Assembly (NCBI GenBank): GCA_965225945.1
Contig: CBDDBZ010000024.1
Coordinates: forward strand, 75,672-139,671
Direction of reading: 5' to 3'
DNA length: 64,000 nucleotides
Source of the DNA: Alphaproteobacteria bacterium
Lineage (GTDB): Bacteria; Pseudomonadota; Alphaproteobacteria; GCA-2731375
This document shows positions 1 to 64,000 of the stretch, piece by piece. Made by a program: the position numbers and the translations under genes. The stretch's first letter is position 1. Every line of letters begins with the position of its first letter. The notes under the pieces are model-generated. The model was not told the DNA's origin. It was given only the letters and a program-made list of their open reading frames with translations, and made no database searches.

Positions 1-933
1 CCGCCTCGGCTACCGCCGCGATCCCACCGATGCCGCGCGCTGGAGGCGTCCCGGATCCGTCGTCAGCATCAACGGCTTTATGTTCTACGAACATCTGCGC
101 GGCGAGGGCGGGGGCGGAGCGATCGACCTGGTAATCCATGCCTGCCGGTGCACCGTGCCCGAGGCCCTCGGCTTCTTCTCGAAACTGCCGTGCCGTGACC
201 GGTTCCCGGCCGATCGCCACCCGAAGCCGCCGTGCCCGGACCGCCACTGGCCCGCCATCCAGAGCTACCTCGTCGAGCAGCGCGGCCTCGCGGATGTGCT
301 CGTCGCCCTGTGCCGCGACCTCGGCTTGCTCTACGCCGACCGCCACGGCAACGCCGTGTTCGTCCGCCGAAACGCGGCCGGCGAGGCTCTCGGCGCCGAG
401 AGCGTCCCTGCCGCGGCGCCACGCCGCCTCGCGCCGACCGGCGCCGCCGCGCGCGGCGGCTTCTGGATGTCGTGGGAACCCGACTGGCCGAACTCCGTCA
501 TCCTCGCCAAGAACGCAATCGACGCCCTGTCGGTCCTCTCCCTCCACCTCGTCCCGGCCGGGCGCAAGGGATGCGCCGTGGTCTCAACCGGCGGCGCCAC
601 CGCAAGCCTCCCCGAATGGATCGAGGCCTGGAACCCCGGCCGGATCTTCTGCGCCTACGACGCCACCCGCCAGGGCGATGACGCCGCGGCACGGCTCATC
701 CGAAACGACAGCAGGGTCGTCCGCCTGCGCCCTGCCCTCGACGGCCTGGACTGGAACGACATGCTCATGCGCGACCGCGCCGGCGAACCGCTCCAGATCG
801 ATGACCGGCCCCTCGACTGAATAGCCACAGCGCGAAACAAAATCAGCCAAGCCCAAAAGCATCCCGTCAGCCAACCGCCACCGACCGCTCAAAAAGAGCA
901 CCATATAAGCGCACCCTGGAACCACCGCTAACA
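1..933. mobile_element. Right end of a putative TGT-ended transposon carrying the toprim-like gene
   Basis: ...ACCGCTAACA ends at 933 (TGTTAGCG on minus), exactly where the class C intron RT ORF breaks off after VVSSANLS. Confidence 0.45.
2..820 (+). CDS. DUF3991/Toprim-like (primase-related) protein, 5' end outside window
   Basis: Frame is open from the window edge. Motifs GGGAIDLV, YL...RGL, NAIDALS and CAYDATRQGD...DWND match toprim-like domains. Confidence 0.7.
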   Translation, partial: RLGYRRDPTDAARWRRPGSVVSINGFMFYEHLRGEGGGGAIDLVIHACRCTVPEALGFFSKLPCRDRFPADRHPKPPCPDRHWPAIQSYLVEQRGLADVLVALCRDLGLLYADRHGNAVFVRRNAAGEALGAESVPAAAPRRLAPTGAAARGGFWMSWEPDWPNSVILAKNAIDALSVLSLHLVPAGRKGCAVVSTGGATASLPEWIEAWNPGRIFCAYDATRQGDDAAARLIRNDSRVVRLRPALDGLDWNDMLMRDRAGEPLQIDDRPLD

Positions 934-1552
934 GGCTCAGGTTGGCTGAACTCACCACCCGTTCCATCAGGTCTTGCGTCAAGGCTCGTTGCTGTTCCAA
1001 CGCCGTGACCGCTTGTGGCTCCTCGCAGGGTCCAGTTCCGGTTCCGCCGTCACCGGAGGCCTCGGGGCGCAGCGTCTTCATCAGGGCCTCGTCAAAAAGG
1101 TCCAGTTGATAAACACCGCCTTGCCGCCGCTCCACGCTCATCGAGTTGATCCAGACTGCTCCTTGCTACTCGGATTCGGCCCTTCGGCGCCTCTCGGCCC
1201 CTACTATGGCCTCGGCTGACTTCTCCACCGCCATCGCTCCCCGTCGCCGGTTCGCTACTCGGATCGCCCGAGAGCGCTGGAGATCTCCCTGGGTAAGACG
1301 CTGATCTTTCCTCCGGTCGCGGCCGGATTTACCAATGCGACGTCCGAACGACTATCGGGCCTCGCCATCCATTGCTGGCTTACCCCATCGCACCGGCCTG
1401 ATATCCGGTTTCTGTTCGTCCGCTCCAGATTTTGCCTCCCGCTTCCTCCCCACCCCGCCTCGCGGCGACGCAGTTGCCTTCAGCTATCGGTTCCGGTCGT
1501 TACGGCCCGTAGAGAACTTCCATCTCCTAGATCAGCGCCATGCCAGGCACAC
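934..1552 (-). mobile_element. Class C (IIC) group II intron, 5' part, truncated at ~934
   Basis: 5' end GTGTGCCTGGCATGG at 1552, directly after a terminator T-tract. IEP N-terminus from 1141 (LMERVVSSANL). Confidence 0.85.
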
Positions 1553-1586
1553 AAAAAAGAGCCGGGGGCCAGAGGCACCCCGGCTC
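1553..1586 (-). terminator. Rho-independent terminator of the TRAP SBP gene and IIC intron target
   Basis: GAGCCGGGG-TGCCTCTGGC-CCCCGGCTC stem-loop followed by TTTTTT on minus. Confidence 0.9.
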
Positions 1587-1608
1587 GAATAAAGTGCTTC
1601 GATCGGGA

Positions 1609-2670
1609 TCAGTCGACGTAAGCCAAGTCACCCCAAACCTTCCAGTCGGCGCGAAACTTGCTGTAGGAATCCCAGACCATGGCGAAGTCCTTGTCGTTCT
1701 TGTACTCTTCCGCGGCCAGTTCCTCCCAGGCCGCCCGCAACCGCCCGAGCGCTTTGTCGGACCAGCGATGCACCTTCACGCCCTTCGCCTGCATCCGTTT
1801 GATGGCCGGGAACTGGAACGCCTCGGACTCGGCGAGCGAGATGTAGTTGTTCAACTTGCAGGCCGCCTTAACTATCAGCTTGTGGTGGTCCGAAAGACCG
1901 TCCCAGGTCGGGCGATAGAACTCGATCGCCTGCAAGCTCGCCGGCTGGTGCCAGCCCGGGAAGTAATAGTGCTTGGCGATCTGATAGAAGCCGAAGTGCT
2001 CGTCCATCACCGGCATGGAGAACTCCGTGGCGTCGATCACGCCGCGCTCCAGGGCCGGATAGATGTCGCCGCCCGCCAAAAACTGCGGCGACACGCCGAA
2101 CTTCGTCAGCACCTTGCCGCCATAGCCGAAGAAGCGGATCTTCATCCCATTGAGCTCGTCCAGGGTCTTGATCTCCTTCTTGAACCAGCCCGCCGTCTCC
2201 GGCGCCAGGGTCGCACAGGGCGTTATCGCCTTGAGGTTATGGCGTTTGTAGAGTTTGTCGAGCAGCTCCTGGCCGCCGCCGAACTCGAACCATGCATAGT
2301 ACTCAGCGGCCCTTGGACCGAACGGCATCGAGGCGAAGAACGCCAGCGCCGGCAGCTTGCCGACGTGAATGCCGGGCGAGCCGAAGGCCACCTTTACCGA
2401 GCCGTTGGTGAGCGAGTCCCAGTAGTTGTAGGCGGGCACCAGCGCGCCGGGCTCGAAATGCTGCAGAACGAGCGTGCCCTGCGACAGCTCGGTCGTCCAA
2501 TCGGCGATGCGTTTGGCGCTCTCGCCGAGGATCACCATCGATCCCGGCCAAGCCGCGTGCATCTTGAGCTTCACCTTCTTCTGCGCCCCGGCCGAAGTGG
2601 CGATCACACCCGTCATGGCGACCGCGACCGCGATCCCCAATGGTATTTTGAGCAAACGTGACAGGGTCAT
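1609..2670 (-). CDS. TRAP transporter substrate-binding protein (DctP/TakP-like)
   Basis: Signal peptide; motifs GWFKKEI, DIYPALERGVIDATEF, YYFPGWHQP; GGAGAA RBS. Confidence 0.9.
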   Translation of the reverse strand: MTLSRLLKIPLGIAVAVAMTGVIATSAGAQKKVKLKMHAAWPGSMVILGESAKRIADWTTELSQGTLVLQHFEPGALVPAYNYWDSLTNGSVKVAFGSPGIHVGKLPALAFFASMPFGPRAAEYYAWFEFGGGQELLDKLYKRHNLKAITPCATLAPETAGWFKKEIKTLDELNGMKIRFFGYGGKVLTKFGVSPQFLAGGDIYPALERGVIDATEFSMPVMDEHFGFYQIAKHYYFPGWHQPASLQAIEFYRPTWDGLSDHHKLIVKAACKLNNYISLAESEAFQFPAIKRMQAKGVKVHRWSDKALGRLRAAWEELAAEEYKNDKDFAMVWDSYSKFRADWKVWGDLAYVD

Positions 2671-2774
2671 TTCTCCCCTCCCTCCCAATATAGGTCGAAC
2701 TTTCAGGCTGACGAAAGCTCTGCTCGCGTCATCCAAAACAACGCTGCGAAGCAGGTATCGGTTGCAAAAATTTT

Positions 2775-3793
2775 GGCTCAATTCGTGAATTGTATGCATT
2801 AGTGATAGAGTGCCTGGAACGTCAGGAGGTTGGGTTATGGACGGCAAGGGTTTCCAGGTGTGGCTTTCGGCGGCGCGCGGGCTGACGCGCGCGCAGCGGC
2901 GCGAGGCGCTCGCGGTGCTGTCGGGCCGGAGCGAGGGCGAGGCATCGAAGGCCGCGATCGAGCTTGGTGTGGACGAGGCCCGGCGCTGTCCGCACTGCGC
3001 GAGCGAAGGGGCGGTTTCGCGCGGTATGGCGCGGGGTCTGCGGCGCTACCAGTGCAAGGGCTGCGGCAGGACCTTCAACGCGCTGAGCGGTACGCCGCTG
3101 TCGGGCTTGCACCACAAGGAACGCTGGCTGTCGTTCGGGGCGTCGCTGGCGAAGGGGGAGACGGTGAAGGCGTCGGCGGCGCGCTGCGACGTGGCGGTGA
3201 GCACGGCGTTCCGCTGGCGTCACCGGTTTCTGGCGGCGGCGCGGAGCGATTCGGAGGTGCTCAAGGGGATCGTGGAAGCGGACGAGACCTACGTCCTGGA
3301 GAGCCGGAAGGGCGCGCGCGGGCTGGGGCGCAAGGCACGGCGGCGGGGCGGCAAGGCGAAGAAGCGCGGCCTCTCGCGCGAGCAGGTACCGGTTCTCATG
3401 GCGGCGGACCAGAGCGGAACGACGGTCAGCGCGGTGCTGCCCAGGGTCGATGCGGCGGCGCTCACGGCTGCCCTCGACCCGGTGGTCGCGAAGGACGCCC
3501 TGCTGGTCTCCGACGGCGGCGCGAGCTACCCACCGTGCGCCGCCGCGCTCGGGGTGAGCCACGAAGCACTCAACCGCTCGATGAACGTTCGGGGCGATCT
3601 GCATGTGCAGACGGTGAACAGCCGCCACAGCCGGTTGAAGGACTTCCTGCGTCCCCGCCGCGGCATCGCCACCCGCTATCTGGACAACTACCTGAGCTGG
3701 TTCCACCTCGTCGGCCTCGCCCCCGGCGCCAATGACCGAGCCTGCCTCGCCGCCGCCGTAACAAGGTGACGCATACAATTCACGAATTGAGCC
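2775..3793 (+). mobile_element. IS1595-family element
   Basis: 23-bp perfect IRs GGCTCAATTCGTGAATTGTATGC. 8-bp TSD AAAATTTT at 2767-2774 and 3794-3801. Confidence 0.95.
2837..3769 (+). CDS. IS1595-family transposase
   Basis: CPHC...CKGC zinc ribbon; EADETY, SDG, VNSRHSRLK. Confidence 0.9.
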   Translation: MDGKGFQVWLSAARGLTRAQRREALAVLSGRSEGEASKAAIELGVDEARRCPHCASEGAVSRGMARGLRRYQCKGCGRTFNALSGTPLSGLHHKERWLSFGASLAKGETVKASAARCDVAVSTAFRWRHRFLAAARSDSEVLKGIVEADETYVLESRKGARGLGRKARRRGGKAKKRGLSREQVPVLMAADQSGTTVSAVLPRVDAAALTAALDPVVAKDALLVSDGGASYPPCAAALGVSHEALNRSMNVRGDLHVQTVNSRHSRLKDFLRPRRGIATRYLDNYLSWFHLVGLAPGANDRACLAAAVTR

Positions 3794-3961
3794 AAAATTT
3801 TTCGCAGCGACGCCCATAGCAAAGTCGATGAATTCCCCGGAGTCAAGCCCGCCTCTCCGAGCGCCCAAAGGGGACCAAAGCAAAAGCGGTAGCCATGGAG
3901 ATTGCGGTGGGCCGCGGAAATCGGCGAGCGAATTCCGGATCGACCGGCCGGTGGAATGAAT

Positions 3962-4396
3962 TCAGCCCTCGACCTGCCGCTTGAGGCCCCGGTTCATCAA
4001 ATGGAACGCCTCGGTCATGAGCTCGTGGTCGTCGTTGTATTTCTCTTCGGCCAGCGTCCCAGTGAATATCTCCCGGTGGATGAAGGTAGCTCCGCCATCC
4101 GACGCCGGTTCGATCTCGAATATGTGCTCGCCCTGCAGTTCCGAGCGGTTTTCGCCGCCCTTCCACGAGAGACGCTCGTTTGGCCGGACGATGTCGAGAT
4201 CGGCGTCGAACTCCGCGTCCGTCCCATCCGGCATCTTCACGTTTACATGGAGCACCCGGCCCACCACGGGCGCGCCTTCGATACGCACGATGTAGGGGTT
4301 CCAGTCCCCCCAGCCGGCGACGTCCGAAAGCACGGCCCAGACCGCCTCCGGCGGGGCGGCGATCTGGATGGCGGTCCTGATCTCGTTGGCGGACAT
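3962..4396 (-). CDS. SRPBCC/polyketide-cyclase family protein
   Basis: IAAPPEAVWAVLSD...WGDWNP; C-terminal MNRGLKRQVE. Confidence 0.85.
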   Translation of the reverse strand: MSANEIRTAIQIAAPPEAVWAVLSDVAGWGDWNPYIVRIEGAPVVGRVLHVNVKMPDGTDAEFDADLDIVRPNERLSWKGGENRSELQGEHIFEIEPASDGGATFIHREIFTGTLAEEKYNDDHELMTEAFHLMNRGLKRQVEG

Positions 4397-4448
4397 TTCC
4401 ACGACTCCCTCTCCCCGCAGCACTATCGGCACCTAACAGGCAGTTGAA

Positions 4449-4527
4449 CCGACATCCCCCCAGTGACTGTCGGTTCCGACCATCAAAGTAGCCATTCGGG
4501 CCCTCGATGGCAATTCCGAGGCCGATG
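4449..4527 (-). mobile_element. IS1380-family right-end remnant
   Basis: About 80 bp highly similar to 17964-18041, ending GGGGATGTCGG on minus. Confidence 0.55.
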
Positions 4528-4612
4528 AGCAGCTTGAAGACCATGGCGAGCGCCGTCTTGCGGCCGAGGCAGCCCTTGGTCTTTTCGGTCCTGAGTCGCA
4601 GCGTGGGAAAAG
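4528..4612 (-). pseudogene. IS256-family transposase C-terminal fragment
   Basis: TLRLRTEKTKGCLGRKTALAMVFKL resembles the IS256 transposase C-terminus. Confidence 0.6.
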
Positions 4613-4661
4613 GCGCAGCGTGGGAAAAGATCGCGGTAGGGACATGAGTTACCCCACGCCC

Positions 4662-5315
4662 TTCGCCGTAGGGACGCGGGTTACCCCGCGCCCCCGGCAC
4701 AAAACCCGGCGTGCGGAACTACCGCACCGGGCTTCCACCTCGGATGTTTGACGGCAAAGCAACTTGCCGTACACGCTCCAGCCCCTGGGTCACGCTTACC
4801 CGGCTCGGTGTCCGGTACGTATCGGGTTGAACCATGTTCTCCTCGGCGCCTCCCCTTGGCTCCACCAACTCCGCCGTCGATTGTTCGACTTTGTTCGCCG
4901 GCTTCACGGCTACTATGGGAGGCTCAGACTTCTGGCGGCCGTTCATCGCCGGCGACGCCCCCTTGGGGCTTCCCAGCACGACCCGAGCCCACCAAGCGGT
5001 CTCGGGTAGCCACCAGATCTCCCGGTTCCCTGACAAAGTGCGTATGCGCATGCCTGGGGTCTTGGACCACGCCGGGCCGGCAAACCGCTCGCGCTAACGC
5101 GGTGCGCCATGTTGTCTTCCCCATAACGGGAGAGGGTCGACACCCGGGACGACAGCTGTTTCACGGCTCGATATCCCAGCCTACGCACACCCCTACCGAC
5201 GCTTCGCCGACACCCTCGCGGATGCCAACGCACGGCTCGGAGGCCGATGTGGTTCGCTACTCCTTCATCGCAGAGGACTTGCACCTCCAACACCTTGCCG
5301 GTTTTTCCGGCGCAC
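4662..5315 (-). ncRNA. ORF-less (internally deleted) group II intron B, 654 nt
   Basis: 5' GTGCGCCGG at 5315. RT start (MNGRQKSE...GLERVRQVA) is fused directly to the RT end, D5 GAAGCCCGGTGCGGTAGTTCCGCACGCCGGG and D6 ending CCTACGGCGAA. Confidence 0.85.
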
Positions 5316-5321
5316 CCCGCA

Positions 5322-7240
5322 GTTACGGTAGGAATGCGCATTGCTGCGCACCCCCCGCGCAGATCCGGACGTGGTCGTTGAACCATCCGGCTCCTACCTC
5401 GGGTGCTTGACGGCAAACCGCTGGTCCGGCCATGGGTGGCGGATGGAGGCGCGTGGCCACAGGATTTCGGTCATGCGCTCCAGTCGCTTCCAACTAAATC
5501 GGGCTCGCTGGGACCGGCGGCGTAGCGCCCGCATCCACCGGCGTTGCAGCCTGCGGAGGAACGCACGGATGAACCGGCCTGACCCTGGGACGGCAAAGTA
5601 GTTGAGCCAGCCATTGCAGACTCGCCCCAGCCACCTACCAACTTCCCAGATGTCGTGGTGCCAGCGCTTGCGGAGCACCTCGTCGATGCGCGCCAGGGTC
5701 CTGTTGACCCGTTTGGCGACCGGTTTGCGACCAAGCCGAAAGCGTCCTCTCAGGGTCGTCGTGCAATAGTGCGTGAGGCCCAGAAAGTCGAAAGTCTCCG
5801 GCTTGCCCACCCCGCGCTGGCGCCGGTTCAAATCCGCGAACCGGCCAAACTCCACGAGGCGGGTCTTGTCCTGGTGGAGGCTGAGACCGAACCGGGCCAG
5901 CCTCTCCCGAACGTCGCGGAGGTACCGCTCCGCATCCCGCTTGTGTTGGAACCCGACAACGATATCGTCAGCGTAACGGACGATGATCGCTTCGCCATCC
6001 GGGACGTTCGGGCGCCATTTCTTGTGGAACCACAAGTCGAGCACGTAATGCAGGAACACGTTCGCCAAGACGGGGGAGACTATTGCCCCCTGCGGCGTGC
6101 CCATACCCGTATCTGCCCATGACCCACTCTCTATGACGCCGGCGTTCAGCCATTTCCGGATCAGACGGATGACCCGCCTGTCTCCGATGCGGTGCTCTAG
6201 GAACGTGATCAACCAATCCCGCGGGATCGTGTCGAAGTACGCCCGGAGGTCTGCATCGACTATCCAGCTGACCTTGCGCCGTTCTATCCCGAAGGCCAGG
6301 GCATCGAGCGCATCGTGCGCCCCCCGCCCCGGTCGGAACCCGTAGCTGAAGCCAAGAAACACCACCTCGTAGATCGGTGTCAGGATCACATCCACAACCG
6401 CCTTCTGGACGACCTTGTCCTCCAGCGCCGCGATCCCGAGCGGTCGTGTCCCCCCGTCCGGCTTGGGTATCTCTACCCGCCGAACCGGCGGCGCCCGGTA
6501 CGCTCCCCCTCTGTGCAGGCGCCGGTGCAGGTCGAGCAGGCGCTCATCCAGACCCTCGCCGTACATGTCCCACGTAACGCCGTCGACACCGGCTGCTGCG
6601 TCCTTCTTCAATGCGAAGTAGGCCGCACCGAGCGCGTCCGGCGTAATGTGGTGGAAGAGCGCAGTGAGACGTTCCTTCGGGTTTCTCTCTGCAGCTTTCC
6701 GTATCCGGGCCGCCGCCTGTGGCACGCTTACCCGACACTGTGTTCGGCGCGTGCTTTGGCAATCCGGATTCCCCTTGGTTGAGGCCCTTTCCTCCGGCGA
6801 CTCCGCAGAAGCTCGCGCTCCCTTGTTCGCCGCCCTCACAGGTCGTACGGCCTCATCCGACTTCTTCAAACCGTTCATCATAGGCTTCGGTTTTCTCCAT
6901 TCCCTACGCGGCCCCTTTACGACAACCGGGGCAGTTTGAAGACCTCCCAGGGTCCCAACAGAAGGCGTGCGAACGTGCATGGGTTCTCTGACACCGCGGG
7001 GCTCGCCGACATCTCACCAAAACGACGCCTGCGATATTGCCTTCGACCGATCTGAAAGCCTCGGCACCCCGGACCATCGCTTTTACGGTGCTCAATAGCC
7101 CTGCCCATCCATGCCGCTACCGACGCTTCGCCTGCCCCCTCACGGGAGCCAACGCACGGCTCGCGGAGAAACGTGGTTCGGTTACTCCTTCGTTCCGGGG
7201 GACTTGCACCCCCTACCTTCTGCCAGTTCGCCTGGCGCAC
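5322..7240 (-). mobile_element. Group II intron C (class E-like), apparently intact
   Basis: 5' GTGCGCCAGG at 7240; D5 GAGCCGGATGGTTCAACGACCACGTCCGGATC; 3' CCTACCGTAAC at 5322. Confidence 0.92.
5394..6881 (-). CDS. ltrA: Group II intron reverse transcriptase/maturase, no endonuclease domain
   Basis: IPKPDG..RPLGI, SYGFRPGR, GTPQG, RYADD, FDFLG. Confidence 0.95.
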   Translation of the reverse strand: MMNGLKKSDEAVRPVRAANKGARASAESPEERASTKGNPDCQSTRRTQCRVSVPQAAARIRKAAERNPKERLTALFHHITPDALGAAYFALKKDAAAGVDGVTWDMYGEGLDERLLDLHRRLHRGGAYRAPPVRRVEIPKPDGGTRPLGIAALEDKVVQKAVVDVILTPIYEVVFLGFSYGFRPGRGAHDALDALAFGIERRKVSWIVDADLRAYFDTIPRDWLITFLEHRIGDRRVIRLIRKWLNAGVIESGSWADTGMGTPQGAIVSPVLANVFLHYVLDLWFHKKWRPNVPDGEAIIVRYADDIVVGFQHKRDAERYLRDVRERLARFGLSLHQDKTRLVEFGRFADLNRRQRGVGKPETFDFLGLTHYCTTTLRGRFRLGRKPVAKRVNRTLARIDEVLRKRWHHDIWEVGRWLGRVCNGWLNYFAVPGSGRFIRAFLRRLQRRWMRALRRRSQRARFSWKRLERMTEILWPRASIRHPWPDQRFAVKHPR

Positions 7241-7543
7241 CAGATCCCGGCGTGCACTGCTAATGCACCGGGCTCCTGCCTCGGGTATTTGACGTAGAAG
7301 CGTTTCGACGGCCAGGGATGGAGGATCGTCACTGGCGGAAGCCAGCGCTCGACCAGCTTGGCAAAGACCTTCCAGGTCGTGCGGTCGTTCTGGCTGCGGC
7401 GCCGGAGCGCTTTCAGCCATAGAACGAAACCGCTTTCAGCGGTAGTTCGTGGTGCCGGGCGGTGAGGTCGGTGGCGTAACGGATGGGTCGATCCTGTGTT
7501 GAGGTTTGGAGTTCCGAAGCTCACGCAACACGGGAGCAGACCC

Positions 7544-8449
7544 ATGACCGATAGTGACAAGACCATCAGCCCGCTGCGCCAGCGCATGATCGACGACATG
7601 GTGCTTCGCGGCTTCAGTGCCAACACGCAGCGCGGCTACATCAGTGCGGTGGCCGGCTTTTCCGACTTTCTCGCACGCTCTCCGGATCGGGCGGAGGCGG
7701 AGGATCTCAGGCGCTATCAAGTGCATATGCGCAAAGCAGGCGCATCGGCGACGACGATGAACGCGGCGGTCTCGGCATTGCGGTTCTTCTTCGGCGTCAC
7801 GCTCGGCCGAGGCGACGCCGAGATCGGCATGACGACGGTGGCAATGCCGCGCAAGCTGCCGGTGATCCTGAGCGTCGAGGAAATGGCGCGGCTTCTCGAT
7901 GCCGCCCCCGGTCCCAAATACAAGGCGGCCTTTTCGCTGGCCTATGGCGCCGGCCTGCGCGCTTCGGAGGTGGTCCATCTCAAGGTCCCGGACATCGACA
8001 GCAACCGCAAGACGCTTCGCATCGAGCAAGGTAAGGGCCGCCGAGATCGCTACGCCATGCTCTCGGATCGCGCCGTCGAGCAGCTCAGGGTCTGGTGGTT
8101 GCTTGGCCGCGCCCGCGGCGTGATGCTGCCCGGCGGTTGGCTGTTTCCAGGCCAGAACCCGGTCAACCCGTTGACCACCCGCCAGCTCCGTCGCGCCCTC
8201 GATGGCGCCAAGGCGGGGGCGGGGATCGAGAAGCGGATCTCGCTTCACACGCTGCGCCACTGCTTCGCCACCCATCTCCTCGAACAGGGCGTCGACATCC
8301 GCGTGATCCAGGTTCTACTGGGGCACAAGAAGCTGGAGACCACGGCTCACTACACCCAGGTCGCCAGCACCACCTTGCGGCGCGCCAAGAGCCCACTGGA
8401 CCTGCTCGAGCCGCCGACGCCCAAGACCAAGCGCAAGCCGCCGAAGTGA
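7544..8449 (+). CDS. Tyrosine recombinase/integrase of the IS91-like element
   Basis: GLRASE, GKG, HTLRHCFATHLLE, LLGHK...Y. Confidence 0.95.
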   Translation: MTDSDKTISPLRQRMIDDMVLRGFSANTQRGYISAVAGFSDFLARSPDRAEAEDLRRYQVHMRKAGASATTMNAAVSALRFFFGVTLGRGDAEIGMTTVAMPRKLPVILSVEEMARLLDAAPGPKYKAAFSLAYGAGLRASEVVHLKVPDIDSNRKTLRIEQGKGRRDRYAMLSDRAVEQLRVWWLLGRARGVMLPGGWLFPGQNPVNPLTTRQLRRALDGAKAGAGIEKRISLHTLRHCFATHLLEQGVDIRVIQVLLGHKKLETTAHYTQVASTTLRRAKSPLDLLEPPTPKTKRKPPK

Positions 8450-8462
8450 GCCGGCGGCCTCG

Positions 8463-9677
8463 GTGCCGCGTCCCGCGCTCGAGGTCCAGGACATCTTCCG
8501 CGACCACGGGCCCGGCTTCCGTCGGGCCCGGGCCGGTCGTCTGAGCCTCGGCCAACTGAAGGTCATGTCGGCGATCGAGTGTTGCCGCACCGCCGCGCTC
8601 GGCGGTCATGTCGCGGCCTGCGAGGACTGCGGGCAGAACCACATCGCCTACAATTCCTGTCGCAACCGCCATTGTCCCAAATGCCAAGGCCAGGTCGCGC
8701 GCGAATGGCTGGCGGCGCGAGAGGCCGAACTGCTCTCCGTCCCCTACTACCATCTCGTCTTCACCCTGCCAGCGGCGATCGCCGACATCGCCTATCAGAA
8801 CAAGTCGGTGATCTACGATATCCTGTTCAAGGCGAGCGCCGAGACCATGCTCACCATCGCCGCCGATCCCAAGCATCTCGGCGCCAAGATCGGCATCACC
8901 GCCGTGCTCCACACCTGGGGCTCGGCCATGACCCACCATCCCCACATCCACATGATCGTGCCGGGTGGCGGAATCTCACCTGACGGTAGCAGTTGGATCT
9001 CTTGCCGGCCCGGCTTCTTCCTGCCCGTCCGCGTGCTCTCGCGCCTCTTCCGCCGCCTCTTCATCGAGAAGCTCCTCGCCGCCCACGAGGCAGGGCGCCT
9101 GAAGTTCTTCACCGACCACACCAGCCTCGCCGAGCCGGCGGCCTTCCGTGTCTTCCTCGCACCGATGCGCAAACAAGAATGGGTCGTCTACGCCAAGCCG
9201 CCCTTCGGCGGACCAGAGGCCGTGCTCGCCTATCTCTCCCGCTACACCCACCGTGTCGCCATCTCGAACAGCCGCCTGGTCAGCTGCGACAGCCAAGGCG
9301 TCATCTTCAAGTACAAGGACTACCGGCGCAAAGGACGCGAGCGCTACAAGACCTTGCCCCTGGCCGTGCCCGAGTTCATCCGCCGCTTCCTCCTCCATGT
9401 CCTGCCCTCGGGCTTTCACCGCATCCGCCATTACGGCCTCTTCGCCAACGGCGGTCGCACCCGCAACATCTCCCTTGCCCGCGAACTGCTTGCCATGCCG
9501 GCACCGGAGAGTGAGGCCGACGATGCCGCGAGTGACGATGATACCGAACCGCCGTCCCTCTCAGAGCCCTGCCCGCAGTGCGGCGGCCGTATGATCGTCA
9601 TCGAGCGCTTCGAGGCCGGCGCCCAACCACGCGCCCCGCCCCGTGCACGGCCCCTGGCCAGGGCCACGGCAGCATGA
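8463..9677 (+). CDS. IS91-family (Y2 HUH) transposase
   Basis: SCRNRHCPKC, HTWG, HPHIH, YLSRY. Confidence 0.95.
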   Translation: MPRPALEVQDIFRDHGPGFRRARAGRLSLGQLKVMSAIECCRTAALGGHVAACEDCGQNHIAYNSCRNRHCPKCQGQVAREWLAAREAELLSVPYYHLVFTLPAAIADIAYQNKSVIYDILFKASAETMLTIAADPKHLGAKIGITAVLHTWGSAMTHHPHIHMIVPGGGISPDGSSWISCRPGFFLPVRVLSRLFRRLFIEKLLAAHEAGRLKFFTDHTSLAEPAAFRVFLAPMRKQEWVVYAKPPFGGPEAVLAYLSRYTHRVAISNSRLVSCDSQGVIFKYKDYRRKGRERYKTLPLAVPEFIRRFLLHVLPSGFHRIRHYGLFANGGRTRNISLARELLAMPAPESEADDAASDDDTEPPSLSEPCPQCGGRMIVIERFEAGAQPRAPPRARPLARATAA

Positions 9678-10632
9678 CCGACACCGCTTCGAATAACGCT
9701 ATTGCCGCCGCTCACCCGCGGCCACGATCCCGCTCGCCGCAACACCATCGAGCGCGCAGGGAACCACCTGCGAGACCCGCCGGCATCGACCCGAAGTCGC
9801 CATCAAACCACCCTGCCGGTGTCGTCGCCAATCAGATCCGAGCCATCCAGCAGCGCCGGCCACCCGAGAAAGCTGGCCCGCCGCTCGCAAATCCCCATAG
9901 ACCGAGCGTGCCGCACCGCCGAGCCTAGTCCTGCCCGCGGTTTCCTCCCTTAAGCGTTGTCCGACACCTGCCGATCCAGTCCGCCGGATGCAACCCCTGC
10001 GCCTCGGCAGGTGTCCGACAACGCTTAACAGAACCGGGCGACCTGATAGCGGAAGGCATTCAGGGCCGGAGCGTTGGTCGGCACGGCGAAGTACGCGAAG
10101 TAGCCTCGCACCACCGATGCCAGCCAGCGGCCCTGCTCGGCGATTGGCTGATGCCGTCGCCGGAGGAGTTCGCGCTTGATCTCCCCGAGCTTCGCCCCCA
10201 TGCGCTTACGCCGCGTCTTGCGTCGCAGTTGGAACCGTCCCTTCCGGTCCTTCGCGCAGATGTGCGTGAAGCCCAGGAAGTCGAACGTCTCCGGCTTGCC
10301 GTCGCCTCGGCCCTTCCGACTTTTCGCGGCGTGCCGCCCAAACTCGATGAGCCGGGTTTTCTCCGCGAACAGCGCGAGGCCGAAAGCCCGCAAGCGTTCC
10401 TCCAATGCCGCCCGGAAGGCAAGCGCGTCTTCCCGGTACTCGAAGCCCACGACGAAGTCGTCCGCGTAGCGGACGATGACCATGTCGCAGTGGGTATGGC
10501 GCCGACGCCATTGGTGCGCCCACAAGTCCAGGACATAGTGCAGGTAGACGTTGGAGAGCAGCGGTGAGAGCACCGCGCCCTGTGGCGTCCCCTGCTCCGG
10601 GACCGTGAGTTTGCCATCTTGCATAATGCCGG

Positions 10633-12091
10633 CTTCTCTATCGCGTCCTCGGTCAAGCCCTTTCTGGTTACGTCATGCCATATTCCTTCTTCACGTCGTT
10701 CCGCACTGGCGGATGTTGCCGCACGGGGCTCTTGCTTCTCTTCGAGGTTGGCGCGTGGCCACCTCATGATGGGATCAGAGGATGAGGCGGTTCAATCTTT
10801 CGCGCGTCCTTGCCGCCGGTCAGCGGCAGGGTCTACCGACATTACGAACTCACCCCACCCGTCGTCCCCGTGAGGACATCTCTCTGCCTAAGCAGAACTC
10901 GTTGATCTCCTTGTCAGTACAGTCGAAGGTTCAATCCGCCTTGACGGCGTCAGCAGGGCCGTTGCTCCAGCGGAACTCGGTGCCGTCGACCCACATGCGG
11001 TGCAGAACTACGGCCAGGCGCCTCGCGACGGCGACGATGGCACGGCGCATGCCACGTCGCTGGGCCACTCGCATGCCCCACGCCTTCAGCCAGGACCATT
11101 TCCGGCCGTGGGTGAGGAGGGACTGCGCGGCCTCGTACAGCATCGTGCGGAGCATGCTGTCGCCGCACTTGGACACGCAACCATCATAGTCGATCTCGCC
11201 GGACTGGAAGCGCTTCGGCGTCAGGCCGACATGCGCGCCGACCGCCCTGGAGTGAACGAAGCGCTGCGGCTGATCGATGGTAGCCCGGTAGGTCAGCGCG
11301 ACGACCACGCCGACGCCGGGTGCCGTCATGAGCCGTCGGCAGACCGGGTCATGGCGGACCGTGTCGAGCACCATTTTGTGGAGGACCGCGAATTGCTGGC
11401 GCATCACTCGCCGGACGGTGAGCAGCGGTTCCACAATAGCGGCCAGCTTCGGAAAGTCTTCGACCAGCTCGCGGATCCGCGCCTCGTACCCGCGGGTGCT
11501 GACCGTGCCCACCTTGAGACCGAAGTTGCGCAGCGTCCCGCGTAGATCGTTCTCGACGTCGAGCAGTTTTCTCTGGAGCAGCTTGCGGCTGGTCAGCAGC
11601 ATCCGCTGCTCCTGGGCAACCAGGGTCTTCACATGCACCGGCTTGAACAGCCCGACCCGCATCATCTGGGCGATGCCGCGCGCATCGTTGCGGTCGCTCT
11701 TGTTGATCTGCTGCCCCTTGAGCAGTGCTTTCATGTGCCGAGTCTCGACGCAGACAACCGGCAGCCCGGCGGCGGCAAGACCGTTGACCAGCCATTGCGA
11801 GAGCGGACCGGCTTCGATCCCGATCCGGCCATAGGCCACGCCGATCGAGGTCAGCAGCGTGACGATGTAGTCCGGCTCGGTCGGCACTTTCCGCTCCAAC
11901 ACCACCTCGCCAACCTCGTCGACGACGCATACCGCCGTCTCCTTCACCGAAACATCCAGACCTACGAAATGTGCCATCGTCATCGCTCCTTCCTCGATGT
12001 TCGAGGTCAGGGCGACCCCGATTTATCGATCATGCGTGAAGGGGCTGCCATCATCCTGATATCATCAGCCACAGCCGCCGCGATATACCAT
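10633..12091 (-). mobile_element. IS110-family (IS1111-type) element, copy 1
   Basis: Near-identical to 21108-22566. Inserted at TGAAAG^CCGGCATT in the RT gene (KWLK|AGIM). Confidence 0.93.
10931..11983 (-). CDS. IS110-family DEDD recombinase
   Basis: GLDVS, IEAG, KSDRNDA, PGVG, GLTP...QSG. Confidence 0.95.
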   Translation of the reverse strand: MTMAHFVGLDVSVKETAVCVVDEVGEVVLERKVPTEPDYIVTLLTSIGVAYGRIGIEAGPLSQWLVNGLAAAGLPVVCVETRHMKALLKGQQINKSDRNDARGIAQMMRVGLFKPVHVKTLVAQEQRMLLTSRKLLQRKLLDVENDLRGTLRNFGLKVGTVSTRGYEARIRELVEDFPKLAAIVEPLLTVRRVMRQQFAVLHKMVLDTVRHDPVCRRLMTAPGVGVVVALTYRATIDQPQRFVHSRAVGAHVGLTPKRFQSGEIDYDGCVSKCGDSMLRTMLYEAAQSLLTHGRKWSWLKAWGMRVAQRRGMRRAIVAVARRLAVVLHRMWVDGTEFRWSNGPADAVKAD

Positions 12092-12901
12092 CTTTCAGCC
12101 ACTTGGCCGTAAGGCGGAGGAGACGCCGATCTCCGATCCGGTGCTCTAGGAACCCTCTCAGCCAGTTTTGGTCGGATGAGTCGAAGAAGCCGGATATATC
12201 GGCGTCCAGGATCCAGTTCACCTCGCGCTCGGTGATCGCCACCGCGAGCGCGTCCAGCGCGTCGTGCTGGTTGCGCCCCGGACGGAAGCCGTAGCTGAAC
12301 CCGAGGAAATCTTCCTCGTAAATCTGGTTCAGCACCGTGCTCACGGCCATATGGGCGATCTTGTCCTCCAGGGCCGCGATCCCCAATGCCCGCGCCGAGC
12401 CGTCCGACTTCGCGATGAATTGTCGCCGGCTCGGCAGAGCCCGGTAGCCGCCCCGATGGAGCCGCCCATGCAGGTTCGGGAGACGCTGCTCCAGATCCTG
12501 GCCGTACTCTTGCCACGTCATGTCGTCCACTCCGGGCGCCGCGTCGCGCTTCAGCGCCAGGTAGGAGGCCCGAAGGAGTTCGACATCGACATGGTGCAGC
12601 AGCGCGGTGAACTTTAGTTTCCCATCTCGTCTCGCCGCTTCTCGTACGCGCTCCAGCCCCTGTGACAGGCTTTCCCGACTCCGCGTCCGGCGCCTGCGTG
12701 TCAATCGGCGTTGAACATTGACCCCCTATCGGCGTGCAATGTTGACCCCTTTGGGGATGCACGGCGGAGGTCGTACAGGTAGTCCATAGGAGGGGCCCGC
12801 GCGCGGGCCGACGCGCCCACCACGCGGCTGGCGGCGGACCGCGCGTGGGAGGTTCCTGTGGGCCCACCTGGGCGACCGGGCGGCAGGTGGATCGGTTGCC
12901 T

Positions 12902-13630
12902 TTAGGACCGATTCTTGAAGCGCCAGGAGTCGTTTCCGGTCTCGATGATCTCGCAGTGGTGCGTCAGACGATCGAGGAGCGCGGTGGTCATCTTGGCGTC
13001 GCCGAAGACGGACGGCCATTCGCCGAAGGTCAGGTTGGTGGTGACGATGATCGAGGTGCGCTCGTAGAGCCGGCTGACGAGGTGGAACAGCAGCTGGCCT
13101 CCGGTTTGGGCGAAGGGCAGGTAGCCGAGCTCGTCGAGGATGACGAGGTCGCGCCGGGCCAGCTGATCGGCGAGCCGGCCCTGGCGGCCGGCGCGGGCTT
13201 CGGCCTCGAGCCGGTTGACCAGGTCGACGACGTTGAAGAAGCGGCCCCGGGCGCCATCGCGGATGCAGGCCCGCGCGATGGCGACGGCGAGATGGCTCTT
13301 GCCGGTGCCGGTGCCGCCGATCAGCACGGCGTTGCGCTGGTTGGCCAGGAAGCCGCCGACCGCCAACTCGCGGACCAGCGGCTCGTTGACCGGGGTGTCG
13401 GTGAAGTCGAAGTCGGCCAGCTCCTTGGCCAGCGGCAGCTTGGCGCCACTCATCTGGTACTTGATGGATCGCGCCTGCTTGTCGGCGATCTCGGCCTTCA
13501 ACAGCTCGCCGATGATTCGCTGCATCGGATGCTGGCGCTTGAGGCCGTCGGCGAGCACCTCGTCGAACGCGTCGCGCATGCCGGCGAGCTTGAGTGCGGC
13601 CATCATCTCCAGGACCTCATGGCGCTCCAT
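12902..13630 (-). CDS. istB: IS21 helper ATPase
   Basis: [22 protein letters not shown]. Confidence 0.95.
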
Positions 13631-15128
13631 GGCCGACCCCCCTCAAGCGGTCGTAGCGGGTGCAATCGGCCACCGGCTCAAAGCGAAGACGCAGGTTCGC
13701 GGGCGTCGGGATCGGCGCCGTCTCGGACGGCTGGCGCCGACGATTGAGGATGTTGAGCACGACGTCGGCGCTGCACACGCCGCCAGCGAGCGCCTCGGCA
13801 CAGGCGGCCTCCACCGCCGCCAGCCCATCCGCCAGCACGGCGGTGAGGATCTCGACCATCTGCCTGTCGCCGTCGTCGTGGCCGGCGAGCCGGACGCGCA
13901 CGCGACCCAGGGCGCCGGGCAGCGCCCAGTCCTTGAACGGCGCGCCGTTACGAAGCGCACCGGGCTTCCTCGCCAGCACGGGCACGTAGTGCCACGGGTC
14001 ATAGACGGTCTGGTCGCGGCCGAAGCGCCGGGCATGCTCGGCGACGATCTCGCCGTCCTGGCGGATGACGATGCGATCGGCGTAGGCATGGACCTCGACC
14101 GGACGGCCGACGGCGCGCGCCGCCACGCTGTACTTGTTGCTGTCGAAGCGCACCAGGCAGGTCTTCGACACCGACGCCGGGACCGCGTGGAAGCCGTCGA
14201 ACGGCCCGCGATAGCCGACCAGGGACGGACGCTCGTCCTCGAACACCTGCCAGACAGTCCTGTCCTTGAACACCGGGTGGGGATGACGCCGGGCGTAGGC
14301 GACGCACTGGTCCAAGAGCCAGGCGTTGAGTTCGTCGTAGGTCTTGAAGCGCAGCCGCGGGGTGAAGAACCGACCGCGGATGATCCCGACCTGGTTCTCG
14401 ACCTGCCCCTTCTCCCATCCCGCTCCCGGCGTGCATGCTGTCGGTTCGACCAGGTAGTGGCCACACATCTGCACGAAGCGCCGGTTGAACGCGCGCTCCT
14501 TGCCGATGAGGACGGTCTGCACCGCCGTCTTCATGTTGTCGTAGATGCCTCGCCGGCAGGCACCCTGGAACAGCCGGAATGCCCGGTCGTGGGCGTCGAA
14601 CACCATCTCCTGGCTCTCGCGCGGATAAGCGCGGACGAAGAACATTCGGCTGTGGCACAGCCGGACGTGCGCGACCTTGACCTTGGTCGTCACCCCCGCC
14701 AGCACCACGTACTCGTGGCTCCAGTCGAACTGATAGGCCTCGCCCGGCGAGAACACCAACGGCACATAGGTCTGCGCCGTCGATGCCGAACGGCGCCACC
14801 GCCACGCCTTGGCGTAGCGCCGCACCGCGTCGTAGCCGCCGCCATAGCCCAGACCCTCGAGGGCTTCGGAGATCCGTAGCAGCGTCAGCCGCTCCCGCTT
14901 CGACTTGGTCTCGTTGGCCTCCAGCATCCGCTCCAGCTCGGCCGTCCACGGCCCCAGCTTCGGCATCGGCTGGACCCGCCGGTCGTAGGTGAACGCCGTC
15001 GCCTGCGAACGGATCACCTTGCGCACCGTGTTGCCCGAGACCTTCACGTCCCGCACGATCTCCTTGATCGGCTTCCCCTTGACGAAATACTCCCGCCGGA
15101 TCCGCGCTATCGTCTCCACGACCAACAT
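13617..15128 (-). CDS. istA: IS21 transposase
   Basis: QFDWS, YDNMKT, EKGQVE. Confidence 0.95.
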
Positions 15129-15749
15129 CCCCCACCACCTCGTCCGCCCAAAAACGAGGTGACTTGGACTAGCCAGGCTCAGGGGGTCAAATTTGGACGC
15201 CGATCACCCCTCAACAGGGGTCAACTTTGCACGCCGTTCCACACCTGCGTTGCTGACCCACGTTCCCCTTGGCTCCGCCCCTTCCCTCCACCGGCTCCGC
15301 CGCCTCGCACAAGGCTTTGTTCGTCGGCTTCCCAGGTACTATGGGCGAATCTGACTTCTCTCGAGCGTGCGTCATCGGCTACGGCCCTTCGGGCCTTCCC
15401 GATGCGGACCGCGCAAACGCAAGGACGGCCACTCGAGAGATCTCCCGGTTTCCGCTCAGGCGATTTCCATGCGTGCGTGGGCTCTACGACCGCGCAAGGC
15501 CCTCCGAGCGCTCGCCAATGCGCGCTCGTCGGTGTGGCCTTCCCCATAGACCCACAGGGTCGGCGCCTCGAATGCGCATTTTTTGCGGCTCAATACCCAG
15601 CCCACATGTACCCCTGTCAACGCTTCGCCTCGCCCTCGCGGACCGCAGGCGCATGACTCGGGGCCGGTGTGGATGGCTAACCCTTCACCGTACGGCTCTC
15701 TCATCCGCTACTCCTCGCCGGCGATACCGGCGCACGGGTCATTCTACTT

Positions 15750-16779
15750 CCTGATTACGCACTTCACTCAGCCGGGTTGATGTGGTACAAATCATGAACA
15801 AATGGCGGTTTTTCTGGAGGTTCACAATGCCACGCAACAACGTTCAGTTCCAGAAGGGGCTCAGCGAAGCGCGTTTTCGTGAGTTGTACGGTAGCGAGGA
15901 GCAGTGTCGCGAGGCCCTGTTCCGCTGGCGCTGGCCGGAGGGCTTCTCCTGCCCCCGATGCGGCGCCACGCGCCATTGCGAGATCGCCGGCCGCAAGCTC
16001 TACCAATGCGCCGCCTGCCGTCATCAAGTCTCGCTGACCGCCGGCACGCTCTTCCACGCGACCAAGCTGGCGCTGACCCTGTGGTTTTCGGCGATCTATC
16101 ACATGACCCAATCGAAGAAGGGGATCTCCTCCATCGAACTCGGCCGCCGGCTCGGCGTCACCCAGACCACGGCCTGGAAGATCAAGCAGAAACTGATGCA
16201 GTCCATGCTCGAGCGCGATGCCAAATTGCCGCTCACCGGGCGGGTGGAGATGGACGATGCCTACCTCGGCGGCCGGCGTTCCGGGGCCAAGCGCGGCCGA
16301 GGCGCGCCGGGCAAGACGCCGTTCGTCGCCGCCGTCCAGACCACGGCGGAGGGCCAGCCCGTGCGCATCAAGCTCCGCCGCGTCAAGGGCTTCCGCAAGA
16401 GCGAGATCGCCAAGATGGCCAAGCGCGACCTGAGCCCGCTGGCGACGGTTGTCAGCGATGGGCTCGGCTGCTTCACCGCGGTCACCGCGCAAGGCTGTGC
16501 GCACCATCCGATACCCACTGGCTCCGGACCCGGGGCCGTCGCCGTGCCCGCCTTCAAATGGGTCAACACCACCCTCGGCAACCTCAAAAACACCCTGCGC
16601 GGTACCTACCATGCGATCCGACCCAAGCATGTGCCGCGCTAACTGGCGGCGTTCCAGTACCGATACAACCGCCGCTACCGGCTCGCCGACATGATCGAAG
16701 CCCTCGGCCGCGATGCCCTGCGCACGCCGCCCATGCCATATCGGCTCCTGAAATTGGCTGAGGTTAGTGCGTAATCAGG
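15750..16779 (+). mobile_element. IS1595-family element
   Basis: IRs CCTGATTACGCACT / AGTGCGTAATCAGG; 8-bp TSD TTCTACTT. Confidence 0.92.
15827..16774 (+). pseudogene. IS1595 transposase with a nonsense codon
   Basis: In-frame TAA at 16640-16642 (KHVPR*LAAFQYRYNRR); the frame continues to 16774. Confidence 0.85.
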
Positions 16780-16993
16780 TTCTACTTTATCGACCGCTGC
16801 GGCGGGCCTCTTCGTGGCTGGTGTCGCCAGTGCCAGCGGAGGCGGAAAAGTACAATGACCCCTTTTTCTGACGTGTTCGCGCCGCCCGCCCTCATCCACA
16901 TGGGTGGCACACGGCAGTTGGTGCTTTGCCGCGCCGATCCCGACGGCTTCGCCGTCGAATTCACGGCGTCTTCGCAGCGCGTAGGACGGCGCC

Positions 16994-17857
16994 TCAAAAC
17001 GGCCGGTCGCCGTCGAGGCAGACGCGGCGGAGGACGCGGCGCTCGCTCGCGCTGTCGAACGGCGTCGACTTGTGCAGGACGCAGCGGTTGTCCCACATCA
17101 CCAGCTCGCACGGCCGCCAGTGGTGGCGGTAGACGAACTCGGGCCGGGTGGCGAGTGCGTTGATCTCGTTGCGCAAGCGGTGACCTTCCTCGAACGGCAG
17201 ACCCGAAACTTGCGATGTATGCTCGCCCAAATAGATGCCCTTGCGACCTGTCTCGGGATGTGTCCGCACCACCGGGTGGTCCGGCGGATTGGAGACATTT
17301 CGGATCTGTTCCTCGCTCATGTGCCATTTGTGCCTTGCGAAGGCCCAGTCCTGCGCCGCCGTCAGTCCGCGGAGACGGGCTTTCATATCGTCGTCCAGCG
17401 CCTCGTAGGCGGCGTGCATGTCGGCGAACAGCGTGTCGCCGCCTTCGCTGGGCAGCTCGAGCGCATAGAGGAACGTCGCCATCGCCGGCGCCTCCTTCCA
17501 GGCGGCATCCGTGTGCCAGACCAGCGAGCTCTCGTCGGTATGGCGCCCGGTCGTGCCGCCGGCCTCCTCGACGTTCGTCAGCAGGTAGATTTCGGGGTGT
17601 TCGTCGGCGTGCAGATGGTCCATCACCTGGTACTGGACCGGGCCGAAGCGACGGCAAAAGGCGACCTGCTGGGCTTCCGTCATGTCCTGGTCGGGGAAGA
17701 CGAGGACGAGATGCTCGAGAAACACGGCCCAGATCGCCGCGACGTCACCCTCGTCGAGCGGTTGCGAGAGGTCTAGCCCCGTGACCTCGGCCCCCAAGGC
17801 GGTGGAGAAGGGCCGTATCTCGAGCGCGCTCGCCGTATGGGTCGACCGGGTCCGCAT
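16994..17857 (-). CDS. TauD/TfdA family Fe(II)/2-oxoglutarate dioxygenase
   Basis: WHTD, GGDTLFAD, HPVVRTHPETG, WDNRCVLH. Confidence 0.92.
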   Translation of the reverse strand: MRTRSTHTASALEIRPFSTALGAEVTGLDLSQPLDEGDVAAIWAVFLEHLVLVFPDQDMTEAQQVAFCRRFGPVQYQVMDHLHADEHPEIYLLTNVEEAGGTTGRHTDESSLVWHTDAAWKEAPAMATFLYALELPSEGGDTLFADMHAAYEALDDDMKARLRGLTAAQDWAFARHKWHMSEEQIRNVSNPPDHPVVRTHPETGRKGIYLGEHTSQVSGLPFEEGHRLRNEINALATRPEFVYRHHWRPCELVMWDNRCVLHKSTPFDSASERRVLRRVCLDGDRPF

Positions 17858-17963
17858 GATTTCGCTCCCTCGCTCGCGTGCTGGCAACACCGCTAGACGC
17901 CGCCGCCCGGCCGCTGACGTCGGAGGCCGACATGGTTGATCGGCTGGGCGTTACAACTATGAG

Positions 17964-18190
17964 CCGACATCCCCCAGACGACTGTCGGTTCCGACCATCA
18001 GAGTAGCCATTCGGGCTCTCGACGGCAATTCCGAGGCCGATCGGCGTGAGCAGAGCACTCCGCCTGCCTCCGGGTCCGGCCCCGACGGCGGCGGCACGCA
18101 GCCGGGCGATCCGCGCCAGGATCCGCGCGAACACATCCGTCCCGATACAGCGACCCCGGCCATCTGGCATGTCGCCCTTGGCTCACATGA
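17964..18190 (-). mobile_element. IS1380-family remnant (transposase C-terminus and right end)
   Basis: QMAGVAV../FARILARIARLR and terminal GGGGATGTCGG. Confidence 0.6.
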
Positions 18191-18282
18191 CTCGCCTGTT
18201 AACGCCCGCAAATGTTACGGAGAGACTTGGCGATGAACGATCCATCGACTTGACCACACGCCGATCCGGAGGAAGACAGCCG

Positions 18283-19122
18283 ATGACTAAAGAAGATGTC
18301 TATGAGGTCTACGCGATCCAATACGCTTACCGGGCGGATCGCAAACGCCACGAGACTTTCATCACCAATGCCTGGACCGATCCGCTGCACGATACGGACC
18401 AGCCGATCTCCTATTACGTGTGGGCGATCGTCAATGCCGAGCGCACCATCGTTGTCGACACCGGCTTCGATGCCGACGAAGCGGCACGTCGGCGCCAGGA
18501 ATCGGGAGAGCTGTGGCGACCGGAACTAAAATTTACGCCCGCCGAGGGTCTGCGCATGATCGGGGTCGACGCCGCGCGAGTGGCCGATGTGATCATCACC
18601 CATCTGCACTTCGACCACGCCGGCACGCTCGATCACTTCCCGGAAGCGCGCTTCCACTTGCAAGAGCAAGAGATGCAGTTCGCGACGGGGCCTTGCATGG
18701 CGCACGACTACTTCAAGGGCGCCTACACGGTGGACCAGGTCGTCGCGATGGTACGCAACGTCTACCGGGGGCGAGTCGCGTTTCAGGCGGGCGACGCGGA
18801 AATCGCTCCCGGCGTGAGCGTTCATCACATCGGCGGGCACACGATGGGGATCCAATCCGTGCGGGTGCGCACGCGTCGCGGTTGGGTGGTGCTCGCGAGC
18901 GATGCGAGTCACATGTACGACAATTTCGAAAGCATGGCGCCAAATCCCATCGTCTTCAATGTGGGGACGATGCTCAGCGGTTTCGAGCGACTGAAGACTT
19001 TGGCGGACGGTCCGGGGCACGTCATTCCGGGTCATGATCCCCTCGTCATGGCCAGATATCCCGCCGCGACGCCTGCAACCGAAGGTATCGTGGCACGCCT
19101 CGACGCGGACCCACGGAGCTGA
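18283..19122 (+). CDS. N-acyl homoserine lactonase-like MBL-fold hydrolase
   Basis: VDTG, THLHFDHAG, GGHT, ASDA, PGHD. Confidence 0.88.
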   Translation: MTKEDVYEVYAIQYAYRADRKRHETFITNAWTDPLHDTDQPISYYVWAIVNAERTIVVDTGFDADEAARRRQESGELWRPELKFTPAEGLRMIGVDAARVADVIITHLHFDHAGTLDHFPEARFHLQEQEMQFATGPCMAHDYFKGAYTVDQVVAMVRNVYRGRVAFQAGDAEIAPGVSVHHIGGHTMGIQSVRVRTRRGWVVLASDASHMYDNFESMAPNPIVFNVGTMLSGFERLKTLADGPGHVIPGHDPLVMARYPAATPATEGIVARLDADPRS

Positions 19123-19254
19123 GGAGCAATCGAGGATCGACCGTCCTCCCAGCAACCCCGTAAACCAGCCGTAGACGGGGACGAGGGACCTCGAGGAGGC
19201 GCCGAGGGCCGAACGGGCTGGCCCGGTGCTCCGTCCTCGACTAGGCTAGCTCCG

Positions 19255-19518
19255 ATGTGCTTTCGGGCTGATCGCTTGGCAATGAGGCTTTCCGGCACGC
19301 TGGTCGGGGTCGGATTTCTGCTATTCGGCAGCTTGGCGATCATCGGACCGGTCGTCCCCACGATCGAGGAGAGTCAGGACAAAGCGTTCTGGTTTGGAAT
19401 GCTTCTGATCGTTGCGGGCACCGTGGCTGTTTTCGCCTCCTGGACCGCGCGAGACCTGGATGGCATCTGGTGTCGCTATCCGCGCCGCTGGGGATCGAGC
19501 GGGGGCGAAGATCGCTAA
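19255..19518 (+). CDS. Small two-TM hypothetical protein
   Basis: Two hydrophobic segments; start codon uncertain. Confidence 0.5.
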   Translation: MCFRADRLAMRLSGTLVGVGFLLFGSLAIIGPVVPTIEESQDKAFWFGMLLIVAGTVAVFASWTARDLDGIWCRYPRRWGSSGGEDR

Positions 19519-20156
19519 ACGACCTCTTGCACTGCTGCGGTGCGGCTCGGGACACCACGCGCCGCGCGGCAAGGTCGGGAGCAATTTTTGATGCGGGATC
19601 GCAGCGCCGGACCCGGGAAGGTGGATGATGGAGGGGCGGGCGATCTGGCTAGGGATCATCACCGTCATCGAGCTAGGGGAGGCGCAAAAGCCCGAGGGCA
19701 TGGTCCACTAATGGCAAGCGGCGCCGTCACACTGCAACAGGTGCGGCCGGTCGCGGCGGTATCGGGTGGCGAGGCTGGTTGAGACCTACGGCCAGGACGC
19801 TGGGCTACCGGCGATCACGTCGGCGCTGGAAGAGGGGTGCCCGAGGAAGGGCAAGTACGGCGGGTGTTTCGTGATCTTCCCTGGGCGGGCGATGGGATGA
19901 TGCGCACGATCAGGTCATATGTCGGAAATCAGGGGTGGAGTCCCCGTCGAGCCTGGGCGGCCGTCTACGGCATTGATAGCCATTTTCGGAATTGGCGCGT
20001 TTCTGGCGACTCTACCTATCTCAAGCTCGGTGATTAGTCGAGTAGTCACAGCAAGCGGCCAAAAAATCGTTGGTTTTCGGCCCGGGCCAAAGCCCATTTG
20101 TGACCGCCTTGGCATGGCCACTATAGTCTCATTAGAAAACCGAATGGACGGAAGCA

Positions 20157-20999
20157 ATGACCGAACCTGGAACCCGCGTGGCGCTCATCACCGGCTGCGG
20201 CAAGGAGAACGGCATCGGCGCGGCGATAGCCCAGCGTTTGGCAAGGGACGGTTTCATCGTTGCCACATCCGACGTGGCGGCGGCGGGCGTCGACAATGAC
20301 AACACCGTCCAGCGCGTCAGCTCCGGTTGGCAGGGACTGGACACGCTAGTTGCGCGGATCGAGGCGGCCGGTGGGAAGGCGCTCAGCCTGACCGGCGACG
20401 TATCAACTGAGGACGGTGCTGCCCATCTCGTCGCCAGGACAATCGACGAGTACGGACGCCTGGACGTTCTCGTGAACAACGCCGGCGCTCCGCATGGCCA
20501 GGACCGCGGTCAGATCGAGGACGTGCCGCTTGCCGCGTGGGAAGCCGTAATGGGCATCAACGTCCGTGGAGTCTTCCTGATGACCCGCGCCGTGGTGCCC
20601 CACATGAAGGCGCGGGGCTACGGCCGGATCGTGTCGATGTCGTCCGTAGCAGGCTTGGTGGCGCTGCCGGAACGGGCGGCCTACTGCGCCTCCAAGGCGG
20701 CCGTAATCGGCATGACACGTTCGCTCGCCTATGACCTCGCGCCGCACGGGATTACCGTGAACTGCATCTGCCCGGGATCGATCCGCACCGACCGCGCGAT
20801 CAGTTCGACTCTCCGGGCCGGCTGGACTGACGTGGACGCCGGTCTCGCGGAGCGCGCCAAGGTCATCCCGATCGGCAGGCACGGCCATCCGGAGGAGATC
20901 GCCGCGACCGTTGCCCACCTGGTCTCGGATGAAGCAGGCTACATCATCGGACAAGCGATCCCAGTCGACGGCGGAGGCCTCCCGCCGAGCGCCTTCTGA
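20157..20999 (+). CDS. SDR family oxidoreductase
   Basis: TGCGKENGIG, NNAG, YCASK. Confidence 0.93.
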   Translation: MTEPGTRVALITGCGKENGIGAAIAQRLARDGFIVATSDVAAAGVDNDNTVQRVSSGWQGLDTLVARIEAAGGKALSLTGDVSTEDGAAHLVARTIDEYGRLDVLVNNAGAPHGQDRGQIEDVPLAAWEAVMGINVRGVFLMTRAVVPHMKARGYGRIVSMSSVAGLVALPERAAYCASKAAVIGMTRSLAYDLAPHGITVNCICPGSIRTDRAISSTLRAGWTDVDAGLAERAKVIPIGRHGHPEEIAATVAHLVSDEAGYIIGQAIPVDGGGLPPSAF

Positions 21000-21215
21000 T
21001 TCGGCCGGAAGAATCTGCTGGCCCGGCTATGGGGCATGTTTCCCCGCTTAGCACCTTTTAAGGGAACGCCCGATCCTGGGGTACTCCGGACGTGGCCGGA
21101 GTGAAAGATGGTGTATCGCGGCGGCTGTGGCTGATGATATCAGGATGATGGCAGCCCCTTCACGCATGATCGTTCAATCGGGGTCGCCCTGACCTCGAAC
21201 ATCGAGGAAGGAGCG

Positions 21216-22268
21216 ATGACGATGGCACATTTCGTAGGTCTGGATGTTTCGGTGAAGGAGACGGCGGTATGCGTCGTCGACGAGGTTGGCGAGGTGGTGT
21301 TGGAGCGGAAAGTACCGACCGAGCCGGACGACATCGTCACGCTGCTGACCTCGATCGGCGTGGCCTATGGCCGGATCGGGATCGAAGCCGGTCCGCTCTC
21401 GCAATGGCTGGTCAACGGTCTTGCCGCCGCCGGGCTGCCGGTTGTCTGCGTCGAGACTCGGCACATGAAAGCACTGCTCAAGGGGCAGCAGGTCAACAAG
21501 AGCGACCGCAACGATGCGCGCGGCATCGCCCAGATGATGCGGGTCGGGCTGTTCAAGCCGGTGCATGTGAAGACCCTGGTTGCCCAGGAGCAGCGGATGC
21601 TGCTGACCAGCCGCAAGCTGCTCCAGAGAAAACTGCTCGACGTCGAGAACGATCTACGCGGGACGCTGCGCAACTTCGGTCTCAAGGTGGGCATGGTCAG
21701 CACCCGCGGGTACGAGGCGCGGATCCGCGAGCTGGTCGAAGACTTTCCGAAGCTGGCCGCTATTGTGGAACCGCTGCTCACCGTCCGGCGAGTGATGCGC
21801 CGGCAGTTCGCGGTCCTCCACAAAATGGTGCTCGACACGGTCCGCCATGACCCGGTCTGCCGACGGCTCGTGACGGCACCCGGCGTCGGCGTGGTCGTCG
21901 CGCTGACCTACCGGGCTACCATTGATCAGCCGCAGCGCTTCGTTCACTCCAGGGCGGTCGGCGCGCATGTCGGCCTGACGCCGAAGCGCTTCCAGTCCGG
22001 CGAGATCGACTATGATGGTCGCGTGTCCAAGTGCGGCGACAGCATGCTCCGCACGATGCTGTACGAGGCCGCGCAGTCCCTCCTCGCCCACGGCCGGAAA
22101 TGGTCCTGGCTGAAGGCGTGGGGCATGCGAGTGGCCCAGCGACGTGGCATGCGCCGTGCCATCGTCGCCGTCGCGAGGCGCCTGGCCGTAGTTCTGCACC
22201 GCATGTGGGTCGACGGCACCGAGTTCCGCTGGAGCAACGGCCCTGCTGACGCCGTCAAGGCGGATTGA
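21216..22268 (+). CDS. IS110-family DEDD recombinase
   Basis: 350 aa, differing from copy 1 by a few substitutions. Confidence 0.95.
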   Translation: MTMAHFVGLDVSVKETAVCVVDEVGEVVLERKVPTEPDDIVTLLTSIGVAYGRIGIEAGPLSQWLVNGLAAAGLPVVCVETRHMKALLKGQQVNKSDRNDARGIAQMMRVGLFKPVHVKTLVAQEQRMLLTSRKLLQRKLLDVENDLRGTLRNFGLKVGMVSTRGYEARIRELVEDFPKLAAIVEPLLTVRRVMRRQFAVLHKMVLDTVRHDPVCRRLVTAPGVGVVVALTYRATIDQPQRFVHSRAVGAHVGLTPKRFQSGEIDYDGRVSKCGDSMLRTMLYEAAQSLLAHGRKWSWLKAWGMRVAQRRGMRRAIVAVARRLAVVLHRMWVDGTEFRWSNGPADAVKAD

Positions 22269-22309
22269 ACCTTCGACTGTACTGACAAGGAGATCAACGA
22301 GTTCTGCTT

Positions 22310-22500
22310 AGGCAGAGAGATGTCCTCACGGGGACGACGGGTGGGGTGAGTTCGTAATGTCGGTAGACCCTGCCGCTGACCGGCGGCAAGGACGCGCGAA
22401 AGATTGAACCGCCTCATCCTCTGATCCCATCATGAGGTGGTCACGCGCCAACCTCGAAGAGAAGCAAGAGCCCCGTGCGGCAACATCAGCCAGTGCGGAA
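22310..22500 (+). ncRNA. Putative bridge/seek RNA of the IS1111-type element (ends approximate; mirrored in copy 1)
   Basis: Guide-like segments AATGTCGG and GAAAG match the target; CCATC and AGAGAAG match the donor junction. Each pair flanks a hairpin. Confidence 0.7.
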
Positions 22501-22628
22501 CGACGTGAAGAAGGAATATGGCATGATGTAACCAGAAAGGGCTTGACCAAGGCCGCGATAGAGAAGCCGACATTCGGCCGATCAGCGCCATCGCATCAGG
22601 CCATTGCCGCTCTCTTCCACTCCCCACC

Positions 22629-22950
22629 ATGCTCCGCCTGGCCCTGCTGCTCACGCTCCTCACCACCCTCACCCTGGCCGACGTCACCGGCTCGGCCCGC
22701 GTTATAGACGGCGACACGATCGAGGTGGCCGGTGAGCGCATCCGCCTGCATGGCATCGACGCGCCGGAGAGCCACCAGGCCAGCCGACGACGCGGCGTGA
22801 CATGGCTCTGTGGCGCCGAGGCGAGCAGGGCCCTCCGGGGCCTGGTAGGCGACGAGCCGGTGCGCTGCGACGAGCGGGGCCGCGATCGTTATGGCCGACT
22901 CATTTCCGTCTGTTGGGCCAACGGGATGGACGTCAACGCGAGAATGGTGG
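22629..22950 (+). pseudogene. Thermonuclease (SNase-like) protein, C-terminally truncated
   Basis: RVIDGDTI, RLHGIDAPE, DRYGR, DVNARMV, after which similarity is lost. Confidence 0.75.
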
Positions 22951-24845
22951 CCACCGCCGTTATCTCACCGAGGGGCAGAAGGGGCTTGCCATTGGTGCGA
23001 CTGGTCACTTTCCCGAGGGGGTTGCGCGCGGACCTAACCCCAAAATCGGCAGAAAACGGCCAATCATTGGAAGGTGGGCCAGCTGGCCCATCTTCAGAAC
23101 ACTCAATAGACGAATTCGGCGATGACGAAGATCACGATGACGAGGATCGCCGGCGGGACCACGGCGTATTTGATCACCGCCCGTCCGATCGCCTTCAGCT
23201 CGGCGTCGTTTGAGATCTACGTCATCAACAGCGGCAGGACCGCCCCCAGCAACGGTATCGCGACGATCAGCACTTGATCGATCCTACCAGAGGCTGGTCG
23301 CAACCAGATCCCTTGAGAACCAGATCGCCAAGGCGAGCGATATCAGCACGACCTGTAGGGAAAACATCTGGGTGACGCGAAGGGAGTTCATCATGAGTCC
23401 GCTCCTGAAAGTGTTTCAATGGGCCCGATATGGGGTCGGCCGTCGCCACCCACATCACCCAAATGGATATCAATTTTTTCTGGAATTGGTATCCCCTTCA
23501 TTGCCCCGATCCGGCCCGGGCAGGGGCATGGGGCGGCCGACCCCCGCCCCCCTCGGCGTCACGGCGATCGGGCGGGACTCCAGTAGCCAAAAATACTCCC
23601 GCTACTCGAATCCTCGGAACCACGTCCGTTGCCGTGCTTGTAGGGTGGCAGCGACCGCTGGCCCGGTCGGGTTGTCGAGACAATGCAAGGCGAGCGTGTC
23701 TCGCCGGGCATACTTGCCCACGCTACGCGCGCGACGAGGTTTTCGGGCGTGTCCCGTGCTGGGCCGAGCGGTCGCCTCGCTTGAGCGCCAAAAGGCGCCG
23801 ATCGGCAGCGGCTTTTTTGTATAATTTCCGTACGAGGGCTTTTCGGGGAGGCCGATCCCGTAAGAGGGGCAAAACCCCGGGCATTTTTTGAGCCGGGGGG
23901 ATTCTCAGCGGACTCGAAGTATGAATCAATGGGGCGATGGCCGAATCGCTCCCGGATATTGAGGCCCTGAGCCTGGACGACCTCAAGCGGTTGGTGCTCC
24001 GGCAATTGGAGGAGGTCGCGCGTCTGCGAGTGGAGAACGCGGCCTTGCGCGAGGAGATCGCGCGGCTGAAAGGGCTCAAGGGGCGGCCCAAGATCAAGCC
24101 GAGCGGCATGGAGAAGAAGGCGGCCGAACGACGCAAGACCAAGGAACGGCGCCAACAGGCCTGCCGGGGCAAGAAGAACGCGCGGCTGCGTATCGACGAG
24201 GAGCGCATCCTTGTGGCCGAGGTTCCGCCGGGCTCGCGCTTCAAGGGCACCGAGCCCTACGTGGTCCAAGATCTCTTGGTGCGCCCATATACCCTGCGCT
24301 ACCACCGGCAACGCTGGGTGACGCCGTCGGGAGAGACGGTGATAGCGGCCTTGCCAGCGGGGGTGAAGGGCCACTTCGGGTCGGAGTTGCGCCGCTTCGT
24401 GGTGGACCTCTACCACCAGGGCCAGACCACGGTGGCGCGTCTGGTGGCCTTGCTCAGCGATATCGGGGTGGCGATCTCCAAGCGCCAGGTGATGCGGCTC
24501 CTGAACGAGGACCAGGCGTGCTTCACCGGCGAGGCGGGCGCGGTTCTGCGCGCCGGCCTGGAGACCGCGGCCTGGGTCAGCGTGGACGACACCGGCGCCC
24601 GCCATCGGGCGCGCAACGGCGTGTGCACGCAGATCGGCAACGACCATTTCGCCTGGTTCGCCACCGGCTTTTCCAAGAGCCGGCGGAACTTCCTGGAACT
24701 GCTGCGGGCCGGTCACGAAGACTACCTGGTTGTGGAACGGCGTGCAAAGTTGACCCCTGTTGAGGGGTGATCGGCGTCCAAATTTGACCCCCTGAGCCTG
24801 GCTAGTCCAAGTCACCTCGTTTTTGGGCGGACGAGGTGGTGGGGG

Positions 24846-26357
24846 ATGTTGGTCGTGGAGACGATAGCGCGGATCCGGCGGGAGTATTTCGTCAAGGGGA
24901 AGCCGATCAAGGAGATCGTGCGGGACGTGAAGGTCTCGGGCAACACGGTGCGCAAGGTGATCCGTTCGCAGGCGACGGCGTTCACCTACGACCGGCGGGT
25001 CCAGCCGATGCCGAAGCTGGGGCCGTGGACGGCCGAGCTGGAGCGGATGCTGGAGGCCAACGAGACCAAGTCGAAGCGGGAGCGGCTGACGCTGCTACGG
25101 ATCTCCGAAGCCCTCGAGGGTCTGGGCTATGGCGGCGGCTACGACGCGGTGCGGCGCTACGCCAAGGCGTGGCGGTGGCGCCGTTCGGCATCGACGGCGC
25201 AGACCTATGTGCCGTTGGTGTTCTCGCCGGGCGAGGCCTATCAGTTCGACTGGAGCCACGAGTACGTGGTGCTGGCGGGGGTGACGACCAAGGTCAAGGT
25301 CGCGCACGTCCGGCTGTGCCACAGCCGAATGTTCTTCGTCCGCGCTTATCCGCGCGAGAGCCAGGAGATGGTGTTCGACGCCCACGACCGGGCATTCCGG
25401 CTGTTCCAGGGTGCCTGCCGGCGAGGCATCTACGACAACATGAAGACGGCGGTGCAGACCGTCCTCATCGGCAAGGAGCGCGCGTTCAACCGGCGCTTCG
25501 TGCAGATGTGTGGCCACTACCTGGTCGAACCGACAGCATGCACGCCGGGAGCGGGATGGGAGAAGGGGCAGGTCGAGAACCAGGTCGGGATCATCCGCGG
25601 TCGGTTCTTCACCCCGCGGCTGCGCTTCAAGACCTACGACGAACTCAACGCCTGGCTCTTGGACCAGTGCGTCGCCTACGCCCGGCGTCATCCCCACCCG
25701 GTGTTCAAGGACAGGACTGTCTGGCAGGTGTTCGAGGACGAGCGTCCGTCCCTGGTCGGCTATCGCGGGCCGTTCGACGGCTTCCACGCGGTCCCGGCGT
25801 CGGTGTCGAAGACCTGCCTGGTGCGCTTCGACAGCAACAAGTACAGCGTGGCGGCGCGCGCCGTCGGCCGTCCGGTCGAGGTCCATGCCTACGCCGATCG
25901 CATCGTCATCCGCCAGGACGGCGAGATCGTCGCCGAGCATGCCCGGCGCTTCGGCCGCGACCAGACCGTCTATGACCCGTGGCACTACGTGCCCGTGCTG
26001 GCGAGGAAGCCCGGTGCGCTTCGTAACGGCGCGCCGTTCAAGGACTGGGCGCTGCCCGGCGCCCTGGGTCGCGTGCGCGTCCGGCTCGCCGGCCACGACG
26101 ACGGCGACAGGCAGATGGTCGAGATCCTCACCGCCGTGCTGGCGGATGGGCTGGCGGCGGTGGAGGCCGCCTGTGCCGAGGCGCTCGCTGGCGGCGTGTG
26201 CAGCGCCGACGTCGTGCTCAACATCCTCAATCGTCGGCGCCAGCCGTCCGAGACGGCGCCGATCCCGACGCCCGCGAACCTGCGTCTTCGCTTTGAGCCG
26301 GTGGCCGATTGCACCCGCTACGACCGCTTGAGGGGGGTCGGCCATGGAGCGCCATGA
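24846..26357 (+). CDS. istA: IS21 transposase
   Basis: Identical protein to 13617-15128. Confidence 0.95.
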
Positions 26358-27072
26358 GGTCCTGGAGATGATGGCCGCACTCAAGCTCGCCGGCATGCGC
26401 GACGCGTTCGACGAGGTGCTCGCCGACGGCCTCAAGCGCCAGCATCCGATGCAGCGAATCATCGGCGAGCTGTTGAAGGCCGAGATCGCCGACAAGCAGG
26501 CGCGATCCATCAAGTACCAGATGAGTGGCGCCAAGCTGCCGCTGGCCAAGGAGCTGGCCGACTTCGACTTCACCGACACCCCGGTCAACGAGCCGCTGGT
26601 CCGCGAGTTGGCGGTCGGCGGCTTCCTGGCCAACCAGCGCAACGCCGTGCTGATCGGCGGCACCGGCACCGGCAAGAGCCATCTCGCCGTCGCCATCGCG
26701 CGGGCCTGCATCCGCGATGGCGCCCGGGGCCGCTTCTTCAACGTCGTCGACCTGGTCAACCGGCTCGAGGCCGAAGCCCGCGCCGGCCGCCAGGGCCGGC
26801 TCGCCGATCAGCTGGCCCGGCGCGACCTCGTCATCCTCGACGAGCTCGGCTACCTGCCCTTCGCCCAAACCGGAGGCCAGCTGCTGTTCCACCTCGTCAG
26901 CCGGCTCTACGAGCGCACCTCGATCATCGTCACCACCAACCTGACCTTCGGCGAATGGCCGTCCGTCTTCGGCGACGCCAAGATGACCACCGCGCTCCTC
27001 GATCGTCTGACGCACCACTGCGAGATCATCGAGACCGGAAACGACTCCTGGCGCTTCAAGAATCGGTCCTAA
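26344..27072 (+). CDS. istB: IS21 helper ATPase
   Basis: Identical protein to 12902-13630. Confidence 0.95.
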
Positions 27073-28370
27073 AGGCAACCGATCCACCTGCCGCCCGGTC
27101 GCCCAGGTGGGCCCACAGGAACCTCCCACGCGCGGTCCGCCGCCAGCCGCGTGGTGGGCGCGTCGGCCCGCGCGCGGGCCCCTCCTATGGACTACCTGTA
27201 CGACCTCCGCCGTGCATCCCCAAAGGGGTCAACATTGCACGCCGATAGGGGGTCAATGTTCAACGCCGATTGACAACCTGGTCAATGACGCGGCCTTGGC
27301 CTACATGCGCGAACGCCGTCTCGCCGGCCCCCTCGTCGCCCGTTTGGAAACGGCCCGGGTGCGCCGCTTTGCCGACGAGAGGATCTGGATGAGCCACCTG
27401 AAGGCCTTGGGGATCACGGACCTCGAGGTCCAGCCCGATCCGGTCAAGATCGCCACCGAGGGCGCGCTCTGGGGCTCCCTTACTGACCACGGCCTGCTCA
27501 AAGACAGCGTCATCCTCAGCGACGACGCCGGCCAGTTCAACGTCGGCCATCACGCGCTCTGCTGGGTCCACGCCGAGCGCTTGGTCCATAAGCTGGATTG
27601 TTTCACTCAGGCGCAGGCGCAAGCGAAAGAACGGATCCGGACCCGGATCTGGTGGCTCTACGCGGACCTCAAGGCCTACCGCGAAGACCCGCGCCGGCGA
27701 CGAAGACGCGAGCTTCGCCGGCGCTTCGACGATATCTTCACCAGGCGCACCGGCTTCGCCACCCTCGATCGCCTGCTCGCCCGGCTCCATGGCAACAAGG
27801 AAGAGTTGCTGCTGGTGCTCGAGCGCCCCGAGGTGCCGCTCAACACCAACGGCTCGGAGAACGACATCCGCTGCCAGGTGACCCGCCGCAAGATCTCCGG
27901 CGGCACCCGATCCGAGGCCGGCCGCGAGGCCCGCGACGCCTTCCTCGGCCTCATGAAGACCTGCGCCAAACAGGGCATCTCCTTCTGGGACTACCTCGGC
28001 GACCGCCTCGGGGTCCCCGATGCCCCGCCTATCGCCTACCTCCCCGATCTGATCAGGCAGCGCGCCGCCTCAGCCTGAGTGCCCGGGGTTCTGCCCCTAT
28101 TACGAAACGGCTAGGCCTTTGGGTTTTCTAGTAGGCCTATAGTAGGCAAGAAGTCGAAGCATCCGGCCAAGGTTGCTGGTGGCCTTCGTAGGGGCGGGAA
28201 TCGCGCCGAGAGCATGGTCCCCGCCGGAGTCCTGGCGCCCTTTACACGAAAACGGCTCATACAGCGTCATTCGGGTTGCCTCAGGTAGGTGGGGTGCAGA
28301 AGGGCCCGGGATGCCTCTTTGCAGCTCCTGAAGTGGGGTATAGGCCCCTTGGATGGAGAGGGGGCCGTGT

Positions 28371-28423
28371 TGACGCGCTCGGCAGGACTCGAACCTGCGA
28401 CACCGTGATTAGAAATCCCGTGC
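28371..28423 (-). pseudogene. 3' part of tRNA-Arg(TCT), likely att-site remnant
   Basis: GCACGGGA-TTTCTAA-TCACG-GTGTC-GCAGG-TTCGAGT-CCTGC-CGAGCGCG-TCA; 5' acceptor strand and D arm absent. Confidence 0.75.
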
Positions 28424-28547
28424 AGTCGAATCACTCTAAACGGCGGAGCAATACTGGGCCACTGAGGCGGCGTGGATGGTCCGGGCTGCGGGCGGAGCAA
28501 ATTCCGCCACTGGGTAGCCTTTCATCGAGTTGATGGAAGGCGCGGAG

Positions 28548-30047
28548 ATGTACTCAGTGGAGCTTTATCGGAGGATCAGGCTTGCCTGTCGGCATGAAGG
28601 CCTGAGCGGGCGTGAGGCGGCCCGCCGTTTTGGGGTTGATCGGAAGACGGTAGCGAAGATCCTGGCGCACTCGGTTCCGCCGGGATACCGGCGCAGCCAG
28701 CCGGCGAAGCGGCCGAAGCTGGACCCGTTCACGGGGGTCATCGACCGCATTCTCGAGGAGGACCGGGCAGCCCACAGGAAGCAGCGGCACACCTCGAAGC
28801 GCATATTCGAGCGTCTTCGCGACGAACATGGCTTCGAGGGCGGGCAGACCATCGTCAAGGATTACGTGCGCGAACGCCGTCGCCGTCTGCGGGAGATGTT
28901 CGTCCCTCTGGCACATCCTCCCGGGCATGCGCAGGCGGACTTTGGGGAGGCCAGGGTGGTCATCGCCGGCGTGGAGGGGAAGGCCCACTTCTTCGCCATG
29001 GATCTTCCCCACAGCGACAAGTGCTTCGTGAAGGCCTATCCGGCGGCGACGGCGGAGGCCTGGTTGGACGGCCACAACTCAGCCTTTGCCTTCTTTGGTG
29101 GGGTGCCCCAGTCGATTCTCTACGACAACGACAAGCGCCTGGTGTCGCGCATTTTGCCAGACGGCACGCGGCAACGGACGCAGGCGTTCAGCGGGCTTCA
29201 ATCGCATTATCTGTTCGAGGACCGCTATGGCCGCCCCGGCAAGGGGAATGACAAGGGCAAGGTCGAGGGTCTGGTCGGCTATGCGCGGCGTAACTTCATG
29301 GTCCCTGTTCCTCGCTTCGAGAGCTGGGAGGCCTTCAACGCCGATCTGGCGGAGCACTGCCATAAACGCGGAGAGGATGTCCTGCGCGGCCACCGCGAGA
29401 GCATCGGCGAGCGGTTTGGTCGCGACCGGGAGGTCCTGATGGCGTCGCCGCCGGCGCCGTTTGATGCTTGCGACAAGCAGGGCACACGGGTCAGCTCGCT
29501 CTCCCTGGTGCGTTATCGAAGCAACGACTACTCGGTGCCTGTCGCCTACGGGCACCAAGAGGTCTGGGTCCGTGGCTACGTGCACGAGGTGGTCATCGGT
29601 TGCGGCGGCGAGATCATCGCCCGCCACCGCCGCTCTTACGAGCGAGAAGATCTGATCTACGATCCGCTCCACTATCTGGCTTTGTTGGAGAAGAAGATTG
29701 GCGCTTTGGACCAAGCGGCGCCGCTGCAGGGCTGGGACCTTCCCGAGGCGTTTGCCACCCTGCGACGCTTGCTCGAGGCCCGCATGGGCAAGAACGGCAA
29801 GCGGGAATACGTGCAGGTCTTGCGGCTTCTGGAGACCTTCGACCTCGAAAACCTCCATGGCGCCATCCGCGATGCCCTGCGGCTCGGCGCCATCGGATAC
29901 GATGCCGTCAAACATCTGGTTCTCTGTCGCATCGAACGCAGACCGCCACGGCTGGACCTGGACGTCTATCCCTATCTGCCTCGCGCCCGTGTCGCGACCG
30001 CCGCCGCCGCCACTTACATGAGCCTGCTGGGTGGCGCCGGATCATGA
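28548..30047 (+). CDS. istA: Transposase of a second, different IS21-family element
   Basis: QADFGE, YDND, DKGKVE; upstream repeated GGCGGAGCAA...GCCACT end motifs. Confidence 0.9.
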   Translation: MYSVELYRRIRLACRHEGLSGREAARRFGVDRKTVAKILAHSVPPGYRRSQPAKRPKLDPFTGVIDRILEEDRAAHRKQRHTSKRIFERLRDEHGFEGGQTIVKDYVRERRRRLREMFVPLAHPPGHAQADFGEARVVIAGVEGKAHFFAMDLPHSDKCFVKAYPAATAEAWLDGHNSAFAFFGGVPQSILYDNDKRLVSRILPDGTRQRTQAFSGLQSHYLFEDRYGRPGKGNDKGKVEGLVGYARRNFMVPVPRFESWEAFNADLAEHCHKRGEDVLRGHRESIGERFGRDREVLMASPPAPFDACDKQGTRVSSLSLVRYRSNDYSVPVAYGHQEVWVRGYVHEVVIGCGGEIIARHRRSYEREDLIYDPLHYLALLEKKIGALDQAAPLQGWDLPEAFATLRRLLEARMGKNGKREYVQVLRLLETFDLENLHGAIRDALRLGAIGYDAVKHLVLCRIERRPPRLDLDVYPYLPRARVATAAAATYMSLLGGAGS

Positions 30048-31690
30048 CCGACACGCCCCAGCTCTTGCTGGCCCATCACCTGAAGTCCCTCGAGCTGCCG
30101 ACCTTCCAGCGCGAGTATGACAAGCTCGCCCGCCCGGCGGCCAACGGCCGCCCATCATATGATCGGCGCGCATTCGCGCGCGGGGCGCCGCCGAGGGCGT
30201 CGACCATGTGCGCTATCTGTTGCGCCTGGCCGAGCTGGAACTGATCGACCGCGAGCGCCGCATGGTCGAGCGGCGGATCCGGCAGGCCAGGTTCCCCGCC
30301 GCCAAAAGCCTCGACAGCTTCGACTTCAAGGCACTCCCGTCGCTCAATAAGATGCTCACCCTGGAACTGGCCCGATGCGAGTATATCGAGCGTCGTGAAA
30401 ACGTCATTGCGCTCGGCAACAGCGGCAGCGGCAAAACCCATGTCGCGCTCGGTCTCGGCCTCGCGGCCTGTCAGAAGGGGCTTTCCGTCGGCTTCACCAC
30501 GGCCGCCGCCCTGGTTCATGGGCTGATGGAGGCCCGGGACGAGAAGCGTCTGCTACGCCTCCAGAGCCAGTTGGCAAAATACCGCCTCTCGTCGGATGGC
30601 TTACGCGGCGCCACCGGCGCCACGGTCCATCCTCCGCGTCGACGAACTCGGCTTCGTGCCGCTCTCCAAGACCGGCGCCGAACTCCTCTTCGAGGTCTTC
30701 TCCCAAAGATACGAGCGCGGCTCGATCCTGGTTACCTCGAACCTTGCCTATCCGGTTATCACCCACGGCTCACCCACTATATGTAGTGTGCACCCATTTT
30801 GCCTGAGTAAAGCTCGCCTGCAGGTCGAAGCGGAGATATCTCACGCCCCGATGCCGAGCAGGGACTCGGACGGCATTGTCAGCGCGCTTTTAGGCGACAC
30901 TTTAGCGTGGTGGAAATCCTAATCATTGAGTCGGATTTGGCAAACTGGCCCCTTTTTGCACCGCCACGTTGCATAAAGGACCGTCACTTCATTGAAATTT
31001 ATCTGAAATCGGAGGTGAACGACACCGATGGAATATTCCAGGAAATCAGAGCTTCATTGAATTGTAGGATTGCTTGAGTGCCGGATTATTCACAAATAGC
31101 TCTGCGCGAACTGGGCGATTTTAGCACCAAGCCGCCGCTCAGTACGTCCCTGATATCGATCCAGGGCCACGGCCTTTTCCGCCCAGGATCGCAGGCGCGT
31201 TCTTGCGTCGTCGCTTCGATCTTCGCAGCGACTCAAAACGCGCAGGAGACATGAACATGGCGCGAGATTGTCGGGTTCTTCGCAAGCGATTCGTGCCAGC
31301 GCGTCGCATTTCTTCCGACTAGTGCCGTCAATCGCTCAGACGATGTCGTTTCATCAGCATTGGCTTCGAAGTGTCCTGGCCGGTGGGTTTCTTCGTTGCT
31401 TTCCCTGTGGTCGAGGGCCACCGCTCGTCCGTCCCCCGCCATGTTAAGCTGGGACGTGGAGCGTGAATTAAACTCCGGTTCGGTTTTGCAGAACAATCAA
31501 GAATTAGCCGGATCGCCTCCTCAATGCGCCTGCGCCGGCCCTTGCCTGCAGTCCAAGGAGACACACTACATATAGTGGGTGTGGGTGATAACCGGATAGG
31601 CAAGGATTGAACAAGCCGTTCGATGAATGGACCGAGGTCTTCGGCTCCGAGCGGCTCACCGGCGCGCTCCTGGACCGGCTCACCCACCGG
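30044..31690 (+). pseudogene. istB: istB, frameshifted and interrupted
   Basis: GNSGSGKT, DELGFVP, TSN|KPFDEW and LLDRLTH lie in different frames, split by 30743-31604. Confidence 0.8.
30743..31604. mobile_element. Degenerate copy of the IR-bounded cassette at 55120-55871
   Basis: Same long terminal IRs and internal sequence, with many indels. Confidence 0.85.
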
Positions 31691-32834
31691 TGGAACTTTT
31701 GTCCGGCAGTTGGGCGTCGAGTGCTCGAGCAGTGGCGTGAGAAGGCGATCGCCGGGATCGATGCCTCCTCAACGCAAGGGCGATCCGGTAAAGGCGGAAC
31801 TGGACATCGCCATGAAGCGGATCGGGGAGTTGATCATGCAGGTGGAACTGCTGGAGGCCGGACGGAGACGTCCGGCCCTTTGGGGCGGCGGACGCGGCGA
31901 TGAGTGCCGCCACCTCTCCCGCACGGGTTTGGCCTACGGCCTCCAGCGGGTCTGTGCGGCCTGGGGTTTTGCCCGTTCCTCGGGAAATCCCGGCAGCAGG
32001 CCACCGTGAGCGCCCTCCAGCACGCCGGGGACCGAAGGATCTCGGACGAGGCTCTGCGCCATCGAGGCCGACCTGGAGGCATCCCCCTGAGGGCGAGGGG
32101 CAAGGTCTGGGCTCGGCTTCGGGTCTGTCGTGGCATCCGTGTTTCCCGCGCGCGGGTGCCCTCCGTGTGACTACGCGAGAACAACCTGCTCTCGCCAACC
32201 ATCGCTGGCCGCTCGTGGCGGAAATCCGCCGATGTCGGTGAGATCATCACCTTTTTGCACCGCCGTTGACACTCATGTGGGGCACAGACGGCGTTCGGGT
32301 GTTCATCGGTTAACGACGGCTGGGGCTGGATATTCACCGCTATCGAGCTTTATTTTGGAGATCGCCGAGTTCTTCACGCTGACCATGTGCGCAAGCAGGC
32401 GACCGCTTCGGCCCTTCAGCGATCTCCATGGGGCTTGCGAGGCTGTATGCCTCGACCTCCGCCGGTGCGGCGCGGGGGCTGGCCTTGCGGATGGATCACG
32501 GCTCCCAGTATCTGTCGGACCACTTCACCAACCAGATCAAGTTCTGGGGCATCCAGCCGTCCTACGCCTTCGTCGAACAGCCCCAGACCAACGGCGTCGC
32601 CGAGAGGTTCAATCGCACGCTCAAGGAACAGATCATCCATGGCCGCATCTACCGCAACATCGCGGAGCTGCGGAACGCCGTCCGCGGGTTCGTCGAACAG
32701 TACAATGCCCAGTGGATCGTGGAGAAGAACGGCTACCTGAGCCCCGCTCAAGCTCGTCAGGCGTGGCACACCGCGATGTCACTCAGGCCCGCCGCATGAG
32801 ACAAACTTGTGTCCAAGGAACCGGGTGCGATACA
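31690..32834 (+). mobile_element. Degenerate partial copy of the IS3-like element at 37254-38667
   Basis: Frameshifted orfA/orfB homology; intact right end GTGTCCAAGGAACCGGGTGCGATACA. Confidence 0.85.
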
Positions 32835-34037
32835 TTCCGACGTAGTCTTCCCGTACGCGACGTTCGCCTTCTCCCCAAGCTCATACAGGCTCAGGTCTTC
32901 TGACCGCTTCGCATGAATGCGCTGGTGTTCCGCGACCAAGATCTCGCCGCGCCGTCCCAGCAACTCGACCGATATCGCGCCGATCACATCGTCCTGGACC
33001 GTGAAGAAATCCGGTGCCGGGCGGTCATAGGCTTTCGACCAGGCATGAAAGCCCTTTATCGCGTCGATGAGTTGTACGTTGATGCGAATCCGTCCCGCGG
33101 CCTGTTGCAAGCTCCCCTCGATGACGTAGCGGACGCCAAGCTCTTCCGCGATTTGCCGGATTGGCACATTCTTGCCGCGATAGCTGAAGCTGGAGCCGCG
33201 TGAGATCACCAATATGTCCGGGTGGCGGGACAAGGCGGTTGTGAGCTGTTCAACGAAACCATCGATGAGGAATTGTCGGTCGGGAACCCCGGTCAGGTTG
33301 TCGAACGGCAGCACCGCAATCGACGGTTTGTCGGAAAGCGTGAAGGTCATTTTGGCAGGATCGGCGGGTTCGACTCGCTTGATCCATGGCTTCCACCACC
33401 AGGCCCCGCCGCCCACGACGGCGATCAGCAGGGCGATGGCGGCCGCCGAAGCTAGCAATGGAAATCGGCGTCTTTGCCCGAGGCCAACGACCTTGCCGGC
33501 GTCCTCGGGGTCGAGCAGAGCGCGATAGACACGCACCGGCTCGACGATGTTCTTGACCTGCCGCTCGCCGAGGAATTGGTAACCGACCTCCACCTTCTGC
33601 TTGAGTTGGTCGTAAGCGGTGCCGGAGATACAAATGCCCCCGGGCTCGGCCAACTCTTGCAGACGGGCGGCTATATTGACCCCGTCGCCAAATATGTCCT
33701 CGTCCTCGATGACGATATCGCCGAGGTTGACGCCGACACGGTATTGGATGCGACGATCGTCCGGCACCTCGGCTTCGCGTTCCGCCATCGCCCGCTGGAG
33801 CGCCACGGCACATTCGACGGCGTCGACGACGCTGGCGAACTCCACCAGCATGCCGTCGCCCATGAGCTTGACGATGCGTCCATGGTGCTTGGTGATCGCG
33901 GGGTCGATCAGCTCGGCTCGGTATGCCTTTTGCCGCGCGATCGTGCCGCGCTCGTCCGCCTCCATGAGCCGGGAATAGCCGACCATGTCGGCGGCAAAGA
34001 TCGCGGCAAGTCTGCGCTGTTCGCCCGGGTCGGCCAT
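32835..34037 (-). pseudogene. Adenylate/guanylate cyclase with TolB-like domain, truncated by the IS end
   Basis: RLAAIFAADMVGYS, GDG, GDGVNIAARL, TM segment, PSIAVLPF; reads into the IS right end. Confidence 0.85.
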
Positions 34038-34384
34038 GTTCCCGTCCGGCGCCAAGTCGAAAAGCCTAGCAGAGCCGGCAGGTCCCTTCCACCAAGGCGT
34101 CGAAACTCGCCGAGCCTTGGAAAGCGGGACGCCGAGCCCTAGCGAAAATGGTCGCAATGTCGCCTTCGGCGCAGCAATGCTCTGTTAGCGCCCTCCAAAG
34201 AAATGACCGGCCTGGAGGAGGCGCCGAGCGGCCGAGGGACGGGCCGGTCGCGGAACTCCCGGTCTCGGTACCGGCGACCTCGACCCCCGATCGACTCCGT
34301 TGGCCGACGGCGAGGGGCGATATGGCGGGACGGGGGTAGTGCCCGTACGGCGCCAGCCTGGCCAATTCCGTCGTTCCCAACCAC

Positions 34385-34699
34385 TATGTCACGTTCCCGA
34401 TGGTCGAGGTCGCGGTGTCGGGAGGGATGTTCGGGCGGAACCCGGCACGGATCGCTCGGCTACGTGCGCCGCCGGTGCCGGCGTGATCCTTGCCGGAGCC
34501 GGCGGGGTGAGGATAGCCACGGGGGGCGTGTGCCTTGATGACAAGAAAGCTGGCCTTGAGCACCATGAGACCGCCGTTGGAGCCGGTCCCGGAGGTAGGC
34601 GGAGTGCTCTACCTACACGCACCGACCACCAAATTGCCATGGCAAGCCGAATAAGCTAACTCAGATACCCAAAATCGACGTTCATCTGGGGAATGTCGG
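34385..34699 (+). mobile_element. IS1380-family remnant
   Basis: YVTFPMVEVAV...ARIARLRAPP* and terminal GGGGAATGTCGG. Confidence 0.6.
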
Positions 34700-34701
34700 C
34701 T

Positions 34702-34944
34702 TCAACGGCCAAAGGCGCCGCAGATGCTGATCCAGATTTCGTTGTCGATCAATTGGCGCTCGACGGCCCGCACGTAGAAGGGTGCCGCCAGTATCGCCAC
34801 GGCGAAGAGACCCAGGGCGATTGAGGTCAGGGGATGGGTGATGAACTCCCGGAAGGAGCCCACGGCCGCCTCCGGATCGGACGCGCTGGTCTCGGCGGGC
34901 GGCGGTGCCTCGGATAGATCCAGGCTGTCCAGGTCTTGTGTCAT
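34702..34944 (-). CDS. Small membrane hypothetical protein
   Basis: GAGG RBS; single TM segment. Confidence 0.55.
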   Translation of the reverse strand: MTQDLDSLDLSEAPPPAETSASDPEAAVGSFREFITHPLTSIALGLFAVAILAAPFYVRAVERQLIDNEIWISICGAFGR

Positions 34945-35270
34945 GTCGGATCCTCAGCCCCATGGATACCCGATTTCGCCGCCGTCTCCAAACGACCATG
35001 ACACGGTCTCCCTCTCTCGTTCGCCCGGGAGCCCGGCTTCCACGGCGAGAGCTTACATGATGGCGCGCCGCGCGGCCTCGCCGACATAGGTGTTTCGCGT
35101 GATGGCGCCATGGGCGATCATCGCTCCGCGTATCATCATTGGGCCACGCGCTCCCTCGATCCCGGAGTGGTAGCGCGGGCGCCCGGCATCGACAAGGGTT
35201 GGTGAGGGAAACGTGGTCGGTGTGGCGCGACGGCTCGGCGTCCGCTATATGGAGAAGTGGGAGAAATTTG

Positions 35271-35861
35271 ATGGACGCTCGCCGCCTGACCTTGGCCGTC
35301 GCCTGCCTCGCGGTGATCGCCGCGATCGCGATCAGCACGCTCTCCTTCATAGATCGGGGCGAGGGGGGCGGATCCGGCCAGGCGGCCATCGGAGGCGAGT
35401 TCACGCTCACCGATCACGCCGGCCGCCGGGTCCGCGCCAGCGATTTTCGCGGCCGCCATGTCCTGCTTTACTTCGGCTACACCCACTGCACCGACATCTG
35501 CCCGGCCGAGTTGCAGTCCATGAGCCTCGCCCTCGACGCCTTGGGCGAGCAAGCCGCGCGGGTCAAGCCGGTCTTCATCACCGTCGACCCCGAACGCGAC
35601 ACCGTGGAGGTGCTGGATGCCTATCGCCGGCACTTCCATCCCGATTTCGCGGCGTTCACCGGATCGCCGGCGGAAATTTCCGCCGCCGCCAAGGCTTACG
35701 GGGTCTATTTCGCCAAGGGGGAGGACGACGGCGAGGGCAACTATCCGATGGACCATAGCTCCATCGTCTTTCTGATGGGACCGGACGGGCGATATGTCCG
35801 CCATTTCTCCGCCAATACCCCACCCGAGACGATGGCCGCCGCGATCCGCGAGGCGCTCTAA
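35271..35861 (+). CDS. SCO1/SenC family copper chaperone
   Basis: FGYTHCTDICP, VDPERD, YPMDHS. Confidence 0.93.
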   Translation: MDARRLTLAVACLAVIAAIAISTLSFIDRGEGGGSGQAAIGGEFTLTDHAGRRVRASDFRGRHVLLYFGYTHCTDICPAELQSMSLALDALGEQAARVKPVFITVDPERDTVEVLDAYRRHFHPDFAAFTGSPAEISAAAKAYGVYFAKGEDDGEGNYPMDHSSIVFLMGPDGRYVRHFSANTPPETMAAAIREAL

Positions 35862-35954
35862 GGCGAAGTTACCCCAATGTTTGGCGGCTATCGTTTTGAC
35901 ATCGTGGTGAAAGTATCGTTCAGGCTCGGCTTGGTACTGGGAACGCCTCGATCA

Positions 35955-36075
35955 GCTGGTGCGCGCACCCGCCCTTCGTTGCGCTGGCGGATCGGGCGGA
36001 TGCGGATCTCCACGCCCTCGAGGCCGCGAAACAGCCGCTCGACCTGGGCCAGGCCCGGGTATAGCCATAAACGGA
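35955..36075 (-). pseudogene. IS1634-like transposase fragment
   Basis: LAQVERLFRGLEGVEIRIRPIRQRNEGRVRA. Confidence 0.45.
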
Positions 36076-36259
36076 TGTCAGGGCACTGCACCTGTTTCGT
36101 TCTCGATCGCCCCTTGTGCTAACGTCGTCACGGAGACAATCCATTGGGCGAGCCCGGTTACGGGGATTTCGGCGTTGCGATGCCCGATCTGCAAGTTTGC
36201 AATCGGGGAGCGACGATCCTAGTTTCGGGGTTGGAGTTCAAAGGGAGGTGATCATCAAA

Positions 36260-36604
36260 GTGAAACGATTGTTGCTGGCGTCTACCGCGACGCTGATATT
36301 CCTGCTGCCTTGGGGAGCTGCCCAGGCGTTTGAATGCCCGAAGCACTTCACCGCGGCCCAGGCCGCTATCGACAAGGTGAGCGGGGATATGAAGGGCGAT
36401 ATGTCGAAGAAGATGCGCAAGGAAGACATGGCACTCGTGCATGCTCTGCTCGACGACGCCAAATCACGACTCGCCTCGGCCAAGCACAATCACGAAAAGC
36501 CCCAAGGGGGCTTTGATCACGCCCGTTCCATCGCCAAGGCCGACGCGGCGCGAGGCTACGCCGTCGCCGCCGATATATTCCATTTCAAGCTGATGTCGAT
36601 GTAG
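36260..36604 (+). CDS. Secreted His/Met-rich helical protein, putative metal binder
   Basis: GGAGG RBS, AQA signal cleavage site, amphipathic helices with several His and Met. Confidence 0.7.
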   Translation: MKRLLLASTATLIFLLPWGAAQAFECPKHFTAAQAAIDKVSGDMKGDMSKKMRKEDMALVHALLDDAKSRLASAKHNHEKPQGGFDHARSIAKADAARGYAVAADIFHFKLMSM

Positions 36605-37298
36605 CGCAAGCCCCTCGGCGCTCGCCGGGGAGGCACGGCGATCCGTGCCTTGACCACGGGAGCGGGAGATGTCGGCACTGAAATGCTATATCACGGCGGC
36701 TCTCGGTTTCGCGTCGGTGATCGCGGCGTCTTCGTTTGTTGCGAATGCGGACACGCACTGGGCGGAGCCCCGTATTCCGGGCACGTCCGAGCAGGCCCTG
36801 GTTCTGGGCCGAGACCTCGACGGCGACGGCGATCCCGATGAAATTACGATCCGCCTGGAGGTGATCGAGGTCGCGGAAGAGGTTTATCCCGGGGAGTTCG
36901 TGAAGTTCTGGGTATTCGCCCCCGAGGGCCGGGGCATGACTCCGGTTGCCCGCGCGCCGAGTCCCACCATCCGCGTCGAACAGGGCGACCGGGTGCGCAT
37001 CATCCTCCAGAACACGCACTACTTTCCGCACACCATTCACCCCCACGGGACGATCCACCCGAATGCCATGGACGGGGTGCCCGACATCACTCAGGCGGCG
37101 GTCAAGCCCGGTGAGTCCTTTAGCTACGAGTTCACCGCGAAAAACCCCGGCACGTTCTTCTATCACTGCCACGTCCAGCCCGATGTGCACGTGCTCATGG
37201 GCCTGGTCGGAATGCTGATCATCGAGCCCAACCGGGCGAACAACATATTCACGTGAGTCGGACCCGATTTCCTTGGACACAGAATTGGCTTAATCGAA

Positions 37299-37730
37299 GT
37301 GTCCAAGGAGGACCGGAACATGACCGATAATTTTGAGAAGAAAGTTGCTGTTGATGGGCCTGTGGTAAATGCGGGCGAGCTTGGCTCGTCCACGTTTTCC
37401 CCAGGCCAGGCTTTGCCGGCAGGCCCGCTGGGACTTGGCCAGCGATGGACGGTGGCGCGCAAGCGTGAGGTCGTTCTGCGGCTTTTGCGTGACGAGCCGG
37501 TGCAACTTCTGTCGCGCCAGTTGGGCGTAGAGATCTTCCGGCTCGAGCAGTGGCGTGAGAAAGCGATCGGCGGGATCGACGCCTCGCTCAAGCAACGCAA
37601 GGGCGATCCGGTGCAGGCGGAACTGGATAGCGCCATGAAGCGGATCGGAGAGTTGACCATGCAGGTGGAACTGCTGGAGGCCAAGACGGAGACCTTCGGC
37701 CCTTTGGGGCGGCGGAGGTCGCGGCGATGA
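37299..37730 (+). CDS. IS3-like OrfA (HTH)
   Basis: RWTVARKREVVLRLL HTH region with a coiled-coil tail. Confidence 0.8.
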   Translation: MSKEDRNMTDNFEKKVAVDGPVVNAGELGSSTFSPGQALPAGPLGLGQRWTVARKREVVLRLLRDEPVQLLSRQLGVEIFRLEQWREKAIGGIDASLKQRKGDPVQAELDSAMKRIGELTMQVELLEAKTETFGPLGRRRSRR

Positions 37731-38632
37731 GTGCCGCCACCTCGCCCGGCACGGGTCTGGCCTACGGCCTGCGGCGGGTCTGCGCCGCCTGGGGCATGGC
37801 CCGCTCCTCGTTCTACGCCATGACCTCCGGCCAGCACGCCGAGCAGCCGCCGGCAAAGCGTCGGGGACCGAAGCCCGCGATCTCGGACCAGGCGCTGCTG
37901 GTGGCGATCGAAGCCGACCTGGAGGCATCGCCCTGGGAGGGCGAGGGCTACCGCAAGGTCTGGGCTCGGCTTCGGGTCTGTCGCGACATCCGGGTTGCCC
38001 GCAAACGGGTGCTCCGCCTGATGCGCGAGAACAATCTGCTCTCGCCCCATCGCTGCCGCCGCCGTGGCGGCAATCCCCATGACGGTGAGATCATCACTCA
38101 TGCCCCGAACCTCATGTGGGGCACCGATGGCGTTCGGGTGTTCACGGTGGACGACGGCTGGGGCTGGATCTTCACCGCCGTCGAGCATTGGAACGCCGAG
38201 TGTGTCGGCTGGCATGTCTGCAAGCGCGGCGACCGCTTCGCCGCCCTGCAGCCGATCTCCATGGGGCTTGCCGGGCTGTATGGCTCGACCGCGGCCGGCG
38301 CGGCTCGGGGGCTGGCCTTGCGGATGGATCACGGCTCCCAGTATCTGTCGGACCACTTCACCAACCAGATCAAGTTCTGGGGCGTCCAGCCGTCCTACGC
38401 CTTCGTCGCCGAGCCCCAGACCAACGGCGTCGCCGAGCGGTTCAATCGCACGCTGAAGGAACAGATCATCCATGGTCGCATCTACCGCAACATCGCGGAG
38501 CTGCGGGACGCCGTCCGCGACTTCGTCGAACTCTACAATGCCCAGTGGATCGTCGAAAAGAACGGCTACCTGAGCCCCGCTCAAGCTCGTCAGGCGTGGC
38601 ACGCCGCGATCTCAATCAGGCCCGCCGCGTGA
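37727..38632 (+). CDS. IS3-like OrfB DDE transposase
   Basis: GYRKV, WGTD, DHGSQY, NGVAERFNRTLKE. Confidence 0.92.
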   Translation: MSAATSPGTGLAYGLRRVCAAWGMARSSFYAMTSGQHAEQPPAKRRGPKPAISDQALLVAIEADLEASPWEGEGYRKVWARLRVCRDIRVARKRVLRLMRENNLLSPHRCRRRGGNPHDGEIITHAPNLMWGTDGVRVFTVDDGWGWIFTAVEHWNAECVGWHVCKRGDRFAALQPISMGLAGLYGSTAAGAARGLALRMDHGSQYLSDHFTNQIKFWGVQPSYAFVAEPQTNGVAERFNRTLKEQIIHGRIYRNIAELRDAVRDFVELYNAQWIVEKNGYLSPAQARQAWHAAISIRPAA

Positions 38633-39462
38633 GACAAACTTGTGTCCAAGGAACCGGGTGCGCTACAATAACATATTCACGCATCTCGTGCTCGGTGCGG
38701 GGCGCATGCCGGAGCTCGCCAAGGCCACCGTGGAGGAGGGGTACGGTCGCGAGTATTCGCTGGTGTACATGGATATCGATGCGCGGTTGAACCGCATTCC
38801 CGCCGCCTACAAGGACCCGCGCGAGATCGAGAAACGCATGCACCGGGAGTATGATTCGACCCAGCGTCGGCCGAATATCTTCCTGCTCAACGGCCGCTCG
38901 TTCCCCTTCACCCTGCGTGACACGCCGATCGAGGTGAAATCGGGCGAGCGGGTCAAGCTACGGATCCTGAATGCCGGCACCCGGCCGATCAAACTGCACA
39001 CTCACGGCCATCATCCGACGCTGACCCACCTCGACGGCTATCCGGTGCCCGCCGGCATGCGCTACACCCGCGATGTCTTCGATCTCGGCGCCGCCCAGCG
39101 GATCGACCTGGAGCTCAGGCCGGGAAGCGACGACCGCTACGCCTCGGGGCCCGGGGTGTGGATCATGCACGACCATACCGAGCATACCGTCACCAACAAG
39201 GGGATCAGCCCCGGTGGAGACATCACCGCGATCGTCTATGAGGGGTTCATGGGTGACGACGGGCTGCCAAAGGTCGCCACCAGCCTCGATCGTTTCTTCG
39301 ATCCCGAGTACTACCTCGGTCACGTCCCGGTCTTTGATCCGGCCATTTTCAACACCACGCGCGAGGACTATGAATACGGCTGGCCGGAGGAAGAGCCCCT
39401 GGGCGGCAGATTCAGCTATCCGATCCGCGCGGCCGAGTAGGAAGCGGCCGGAGGGTCTCGTC

Positions 39463-40197
39463 ATGAAGAGAAGGCTTCTCGTTGCCATCTCGGCCGTTGC
39501 TCTCGCCATGGCCGCGTCGGGCTCTGCCCGGGCGTTCACCGAGCTCGAGGCCGCCTTCGTCCCAGAGGATCCCCTCGAGCAGCACCGGATCGTGGCGAGG
39601 TCGTGCGAGCAACCGCGCGGCTTTCGCCGAATTGAAATGAAAGGAGGAACCAGGTTTGCGCGCGAAGGCGAAGTGTTCGCTTTCGAGCCCCGGGAGATTC
39701 GGGCGGGACGCTGCGAAGAGGTGGAGATCGTTCTGGAAAATACCGACACGGTGCGGCACGCCCTCATGCTGCCCGGCCTCAACCCCATGTTTGCGCTGGA
39801 GTTCACCGGGCGTGGGGTCGAGCGCCTTCGTTTCGTGACCCCCGACGAAGACGTCACCCTGAAGTTCCACTGCCATGTCCCAACCCATGAACAGTTTGGG
39901 ATGGTGGGCGAACTGATCGTGGGCAAGGGCGGCAAAGCGCCGGCGCGCGAGACAACGCCACCGGGGACCGCGCGCCTTTTCGAAGGCCTCGGCAGCGTCG
40001 TCGCCGTCGAGCGGCGCGAGAACCGCCTGGTCCTCAGCCATGGGGAGATCAAGGGCTTCATGGCGGCGATGGCGGAAATGAGCTTCATGGTCACTCCCGC
40101 CACGCTGCTTAAAGGAATCGAACCGGGCGACAAGGTGCGCTTCACCATCGACGCCGACAAACGCGCGATCGTCGACGTGGTTCCCCTCGACAGGTAA
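39463..40197 (+). CDS. Secreted cupredoxin-CusF fusion protein
   Basis: RH...HCHVPTHEQFGM type-1 Cu motif, then a CusF-like SHGEIKGFMAAM.M.F OB-fold segment. Confidence 0.8.
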   Translation: MKRRLLVAISAVALAMAASGSARAFTELEAAFVPEDPLEQHRIVARSCEQPRGFRRIEMKGGTRFAREGEVFAFEPREIRAGRCEEVEIVLENTDTVRHALMLPGLNPMFALEFTGRGVERLRFVTPDEDVTLKFHCHVPTHEQFGMVGELIVGKGGKAPARETTPPGTARLFEGLGSVVAVERRENRLVLSHGEIKGFMAAMAEMSFMVTPATLLKGIEPGDKVRFTIDADKRAIVDVVPLDR

Positions 40198-40377
40198 CTG
40201 GCCGGCGCGACTTCCGCTCGGAGTCGGCAATGATGCATTAGCATCTCATAATGGAGCGCCCCGTCCCTAGGCTAGATCCGACGTCGATGGAGGGATTACC
40301 GAATTTCGGTCCACGACGGCACAAAACGGGGGTAGACTCCCCGTCATGGCGAGACGGCGGGATCGGGTGGGGGTAAG

Positions 40378-41280
40378 ATGCGGGAAACAATTCCAAGCGG
40401 TTGGATGCTGGGCGCGGAGGTTCGGGGCATCGATCTGGCCGCGCCGCTAGCGGGCGACGACGTAGCCTACATCGAGTCGGCTTGGCACGATCATCTCGTT
40501 GTGTTGTTTCGTGAGCAGAAAATCGGCGACGAAGACTTGTTGGCAATGGCCGAAGCCTTTGGCGGCGCGCAGGCTACCGAGTCACGATCTTATTACCTCG
40601 AGGCCGGCTATACGGAAAAGTCCGCGCGTCTATCGGCGCTTCCCGGCATTTCAATCGTTTCCAATCTGGACGAAAACGGCCAGCCCGTCGCGCTCCACGC
40701 CGGTAGCGGCAGTCAACCGCTCAAATGGCACAGCGACAATTCCTATGTGGACAATCCGCCAAAAGGCAGCATTCTGCACGCGCTTCGGGTTCCGCTGAAC
40801 GGTGGCGGCCGGACCTCGTTCGCCAACCAATATGCGGCCTACAATTCGCTTCCCGAAGCGACCAAGGCGCGCCTTTCCGGCCTGCATGTCAAACACGATA
40901 CCAGCCGCAACACGGCCGGCGGCCAGCGCCCTTCGCGCACGCTTCCGACGACGCGCGAGGAGGTGATCGGGCCAATCCATCCCCTGCTCCGCATCCATCC
41001 CGTGACGGGCAAGACCGCGCTCTACCTCGGCCGCCGCTATGCGCCGCCATCGAGTCATATCGTCGAACTCGGGGAGGCGGAAAGCGAAGCCCTGCTGGAC
41101 GAGCTTTGGGCATTGGCCTCGGCAGAAGCGCTCACCTGGACGCACGGGGATTGGCGGGCGGGCGATGTGTTGATGTGGGATAATCGCTGCACGCTCCATG
41201 CCCGCGGTCCCATCGACCCGACCCAGGCGCGCGAAATGCATCGCACGCTCGTCAAGGGCGAGCCGGTAATCGCTGGTTAG
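40378..41280 (+). CDS. TauD/TfdA family dioxygenase
   Basis: WHSD, HPLLRIHPVTG, WDNRCTLH. Confidence 0.9.
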   Translation: MRETIPSGWMLGAEVRGIDLAAPLAGDDVAYIESAWHDHLVVLFREQKIGDEDLLAMAEAFGGAQATESRSYYLEAGYTEKSARLSALPGISIVSNLDENGQPVALHAGSGSQPLKWHSDNSYVDNPPKGSILHALRVPLNGGGRTSFANQYAAYNSLPEATKARLSGLHVKHDTSRNTAGGQRPSRTLPTTREEVIGPIHPLLRIHPVTGKTALYLGRRYAPPSSHIVELGEAESEALLDELWALASAEALTWTHGDWRAGDVLMWDNRCTLHARGPIDPTQAREMHRTLVKGEPVIAG

Positions 41281-41344
41281 ACGATCGTGAAAATGTCCCT
41301 CGACTTCGCCTCGGATCACTTTTCGGGGTCGGGAAAAAGCCCCT

Positions 41345-41425
41345 CGGCTTCGCCTCTGTATCCTTTTTCCGGCTTCGCCTCTGTATCCTTTTTCCGGCTT
41401 CGCCTCTGTATCCTTTTTCCGGCTT
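41345..41425. repeat. 25-bp tandem repeat, 3.2 copies
   Basis: CGGCTTCGCCTCTGTATCCTTTTTC three times plus CGGCTT. Confidence 0.95.
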
Positions 41426-41580
41426 TGATTCGGCCAATTCCGCCCTCGGGGCGATACGGCGAGCGGATTTTTCGTTTTTGACAAAGAGATGAAAATGCGG
41501 CGCCGGGCCGCCTCTAGCACGCCCTGCTCGCCGCTGCGTGCCGCCCAGAATGACGGATCAGATCAATTCATCTCAATTGC

Positions 41581-42510
41581 CATGGTACACGACGGCATTT
41601 ACGTAGGACGTTGAAAAAAATTCCCGATTCACTCCACGACGAGTCAAGAGGGAAATCATGCGAGACAACCCGATCAACGCCCTGCGTGAGACGCTACGAT
41701 GCGGCTTCGCCTTTCGCAAGAGCCGTCTGGAGAGCCTTTGCGTCTTGGTCTTCGGCGTGTTCGTCGCCCGGACGGTGAACCTCTCTCACTTGGCCTGCCA
41801 CTTTCCGGGGCGCGCGCGATCCAGCTCCAACTATCGGCGCCTGCAACGGTTTTTCGAGCAAGTCGATTTCGATTACGATCGCCTCGCCGAGTTCCTGGTC
41901 GCGATGATGGGGCTCCAGGCGGGGCCGTGGCGGCTGACCATGGACCGGACCAACTGGCGGCTGGGTCGCCGCGACGTCAACATCTTGATGATCGGCATCG
42001 TCAACCGCGCCATCGCCATTCCCGTGTGCTGGCGGGTGCTCGACAAGGCGGGCAATTCCAATACCAAGGAGCGGATCGCGATCCTCGAACACGTCCTCCG
42101 GCTCTTCGGGGTCGACAAGATCGCCAGCCTCCTGGCCGACCGGGAATTCATCGGCGACGCCTGGCTGGCATGGTTGCAGGAAAAGGCCATCCCCTTTCAC
42201 ATCCGCATCCGATCCAACATCAAGATCGCCAACACGCGTGGTCGCATGGTCAAGGCGAGGGAGCTGTTTCGCGACCTCAAACCCGGGGAAAGCCGCATCC
42301 TCTCCAACGCCAGGCGCCTCTCGGAGGCCAGAAAACCCAAGGCCAGGCCCGTCTTCGTCGCCGCGCTCCATCTCAAGACCGGCGAACTGTTGATCGTCGT
42401 GACCAACGACGCGCCCGAGGAGGCCTTGGCCATCTACGCCCAGCGCTGGCAAATCGAGACCCTCTTCGCCGCCTTGAAAACCCGTGGCTTCAACCTCGAA
42501 GACACCCACA
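41581..42510 (+). mobile_element. IS4-family element, right end missing (transposase from 41658, truncated)
   Basis: MDRTNW, LADREF, YAQRWQIETLFAALK; flanked by TCAATTGC direct repeats. Confidence 0.8.
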
Positions 42511-42956
42511 TCAATTGCACTATTTTTTGTCTTTCGGCTCGTCCGCGTCTTCCGCAACGTCGGCGGCCTCCGTGTCATCCGCCTATTTTTTGTTTTCGCT
42601 TCGCCCGCCTCATCCTCCTCGGCCTTCTCCGACTCGTCGCTCAGCTGTTTGCTCTCTCCTTCCGCCGTCGCTTTTTCGTGCGGCTCGTCGGGCCATGGCG
42701 CAAAGGGGAACGGCTTTTCTTCCGTGGCGAAGGTCAAATAGATTATGATCTGCTGGAGGTAGCGGGCCAGATTGCGGCCGAAGCGGGCCAACCGGTCGTT
42801 CGGGTGGCCGGAAAACAGGCTGGCGAAAAACTGGAACACGACGACAGCGAAGGTGACGACCCCCGCCACATCGAGAGCCACGGTCAAAACGATCATGAAG
42901 AACAGGCGGAGCCAGATTTCGCGGCGTCTGATGTTTTCCTTTGTGGTCCCACTCAT
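42511..42956 (-). CDS. DUF4389-like membrane protein, stop codon displaced by IS4
   Basis: IWLRLFFM, VVFQF, YLTFATEEKPFPFAPWP; empty site would end SAIEMN*. Confidence 0.75.
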
Positions 42957-43278
42957 TCCGCTTCCCCCATCGTCCTTTTCATCCGCGACCGCGTTCATCG
43001 GCGTCGACTCCATGTTAGCTGACATTCCACGCCACGCCATCCCAACGCCATCTTTTGGTCGCATGCGCAAGCGGCGATGGCGTTCCACGAACTCGCTCGC
43101 CCGGCCGAGGCCGAGTCTGGGCTCGAGGCAGCGCCAGAAATGCAACCTGATCTGTCGCCGAGCACGGTCACGACGATGCTGCCTCCGGCGCAGGGCGATT
43201 TCCGTGATTGCCCGGTCACGGCGCTGCGTCGGCTTCGTCACCGACATCTAACCGATCCGGGCAGCCGGTCCCCTCGGG

Positions 43279-44373
43279 TCACGCCTTGAAAGCGGCGAGC
43301 GCGGTTTCGTCGAATTTCAGGCCTAGCCCCGGCTTGTCGGGCAATACCAGCTCGCCGTTCTCGATTCTGGGCGTCTCCTCATAGAGCGCGAGCATCCACG
43401 GCATGTATTCCACCGTCAGTCCATTCGGGCACGCGGCGACGACATGGACCAGTATTTCCGGCATCACATGGCTCACCACCGGCAGGTTGAATGCCTCCGC
43501 CATGGCGGCGACCTTCATCCATTGGCTGACACCGCCCACCCGAACGATGTCGATCATGACGATATCGACCGAGCGCGCCTCGATCATGTGACGGAAGGGC
43601 ACGATGCCCCAGAGATACTCGCCGCCGGCGATGGGAGTCTTCAGCGCGGCGGTGACGCGGGCGAGGCCGGGGTAATCGTCCGCCGCGGTCACGTCCTCCA
43701 GCCAAAACAGGCCGACATCCTCGACACGGTGGCCGATATCGATCGCCTGTTCCGGGCGCCAGCGCTGGTTGATGTCGCACATCAGCTTGATATCCGGGCC
43801 GATGGCGTCCCTGACCGTGCGCACGCGGCGTATTTCGTCGCCGGGCGTCGGCGTGCCGGGCAGCGCCATCTGGGTCTTCATTTCCCTGAAGCCCTTCCCC
43901 ACCAGGGTAAGCGCTGCCTGGCGTACCTGGTCGTCCGTCAGCCCGCGACGGAGCGAGCCGGAGGCGTAGGTCGCGACGCGGTCGCGATGGCCGCCCAGCA
44001 GTTTCCACAAGGGCTGGTCGAGCGCCTTGCCCTTGATGTCCCAAAGCGCGATGTCGATCGCCGAGAGCGCCAAGGTGAAGATACCGCCCGGCCCGCAAGC
44101 ATCCCCGGTGCCGTCACGCAGCTTCGCGACGACGTTCTCGATCCTGAGCGGATCCTCGCCCACCGTGATCTGGGCGAGTTCCTCGAGCGCGACGCGCAGG
44201 CTGCCGGTCATCGCGCCGCCGTAAAGGGTCACGGCAATGCCCTCGATGCCGTCATCGGTCCGAAGGCGCAGGATGACGACGGGGCGCGTGCGGCCCGCCT
44301 CCTCGGGCATGTCCGCCAGGGGATCGTCTTCTGGGATTTTCAGCGTGGTCGCTTCATAGCCGGTGATCTTCAT
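43279..44373 (-). CDS. Mandelate racemase/muconate lactonizing enzyme family protein
   Basis: AIDIALWDIKGK, DINQ, WLED, GGE, SH. Confidence 0.92.
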   Translation of the reverse strand: MKITGYEATTLKIPEDDPLADMPEEAGRTRPVVILRLRTDDGIEGIAVTLYGGAMTGSLRVALEELAQITVGEDPLRIENVVAKLRDGTGDACGPGGIFTLALSAIDIALWDIKGKALDQPLWKLLGGHRDRVATYASGSLRRGLTDDQVRQAALTLVGKGFREMKTQMALPGTPTPGDEIRRVRTVRDAIGPDIKLMCDINQRWRPEQAIDIGHRVEDVGLFWLEDVTAADDYPGLARVTAALKTPIAGGEYLWGIVPFRHMIEARSVDIVMIDIVRVGGVSQWMKVAAMAEAFNLPVVSHVMPEILVHVVAACPNGLTVEYMPWMLALYEETPRIENGELVLPDKPGLGLKFDETALAAFKA

Positions 44374-44407
44374 GGCGTTCGCCCTCCGATGCTCCGCGAG
44401 GCCGCCG

Positions 44408-45376
44408 TCAGCCGCCCGCAACCCCCTGCGTATTGACGTAAAGCGCATAGAGCGACTGGCTTGCGGCCATGAACAGCCGGTTGCGCTTCGGCCCTCCGAA
44501 ACAGACGTTGGAGCAGCGCTCGGGCAAGGCGATGCGACCGATCTTGGTCCCATCCGGGGCAAAGACCAGAACGCCGTCGAGCGCCTCGGACCCCATGCCC
44601 CAGCCACACCAGAGATTGCCGTCGACGTCGACGCGCATGCCATCGGGGGTTCCCCCCGGACCGGCGTCGATGAACACCCGCTTGTTCACGATCTCGCGGC
44701 CGTTCTGGGCGACATCGTAGGCGAGGATCTTGCGATTCGGGAGGCCGCGCGATTCGACGATGTAGAGGAGACTTTCATCGGGCGAGAAGCAGAGGCCGTT
44801 CGGGCCCAGGACATCCGTTGTCACGAGCGAGACCTCGCCGCTCTCGCCGTCGATCCGGTAGACGCCGTGGGCGACTTCGGGCTCGGCCCTGTGGCCCTCG
44901 TAATTACCCAGGATGCCGAACGGCGGGTCGGTGAACCAGATCGAGGCATCCGATTTCACCACCACGTCGTTCGGCGAGTTGAGCCGTTTGCCCTCCCAGC
45001 CGTCGACCAGCACGGTGAGCGAGCCATCGTATTCGGTCCGCGTGACCCGTCGTCCGCCGTGCTCGCAGGTGACGAGACGACCCGACCGGTCGCGGGTATT
45101 GCCGTTGGCGAAATCGGAGGGCTTGCGAAAGACGCCGACCGCGCCGGTCTCCTCCTCCCACTTGAGGATCCGGTTGTTGGGGATGTCGCTCCACAGAAGA
45201 TAGCGCCCGTCGCCGAACCACACCGGGCCCTCCGACCACCTGCAACCGGTGTGGAGGCGTTCCACCGCCGCGCTGAAAATGCGGTACGGCTCGAACCTCT
45301 CGTCCAGGGTTTCGATCAGGGGATCGGGGTATCTCGGATGGTCGCGCCAACCGGCGGATAAGGGATGGTCTGTCAT
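44408..45376 (-). CDS. SMP-30/gluconolactonase family protein
   Basis: EGPVW, SDIP, NSPND, PNG, PDG. Confidence 0.93.
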   Translation of the reverse strand: MTDHPLSAGWRDHPRYPDPLIETLDERFEPYRIFSAAVERLHTGCRWSEGPVWFGDGRYLLWSDIPNNRILKWEEETGAVGVFRKPSDFANGNTRDRSGRLVTCEHGGRRVTRTEYDGSLTVLVDGWEGKRLNSPNDVVVKSDASIWFTDPPFGILGNYEGHRAEPEVAHGVYRIDGESGEVSLVTTDVLGPNGLCFSPDESLLYIVESRGLPNRKILAYDVAQNGREIVNKRVFIDAGPGGTPDGMRVDVDGNLWCGWGMGSEALDGVLVFAPDGTKIGRIALPERCSNVCFGGPKRNRLFMAASQSLYALYVNTQGVAGG

Positions 45377-45586
45377 GGCGCTCGATCGGTTCTCGATTGT
45401 CGGGCACTCAGCCTAGGCCGACAGGTCGGCGCTGGGCAACACGGCCGCGGCGGAGGATCGTCCTGCTCCACGCGACGTCGACGCGCGGCTTCCCGCGCCA
45501 GGGCGGCCAGGACGGCGAGGTGCAGCCGACCGCAGACCTTTAGAGGTCTCTAATGCTCAGAGGGAATTGCCCCACTGCTCGACGTC

Positions 45587-46408
45587 TCAGCTCCCGGTGC
45601 GCACGGCTTTCCAGTAGTCGTGGTTCAGCTCACGCATCAGGAAATCGTGCCATCTGCGCAGGCAGTGTCGCAGCGGCGCGGCCCAGGGCTTGGCCGCGCA
45701 GCCCTCGATCATCTGGTTGGCCCACGATTGTCCGCCGCCGGCGGGAGCCCGCCAGGCGGTGGCCTTGCGCCAGGCGCCGACCGGGGGGCCCGAGGACGCG
45801 GTCTGGCCGGGGGCCGGAAGCGAGTTGACCAGCAGATTGGTCGCCCGCGCCGCCTCGATCCGGCCGCCGCCGTCATCGACCAGGCGGGCCCCCAACGCGC
45901 GCAACGTCGCTGTCGCGAACGCCACATCCTGGTCCATTTGCGGCTCGACGTCGCCCGGCTCCGGCGCCGGCACTAGCGAGGCCCGCTCGCCGACCATGAC
46001 CGACAGCTCGACGGCGCCCAGCCGGGCGACCTGGGTCGTATCCAGGCTCGCATAGACGCTGGTGTTGCCGCGCGCCGAGGTCAGCGCCAGCAGATCGCCG
46101 GCAGGCACTTGGCGCATCGTCCCGTCCGCGCGCTCGACGATCAAAGTCAGATCGCTCGGGCTGATCGCGTGGTAAACGGTTCCGGCCGCCGGCATGGACC
46201 GCGACTGTTGCAGGCAGAAACTGGTGAGCTCCGCCCGGCATTCGCCGTCCACGCACGTCATCGGCGTGGCGTCACCCTTCGAGGCGACGAGGGCAAGGAT
46301 TTGCGGGGCCGCGACGGCTGTATGAGCGAGCACGCCGAAGACCATCGAGAGCACGGCCATCGGGAGCACGGCCAGCGACAGCGATCGGCGAGGCTGCGAG
46401 CAAGACAT
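45587..46408 (-). CDS. Exported Cys-containing hypothetical protein
   Basis: GGAGG RBS, signal peptide, C..GEC...FCLQ. Confidence 0.7.
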   Translation of the reverse strand: MSCSQPRRSLSLAVLPMAVLSMVFGVLAHTAVAAPQILALVASKGDATPMTCVDGECRAELTSFCLQQSRSMPAAGTVYHAISPSDLTLIVERADGTMRQVPAGDLLALTSARGNTSVYASLDTTQVARLGAVELSVMVGERASLVPAPEPGDVEPQMDQDVAFATATLRALGARLVDDGGGRIEAARATNLLVNSLPAPGQTASSGPPVGAWRKATAWRAPAGGGQSWANQMIEGCAAKPWAAPLRHCLRRWHDFLMRELNHDYWKAVRTGS

Positions 46409-46629
46409 GGCATTACCTCCAGTCCGGTATTGCAATCATTTTAAGGACCGTTATCCAACTCGGTCAATACTCGGTTCCCTGTAAAAAAGTACTTCGCTTC
46501 GCGTCACGGGTACTTTTTAATAACCACTAAACTGCAAGATGCGGCGCCGCGCCGGTGAAACCCCGCCTCGAGTCGATGTCCAGGGATACAGGTGGGATCG
46601 AGAGCCGCCGCTTCGCTCGGATCGCGCTC

Positions 46630-47670
46630 TCACAGCACCGCCTCGGCCAGCAGGCGGATGGACTCCCTCGTCGGCCCGACGTTGATCAGGGTGTCGATCC
46701 GCCGTGTCGCCGCGGCCTCCTTCCAGGCGCCGAGGCGATCCCTGATCCGCGCCGCCGGGCCGACCAGCGCCACCTCGTCGATCAGCGCGTCGGGCACCGC
46801 GGCGGCCGCCTCGCGCCGTCGCCCGGCGAGGAAGTGATCCTGGATCTCGCCCGCCGCGTCGGCGAAACCCAGCGCCACGGCGTGGTCGTTATAAAAGTTC
46901 TTGTCCCGCGCCCCCATGCCGCCGATGTAGAGGGCGAAATGGTCGCGGAGCGAATCCCGCGCCGCCGCCAAGTCGTCATCCACCACCACGCGGCAGAACG
47001 GCGCCACGGCGAAATCGTCGAGCCCCTTGCGGCCGCCCGCCTTGGCGAAGCCGGATTGCAGCGGCTCGGCGAAGAGCTCGGCGCGCTCCGGGTTCATGAA
47101 GATCGGGATCACGCCGTCGGCGATTTCGGCGGCCAGCCGCACGCCCGCCGGCGTGAAGGCGCCGGTGTAGATCGAAAGCTTCGGATCGGGATGCAGGATG
47201 GTCTTGAGCGGCTTGCCGAGACCGCTGGTGCCGGGTCCCCGGTTGGGGATCTGGTAGTGCTCGCCCGCATGCTCCAGCGGGGCCTCGCGGGCCAGGATCT
47301 GGCGCACGATCGAGATGTATTCCCGCGTCCGGGCGAGCGGCTTGCCGAAGGGGACGCCGTGCCAGCCCTCGATCACCTGGGGCCCGGAAGGGCCGATCCC
47401 CATCTGGAAGCGGCCGCCCGACATCTCCTGCAGGCTCATCGCCGTCATCGCCGCCAGCGCCGGCGTGCGCGCGGGCATCTGCATGATCGCCGTGCCGACC
47501 CGGATGCGGGAGGTCTGCGCGAGATACCAGGTGGCGGGCGTCACCGCGTCGCCGCCCCAGGCCTCCGAGGTCCAGACCGAATCGAAGCCCAGCCGCTCCG
47601 CCTCCTGGACCAGGGCCACCTTGTCTTGGAAGGTCCCGGGCCCGTGGCTCATCATAATGCCGAGCTTCAT
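46630..47670 (-). CDS. LLM-class (probably F420-dependent) oxidoreductase
   Basis: GFDSVWTSEAWG, ARTPA, SGPQVIEGWHG. Confidence 0.9.
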   Translation of the reverse strand: MKLGIMMSHGPGTFQDKVALVQEAERLGFDSVWTSEAWGGDAVTPATWYLAQTSRIRVGTAIMQMPARTPALAAMTAMSLQEMSGGRFQMGIGPSGPQVIEGWHGVPFGKPLARTREYISIVRQILAREAPLEHAGEHYQIPNRGPGTSGLGKPLKTILHPDPKLSIYTGAFTPAGVRLAAEIADGVIPIFMNPERAELFAEPLQSGFAKAGGRKGLDDFAVAPFCRVVVDDDLAAARDSLRDHFALYIGGMGARDKNFYNDHAVALGFADAAGEIQDHFLAGRRREAAAAVPDALIDEVALVGPAARIRDRLGAWKEAAATRRIDTLINVGPTRESIRLLAEAVL

Positions 47671-47842
47671 GCGTCCTCTCCCGCGCTTCGACGTCGCGAG
47701 CGCGGTTTTACGCCGCGGGCGGGCCGTTCACAACGTCGCTATCGAGCCCCCGAGGAGGTTAGACGATCTATCGAGCCGGGTGTATCTTGGCGCCGCGTTG
47801 CACGCACGCCCCTCGGGCGTACGCGATGGAATCGGATTGGCC

Positions 47843-49045
47843 ATGGACGGCGCGGGCACGACGGATCGAGATCGGCCTGGCGGAGGAAAGCGCCTCGGCG
47901 CTTGCCTCGCGGTTTTGCTCGTCCTCGTCGGCGCCGGCCAGACGCTCGCCCAGGCCAAGAGGGCGGCGCCCGTCGGCGTCGACGCGGTGCGCGAGGAGGT
48001 GATCGATCAGCGCTTCCCGGTGATCGGCCGGATGGTGGCGCGGCGCGCGGGCGCGGTGGCGGCCCGGGTCGCCGGCCCCGTCGCCGAGGTCCGGGTGGAG
48101 GTCGGCGACCGGGTCGAGGCGGGGCAGATCTTGGCGGTTCTGGTCCGCGAGCGGCTCGGGGCGGAGCGGGCCCGGCGCGCCGCGGACGTCGCGGAACGGG
48201 CCGCGGCGTTGACCACCGCGAGCGCCGAGGAGACCATGACCGCCCATGAGATGGCCCGGCTCGCGCGGCTCAAGAAGTCGCGCTCGGCCGCCTTCCCGCA
48301 GGCCCGCCACGACGACATGCGCAACCGGTTGGCGATGTTGAAAAGCGAGGTGGCTGAGGCCAAGGCGCGGCTCGCGCGCGCCAAGGCGGTCCTGCGGTTG
48401 GCCGACATCGCGCTGAAATACGCCGAGATCCGCGCGCCCTACGCCGGCGTGGTGACCATCCGTCACGTCGAGATCGGCGCCTGGCTCAAGGTCGGCGAGC
48501 CGGTGGTCGACCTGGTCGACGACGACACCCTGGAGCTGGAAGCCGACGTGCCGGCGGCCCGCATTCCCGACCTGCCGCCCGGCGCGCCGGTGTGGGTGCT
48601 GATCGCCGGCGAGCGGTACGCCGCCAAGGCCCGCGCAGTGGTGCCCGAGGAGAACCCGCTGACCCGCACCCGCGCGGTTCGCTTCACGCCCGCCTTCGAG
48701 ACCCGCGAGGCCGGCTTCGCCGCCAACCAGAGCGTCACCGTCGAAATTCCGATCGGCAAGGGCCGGCGCGCCGTCACGGTACACAAGGATGGCGTGATCA
48801 AGCGCGGCGGCGGGAGCGTCGTCTTCCTCGCCGTCGACGGCAAGGCGCGCTCGCGGCCGGTCGAGCTCGGGGTGGCGATCGGGATCCGCTTCGAAGTCTT
48901 GAGCGGCCTCGCCGCCGGTGACCTGGTGGTGGTGCGCGGCAACGAGCGGCTCCGCCCCGGCCAGGCGATCCGCCACGAGGGCTCGGGCGTGGCGAAACCG
49001 GGGGCCACGGGCAAGGCGCCGGCCGGCGGAAAGGCCGACGGTTGA
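47843..49045 (+). CDS. RND efflux periplasmic adaptor subunit
   Basis: VEVGDRVEAG, IRAPYAG, TRT, GLAAGDLVVVRG. Confidence 0.9.
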   Translation: MDGAGTTDRDRPGGGKRLGACLAVLLVLVGAGQTLAQAKRAAPVGVDAVREEVIDQRFPVIGRMVARRAGAVAARVAGPVAEVRVEVGDRVEAGQILAVLVRERLGAERARRAADVAERAAALTTASAEETMTAHEMARLARLKKSRSAAFPQARHDDMRNRLAMLKSEVAEAKARLARAKAVLRLADIALKYAEIRAPYAGVVTIRHVEIGAWLKVGEPVVDLVDDDTLELEADVPAARIPDLPPGAPVWVLIAGERYAAKARAVVPEENPLTRTRAVRFTPAFETREAGFAANQSVTVEIPIGKGRRAVTVHKDGVIKRGGGSVVFLAVDGKARSRPVELGVAIGIRFEVLSGLAAGDLVVVRGNERLRPGQAIRHEGSGVAKPGATGKAPAGGKADG

Positions 49046-52000
49046 ACCTGATCCGCGCCGCGATCGAGCGGCCCATCGCCGTCATGGCGGCGGTCCTGAT
49101 GGTCTTGATGTTCGGCCTCCTGGCGTTGGAGACGATTCCGATCCAGTTGACACCCGACGTCCGCCGCCCGGTGCTGCAGATCACCACGAATTGGGCCGGT
49201 GCCGCCCCGGCCGAGGTCGAGCGGGAGATCACCAACCGCCAGGAGGAGGTGCTGAAGGGTCTCGAGGGCGTGGCCCAGATGACCAGCACGTCGCAGGACG
49301 GCCGGTCCCGAATCACGCTCGAGTTCGCCGTCTCGGTAAACATGGACCGGGCCCTGCTGCTGCTCGCCAACCGGCTGGACCGGGTGAACGGTTATCCCGA
49401 AGAGGCGGACGAGCCGGTCATTTCCACCTCCGGCACCGAGGACAATCCGATCGCCTGGTTCATTTTGAAGCAGGTGCCGGGGAACGAGCGGGCGGTGTAT
49501 ACCTATCGCGACTTCATCGACGACGTGGTGCGCGACCGGATCGAGCGGGTGCCCGGCGTCTCCCGCTCCAACTTCTATGGCGGGGGCGAGCGGGAGATGC
49601 GGGTGACCGTGGATCCCGAACGCTTGGCCCGCTACGGCCTGACGGTGCCCAGGGTGGTGCGCGCGCTCCGCGCGGCCAACGCCTCGATCAGCGGCGGCGA
49701 CATCGCCGAGGGCAAACGGCGCTACGTGGTGCGCACCGACGGCGAGTTCCAGACCGTGGCGCAAGTCGCGGCGGTCGTGCTCAGAAGCGAGAGCAGCACC
49801 GCCTCGGGCCGCATCGGCCGGGTCACCGTCGCCGACGTCGCCGATGTCGGGTTCGGCTACAAGGACGCGGTGGCCCATATCCGCAGCCTCGGCGAATACG
49901 CGCTGGCGGTGAACGCGGTCCGCGAAGCCGATGCCAACGTGATCGAGGTGATGGCGGGGCTGCGCGAGGCGATCGCGGAGCTCGCGCGCGATCATCTGCC
50001 GCGCCAGGGGCTCACCATCAAGCAGGTCTACGACGAGACCATCTACATCGAGTCCTCGATCGATTTGGTGCAGCAGAACATCGTCGTCGGCGGCATCCTG
50101 GCGGCGCTGATCCTGCTGCTGTTCCTGCGCTCGGGCCGGGCGACGCTGGTGATTTCGCTGGCTATTCCGGTCTCCGTCGTCGGCTCCTTCGTCGCGATGG
50201 CGGTGCTGGGGCGCTCGCTTAACGTGATCTCGCTCGCCGGCATCGCGTTTTCCATCGGCATGGTGGTCGACGCGGCGATCGTGGTGCTGGAAAATATCTA
50301 TCGCCTGCGCCAGCAGGGCCTCGCGCCCAAGGAGGCGGCCTACCGGGGCGCCAAGGAGGTCTGGGGCGCGGTGCTGGTCTCGGCGCTGACCACGGTCATG
50401 GTGTTCATCCCGATCCTGGTGATGGAGCTCGAGGTCGGTCAGCTCTTCCGCGACATCGCGGTGGCGATCTCGGTCTCGGTGATGCTGTCGCTGCTGGTCT
50501 CCGTGACGGTGATCCCGGCGCTCTCGCGCCGCCTGCTCAAGGGCGCCGGCGCGGCGCCGGCGCGGCCCATTCGCCTGCCCGTGGTCGATCGCTTCGCCGC
50601 CGGCTTCGTCGCCACCGTCATGTTCTTTGCCCGCCGGGTGATCCGCTCCAAGCTCCTGGCGGTCACGGTCGTCGCCCTGATCTGTGGTGCGGCCGGCTTC
50701 GCGACTTGGGCTTTCCTGCCGAAGCTGGATTATCTGCCGACCGGCAATCGCAACCTGATCATCGGCTATATCGTGCCGCCGCCCGGCTACAACCTGGAGA
50801 CCATGTCCGGCATCGCGGAATCGGTCGAGGCCGAAGTCAGCCATCTCTGGGCTTCCAAGACCGGGCGAGAATCGATGCCCGGCGAACCCCCCAAGATCGA
50901 GAATTTCTTCTTCGTCGCCTTCCGGGGCCTGACCATCGTCGGCGCCACCAGCGTCGAGCCGGACAGGGTCGGCGAGTTGATACCGGTCTTGAGCAAGCCG
51001 GTGTTCCGCGAGCCGGGCACCTTCGGCGTGATCAGCAAGCGCTCGCTGTTCGGCCGCAACTTCTCCGGCTCCCGCACCATCGAGTTCGACATCTCCGGTC
51101 CCGACCTCGAAACCATCCTCGGCGTCGCCGCCGAGGCGACGGGCATGGTCCTGGCCGTACTGCCGCGCAAGGAGGGGACGTCGTTTCGCCCGATTCCCGG
51201 GCTGGAGCTCGGCGCGCCGGAGATTCGGGTCATTCCCGACGCGATCCGGCTCGCCGACAACGGGGTCACCGCCCGCGATCTCGGCATGACGGTCGATGCC
51301 TTCAACGATGGGCTTCGCGTCGCCGAGATTACCGTCGGCGGCAAGCGCATCGACCTGACGCTGCTCGGTAGCACGGACAAGATCGCCCAGACCCAGGGCA
51401 TCGACTATCTGCCGGTGGTGACGGAATCGGGCCAGATCCTGCCCGTCGCCTCCCTCGCCGACATCGTGCTGACGGCGGGGCCGACCGAGATCCGACACGT
51501 CGAGCGGGAGCGGACGGTGACGCTGCAGATCGGCCCGCCGGAACACATTCCCCTCGAGGCCGCGCTCGACACGCTGCGCGAGGAGGTGATCGCCAAGCTG
51601 ATGGCCGGCGGCCTGCCGGACGGCGTGACGCTCTCGCTCAAGGGGACGGCGGAGAAGCTGCAGCTCACCTGGGACGCCATGGTGCTGGATCTCGTGGTGG
51701 CGATCATCATCGTCTACCTGGTGATGGCGGTGTTGTTCGAGAGCTTCGTTTACCCGCTGATCATCATGCTCTCGGTGCCGCTGGCCACGGCGGGCGGTGT
51801 CGGCGGTCTGGCCTTGCTCAACCTCAAGACGTTCCAGGCGCTCGACATGCTGACCCTCCTGGGCTTCGTCATCCTGATCGGCATCGTCGTCAACAACGCG
51901 ATCCTGCTGGTGCATCAGACCCTGTTCCTGATCCGCGAGCATGGCCGGGCGGCGGAGGCGGCGATCCTGGAGGCGACCCGCAATCGCATCCGGCCGATCT

Positions 52001-52224
52001 TCATGTCGACGCTGACCAGCGTCTTCGGGATGATGCCGCTGGTGCTGTTCCCGGGCGCCGGCTCGGAGCTCTATCGCGGTCTCGGCTCGGTGGTGCTGGG
52101 CGGCCTCTCGCTTTCGGCGGTGCTGACGCTGGCCATCATTCCGGCGTTGTTGAGCCTCACGACCAGGCTATTGGAGCGGCGTCGCGAGCCGACGGTGGTT
52201 CCGGTCCGCGAGGCGGCCGAGTGA
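49042..52224 (+). CDS. RND efflux permease subunit
   Basis: 1060 aa; GMVVDAAIVVLE, RIRPIFMS. Confidence 0.95.
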   Translation: MNLIRAAIERPIAVMAAVLMVLMFGLLALETIPIQLTPDVRRPVLQITTNWAGAAPAEVEREITNRQEEVLKGLEGVAQMTSTSQDGRSRITLEFAVSVNMDRALLLLANRLDRVNGYPEEADEPVISTSGTEDNPIAWFILKQVPGNERAVYTYRDFIDDVVRDRIERVPGVSRSNFYGGGEREMRVTVDPERLARYGLTVPRVVRALRAANASISGGDIAEGKRRYVVRTDGEFQTVAQVAAVVLRSESSTASGRIGRVTVADVADVGFGYKDAVAHIRSLGEYALAVNAVREADANVIEVMAGLREAIAELARDHLPRQGLTIKQVYDETIYIESSIDLVQQNIVVGGILAALILLLFLRSGRATLVISLAIPVSVVGSFVAMAVLGRSLNVISLAGIAFSIGMVVDAAIVVLENIYRLRQQGLAPKEAAYRGAKEVWGAVLVSALTTVMVFIPILVMELEVGQLFRDIAVAISVSVMLSLLVSVTVIPALSRRLLKGAGAAPARPIRLPVVDRFAAGFVATVMFFARRVIRSKLLAVTVVALICGAAGFATWAFLPKLDYLPTGNRNLIIGYIVPPPGYNLETMSGIAESVEAEVSHLWASKTGRESMPGEPPKIENFFFVAFRGLTIVGATSVEPDRVGELIPVLSKPVFREPGTFGVISKRSLFGRNFSGSRTIEFDISGPDLETILGVAAEATGMVLAVLPRKEGTSFRPIPGLELGAPEIRVIPDAIRLADNGVTARDLGMTVDAFNDGLRVAEITVGGKRIDLTLLGSTDKIAQTQGIDYLPVVTESGQILPVASLADIVLTAGPTEIRHVERERTVTLQIGPPEHIPLEAALDTLREEVIAKLMAGGLPDGVTLSLKGTAEKLQLTWDAMVLDLVVAIIIVYLVMAVLFESFVYPLIIMLSVPLATAGGVGGLALLNLKTFQALDMLTLLGFVILIGIVVNNAILLVHQTLFLIREHGRAAEAAILEATRNRIRPIFMSTLTSVFGMMPLVLFPGAGSELYRGLGSVVLGGLSLSAVLTLAIIPALLSLTTRLLERRREPTVVPVREAAE

Positions 52225-52252
52225 GGCCGAAGTCCAGCGAAGGAGAATCGAC

Positions 52253-52669
52253 ATGAGCCGCATGCGTCGCGTGATAAGTCCCGAGGTGGCCGAGCCGCAA
52301 CCCGAAACCTGGTCCAACTGCAAGGTGATCGGCGACAGCGTCTGGATATCCGGCATGGTCTCCGGCTACGTGAACGACCGCATCGCCGGCGGCGACGACA
52401 TGTACGAACAGTCGCGCCTCGTCTTCGAGAAGCTCCGCCATCTGATGGCGGCGGCGGGCGGCGCCATGGCCGACATCGTCAAGGTCACCATCTTCGTTAC
52501 CGACATCTCGCGCCGCGAGGAGGTCTGGAAGGCGCGCCGTGAATTCTTCGAGGGCGACTTTCCCACCTCGACCCTGGTCGAGGTCGCGGCGCTGGCGCGC
52601 CCCGGGCTGTTGGTCGAAATCGAGGCCCAGGCCGTCCTCGGCGCCGGCGCTAATCGTCAACCGACGTAA
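52253..52669 (+). CDS. RidA/Rid family protein
   Basis: DIVKVTIFVTD, PTSTLVEVAAL, LVEIEA. Confidence 0.9.
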   Translation: MSRMRRVISPEVAEPQPETWSNCKVIGDSVWISGMVSGYVNDRIAGGDDMYEQSRLVFEKLRHLMAAAGGAMADIVKVTIFVTDISRREEVWKARREFFEGDFPTSTLVEVAALARPGLLVEIEAQAVLGAGANRQPT

Positions 52670-52697
52670 TACCAGCCGCCAGTCATGGCGCTGGGTA

Positions 52698-53831
52698 TCA
52701 GTGCGGCCGCCCGGTCTCGACGGCGAGACCGGCGGGCCCGCTCAACAGGCGTTGGATCAATTCGCCTTGGCGCCCGGTCTCGGTTTTCGCGAAGACCCGT
52801 TTCAGGGTTTTGCGCGCCGTCCCGACCGTGCGCTCGGTCTCCTCGGCGAACTGAGCCAAGCTGAGCCCGGAGGCGAGGCCGGCGGCGAGCTCCGCTTCCG
52901 CCGGCGACAGTCCGTAGAGCCGCTGAAGCGTCTCCGCGACCATGGCGGGCCGACCTTCCGGCGCGCCGATCAGGACCAGGGCGCCACCACGCTCGGCCGC
53001 CGAGTCGGTGGCGGCGGGCAGGGGAACGATCAGGACCTCCAGCGGGCGACGTGCCGCCCCCCTGGGCAGCGTCAAGGCGATGCCGGCACCGTTGGCGTTG
53101 CACGGCTCAGCCCCGGTCGCCGCACACAGGGCGCGCTCCAGGGTGCTCGCGCGCCGATCGCCGCCGGTCTCGAGACGCTCGCCGCGGCGCAAGAGGCCGT
53201 CGGCGGCAACCAATAGGGCGTCCGCCGTGGCATTGGTGGCGCGAATGCGCATCTCGGCGTCGAGCACGATGAGGCCGACGGCGGCGCGCTCCAGCACGCT
53301 CAGGGCGGCGTGACGCACGAGGTTCGCGTCGGCCATCCGCGCGGCGCCGGTGCGGGCCCGTCGGAGGTGGGGCCCAAGACGTGACAGACGGGCACGGTCG
53401 GCCCGGCTGAAGCCGCTATCCGGCGCGTGGCGCGTGATGTAGAGCAGCGTCGTCGCCTCGGCGTCGCGCTCGACGACCAGTCCCATGAGGCGGCCGGGGA
53501 ACGCGCCCTCGGCGACGGCCGGGGCACCGATCGTTCGCCGCCGCCGGGCGCTCGGACCCCGGGTGAAAACCGTGCCCGGGGCGCGACCGGCGCCATCGCC
53601 GACGCGTCGATCGATCGCCCCCCCCCCTTCACCGCGTGAACACGGCTCCGGCGCCGCGCCGGCGACGACCGAGAAAACCCGCCGCCCGTCGGGCGCCAGA
53701 GCGCAAAGTCCGGCCGTATCGGCGTCGAATGTCGAGGCCGGCCCGGCGAGGACCATGGGCCAGCGGTCGGGAAACACCGCCGCCTCGTGAATTTCCGCCA
53801 GCAACTCGTCCGTCGAAAGATCGTCCAGCAA
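52698..53831 (-). CDS. PAS/LuxR-type HTH regulator
   Basis: IHEAAV.PDRW N-terminus; C-terminal YGLSPAE...VFAKTETGRQGEL. Confidence 0.8.
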   Translation of the reverse strand: MLDDLSTDELLAEIHEAAVFPDRWPMVLAGPASTFDADTAGLCALAPDGRRVFSVVAGAAPEPCSRGEGGGAIDRRVGDGAGRAPGTVFTRGPSARRRRTIGAPAVAEGAFPGRLMGLVVERDAEATTLLYITRHAPDSGFSRADRARLSRLGPHLRRARTGAARMADANLVRHAALSVLERAAVGLIVLDAEMRIRATNATADALLVAADGLLRRGERLETGGDRRASTLERALCAATGAEPCNANGAGIALTLPRGAARRPLEVLIVPLPAATDSAAERGGALVLIGAPEGRPAMVAETLQRLYGLSPAEAELAAGLASGLSLAQFAEETERTVGTARKTLKRVFAKTETGRQGELIQRLLSGPAGLAVETGRPH

Positions 53832-53985
53832 GACACACCTCCACCGCGCAAGGTGCCCTCGACCGATGATTTACCCATTTTTTGGAGAAACTAACCTTCG
53901 TCGGGACGGGCCGCATCACCCATTCGGGTATTTGTTTGGTGGGTTGTGTTTGGCGATCGACGGTCGCGGCGGGGGGAGCGCGAGA

Positions 53986-54228
53986 CTATTTCTCGTCGCG
54001 CTCGATGTAGTCCCTCAGTTCCTGGCGCAGCGCCCGCACTTCGTGGAGGATGCTATCGACGACCCAGATGGCGACGAAAAACGAGGTGATGGCGAGATAG
54101 ACCAGGAAACTTTCGCCGAAGGTGAAACCCAGGAGTTTCACGACCAGCGCCGGCAAGATGCCGATCAGGCACGCCCAGATCGGGAGATCGTGCGGATTGC
54201 GTTTCTTCTTCTTGTCTTTATTGCTCAT
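53986..54228 (-). CDS. Small membrane hypothetical protein
   Basis: GGAGG RBS, two TM segments, coiled-coil tail. Confidence 0.65.
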   Translation of the reverse strand: MSNKDKKKKRNPHDLPIWACLIGILPALVVKLLGFTFGESFLVYLAITSFFVAIWVVDSILHEVRALRQELRDYIERDEK

Positions 54229-54309
54229 GGCACCTCCGCCCGCAGGCCGTCGTGATCGCCTCATCGGCACTCGACGAGCGGGAACGCCCGGCCACGACGA
54301 TCGCGCGCG

Positions 54310-55104
54310 TCAGTTGATCTCGCGCTTGGCCCGCCAGCCGCTGACGCGCGCGTCCGCCGTCGCGCGCTGTTCCTTGCCGAGCCCCGCCGCCATGTCGTCG
54401 TAAGCCGTGCGCGCCCCCGCATGGCCCTGGTTGGCGGCCAGCGCCGTCCAGACATAAGCGTCGAGCGCGCTTCTGTCGACGCCGCTCCCCGACGCGTGCA
54501 GGCGGCCGAGCTGATATTGGGCGTCGCTGTCGCCTTGATCGGCGGCACGCTGGAACCATTTGGCGGCGACGGCGGAATTGCGGCCGACGCCACGACCGTC
54601 GAGATAGAGGCGGCCGAGATTATACTGTGCCGTCATATAGCCCTTGTCGGCCGCCCGGCGGAACCAGCTCACCGCCTCGCCGTAATCCTGGCGGACGCCG
54701 TTCCCCCGGGCATGGAGAAAGCCCAGATTATAGGCGGCGGCGGCATAACCCTGCTTGGCGGCGGCCCTGTACCAGCGGACGGCGAGGCCGTAATCCTGCA
54801 GCACGCCGTGACCCTGGGCGTGCATGAAGGCCAGATTGTGCTGCGCCGGGGCATAGCCCTTATTGGCCGCCTGGCGAAACAGCCGCGCCGCTTCCGCGTA
54901 GCTCTGCTCCATCCCATGGCCCTGCGCGTGCATCACGGCCAGATTGGATTGCGCCCTGGCATCGCCCTGATCGGCGAGCGGCTTGAATTCCTTGTAGGCC
55001 GCCCCGTAGTCGCCGCGCTCCACGGCCTGGATGCCGGCATCGAAGTCCGCCAAGGCCGGTGAAGCGACCATGACCGTCAAGGCAAGGGCAAGAAGACGTC
55101 GCAT
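54310..55104 (-). CDS. Sel1-repeat secreted protein
   Basis: Signal peptide; repeated AQ.NLG..H..G.GV..D...A..WF..AA.QG. Confidence 0.93.
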   Translation of the reverse strand: MRRLLALALTVMVASPALADFDAGIQAVERGDYGAAYKEFKPLADQGDARAQSNLAVMHAQGHGMEQSYAEAARLFRQAANKGYAPAQHNLAFMHAQGHGVLQDYGLAVRWYRAAAKQGYAAAAYNLGFLHARGNGVRQDYGEAVSWFRRAADKGYMTAQYNLGRLYLDGRGVGRNSAVAAKWFQRAADQGDSDAQYQLGRLHASGSGVDRSALDAYVWTALAANQGHAGARTAYDDMAAGLGKEQRATADARVSGWRAKREIN

Positions 55105-55119
55105 GACACACCTATGTTT

Positions 55120-55871
55120 CTTGCCTATCCGGTTATCACCCACACCCACTATATGTAGTGTGCCATTTTCCTGAGTAAAGCTCGGTGCAGGTCGAAGCGG
55201 AGATATCTCCGGCGATGCCGAGCAGGGACTCGGACGGCATTGTAGCGCCTTTTAGGCGACACTTTAGCGTGGTGGAAATCCTAATCATTGAGTCGGATTT
55301 GGCAAAACGCCACGTTGCATAAAGGACCGTCACTTCATTGAAATTTATCTGAAATCGGAGGTGAACGACACCGATGGAATATTCCAGGAAATCAGAGCTT
55401 CATTGAATTGTAGGATTCGAGTGCCGGATTATTCACAAATAGCTCTGTGAACTGGTTTTCAAGTTCGCTCAATACGTCATATGAAGTAAACGGATTGAGG
55501 ATCACGTTCTTGCGTGTCGCTTCGTCTTCGCTGCGACTCAAAACGCGCAGGAGACTAACAGGCGCGGACGGGTTCTTCGCAACGATTCGTGCCAGCGCGT
55601 CGCTTTCTTCGACTAGTGCCGTCAATCGCTCAGACGATGTCGTTTCATCAGCAGCTTCCCGTCTGGCCGTGGGTTTCTTCGTTTTTCCCTTGGTCGCCAC
55701 CGTTCCGTCCCCCGATGTTAAGTACGTGACGTGAATTAAACTCCGGTTCGGTTTTCAGAACAATCAAGAATTAGCCGGATCGCCTCCTCAATGCGCCTGC
55801 GCCGGCCCTTGCCTGCAGTCCAAGGAGACACACTACATATAGTGGGTGTGGGTGATAACCGGATAGGCAAG
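55120..55871. mobile_element. Non-autonomous IS1595-like cassette with passenger gene
   Basis: ~43-bp perfect IRs CTTGCCTATCCGGTTATCACCCACACCCACTATATGTAGTGTG; 8-bp TSD CTATGTTT; no transposase. Confidence 0.88.
55392..55700 (-). CDS. Passenger protein with leucine-rich-variant (LRV)-like repeats
   Basis: VAKNPSAP..LL..L, VILNPFT...L..L, NPAL. Confidence 0.7.
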   Translation of the reverse strand: MATKGKTKKPTARREAADETTSSERLTALVEESDALARIVAKNPSAPVSLLRVLSRSEDEATRKNVILNPFTSYDVLSELENQFTELFVNNPALESYNSMKL

Positions 55872-55898
55872 CTATGTTTAGCCATTTTCACTCCAATA

Positions 55899-57470
55899 CT
55901 AACATCCATCCCTTGAAATTATCCAGTAAACATGCCGCTCGATTATCACGGCCTCCAAACGTGGCCTTCGCGCAACGCCGGCCTCGATGCGAGCGTCGGC
56001 CGACATTTCATGGCGTCGCCTTGGTGGGCGCCAGAAGGCGGGCGTGAACAGCACCAGGACGGTGAAGAGTTCCAGCCGCCCCAGCAGCATGGCGAAGGCG
56101 AGCGTCCATTTCGCCGAATCGGGCAGGCTGGCGAAATTGCCGCCCGGCCCAATGACCTCGCCGAGACCGGGGCCGACGTTGGCCAGCGCGGTGGCGGCGC
56201 CCGAGACGGCGGTCATGAATTCCAATCCCTGGGCCGCCAAGATCATCGCGAGGATCCCGAAACTGGCGGCGAAGACGAAAAAGAAACTGGTCACCGAATG
56301 CATCACCGCTTCCGGAATGGGCTCCCGGTTGAAGCGCGCGATCGTCACCCCGTGCGGGCGCAACAGTTGCGAAAGCTGTACGCGCAGCGTCGCCAACAGG
56401 ATCTGAAAGCGGAACACCTTGATGCCGCAGGAGGTCGAGCCGGCGCAGCCGCCGATGAACATGGCGAAGAACAGGACGACGACGACGAAGTCGCCCCACT
56501 CGCCGTAGTCCGTCGTCGAATAGCCGGTGCCGGTCAGAATCGAGGTCACGTTGAAGGTGGCATGGCGGATCGCCTCGGTCAGCGCGACGTCGCTGGTCAG
56601 GACCCGGTGGGCGATGACCATGATCAGCGCCACGGCGAGGACGGCGAGAAAGCCGCGCACCTGGCTGTCGCGCCAGAGCGCCAAGGGCCGTCCGCGCAGG
56701 ACTTGGAAGTAGAGCAGGAACGGCAGGCTGCCGACGATCATGAAGAAGGCGGCGAGATAGTCGACGGCGGCGCTGTCGAAGTGGCCGAGGGAGGCGTCCG
56801 AGGTCGAGAAACCCCCGGTGGCGATGGTCGTCATGGCATGCACCACCGCTTCGAAACCATTCATGCCGGCGAGCCAATAGGCCAGCACGCAGGCCGCCGT
56901 CAGGGCCAGATAGATGCCGCCGATGGCGCCCGTGATCTGTGCCGCCCGGGGCAGGACCTTCTCCGACTGATCGGCCGATTCCATGCGGAAGAGCTGCATG
57001 CCGCCGATCCTGAGCATCGGCAGGATGGCGATCGCCGTGACGACGATGCCGATGCCGCCGAGCCATTGCAGGATCGCCCGCCACATCAGGATGCCGCGCG
57101 GCGCCAGGTCCAGCCCGACGATGACGGTCGAGCCGGTGGTGGTGAGGCCCGACATGGCTTCGAAGAAGCTGTCGGCGTAGCCGAGGTCGAGGGCCGAGAA
57201 GGCAAAGGGAAGGGCGCCGAAGGCCGGCAACACCAGCCAGCTCGAGGTGGTCAGGAGGAAGGCTTGGCGCTGATTGATCTCGCGCTGGCCGCCGCGACTC
57301 GAGAAGATCAGCCCGGCCCCGACGAAGCAGGTGATGAAGGCGCCGGCGAGAAATACCTCCCAGTCGGTGTCGCCGACCACGGCGTCGAGCAGGGCCGGGA
57401 CCAGCATGGTGAGACCGAGCGTCGACAGCATCAGCCCGTTCACCAGCAGTATGGGTCTGAGGGTCGGCAC
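55899..57470 (-). CDS. trkH: Trk potassium uptake permease
   Basis: SGLTTTG, ATGGFS, TGTGY, GSTSCGIK, NVGPGLG, LGRLE. Confidence 0.93.
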   Translation of the reverse strand: MPTLRPILLVNGLMLSTLGLTMLVPALLDAVVGDTDWEVFLAGAFITCFVGAGLIFSSRGGQREINQRQAFLLTTSSWLVLPAFGALPFAFSALDLGYADSFFEAMSGLTTTGSTVIVGLDLAPRGILMWRAILQWLGGIGIVVTAIAILPMLRIGGMQLFRMESADQSEKVLPRAAQITGAIGGIYLALTAACVLAYWLAGMNGFEAVVHAMTTIATGGFSTSDASLGHFDSAAVDYLAAFFMIVGSLPFLLYFQVLRGRPLALWRDSQVRGFLAVLAVALIMVIAHRVLTSDVALTEAIRHATFNVTSILTGTGYSTTDYGEWGDFVVVVLFFAMFIGGCAGSTSCGIKVFRFQILLATLRVQLSQLLRPHGVTIARFNREPIPEAVMHSVTSFFFVFAASFGILAMILAAQGLEFMTAVSGAATALANVGPGLGEVIGPGGNFASLPDSAKWTLAFAMLLGRLELFTVLVLFTPAFWRPPRRRHEMSADARIEAGVARRPRLEAVIIERHVYWIISRDGC

Positions 57471-57548
57471 GCCTCGGCTCTCCCCTCGGCTTCGCTCGCC
57501 GCCTAAACGTCGCCCGCCCGATGCGCGGCCCCGGCGCCGAGGCTCGGC

Positions 57549-57941
57549 TCAGTTCAGGCTTGCGCGCCGGTCCGGCGTGTCGAGCGAGAAGGCGGGAATG
57601 GAGACCTCGAAACGCCGGCCGTCGGTGGTCACCATCTCGTAGCTGCCGACCATGATACCCGACGGCGACGACAGCGGCGTGCCGCTGGTGTATTCGAAGC
57701 TCTCGCCCGGCGCCAGGACCGGCTGCTCGCCGACCACGCCGGGCCCCCGGACCTCCTGCACCCGGCCGTTCCCGTCGGTGATGTGCCAATAGCGGTTGAT
57801 CAGCTGGACCGTCTCCGCGCCCTGGTTTTCGATTCTGACGCAATAGGCCCAGACGAAGTAGCCGTCGTCGGGCTCCGACTGCTCGTCGAGGTATATCGGC
57901 CGCACCTGGACACGAATTTCCCTGGTCGTCTCCGCGTACAT
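57549..57941 (-). CDS. apaG: ApaG protein
   Basis: RYWHITD, GPGVVGEQP, FEYTSG. Confidence 0.95.
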   Translation of the reverse strand: MYAETTREIRVQVRPIYLDEQSEPDDGYFVWAYCVRIENQGAETVQLINRYWHITDGNGRVQEVRGPGVVGEQPVLAPGESFEYTSGTPLSSPSGIMVGSYEMVTTDGRRFEVSIPAFSLDTPDRRASLN

Positions 57942-58030
57942 CGTGACCTCCCGCTTCGCGCCGACTTGTTGTGCGCTCGTCCGAGGCGCGAACTATCCCG
58001 CCCGAACGGCGCCTTGTCCAGCCGTCCGCT

Positions 58031-58522
58031 TCAGGCCTCGGCCTCCGGCCGGCGGCGCAGCAGGTAGCTCTGGGTGCCGTCCATCACCAATTCGCCGCGC
58101 TGATTGTGGACCGTCGAGGCCACCGTCAACACGCCGGTGGTGGTTTGCGGCTTCAGCTCCGAGACCACCAACTTCGAATAGAGCGTGTCGCCGGCATAGA
58201 CCGGCTTCAGAAAGCGACTCGACTGTTCGAGAAAGCCGATCAGCGACTCGCCCACATGGTGCGAAAACATGCCCGCCCCCGCGGCGGTCTGGATCGCCAC
58301 CTGAAAGCCGTGCGCCAGCAAGCCGTCATGGCCTCGCCGGCGGCAATATTCGACATCGTAATGGATCGGGTGATTGTCGCCGGAGGCGAGCTGGAAGGCC
58401 GCGAACAGCGCCGCCGTCATCGTCCGCGACGGGATCGGGAAGCTCTCTCCCAGCTCGAAATCCTCGAACCAGCGGTTTTCCGCCAGCTCGTAGGCATCGG
58501 GCGAAAACGCCTGCTCGGTCAT
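58031..58522 (-). CDS. MaoC family dehydratase
   Basis: SGDNHPIHYD, AHG, FLKPVYAGDTL. Confidence 0.9.
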   Translation of the reverse strand: MTEQAFSPDAYELAENRWFEDFELGESFPIPSRTMTAALFAAFQLASGDNHPIHYDVEYCRRRGHDGLLAHGFQVAIQTAAGAGMFSHHVGESLIGFLEQSSRFLKPVYAGDTLYSKLVVSELKPQTTTGVLTVASTVHNQRGELVMDGTQSYLLRRRPEAEA

Positions 58523-58568
58523 GGCCCACCTCGTTGGGATTGAATTCGGGCGAGCGGCCCGGCGCGGG

Positions 58569-59567
58569 TCAGCCGCCGGCGCTGCAGGAGGCGCCGCCCA
58601 GGACGCAGAATTCGGCGCAATGGGGATGGTTGAGGGCGACGGCGCCGCGCGCCTCGGCCAAGCTCGTTCCCATCTCGAACTGGGGGTCGTAGGGCAGCAG
58701 AGTGCAGGGCAGGACCTTGGCGTCGGCCTCCCCCTTGCGGCGCACCACCATGCGCGAGGCGGCGCACATCATGGCGCCCGGATCGACCCCCAGGATGGCC
58801 CAGCAGGCCTCGGTGATTTCCGCCACGTCGAGGCTCGCGTCCATTTCGGGGAACAGCACCAGGCGGGCGGGATCCTCGGCATCGACCGGGACGGCGAGAT
58901 CGTCGAACAGCTGCCCATAGCCCCGGCGCAGGCTCGGCTCGTCCTCGTCGAGGAAGGTGCGCCCCGCGACCGCGAGATCGAAGCCCTCCACCGCCAGCCA
59001 GCGAAATCCCTCCAGCATGCGCCGCCAGCTGTGCGGGCCGCGCTCCAACTCGTGCAGCGCTTGCGTGTAGTGGTCGATCGAGACCCGGATCGCCAGCCGT
59101 GCGCCGTAGGTCTCTCGAAGCGCCCTCAACCGGGCCTTGCACTTCAGCATCGGCCGCATCGCATTGGTCAGCACGAGGACCCGGTAGCCGCGAGCAAGCG
59201 CGTCCTCCAGCATCGGGAGAAACTCGGGGTTCATGAACGGCTCGCCCCCGGTGAAGCCGATCTCGCGGGCCGACCAGTCGCGCTCCAGCTCGTCGAGGAA
59301 GCGCCCGACCTCGGCCGCCGTCAGATAGACCAGGCGGTCGTTCCGGGGCGTCGATTCGATATAGCAGTTGAGGCAGGCGAGATTGCACAGGCTGCCGGTG
59401 TTGAACCAGAGCGTTTCCAGCGATCGGAGTGCGACCGTGGCCCGGGGCTCGCCCCGGGTGGTCACGCGGGAATCGCGAAATTTCGCCGGATCGAGCAGCG
59501 CGACGGGGGCCTCGTCATGGAGGCGCGCCTGGGCGCCGCTGGCTGAACTCACTGTCGTCGCCTCCAT
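58569..59567 (-). CDS. Radical SAM protein
   Basis: CNLACLNC, TGGEP, LTN; C-terminal HPHCAEFC. Confidence 0.9.
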   Translation of the reverse strand: MEATTVSSASGAQARLHDEAPVALLDPAKFRDSRVTTRGEPRATVALRSLETLWFNTGSLCNLACLNCYIESTPRNDRLVYLTAAEVGRFLDELERDWSAREIGFTGGEPFMNPEFLPMLEDALARGYRVLVLTNAMRPMLKCKARLRALRETYGARLAIRVSIDHYTQALHELERGPHSWRRMLEGFRWLAVEGFDLAVAGRTFLDEDEPSLRRGYGQLFDDLAVPVDAEDPARLVLFPEMDASLDVAEITEACWAILGVDPGAMMCAASRMVVRRKGEADAKVLPCTLLPYDPQFEMGTSLAEARGAVALNHPHCAEFCVLGGASCSAGG

Positions 59568-59722
59568 AATGGCGAGCCCGCCGACGGTGGGCGGGGCGAA
59601 CGTGGGGCTGTACTCAGCGCTTGTCAACGCGGGCCTCGGTAAACTTATAGGAATTATAAAGACTACTTGACAATGGCTGACTGACTCCCTATATTCCAAG
59701 GTGTTGGAAGGGAGACACGGAC

Positions 59723-60676
59723 ATGACGCAGAAAGCCCCAGGCAAAGCCCATCGCGAAGGCGTTACGCTGGTCCAGCTCATGGACATGTTCCCGGATGAG
59801 GCTGCCGCGACGGCATGGTTCGAGTCCGTTATCTGGCGTGACAGCGAGCGGCATTGCGGCAAGTGCGGGAGCGTTCGGACGCGCGAAGTCCCGAACGCCA
59901 AACCGATGCCCTATTGGTGCTCTGACTGCCGGTCGTATTTCAGCGTCCGCACCGGAACGCCGATTGCCCGCTCCAACGTCCCGCTTCGCAAGTGGGCCAT
60001 CGCCATCTACTTGTGCCTTACCAGCCTTAAAAGCGTCGCCAGCATGAAACTGTCCCGCGATATCGGCGTATCCCAGCCTACAGCTTGGTTCATGTTGCAC
60101 CGTATCCGTGAAGCGTGGGCGGGCGAGAACGGCGAACCTTTCGACGGCCCGGTCGAGGTAGACGAAACTTACTTTGGCGGCAAGCGCAAAGAGTTGGCGG
60201 GCACCGGACGTGGTGCAGTTGGCAAGACCGCCGTTGTTGGTATGAAAGACCGCGACAGCAACAAAGTGACGGCCCGTGTCGTTGACGACACAGATGGCCA
60301 GACATTGCAGGGGTTCGTCGCGGATCACGCCGCGTCCGATGCCAAGGTCTACACGGACGATCATGGCTCCTATAAGGGGCTGACTTTCGACCACGAAACC
60401 GTCAAACACAGCGTTGGCGAGTACGTTGACGGCATGGCGCATACCAACGGTATTGAAAGCTTCTGGAGCATGCTCAAGCGCGCCCACAAAGGAACCTTCC
60501 ACAAGATCAGTCCGAAGCATCTTGACCGTTACGTCCAGGAGTTCGCTGGCAAGCACAACATCCGCGACTCAGGCACTCTTGCCCAAATGCGGGACACTGT
60601 TGCCCGGCTCGTCGGTCGAAACCTTCTCTACCGCGACCTCGTCTCCAGCAACGGGCTTTCCAACGCGGGGCGGTAG
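59723..60676 (+). CDS. IS1595-family transposase
   Basis: CGKC..CSDC, EVDETY, YTD, HTNGIESFW. Confidence 0.95.
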   Translation: MTQKAPGKAHREGVTLVQLMDMFPDEAAATAWFESVIWRDSERHCGKCGSVRTREVPNAKPMPYWCSDCRSYFSVRTGTPIARSNVPLRKWAIAIYLCLTSLKSVASMKLSRDIGVSQPTAWFMLHRIREAWAGENGEPFDGPVEVDETYFGGKRKELAGTGRGAVGKTAVVGMKDRDSNKVTARVVDDTDGQTLQGFVADHAASDAKVYTDDHGSYKGLTFDHETVKHSVGEYVDGMAHTNGIESFWSMLKRAHKGTFHKISPKHLDRYVQEFAGKHNIRDSGTLAQMRDTVARLVGRNLLYRDLVSSNGLSNAGR

Positions 60677-60836
60677 CGGCTCGGTTCGGCGAAAGAGCGC
60701 CTTCGCCAGTTTCTCCGGGGTCGCACCCTTCAGGTGCACCGCCGGGTCGAGAACAGGGACGCCTCGGGTCATTGTGCGGCCCTCCATTCGGCCATCGTCT
60801 TGTTGCCCGTGCTCTGGGCCGCTGGCGAAGTTGGGT

Positions 60837-61229
60837 CTAGTCATCTGATCTGAATCTCAGATTGGGATCTCTCATAATATTCCTCGCCACCTTCAGATTG
60901 CCGTCTTTACATGAATCAATCAGCAGCGCCATATAGTGAAGCCAAATCCTTACCGTGTCGGCGTCTATTTCAGGACAGTCAATGTTAAACGTTCCTGTGA
61001 TGCGTTCCACGTCTCGTTTTGCCAAGTAGTGATTATGCGTAAATCCGTCAGGAGAGACGTCAGGACTTTCGAGAACTCGAAATATATCCGCTAGTTTCCA
61101 TGAGAACGTCCAAAAGAGAGTGCGATCGAAACACGGACACCGATGCAGGCGGAGCATTAATAAGAAGCGCCTCACGACCGCCCCCACCTCTTTGACCGTA
61201 ATGGGGAGGGATGCCTCGGTTCCAAACAT
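60837..61229 (-). CDS. Hypothetical passenger protein (lower GC)
   Basis: 130-aa ORF inside the IS ends, visibly AT-richer than the host genes. Confidence 0.6.
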   Translation of the reverse strand: MFGTEASLPITVKEVGAVVRRFLLMLRLHRCPCFDRTLFWTFSWKLADIFRVLESPDVSPDGFTHNHYLAKRDVERITGTFNIDCPEIDADTVRIWLHYMALLIDSCKDGNLKVARNIMRDPNLRFRSDD

Positions 61230-61328
61230 CCGTCCATCATGCGGATTTCCCGCAGGGCGTCAAGTAGCATTCATAATCCCCAAACTTATCGCCAGCGGGC
61301 GAAGGCGATATGCTATCAAGGCTCCGGC

Positions 61329-61402
61329 GCGGGCGTAGCTCAATGGCAGAGCAGAAGCTTCCCAAGCTTACGACGGGGGTTCGATTCCCCTCGTCCGCTC
61401 CA
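61329..61402 (+). tRNA. tRNA-Gly(CCC)
   Basis: GCGGGCG acceptor stem, TTCCCAA anticodon loop, GGTTCGATTCC, 3' CCA. Confidence 0.96.
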
Positions 61403-61929
61403 GCTTCTCACGCCCAACCCGCGAAGGCCCGGCCGGTGGCGCGCGAAGCCGGCCGACGTCAGGTTCGGATTCATCCGCGATGTCGCCACGACCGAGGCAA
61501 ACCACTTCCGGCACGGCGAGCGGGTTGCCGGGCCCCGGGACTCGGGCGCGCGCCCGGCGATTCCCGGGACCGGCCTCGGCGCGATGACGTCTTTCGATTG
61601 GTTTTCGAGCGCGAGGGGGAAAATTTCGACCCATCGCCCTCCCTCGGGCGCCGCGCGCAAGGCGGAATCGCGGCAAAAGGCATACACGCCAAATAAGAAC
61701 ATCACGGCACTAATATGGTGTCCCGGCCGCACGCCCGCAAGGCGCCCGCGCGCGGACCACGGAACCCCCGAGCCCCTTGTGTTTCCGCGCCTTTCGTACC
61801 CCGCCGCTGGCCCGCGCCGAGGCGGCGGCGGCGACGCCGGACGGCGGAGGCGAGGGTGATCGCACAGCACCCCGGGGGCCTCGGACGCCGCCCGGCCGAC
61901 CGGGCCCCCGGGCTCGTCGAAAGCGGTTC

Positions 61930-62433
61930 TTTTGTCGTCGTTCACGCATCAAATACCGTCATGATTTCCCCGAAATGACGGTATTTCGTCGCCCACGAGC
62001 CCCACGCCCGCCGCTTGCCGCTCGCCCCGCCGGGGGAGGTGGCGAGCGTCCTGGGCGACCCGGTTTCGGATCGTCCTCGCCGCTCCGGATACACCAACCG
62101 CCGCTTCGTGGCCGGCGGGCTCGGCGCGGCGAGCCCTCGGGGCTCGCTCTTGGGCCCGGACGTCCTGGGCGGCGCGGCGTTCCGGGACCGAGTGCCGGAG
62201 GCGGCGGGCGCTGCGAGCCCGGAAGTGCCCGGGCGGGCGCGGCGCATGACCCCCGAAGCGTTGGACGTGCCGCGCGCCCGCCACCCGGAGCGCGCGGAAT
62301 GGATGGCGCGCGCCTACCGCAACAATGGCCACGGGCTCCGCCGAATTGCCGAGAGGCGGGCCTGCACTACGGCTCGGTATCCAAGATCATCAAGGCATGG
62401 GAAGAAAGAAGGCGTGCAAAAAGCAAGACCTGA
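61930..62433 (+). pseudogene. Degenerate REP-associated tyrosine transposase (RAYT)-like C-terminus
   Basis: VLGGAAF.DRV, EVP, MARAY, GLHYGSVSKII HTH across frames, followed by CAAGACCTGACCC. Confidence 0.6.
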
Positions 62434-62748
62434 CCCTGAGACGTTTGACCCCTAGACGTTCCTTTGAACGAATTTTAAGTGGCGTTGCTCCGGCTGTTCA
62501 CTCCGCGTATCCCGTTAGCATCTTGTACTCGTCGCGCTGGGCTTCACTCGCCCGCCGAAACGATATGACCCTGACGGTCTCGTCTTCACGCATCGTCGTG
62601 ACCATCAACACGACCATTCCGTCGTCGTCAACGGTCATATGCATGTGGCGCACCTCGCCATTCTCAACGAATGCATCACTGACGACGTGGCGTGGCGAGT
62701 TACCAACCGGGAGCAAGACCCGTTCCAGCAAATGCACAGCACTCTCTA

Positions 62749-63927
62749 GTGTCCTGATCGATAAATTGATATGATTATGTCTCTATTTGTTTTCAGGAGG
62801 CGCGATTGATGGCGAGAGTGGCGGTGACGATCTCTTTGAGCGATGACGAGCGCGCCGAATTGGAGGCGCTGTCTCGTCGTCGCAAGACGTCGCAGGGGCT
62901 TGCGCGGCGGGCTCGGATCGTCTTGGCGGCGGCGGAAGGGTTGGAGAACAAGGAGATCGCCGTTCGTCTCGAGGCGAGCGCGGACACCGTGGGCAAGTGG
63001 CGTCGCCGCTATGCGGCGGAGGGCCTCGACGGTCTGTACGACGAACCCCGCCCCGGCGCGCCGCGTCAAATCGGCGATGACGCCATCGCGGAAGCGGTCC
63101 GGCTGACGCTGGAAGAGACGCCGCCGGACGCGACCCATTGGAGCCTTCGCTCGATGGCGCGGGCGAGCGGCCACGCGCCCTCGACCATTCATCGCATCTG
63201 GCGGGCCTTCGGCTTGCAGCCGCATCGCTCGGAGACCTTCAAGCTGTCGAGCGATCCCTTCTTCGTGGAGAAGGTCCGCGACATCGTCGGTCTGTATTTG
63301 GCGCCGCCGGATCGTGCCCTGGTTCTCTGTGTCGACGAAAAGAGCCAGATCCAGGCCCTGGACCGTTCCCAGCCCCTCTTGCCGATGCGCCCCGGGCAGG
63401 CGGAGCGGCGCAGCCACGACTACAAGCGCCACGGCACGACCTCTCTCTTCGCGGCCCTCGACATCGCCACGGGAGAGATCATCGGCAAATGTTTCCCGCG
63501 CCATCGGGCCCGAGAGTTCCGCAAATTCCTCGACCTCGTCGAGGCGAACGTCCCTGCTGATCTCGACATCCACATCGTCATGGACAACTACGGGACCCAC
63601 AAGACCAAGGCGATCCGCGACTGGTTCGCCAAACGGCCGCGCTGGCAGGCCCATTTCACACCCACCAGCGCCTCCTGGCTCAACCAGGTCGAGCGCTGGT
63701 TCGGGCTGCTGACCGACAAACAGATCAGGCGCGGCGTCCATCGCTCCACCAAGGAGCTGGAGCGCACCATCCTCGACTACATCGACACGACAAACCAGAA
63801 CCCCAAACCCTTCAAATGGACCAAATCTGCCGATGACATCCTCGGCGCCATCCAGCGCTTCTGCCTCCGAACAATCGAAATCGCTGAACAGCAGGCGAAA
63901 ATCATGCGAACTTCGGAATCGGGACAC
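62749..63927 (+). mobile_element. IS630-family element
   Basis: GTGTCC...GGACAC ends; TA duplication in a CTAG target. Confidence 0.93.
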
Positions 63928-63930
63928 TAG
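62809..63930 (+). CDS. IS630 transposase
   Basis: [34 protein letters not shown]. Confidence 0.95.
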
Positions 63931-64000
63931 AGAGCGCCGATGCTTTCGCCGATTTTGTTGTTCCTTGTCCAAGTCATAGTCAACACGGGTTCCACCGAAG

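Follow-up and report, generated by a model that had tools for sequence, protein, structure and literature searches.

A stack of three related group II introns with two insertions six nucleotides apart at the D5-D6 junction of the outer one in an alphaproteobacterial genome

Introduction

Twintrons are spliced in a fixed order, first the inner intron and then the outer one, and D5 is the most constrained helix of group II introns. Copertino and Hallick are said to have described, in 1991, twintrons of the Euglena chloroplast in which the internal intron lies in domain V of the external one. They resemble the locus analyzed here in that the catalytic 3' part of the outer intron is split by the inner one, which therefore must leave first. 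However, the Euglena cases are organellar degenerate introns in essential genes whose splicing was shown experimentally, whereas the host intron here is judged to be a dead bacterial retroelement.

The closest precedent is provided by the nested arrays of Methanosarcina acetivorans, for which repeated site-specific homing into other group II introns was described (Dai and Zimmerly, 2003, as related in PMC4424553 and PMC2882425). According to these accounts, nesting goes up to five copies and leaves host genes untouched; homologous recombination is said to remove copies again, and a perpetual homing site is provided by the arrays. The likeness lies in the site-specific nesting; at our loci, 8 heads stand against 17 tails. 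The title of Dai and Zimmerly (2003) names intron ORFs as the targets in M. acetivorans, whereas the introns described here target the catalytic D5, in its 3' strand, and the first bases of D6. Self-nesting, 38-nt scars and bacterial hosts are further differences.

In the twintrons of Thermosynechococcus elongatus, ORF-less introns are moved in trans by the reverse transcriptase (RT) of a related intron, and targeting a conserved site within another mobile intron was proposed as a way to proliferate (Mohr et al., 2010, PMC2882425). As described there, the site is located between the first two RT start codons in D4, which leaves the outer ribozyme uninterrupted, and self-nesting is not part of the account. 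A plant mitochondrial intron was reported to be 'invading itself', with a copy inserted in its own paralogue (Zumkeller et al., 2020, PMC7049729). In contrast to intron C of this study, the report concerns a single event at internal position 652 with an apparently non-functional inner copy and no arrays. In the case of a IIB1 intron in groEL, EBS-IBS pairing is tolerant enough for another copy of the same intron to settle beside the existing one (Gomes et al., 2025, PMC12584367). This gives a head-to-tail tandem at the same 5' exon via EBS3 wobble, according to that paper, and not a copy nested inside D5-D6. As far as the compared sources describe the sites, nested group II introns are located in the intron protein gene or in peripheral RNA domains. 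Homing to the D5 end was not reported in the literature searched; Dai and Zimmerly (2003), Simon et al. (2008), Michel et al. (2007) or the supplements may already describe it.

Here we analyzed a stretch of 64,000 nucleotides (the window; positions 75,672 to 139,671 of contig CBDDBZ010000024.1, assembly GCA_965225945.1) from an alphaproteobacterial genome, referred to as G000. We propose, with a probability of about 0.8, that three related introns of the RF02005 type were stacked by ordinary retrohoming, with pairing between guide loop and target directing each insertion. It is a real case of a known kind of nesting and not a new mechanism.

Results

Anatomy of the intron stack

An earlier note on this DNA had described two different group II introns, inserted 6 nt apart at the D5-D6 junction of a third. 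All three are matched by the covariance model RF02005 (group-II-D1D4-6; cut-off 49 bits) on the minus strand, with E-values of 1e-47 to 1e-49 (Table 1). The outer intron A extends from 15735 to 4630 and holds, in the direction of reading, intron C, six of its own bases, the ORF-less intron B and the rest of its D6; the boundaries of C and B are those given in the note. The D5-D6 model RF00029 remains below its cut-off of 40 bits, with 35.4 bits at 5322-5395 and 32.5 bits at 4630-4736. A, B and C all begin with GTGCG and end with AT, AA and AC, respectively, to be compared with the GUGYG/AY rule.

Excision of C and B from the window in silico gives a sequence that aligns to the uninterrupted end of an A-like intron in another genome (G017, locus L026), with 87 of 96 columns identical and no gap at either insertion point. 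It folds into a D5 hairpin and a D6 hairpin (-40.6 kcal/mol). The 3' ends of C and B show the same D5 and D6 fold, and the bulged A is located eight bases from the end in all three introns; in mobile bacterial group II introns, D5 has a 2-nt bulge and the distance of the bulged A of D6 from the 3' end is 7-8 nt. In the predicted fold of A, the insertion of C lies one base past the D5 helix and that of B five bases into the 5' strand of D6. At the level of sequence, removal of the inner introns restores the outer one exactly, as is required of a twintron. The complete D5-D6 that had been expected after excision was thus recovered; the RT stop codon of the host, expected to be restored as well, is lost.

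Table 1. Features of the intron stack and of the elements inserted in or adjoining it (positions in the window).
Feature	Position	Strand	Evidence
IS1595-family element, transposase 15782-16642; left end is the target of host A	15736-16642	+	Pfam DDE_Tnp_IS1595 and Zn_ribbon_IS1595
Host A, 5' part with D1-D4 ribozyme and first RT codons; begins with GTGCG at 15735	15238-15735	-	RF02005 168.3 bits (match 15480-15701)
IS21-family insertion in A RT gene	12706-15243 (ends approximate)	-	Pfam rve and Mu-transpos_C_2; IstB_IS21 4.4e-74
Within the IS21 insertion: IstA-like; IstB	13617-15128; 12902-13630	-	Pfam
Host A RT gene, part 1	12084-12702	-	99.7-99.8% identity in C29 and C37
IS110-family insertion in A RT gene, transposase 10931-11983	10631-12083	-	Pfam DEDD_Tnp_IS110 and Transposase_20
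Host A RT gene, part 2, YADD region	10031-10630	-	Pfam RVT_1 1e-17; 100% identity in C29 and C37
IS91-family transposase (8463-9677) and tyrosine recombinase (7496-8449) in A RT gene	7420-10030	+	Pfam Y2_Tnp, Zn_Tnp_IS91, Phage_integrase
Host A RT gene end (stop codon lost) and D5; final six bases are IBS1 of C	7241-7419	-	91% to uninterrupted D5 of G017
Full-length intron C (1919 nt) with RT/maturase gene (5394-6980), without endonuclease domain	5322-7240	-	RF02005 163.7 bits (match 6982-7206); Pfam
Host A, six bases separating C from B (last part of D5-D6 linker, first bases of D6); last five are IBS1 of B	5316-5321	-	
Intron B, 654 nt, ribozyme retained, RT gene deleted	4662-5315	-	RF02005 168.9 bits (match 5057-5281)
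Host A, remaining D6, bulged A eight bases from 3' end	4630-4661	-	32/32 after second B copy (C33); fold

Host intron A and its copies

The RT gene of A is interrupted by insertions of the IS21, IS110 and IS91 types. With this gene broken, A cannot supply its own RT, and we judge it to be a decayed, dead intron. It was argued before that both inner introns must splice before the host ribozyme can form. This is formally true but without practical consequence in a fossil whose RT gene is cut by three insertion sequences. The intron spans 11 kb, some genes inside it run on the opposite strand, and an IS end forms its exons. Neither the insertion sequences in A nor its 5' end at 15735 had been mentioned in the earlier note.

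Almost the entire 5' part of A (492 of 498 nt) is repeated at 98.6-100% identity in two other copies in this genome, on contigs C29 and C37. In both of them the IS21 insertion is not present, the flanks overlapping by 7 nt, and the A sequence is continuous from 10031 to 7419, i.e., without the IS91-family insertion. The gap between RT parts 1 and 2, filled by IS110 in the window, has the same size in C29; in C37 it is larger (5.4 kb). The IS110 break therefore appears to be common to at least two of the three A copies. The 165 nt upstream of A recur at about 40 places in the genome, and the upstream IS copies of A differ by up to about 20%. Only the first five bases of the flanks are shared before they diverge, which fits a position of A 5 nt from an IS end.

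Intron B

In B, the RT gene is deleted from just past its start to its last few codons, while the ribozyme is kept. The remnant frame of 110 aa has no Pfam match. The second assembled copy (C33:304010-304673) is located at the same position in an A-type D6; three positions differ outside a rearranged patch, as counted by eye. The A D6 that follows B is identical (32/32) in both A copies retaining D6. The two B copies may represent one event copied with its host, and since only these two are available, at the same place in A-type hosts, a specialisation of B cannot be judged. Outside G000, nothing above 73% identity to B was found in 60 relatives. Plasmids contain relatives of only 70-73%; the 80-90% band holds 9 records, and no record exceeds it. 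Two exact-pattern scans of metagenome contigs gave 0 matches, which is weak evidence on rarity because exact patterns miss variants.

These copies bear on a second reading, according to which the stack arose a single time and was multiplied at the DNA level, either together with its IS1595 host or through recombination. The repeated loci with A, B and C would then be duplicates instead of products of repeated homing, and only the first two insertions were retrohoming events. The IS110 break shared by at least two of three A 5' copies (judged by gap size in C29), the presence of B at the same base in both D6-keeping copies with so few differences, and the flanks diverging after five bases speak for it, and we consider it quite possible, at somewhat less than even odds. 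However, it leaves the presence of C in E-, F- and L098-type hosts of other genomes and the nested heads and tails of C unexplained, and the divergence of the upstream IS copies argues against it. The two readings are compatible and not opposed. The A copies holding C (three) and B (two) may all go back to a single composite that was duplicated as DNA, in which case there were fewer independent hits on A than is apparent.

Guide-loop pairing and the target of C

The reading by loop-guided retrohoming makes a direct statement on the sequence next to each intron. Complementarity of EBS1 to the 5' exon had been anticipated for both inner introns, and it was found: the loop CAGAUC of C pairs with GAUCUG and the loop CCCGU of B with GCGGG. 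The homologous hairpin loop reads GGGUC in A and CAGAGU in a relative at locus L089 (73% identical), whose own exon ends with ACUCUG. Thus, it pairs with the own 5' exon in all four introns examined (A, B, C and L089). The energies of these duplexes are -8.3 (A), -6.1 (C), -7.5 (B) and -6.7 kcal/mol (L089). The own exon gives the best value of its row for A and L089; for C and B it is within about 1 kcal/mol of the best, the test exons overlapping.

The target of C has a length of 14-15 nt. Its G(A/G)UCUG part is bound by EBS1; 3-4 nt upstream of this lies a CG(C/U) core, to which a second loop, GCGAU, is complementary. Between C and L089 the EBS1 loop covaries with the exon, and the second loop covaries in L089, too. 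Both target elements are located in the 3' strand of D5 of this intron class, so any such intron, C included, is a homing site for C, which within an intron ends one base past D5. For B, a candidate second pairing of ACAG with CUGU would straddle the C site. Judged by these pairings, both insertions look like genuine retrohoming, and C and B lie six bases apart at the D5 end of A because the conserved sequence there is a landing site for guide loops.

Class C (IIC) introns have no EBS2, and their target is an upstream hairpin plus an IBS1 of 3-4 nt. Such a stem-loop targeting was considered for C in view of the D5 hairpin that immediately precedes the insertion site. The 6-nt IBS1, the CG(C/T) element in 14 of 18 ordinary sites (see below) and the covarying loop speak against it.

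Copies and insertion sites of intron C

The RT frame of C is open (Pfam RVT_1, 1.7e-36) and there is no room for an endonuclease domain. The match to the maturase domain GIIM reaches 21.6 bits, below the 23-bit cut-off, and stops 30 aa short of the stop codon. Elsewhere in the genome, C occurs in full or in part at 15 more places. Most copies are 99.3-100% identical at many different sites, which would argue for recent mobility. The C family (93-100% identity) was found in at least five genomes from more than one family; widening the search from the family to the order brought in no genome beyond the 33 already covered and no new result. The nearest plasmid RTs show 57% (Skermanella) and 51% identity (Klebsiella plasmids), and in the literature searched no intron class name was found for these relatives.

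In total, 41 C 5' junctions with 28 distinct flanks were collected, of which 25 were kept after relatives below 90% identity (L089/L099; L096) and a 47-nt fragment (L093) had been dropped. Reading the flanks by eye, 18 sites were labeled as ordinary DNA and 7 as D5 ends of introns. By the same kind of inspection, an exact G(A/G)TCTG was counted at 14 of the 18 ordinary sites and at all 7 intronic ones, and CG(C/T) is present 3-4 nt upstream in 14 of 18 and 6 of 7, respectively. The introns hit at the D5 end are of the A-type, C itself, the E-type, a variant E', the F-type (L056) and the host at L098; the host at L087 probably belongs to them. This amounts to five or six non-C types, in G000, G002, G037 and one or two metagenome-assembled genomes (MAGs). 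Host D6 sequence adjoins the 3' end of C on contig C34 of G000 and at L041, L055 and L098.

The earlier note had inferred that the B and C lineages are specialised for homing to the D5-D6 end of related introns. Class C introns show a comparable specialisation for terminators. The tabulated flanks support the recurrence of C at D5 ends (7 of 25 sites) but not its specialisation, since the remaining 18 sites are ordinary DNA. In G002, 7 ordinary sites stand against 2-3 intronic ones, and in one MAG 7 of 7 readable C 5' flanks are ordinary. The L089 relative, with an EBS1 unlike that of C, sits in ordinary DNA, even though the motif is also found at the end of its own D5. On the side of B, both assembled copies are in an A-type D6 but may go back to a single event.

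Within G000 the picture is more favorable to such a preference. More than half of the C junctions are in introns, and a motif scan found no unoccupied A-type or E-type D5-D6 site, the non-C host intron sites being filled in 3 of 3 cases. The motif scan replaced a scan of the whole genome with RF00029 for intact D5-D6, which gave two weak matches only and missed the known C ends. Ten free intron sites exist in this genome, all inside C copies. There are 2259 occurrences of the bare 7-mers GGATCTG and GGGTCTG; insertions at ordinary sites number only 3. Even with C in five or six host intron types from at least four genomes, we regard specialised lineages as improbable; going by its sites, C is not a strict specialist of D5 ends.

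Nesting of C in itself

What is new here is the nesting of C in itself in G000. Eight junctions connect the D5 end of C to the 5' end of C (heads), and the last 38 nt of C occur in 17 tandem copies (tails or scars), at six loci. The C units are 1881 nt apart, which equals 1919 minus 38. A nested array consists of 1881-nt head units, a full copy and then the 38-nt tails, and the array at C38:556105-562657 has 3 heads and 3 tails. At C34:398218 and on C39 tails are found without a head. The 17 tails versus 8 heads and the headless loci could be explained by loss of copies through homologous recombination, or by assembly collapse. The arrays point to repeated site-specific insertion into intron sequence as the source of the nested copies.

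Four other genomes provided 13 C copies of full length whose 3' flank could be read (G002, 6; G037, 2; the L085 MAG, 4; L098, 1), and a 38-nt tail follows none of them. Where aligned, the C copies of other genomes share the D5-linker sequence of G000, so a matching site is not sufficient for self-nesting. A ribozyme difference was considered for the restriction to G000 and rejected: G002 has a change at stem position 241 and the L085 MAG at 208, and pairing is kept in both.

Assembly support and transcripts

The G000 assembly consists of 39 contigs with 5.6% contamination. Four contigs end inside C arrays, which makes the array lengths uncertain. In contigs of public runs, the junction between A D6 and B is bridged by a contig of run X1 (805 nt) and the 5' end of B by one of run X2 (572 nt), the latter reaching 34 letters past it. 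Under a 31-letter rule neither end of C is bridged by any of these contigs, and none spans the whole stack (4500-7500). The public runs may include the source sample and are therefore not independent support. A single joint emerged, in X2, from 5370 to 7271 with 18 other letters in between; it was considered as a splice and rejected, as it is the D5 of a related intron.

An assembly artefact in this repeat-rich genome appears very improbable in spite of these gaps, because the junctions are base-exact and restore a sequence that is intact in G017, contigs of X1 and X2 together bridge both ends of B, C is found at a host D5 end also in a 1-contig and a 5-contig genome, and every read exceeds the 38-nt tail arrays in length. 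Two RNA libraries, possibly with some DNA carry-over, gave contigs that cover C; in these, no spliced joint that removes C or B is present. A working twintron, with ordered splicing regulating the host intron or a host gene, is equally hard to believe: the D5-D6 of A can in principle form only once both inner introns are gone, and the candidate ACAG/CUGU pairing of B would impose an order, but the RT gene of A is cut three times and has lost its stop codon, A is 11 kb long with opposite-strand genes, its exons are an IS end, and the RNA-library contigs show no such joint.

Discussion

Stepwise retrohoming is the explanation that we prefer for the stack. It builds on the anatomy, the exact restoration of the host, the complementarity of loops and exons, which covary in a relative, and the repeated presence of C where D5 ends, all of which can be observed directly. 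In this scheme, A would first have entered an IS1595-family element at its left end by homing, then lost its RT gene to the IS110 insertion and become a neutral landing pad. The ORF-less B would have homed to the GCGGG that opens D6 by its CCCGU loop, with an RT needed in trans, and the autonomous C, whose RT has no endonuclease domain, to the D5 end of A via its two exon-binding loops. B presumably arrived before C, and both insertions would have proceeded by reverse splicing and reverse transcription. Intron sites may accumulate because insertions there cost the cell nothing, and the missing heads may have been lost by recombination.

For genome annotation, runs of 38-nt D6 tails and repeat units of 1881 nt should be read as nested introns and not as tandem duplications. 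The landing site is formed here by the 3' strand of the catalytic hairpin and the base of the branch-point helix, and the same element lands in itself repeatedly. It is conceivable, though in our view rather doubtful, that the homing of introns into D5 is an evolved safe-haven strategy and not a sequence coincidence, with self-nesting as a copy-number ratchet whose scars record the events. If this were true, every RF02005-type intron, dead or alive, would be a cost-free site for C that is hard to mutate away, and C would persist and spread between genomes partly by riding resident introns. A real preference, as opposed to neutral accumulation, would provide a model of how a retroelement finds harmless, mutation-proof sites. 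It would also help to explain the origin of ribozyme fragments and short D6 repeats in genomes.

Structure of the nested intron stack

Three group II introns, host A and, inserted in its D5-D6 end, introns C and B, lie on the minus strand of the window, and their ribozyme bodies are of one type (RF02005). The 5' ends, placed from the sequence and an alignment of the three 5' regions, are at 15735 (A), 7240 (C) and 5315 (B), with a GTGCG start in all three. Intron C is 1919 nt long; its open frame of 528 codons has an RT domain and matches a maturase, stops 30 residues past that match and therefore has no endonuclease domain. Intron B (654 nt) retains the ribozyme and the first codons of the RT gene, then skips to its last few codons. 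Six bases separate the 3' end of C (5322) from the 5' end of B, and the closing 32 bases of host A (4661-4630) follow directly past the 3' end of B (4662).

The end of A was reconstructed from window coordinates 7300-7241, 5321-5316 and 4661-4620, joined end to end. An uninterrupted A-like intron end was found in G017, a genome of the same family and a different genus, and 87 of 96 columns are identical in a gap-free alignment. In its fold the reconstructed end forms two hairpins: D5, with its customary bulge of two bases, and D6, where the bulged A stands eight bases before the end; D5 and D6 of C and B fold alike. One base separates the D5 helix from the C site, and the 5' strand of D6 runs for five bases before the B site. 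Because removal of C and B restores a G017-like sequence folding as D5 and D6, the arrangement described in the earlier note, two introns six nucleotides apart at the D5-D6 junction of a third, is exact to the base. The nested stack is genuine and most probably arose by ordinary retrohoming through base pairing.

The G of the AGC triad in D5 of A and C (7241-7275 and 5360-5395, minus strand) faces an A, unpaired in the fold, and B has G-U. The usual partner of this G is U.

Features of the window and D5 sites occupied by intron C
Feature	Location	Strand	Remarks
Host A ribozyme body	15701-15480	minus	RF02005, Rfam; 164-169 bits (range for A, C and B)
Intron C ribozyme body	7206-6982	minus	as for A
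Intron B ribozyme body	5281-5057	minus	as for A
IS21-family element in RT gene of A	about 15243-12706		IstA-like and IstB
IS110-family element in RT gene of A	12083-10631
IS91-family transposase and tyrosine recombinase in RT gene of A	10030-7420	opposite to A
IS1595-family element	15736-16642	plus	A inserted five bases inside its left end
Further group II intron	1179-1469	minus	different ribozyme type (RF02001 133 bits, RF01998 51 bits); RT gene: no Pfam match in two downstream frames tried (584-1141, 2-547)
tRNA gene	61329-61399	plus	63.7 bits; unrelated to the intron stack
C in A-type D5 end	window and C37
C in C itself			8 junctions
C in E-type intron D5 end	G000 C34
C in variant E' D5 end	G002 L058 and G037 L041
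C in F-type intron D5 end	G002 L056		host 70% identical to C
C in D5 end of L098 host	L098
C in D5-like remnant	L087

Recognition of the insertion sites

The earlier note had proposed a search for EBS1 sequences complementary to the flanking exons, and such pairings were found. One D1 hairpin has a variable loop in the Rfam alignment; its sequence in C, CAGAUC, is perfectly complementary to GAUCUG at the end of the 5' exon. The equivalent loops are CCCGU in B (exon GCGGG) and GGGUC in A (exon GACCC). Loop and exon covary, since the relative at locus L089, 73% identical to C, combines the loop CAGAGU with the exon end ACUCUG.

From 41 C 5' junctions in the window's own genome (G000), two other genomes (G002, G037) and 16 further loci, 28 distinct 30-nt flanks were obtained. 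Two relatives below 90% identity and one 47-nt fragment were left out, giving 25 distinct sites, in which motifs were counted by eye on the flank list. An exact G(A/G)TCTG is present at 14 of the 18 ordinary sites and at all 7 intronic ones, and a CG(C/T) core 3-4 nt upstream at 14 of 18 and 6 of 7, respectively. This core fits a GCGAU within the internal loop that adjoins the EBS1 hairpin of C on its 5' side; L089 has GGG at this position and CCC in its exon. In intron hosts both motifs lie within the 3' strand of D5.

Of the 25 distinct sites, 7 are D5 ends of group II introns, and the host D6 follows directly past C wherever the 3' side is readable (G000 C34, L041, L055, L098). The remaining 18 (G002 and one metagenome-assembled genome 7 each, G000 3, G037 1) resemble ordinary genes or spacers, with D5/D6 absent by eye. 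The proposed specialisation of C in homing into D5/D6 was therefore too strong a claim; C is a generalist whose short target motif happens to occur in introns of its own class. In G000, occupancy of intron sites is far above that of chance sites. All A-type and E-type sites are occupied, and the 10 free intron sites all lie inside C copies; against 2259 occurrences of GGATCTG and GGGTCTG, three ordinary sites are filled. This fuller use could reflect either a true preference or the removal by purifying selection of insertions in genes.

Contigs of two metatranscriptome libraries (X15, X17) cover most of C (5322-7240), with DNA carry-over as a possible source; one runs from the 3' end of C into an apparent E-type D6.

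Self-nesting of intron C

The motif also ends C's own D5, 38 nt short of its 3' end. Accordingly spaced C units are found in G000, at 1881 nt (1919 minus 38), and in its arrays the last full C copy is followed by tandem copies of the final 38 nt. These tails number 4, 2, 1, 5, 3 and 2 at six loci (17 in total). At C38:556105-562657 three heads, the 5' units of C cut at the D5 end (one also by the contig end), match three tails. Elsewhere tails exceed heads, with totals of 17 versus 8 and two loci having tails and no head. This excess would fit head loss by recombination between the 1.9-kb direct repeats; assembly collapse would look the same. In four other genomes, 13 full-length C copies have a readable 3' flank and not one of them carries a tail, which counts against an evolved self-homing strategy. 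Those that were aligned share the D5-linker sequence of C in the window, and only one or a few paired positions of their ribozymes are changed relative to it.

The outermost C copy at C31:260175 starts with TTGCG, not GTGCG; judged from this changed first base, its splicing should be blocked.

Intron B

Two assembled copies of B exist. The second (C33:304010-304673) follows a C array with four tails and precedes an identical D6 of A (32/32). It lacks the first 15 bases and the six-base spacer, with 3-base microhomology at the junction (C33:304590-304700). Inside D1, about 40 bases of C-tail sequence replace 10 bases, a patch that may stem from conversion or from misassembly. B may have entered A once and then been copied with it, since the two loci have only the first five bases of their 3' flanks in common, and a contig of sequencing run X1 carries B and A's D6 with a third flank. 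Three points hint weakly that B arrived before C: by eye, 3 positions distinguish the B copies outside the patch, whereas most C copies are 99.3-100% alike; every A copy retaining D6 contains B; and a candidate second pairing of B (ACAG with CUGU) would require that C be absent from the target. No further B copies were found in relatives' genomes, plasmids or exact-pattern scans of metagenome contigs.

At L031 (G017:C180:9600-9660) a solitary D6-like segment without adjoining ribozyme is 94% identical to B's D6 and lies 2.8 kb from an intact A-like intron end.

State of host A

Host A spans about 11 kb (15735-4630) in the left end of an IS1595-family element with about 40 copies. Its RT gene is interrupted by three elements. 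The boundaries of IS21 and IS91 are fixed by the other A copies in G000 (C29, C37), which lack both. At the IS110 point, C29 has an insertion of the same size (judged by size) and C37 a larger gap. On paper, the host ribozyme can form only once both inner introns have been spliced out; here this has no biological bearing, as A's RT gene is cut thrice and its stop codon ahead of D5 is lost.

Sequence matching the 165 nt upstream of A is found about 40 times in G000 (80-96% identity), and the flanks of the A copies differ immediately beyond five shared bases. At C37:375067-378878, one C head, a full C copy of 1931 nt and then unrelated DNA come after an A-type D5, with no tails, B or A D6, which looks like ectopic recombination between C copies.

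Comparison with known nested introns

Insertion of an intron beside the catalytic helix is known from Euglena chloroplasts. The closest case is that of the nested arrays of M. acetivorans, where introns home repeatedly into related introns, as here. Repeated homing there is described as offset by recombination, giving a perpetual homing site (PMC4424553, PMC2882425), and loss of copies by recombination is stated in the review (PMC4424553). The target of C is the 3' strand of D5, whereas it is the intron ORF in M. acetivorans, going by the title of the original paper, the ORF start in T. elongatus (PMC2882425) and D1 in Trichodesmium. An intron in plant mitochondria is reported to have entered its own paralogue (PMC7049729) and a groEL intron to form head-to-tail tandems (PMC12584367), while C enters itself, inside its own D5-D6. 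In the literature searched, with supplements and some key originals outside it, neither homing of a bacterial intron into the 3' strand of D5 nor self-nesting at that site is described. What remains of interest is the use of D5 itself as a target and the self-nesting of C in one genome.

Follow-up and report, generated by a model that had tools for sequence, protein, structure and literature searches.

We found that a 64,000-nucleotide stretch of DNA from an Alphaproteobacteria bacterium (hereafter the window) carries two copies of an IS1111-type RNA-guided insertion sequence, a further member of the kind published in 2024 under the names seekRNA and bridge RNA. We consider it very probable that this is an active, or at least recently active, element of the IS1111 group that is directed to its sites by RNA. 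The anatomy of the element, the fold of the RNA encoded in its right end with covariation in its stems, the matches between the loops of this RNA and DNA, and the covariation of the target loop with natural insertion sites were all observed. A sequence-only reading of the window had proposed the element as a candidate programmable recombinase, which is a fair description, yet of one member of a very large known class.

Copy 2 of the element is 1459 bp long (21108-22566, plus strand) and comprises a 108-nt left end, a 350-aa open reading frame (21216-22268) and a 298-nt right end. The dinucleotide AG closes both the left flank and the element, which makes the ends of this copy ambiguous by 2 nt; as left flank and element share nothing but AG at their ends, AG constitutes the core, with no other duplication. 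Across 11 insertions in the genome to which the window belongs, AG alone is present at both junctions, i.e., the element inserts without target duplication beyond the core. The 9-bp subterminal inverted repeats (sTIR), TATCGCGGC on the left (21114-21122, plus strand) and its complement GCCGCGATA on the right (22552-22560, plus strand), each lie 6 nt in from the respective end, and TATCGCGGC is also present in ~28 relatives. These short terminal extensions, the repeat length within the 7-17 bp range given for the group (Durrant et al. 2024, PMC11208160) and the longer non-coding region downstream of the transposase gene (298 nt vs 108 nt upstream) are those of the IS1111 group. Copy 1 (10633-12091, minus strand, 1459 bp) is 99% identical to copy 2, contains its own RNA core (10722-10872, minus strand), is flanked by CTGAAAG (12092-12098) and CCGGCATT (10625-10632), and interrupts the reverse-transcriptase (RT) open reading frame of a group II intron. 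When searched separately, the peptides flanking copy 1 map to neighboring positions in intact paralogous RTs of group II introns, with exactly the two expected codons between them, and the junction is therefore exact. The empty sites proposed by the sequence-only reading, GAGTGAAAG^CCGACATTC for copy 2 and GGCTGAAAG^CCGGCATTA for copy 1, are those that the flanks give, the latter being fixed independently by this RT alignment.

The gene at 21216-22268 on the plus strand encodes a transposase/recombinase of 350 aa, which is recognized by the Pfam profiles PF01548 (DEDD_Tnp_IS110, E 3.5e-19) and PF02371 (Transposase_20, E 2.1e-19) and by the NCBIfam model NF033542 ("IS110 family RNA-guided transposase", 245.5 bits vs a cutoff of 140), and by alignment to the IS621 and ISCro4 chains. 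It displays the architecture of the IS110 superfamily, namely a RuvC-like DEDD domain and a C-terminal Tnp domain with a Ser-Gly motif. The predicted catalytic residues D10, E57, D97 and D100 lie in GxD, IEA and DxxD motifs and align with those of IS621 and ISCro4, in an N-terminal stretch of the alignment that is weak by itself and on which this placement is based; the catalytic residues of IS621 are named in Hiraizumi et al. 2024 (PMC11208158). S261, in the segment GLTPKRFQSG (residues 253-262), aligns with the RYESG of IS621. Both this segment and the length of the protein agree with IS1111 elements, which are described as featuring sTIRs, a downstream non-coding region and a transposase of 330-350 aa with the motif GL-P----S(t)G (Siddiquee et al. 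2024, PMC11187229).

The right end encodes a bridge/seek RNA core of ~151 nt (22327-22477, plus strand) closed by the stem CACGGGG/CCCCGUG. Upstream of it lies a small hairpin, UCUGC-UUAG-GCAGA (22303-22316, plus strand), which is replaced by a different hairpin in relatives; both were read from the alignments and are not counted below. The fold was modeled on an alignment of 57 distinct RNAs of relatives, from which we left out identical RNAs, L061 (3′ half replaced), L102 (truncated), L070 (anchor without a match) and four loci cut by contig ends (L056, L069, L097 and L109). RNAalifold returned a long stem around a large internal loop with a distal hairpin, followed by a second hairpin. Its 29 modeled pairs are paired in 97.6% of the cells vs 33-52% when the partners are slid; 15 of the 29 show compensatory changes on both sides, and 0 of 500 shuffles reach any of five measures. 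The closing stem is fully paired in 56 of the 57 RNAs, a count obtained by manual re-reading in the right register since the stem is misaligned by one column between subgroups, and is doubly compensated in two. The distal hairpin of the target-binding loop (22369-22391, plus strand; helices 2 and 3) has compensatory changes in 6 of 7 pairs, and the hairpin of the donor-binding loop (22434-22455, plus strand; helix 4) in 4 of 7, with 99.7% of its cells paired; both had been noticed from the single sequence, whose minimum free energy structure (22323-22479) recovers all alignment-derived helices, with a folding z-score of only -2.2. G:U pairs are frequent, which fits an RNA of the plus strand.

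The putative guides occupy defined places in this fold. The right target guide AAUGUCGG (22356-22363) and the left target guide GCGAAAG (22396-22402) are the two sides of the first internal loop, and the right donor guide AUCCCAUC (22424-22431) and the left donor guide AGAGAAG (22458-22464), all on the plus strand, border the second hairpin. The sequence-only reading had located AATGTCGG at 22356-22363, GAAAG at 22398-22402, CCATC at 22427-22431 and AGAGAAG at 22458-22464, and had taken them for target- and donor-binding loops: the positions are correct, and the two pairs of segments do occupy two internal loops of a conserved fold, in the published IS1111 order and strand sense. Rfam 15 gave no match at the gathering threshold in the whole window, nor at E up to 10 in 22200-22620, which says little, as there is no sign that Rfam 15 contains models for such RNAs. 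A promoter scan of 21000-22700 was negative for sigma-70-type promoters on both strands and for terminator-like sites on the plus strand. Four metatranscriptome runs (X1, X11, X17 and X18) cover the element as assembled contigs, which show neither ends, strand nor level and might stem from DNA in such libraries; one contig of X1 spans the whole element, and a 272-nt contig of X17 (22271-22542) and a 258-nt piece of X18 (22320-22577), which as contigs cannot show transcription, cover the RNA region.

The target loop corresponds to the DNA on both sides of the insertion point. Copy 2 has CCGACATT as its right target half (22567-22574, plus strand), of which the right target guide is the reverse complement, a perfect match; the base that follows the guide, U22364, is able to wobble-pair with the G of the core. 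The left target guide has the sense of the top strand of the left flank and core, and would hence pair with the bottom strand; the left target half of copy 2 (LT plus core AG), GTGAAAG (21101-21107, plus strand), departs from it by a single C:A mismatch at -6. At copy 1, there is a U:G wobble at right position 4 and mismatches at -6 and -7 on the left. The sequence-only reading had allowed one mismatch at copy 1; the count is instead three departures there, two of them at the far end of the left guide, and one left-guide mismatch at copy 2. The window contains the arrangement AATGTCGG-N25-45-GCGAAAG two times, one in each copy, vs 0.00 expected from 100 shuffles.

Across the 11 insertions in the element's own genome, the left flank ends in GAAAG in ten and in GATAG in the remaining one, and in five it ends in GCGAAAG, as the guide itself reads; like the guide, most sites have C at -6. 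On the right, seven insertions are flanked by CCGACATT, three by CCGGCATT (one intron site three times, with the U:G wobble) and one by ACGACATT. A proposed target consensus, TGAAAGCCGRCATT, is found literally in only 4 of these 11 insertions and thus did not hold as written, whereas GAAAG^CCGRCATT is present in 9. The own assembly retains no perfect 15-nt empty site, and in four of its seven one-mismatch sites the core is changed to AC. Several targets fall within a small intergenic repeat family of ~8 recognizable copies, four of which are occupied, the empty ones having imperfect sites. A paralogous intron site, CTGAACG^CCGGCGTC, with the core CG and three differences in the right half, is unoccupied. 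Some of the own-genome targets are followed by an inverted copy (CGAAAGCCGAC ... GTCGGCTTTCG).

To extend the comparison beyond this genome, we scanned one genome per species and obtained 80 loci with 64-94% protein identity, which fall into two subgroups: one of ~80% identity with the same sTIR, and one of ~66% identity with the sTIR TAATCGGCC. Same-family genomes contributed little: of 33 searched, five, including the window's own, had a hit at the cutoff, and the best hit outside the own genome was only 47% identical and hence of no use for covariation. Together with 10 own copies (the interrupted one left out), the loci, positioned by constant anchors, give 90 insertions, of which 75 were usable on the right (guide and flank) and 78 on the left. 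Against shuffling controls that preserve base composition and not relatedness (guide and target repeat are common to copies within one genome), the 51 unique guide-flank pairs on the right score 6.57 of 8 in Watson-Crick matches (7.00 with wobble) vs 4.68 (sd 0.14), and the 68 unique pairs on the left, at positions -3 to -9, 4.43 of 7 vs 3.03 (sd 0.11), with 0 of 5000 shuffles in each case. Using one consensus flank per guide, which lessens this weakness without removing it, 26 right guides score 6.65 of 8 vs 4.09 (sd 0.24) and 28 left 5-mer guides 3.82 of 5 vs 2.10 (sd 0.18), and 0 of 10,000 shuffles reach the observed values. Among the 51 right pairs, three misfits score 1-2 of 8 and three score 5 of 8; guides and sites agree least at right position 8, and right position 2 and left positions -5 to -7 also show low agreement. 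The loop segments are complementary to both target strands and covary with the natural sites, so that the comparison of guides and flanks across homologs, which the sequence-only reading had put forward as a check, bears out the target loop over 26 right and 28 left guide types. Many targets of the ~66% subgroup are palindromic, with ATGTCCG ~14 nt before the insertion point and a right flank starting with CGGACAT, and there the element lands just before the 3′ arm of the repeat hairpin.

By analogy with the published mechanism of the family, the region downstream of the DEDD/serine recombinase gene would be transcribed on the strand of the gene to give the ~150-nt structured RNA with its two internal loops, which would be bound by the recombinase. 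To the right of the insertion point, the top strand is predicted to pair with the 5′ side of the target loop, AAUGUCGG, and to the left, core AG included, the bottom strand with its 3′ side, GCGAAAG. In the donor loop, the 5′ side AUCCCAUC would pair with the left end of the element and the 3′ side AGAGAAG with the right end and core, the two ends being joined in an excised circle (AGAGAAG^ATGG). The RNA-bound recombinase would then exchange strands at the common AG core, placing the element at GCGAA-AG^CCGACATT with no duplication beyond the core. The transcription and binding of the RNA, the circular intermediate, the strand-exchange chemistry and the re-programmability of the guides are all features that we infer from this published mechanism.

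The donor half of this proposal is where an alternative fares best. AGAGAAG is identical to the last 7 nt of the element, and GATGGGAT, the reverse complement of the right donor guide, agrees at 7 of 8 positions with the left end ATGGTAT preceded by the core G, the mismatch being at element position 5 (G+ATGG-x-AT). The right guides cover the core poorly, by a wobble in the target loop and by only the G in the donor loop. Left-end position 6 varies jointly with the guide: 8 of the 10 own copies have ATGGTA with a guide U, and the ~80% subgroup has ATGGTG with a guide C. All else in the donor loop and the element ends is invariant or nearly so over the 90 insertions, so that covariation supports the pairing at this one position only. 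The donor reading thus appears to rest mainly on the complementarity, the position in the fold and a layout, with the 5′ segment for the right half and the 3′ segment for the left, like that of the target loop. It is conceivable, if rather unlikely in our judgment, that the RNA guides the choice of target only, as a seekRNA in the narrow sense, with the protein recognizing the ends through the sTIR and the CCAUC and AGAGAAG matches being structural or incidental. The near-invariance of the donor segments and ends is compatible with this, as is the shortness of CCATC, a 5-mer for which simple arithmetic gives ~0.3 chance occurrences in 298 nt; moreover, end recognition may differ in IS1111 through the sTIR, and an 82-nt seekRNA is reported to be enough for ISEc11 (both Siddiquee et al. 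2024, PMC11187229). Against it, the donor segments sit in an internal loop laid out as the target loop is (5′ segment the reverse complement of the right half, 3′ segment in the sense of the left half), they flank the hairpin with compensatory changes in 4 of 7 pairs, the match covers 7 of 8 positions, one of which covaries, and donor complementarity is reported in the inspected IS1111-group bridge RNAs (Durrant et al. 2024, PMC11208160). We therefore favor a bridge RNA with both a target and a donor loop.

Near the right end, the -35-like hexamer TTGACC (22543-22548, plus strand), 18 nt from the end, could form half of a circle-junction promoter, as the sequence-only reading had suggested. 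Of the 66 relatives with both ends located, 65 have TTGAC close to the right end, at a distance that differs by subgroup (18 vs 21 nt). At a 17-nt spacing across the circle junction, the -10 partner would be GATGGT or GAAGAT, each matching TATAAT in 3 of 6 positions (A2, T6); the promoter is thus possible, with a -10 partner that would be weak. We also considered handshake guides as in IS621: the first two bases of the window element recur in its RNA as a constant AU behind the left target guide. We dropped them as inconsistent across the two subgroups.

In the own assembly, full copies number 10 and share 97.6-99.3% identity with copy 2; besides these, there is a copy disrupted by other insertions and a 3′ fragment of 262 nt. 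This solo fragment (C37:60701-60962) lies next to a canonical right half-site and retains the RNA core in full together with the right end, but has no transposase gene. We judge it distinctly unlikely that the family mechanism applies and the copies are now inactive relics, multiplied mainly by host duplication, e.g., of the group II intron in which three of them reside. In favor of this, the 30-nt flanks of three of the 11 insertions, in one intron subfamily, are identical, one copy is interrupted and another is a fragment. Set against this, the eight other insertions are at different sites, the frames are open in all 10 full copies, the catalytic residues are intact, and the own copies differ pairwise at only 5-52 positions, the two complete intron copies being 33 positions apart, which is more than separates them from some copies elsewhere. 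An active or recently active element remains our preferred reading, and in terms of annotation, a single site-specific element explains both the flanking "repeats" and the broken group II intron genes of this genome.

It is very improbable that the non-coding region is a DNA- or mRNA-level feature (a transposase-binding site, terminator or 3′ UTR stabilizer) whose resemblance to the flanks reflects chance or the footprint of past insertion while the protein picks the site: the lack of an Rfam match, the modest single-sequence z-score and RNA-library evidence in the form of contigs only would suit it, whereas the guide-flank covariation over 26 and 28 guide types with none of 10,000 shuffles reaching it, the stems kept paired through G:U and compensatory changes, the empty paralogous intron site with its CG core and three right-half differences, and a protein from a family experimentally shown to be RNA-guided (PMC11187229, PMC11208160) all speak against it.

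Three copies in this data set deviate in ways that concern the RNA or the right end. L009 (own genome, C29:43159-44614) has a mosaic non-coding region, with its differences clustered at element positions ~1138 to 1316, and a different target loop, with a right guide of the CAGACATT type and the left guide GCGCAAAAG; it shares its intron site with two other copies, and its own guide fits that site worse. It looks as if either variants have swapped the guide module or the assembly includes a second strain. L102 ends at the internal AGAGAAG, i.e., the left donor guide, and lacks the last ~150 nt of the right end; directly after this AGAGAAG comes CGGACATC, 7 of whose 8 positions fit the right guide of L102. 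The truncation looks like the product of either the use of this internal motif as the end or a deletion between the two 7-nt repeats. L081 has the final 41 nt of its right end in two tandem copies, followed by a right flank that matches the guide in 8 of 8 positions. Based on the at least 26 right-guide and 28 left-guide variants at matching sites, the mosaic copy at C29:43159 and L102, we offer, as a possibility that we hold with considerable doubt, a joint reading in which the clade amounts to a natural guide-reprogramming experiment: guide modules may swap by recombination, the perfect sites would all be filled, and the DNA of the left donor guide may be a cryptic right end that gives rise to truncated derivatives. 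If this were true, the natural mismatch pattern per position would be a ready-made specificity map for an IS1111-type recombinase.

The surroundings of the element are rich in other mobile DNA. An IS21-type element with an rve domain and a Mu-transposase C-terminal domain is present in two inverted, 100% identical copies of 2563 nt (12681-15243 and 24731-27293); one adjoins the intron carrying copy 1, and the other apparently divides a transposase gene of the IS66 family into two parts (23937-24770 and 27107-28078). Rfam group II intron domains match on the minus strand at 1179-1469, 5057-5281, 6982-7206 and 15480-15701, and the own genome has some twenty related RT genes. The IS1111-type element is at the same codon in all three copies of one RT subfamily and absent from the ~62%-identical paralogs. 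A second IS110-family element of the own genome (C30, C11, C13 and C16; L051-L055), with 42-45% protein identity, has ~five copies, and every match contains in-frame stop codons (TAG, in one also TGA).

Among the known systems, ISPpu9 and ISPpu10 of Pseudomonas putida (PMC12288879; bioRxiv 10.64898/2026.03.19.712850) are likewise IS110-family elements that insert into repeated extragenic sequences. ISPpu9 is described as having an sRNA gene downstream of its transposase gene along with extra solo copies of the sRNA, to which the solo fragment C37:60701-60962 may be compared; both elements differ from that of the window in host and sequence. IS621 (Durrant et al. 2024, PMC11208160; Hiraizumi et al. 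2024, PMC11208158) is similar in its DEDD and serine recombinase, in its target- and donor-binding loops, in the pairing of left guides with the bottom strand and right guides with the top strand, and in a dinucleotide core common to target and donor. It belongs, however, to the IS110 group, in which the RNA lies in the left end upstream of the gene and the sTIR is only 2-3 bp long. Further differences, as far as those reports describe IS621, are its CT core (AG in the window element, on the strand of the gene), the order of the guides (right before left in the window element, unlike IS621) and the coverage of the core, which extends to all four guides of IS621 and only partly to the right guides of the window element. 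The protein similarity to IS621 is weak (E 1.4e-12) and lies mostly in the C-terminal domain.

Closer in layout are ISEc11, ISPa11, ISKpn4 and ISPst6 (Siddiquee et al. 2024, PMC11187229), which share with the window element a long non-coding region downstream of the transposase gene, the sTIR, a protein of 330-350 aa with GL-P----SG, and two short target matches in the RNA, that to the top strand being 5′ of that to the bottom strand. A further point in common is that relatives are naturally retargeted through replacement of the target-match segments. The targets differ, those in the window's genome being an intergenic repeat of low copy number and the RT gene of a group II intron, and the transposase is only distantly related to this type, the IS110-family matches on enterobacterial plasmids being ~30% identical. 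A second, donor-matching loop is evident in the window element, whereas the available part of that paper describes none for these seekRNAs. More generally, the order of a top-strand match 5′ of a bottom-strand match is given for seekRNAs by Siddiquee et al. (2024, PMC11187229), and the strand rules for the four guides, together with bridge RNAs predicted in the right end of 93% of IS1111 elements, by Durrant et al. (2024, PMC11208160); as judged from its sequence, the window element appears to possess all of these published IS1111 seek/bridge RNA features.

The transposase looks to belong near the ISAzs32/ISMno22 cluster, a clade already surveyed in 2024. ISAzs32, ISMex9, ISMno22 and ISMpo4 (ISfinder names) are grouped in one row of Supplementary Table 1 of Durrant et al. 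(2024, PMC11208160), where their RuvC- and Tnp-domain strings are, as compared by eye only, about three quarters identical to those of the window's transposase, and ISAzs32 is among the six elements for which that study examined and depicted the loops of the bridge RNA. An ISMno22 family transposase ("IS110-like element") on the Methylobacterium nodulans plasmid pMNOD02 is 52% identical over 343 aa, and its downstream region has the same constant RNA motifs, GGGACGAUGG, AGAUUG, CCCCAUCAUG and GAAGAGAAGC. It differs in its guides and target (a right guide of the GGACTCTCA type), in its ends and in its sTIR, and its right guide matches the flank only when 3 nt are skipped after AGAGAAG. RNA-guided IS110/IS1111 recombinases are under development as programmable DNA-insertion tools; compared with those already published, the element of the window adds nothing new in kind and brings a guide-to-site table of 11 sites in its own genome and ~75 in relatives, with which, given its covariation-supported fold, it could serve as a well-characterized test candidate of the IS1111 group.
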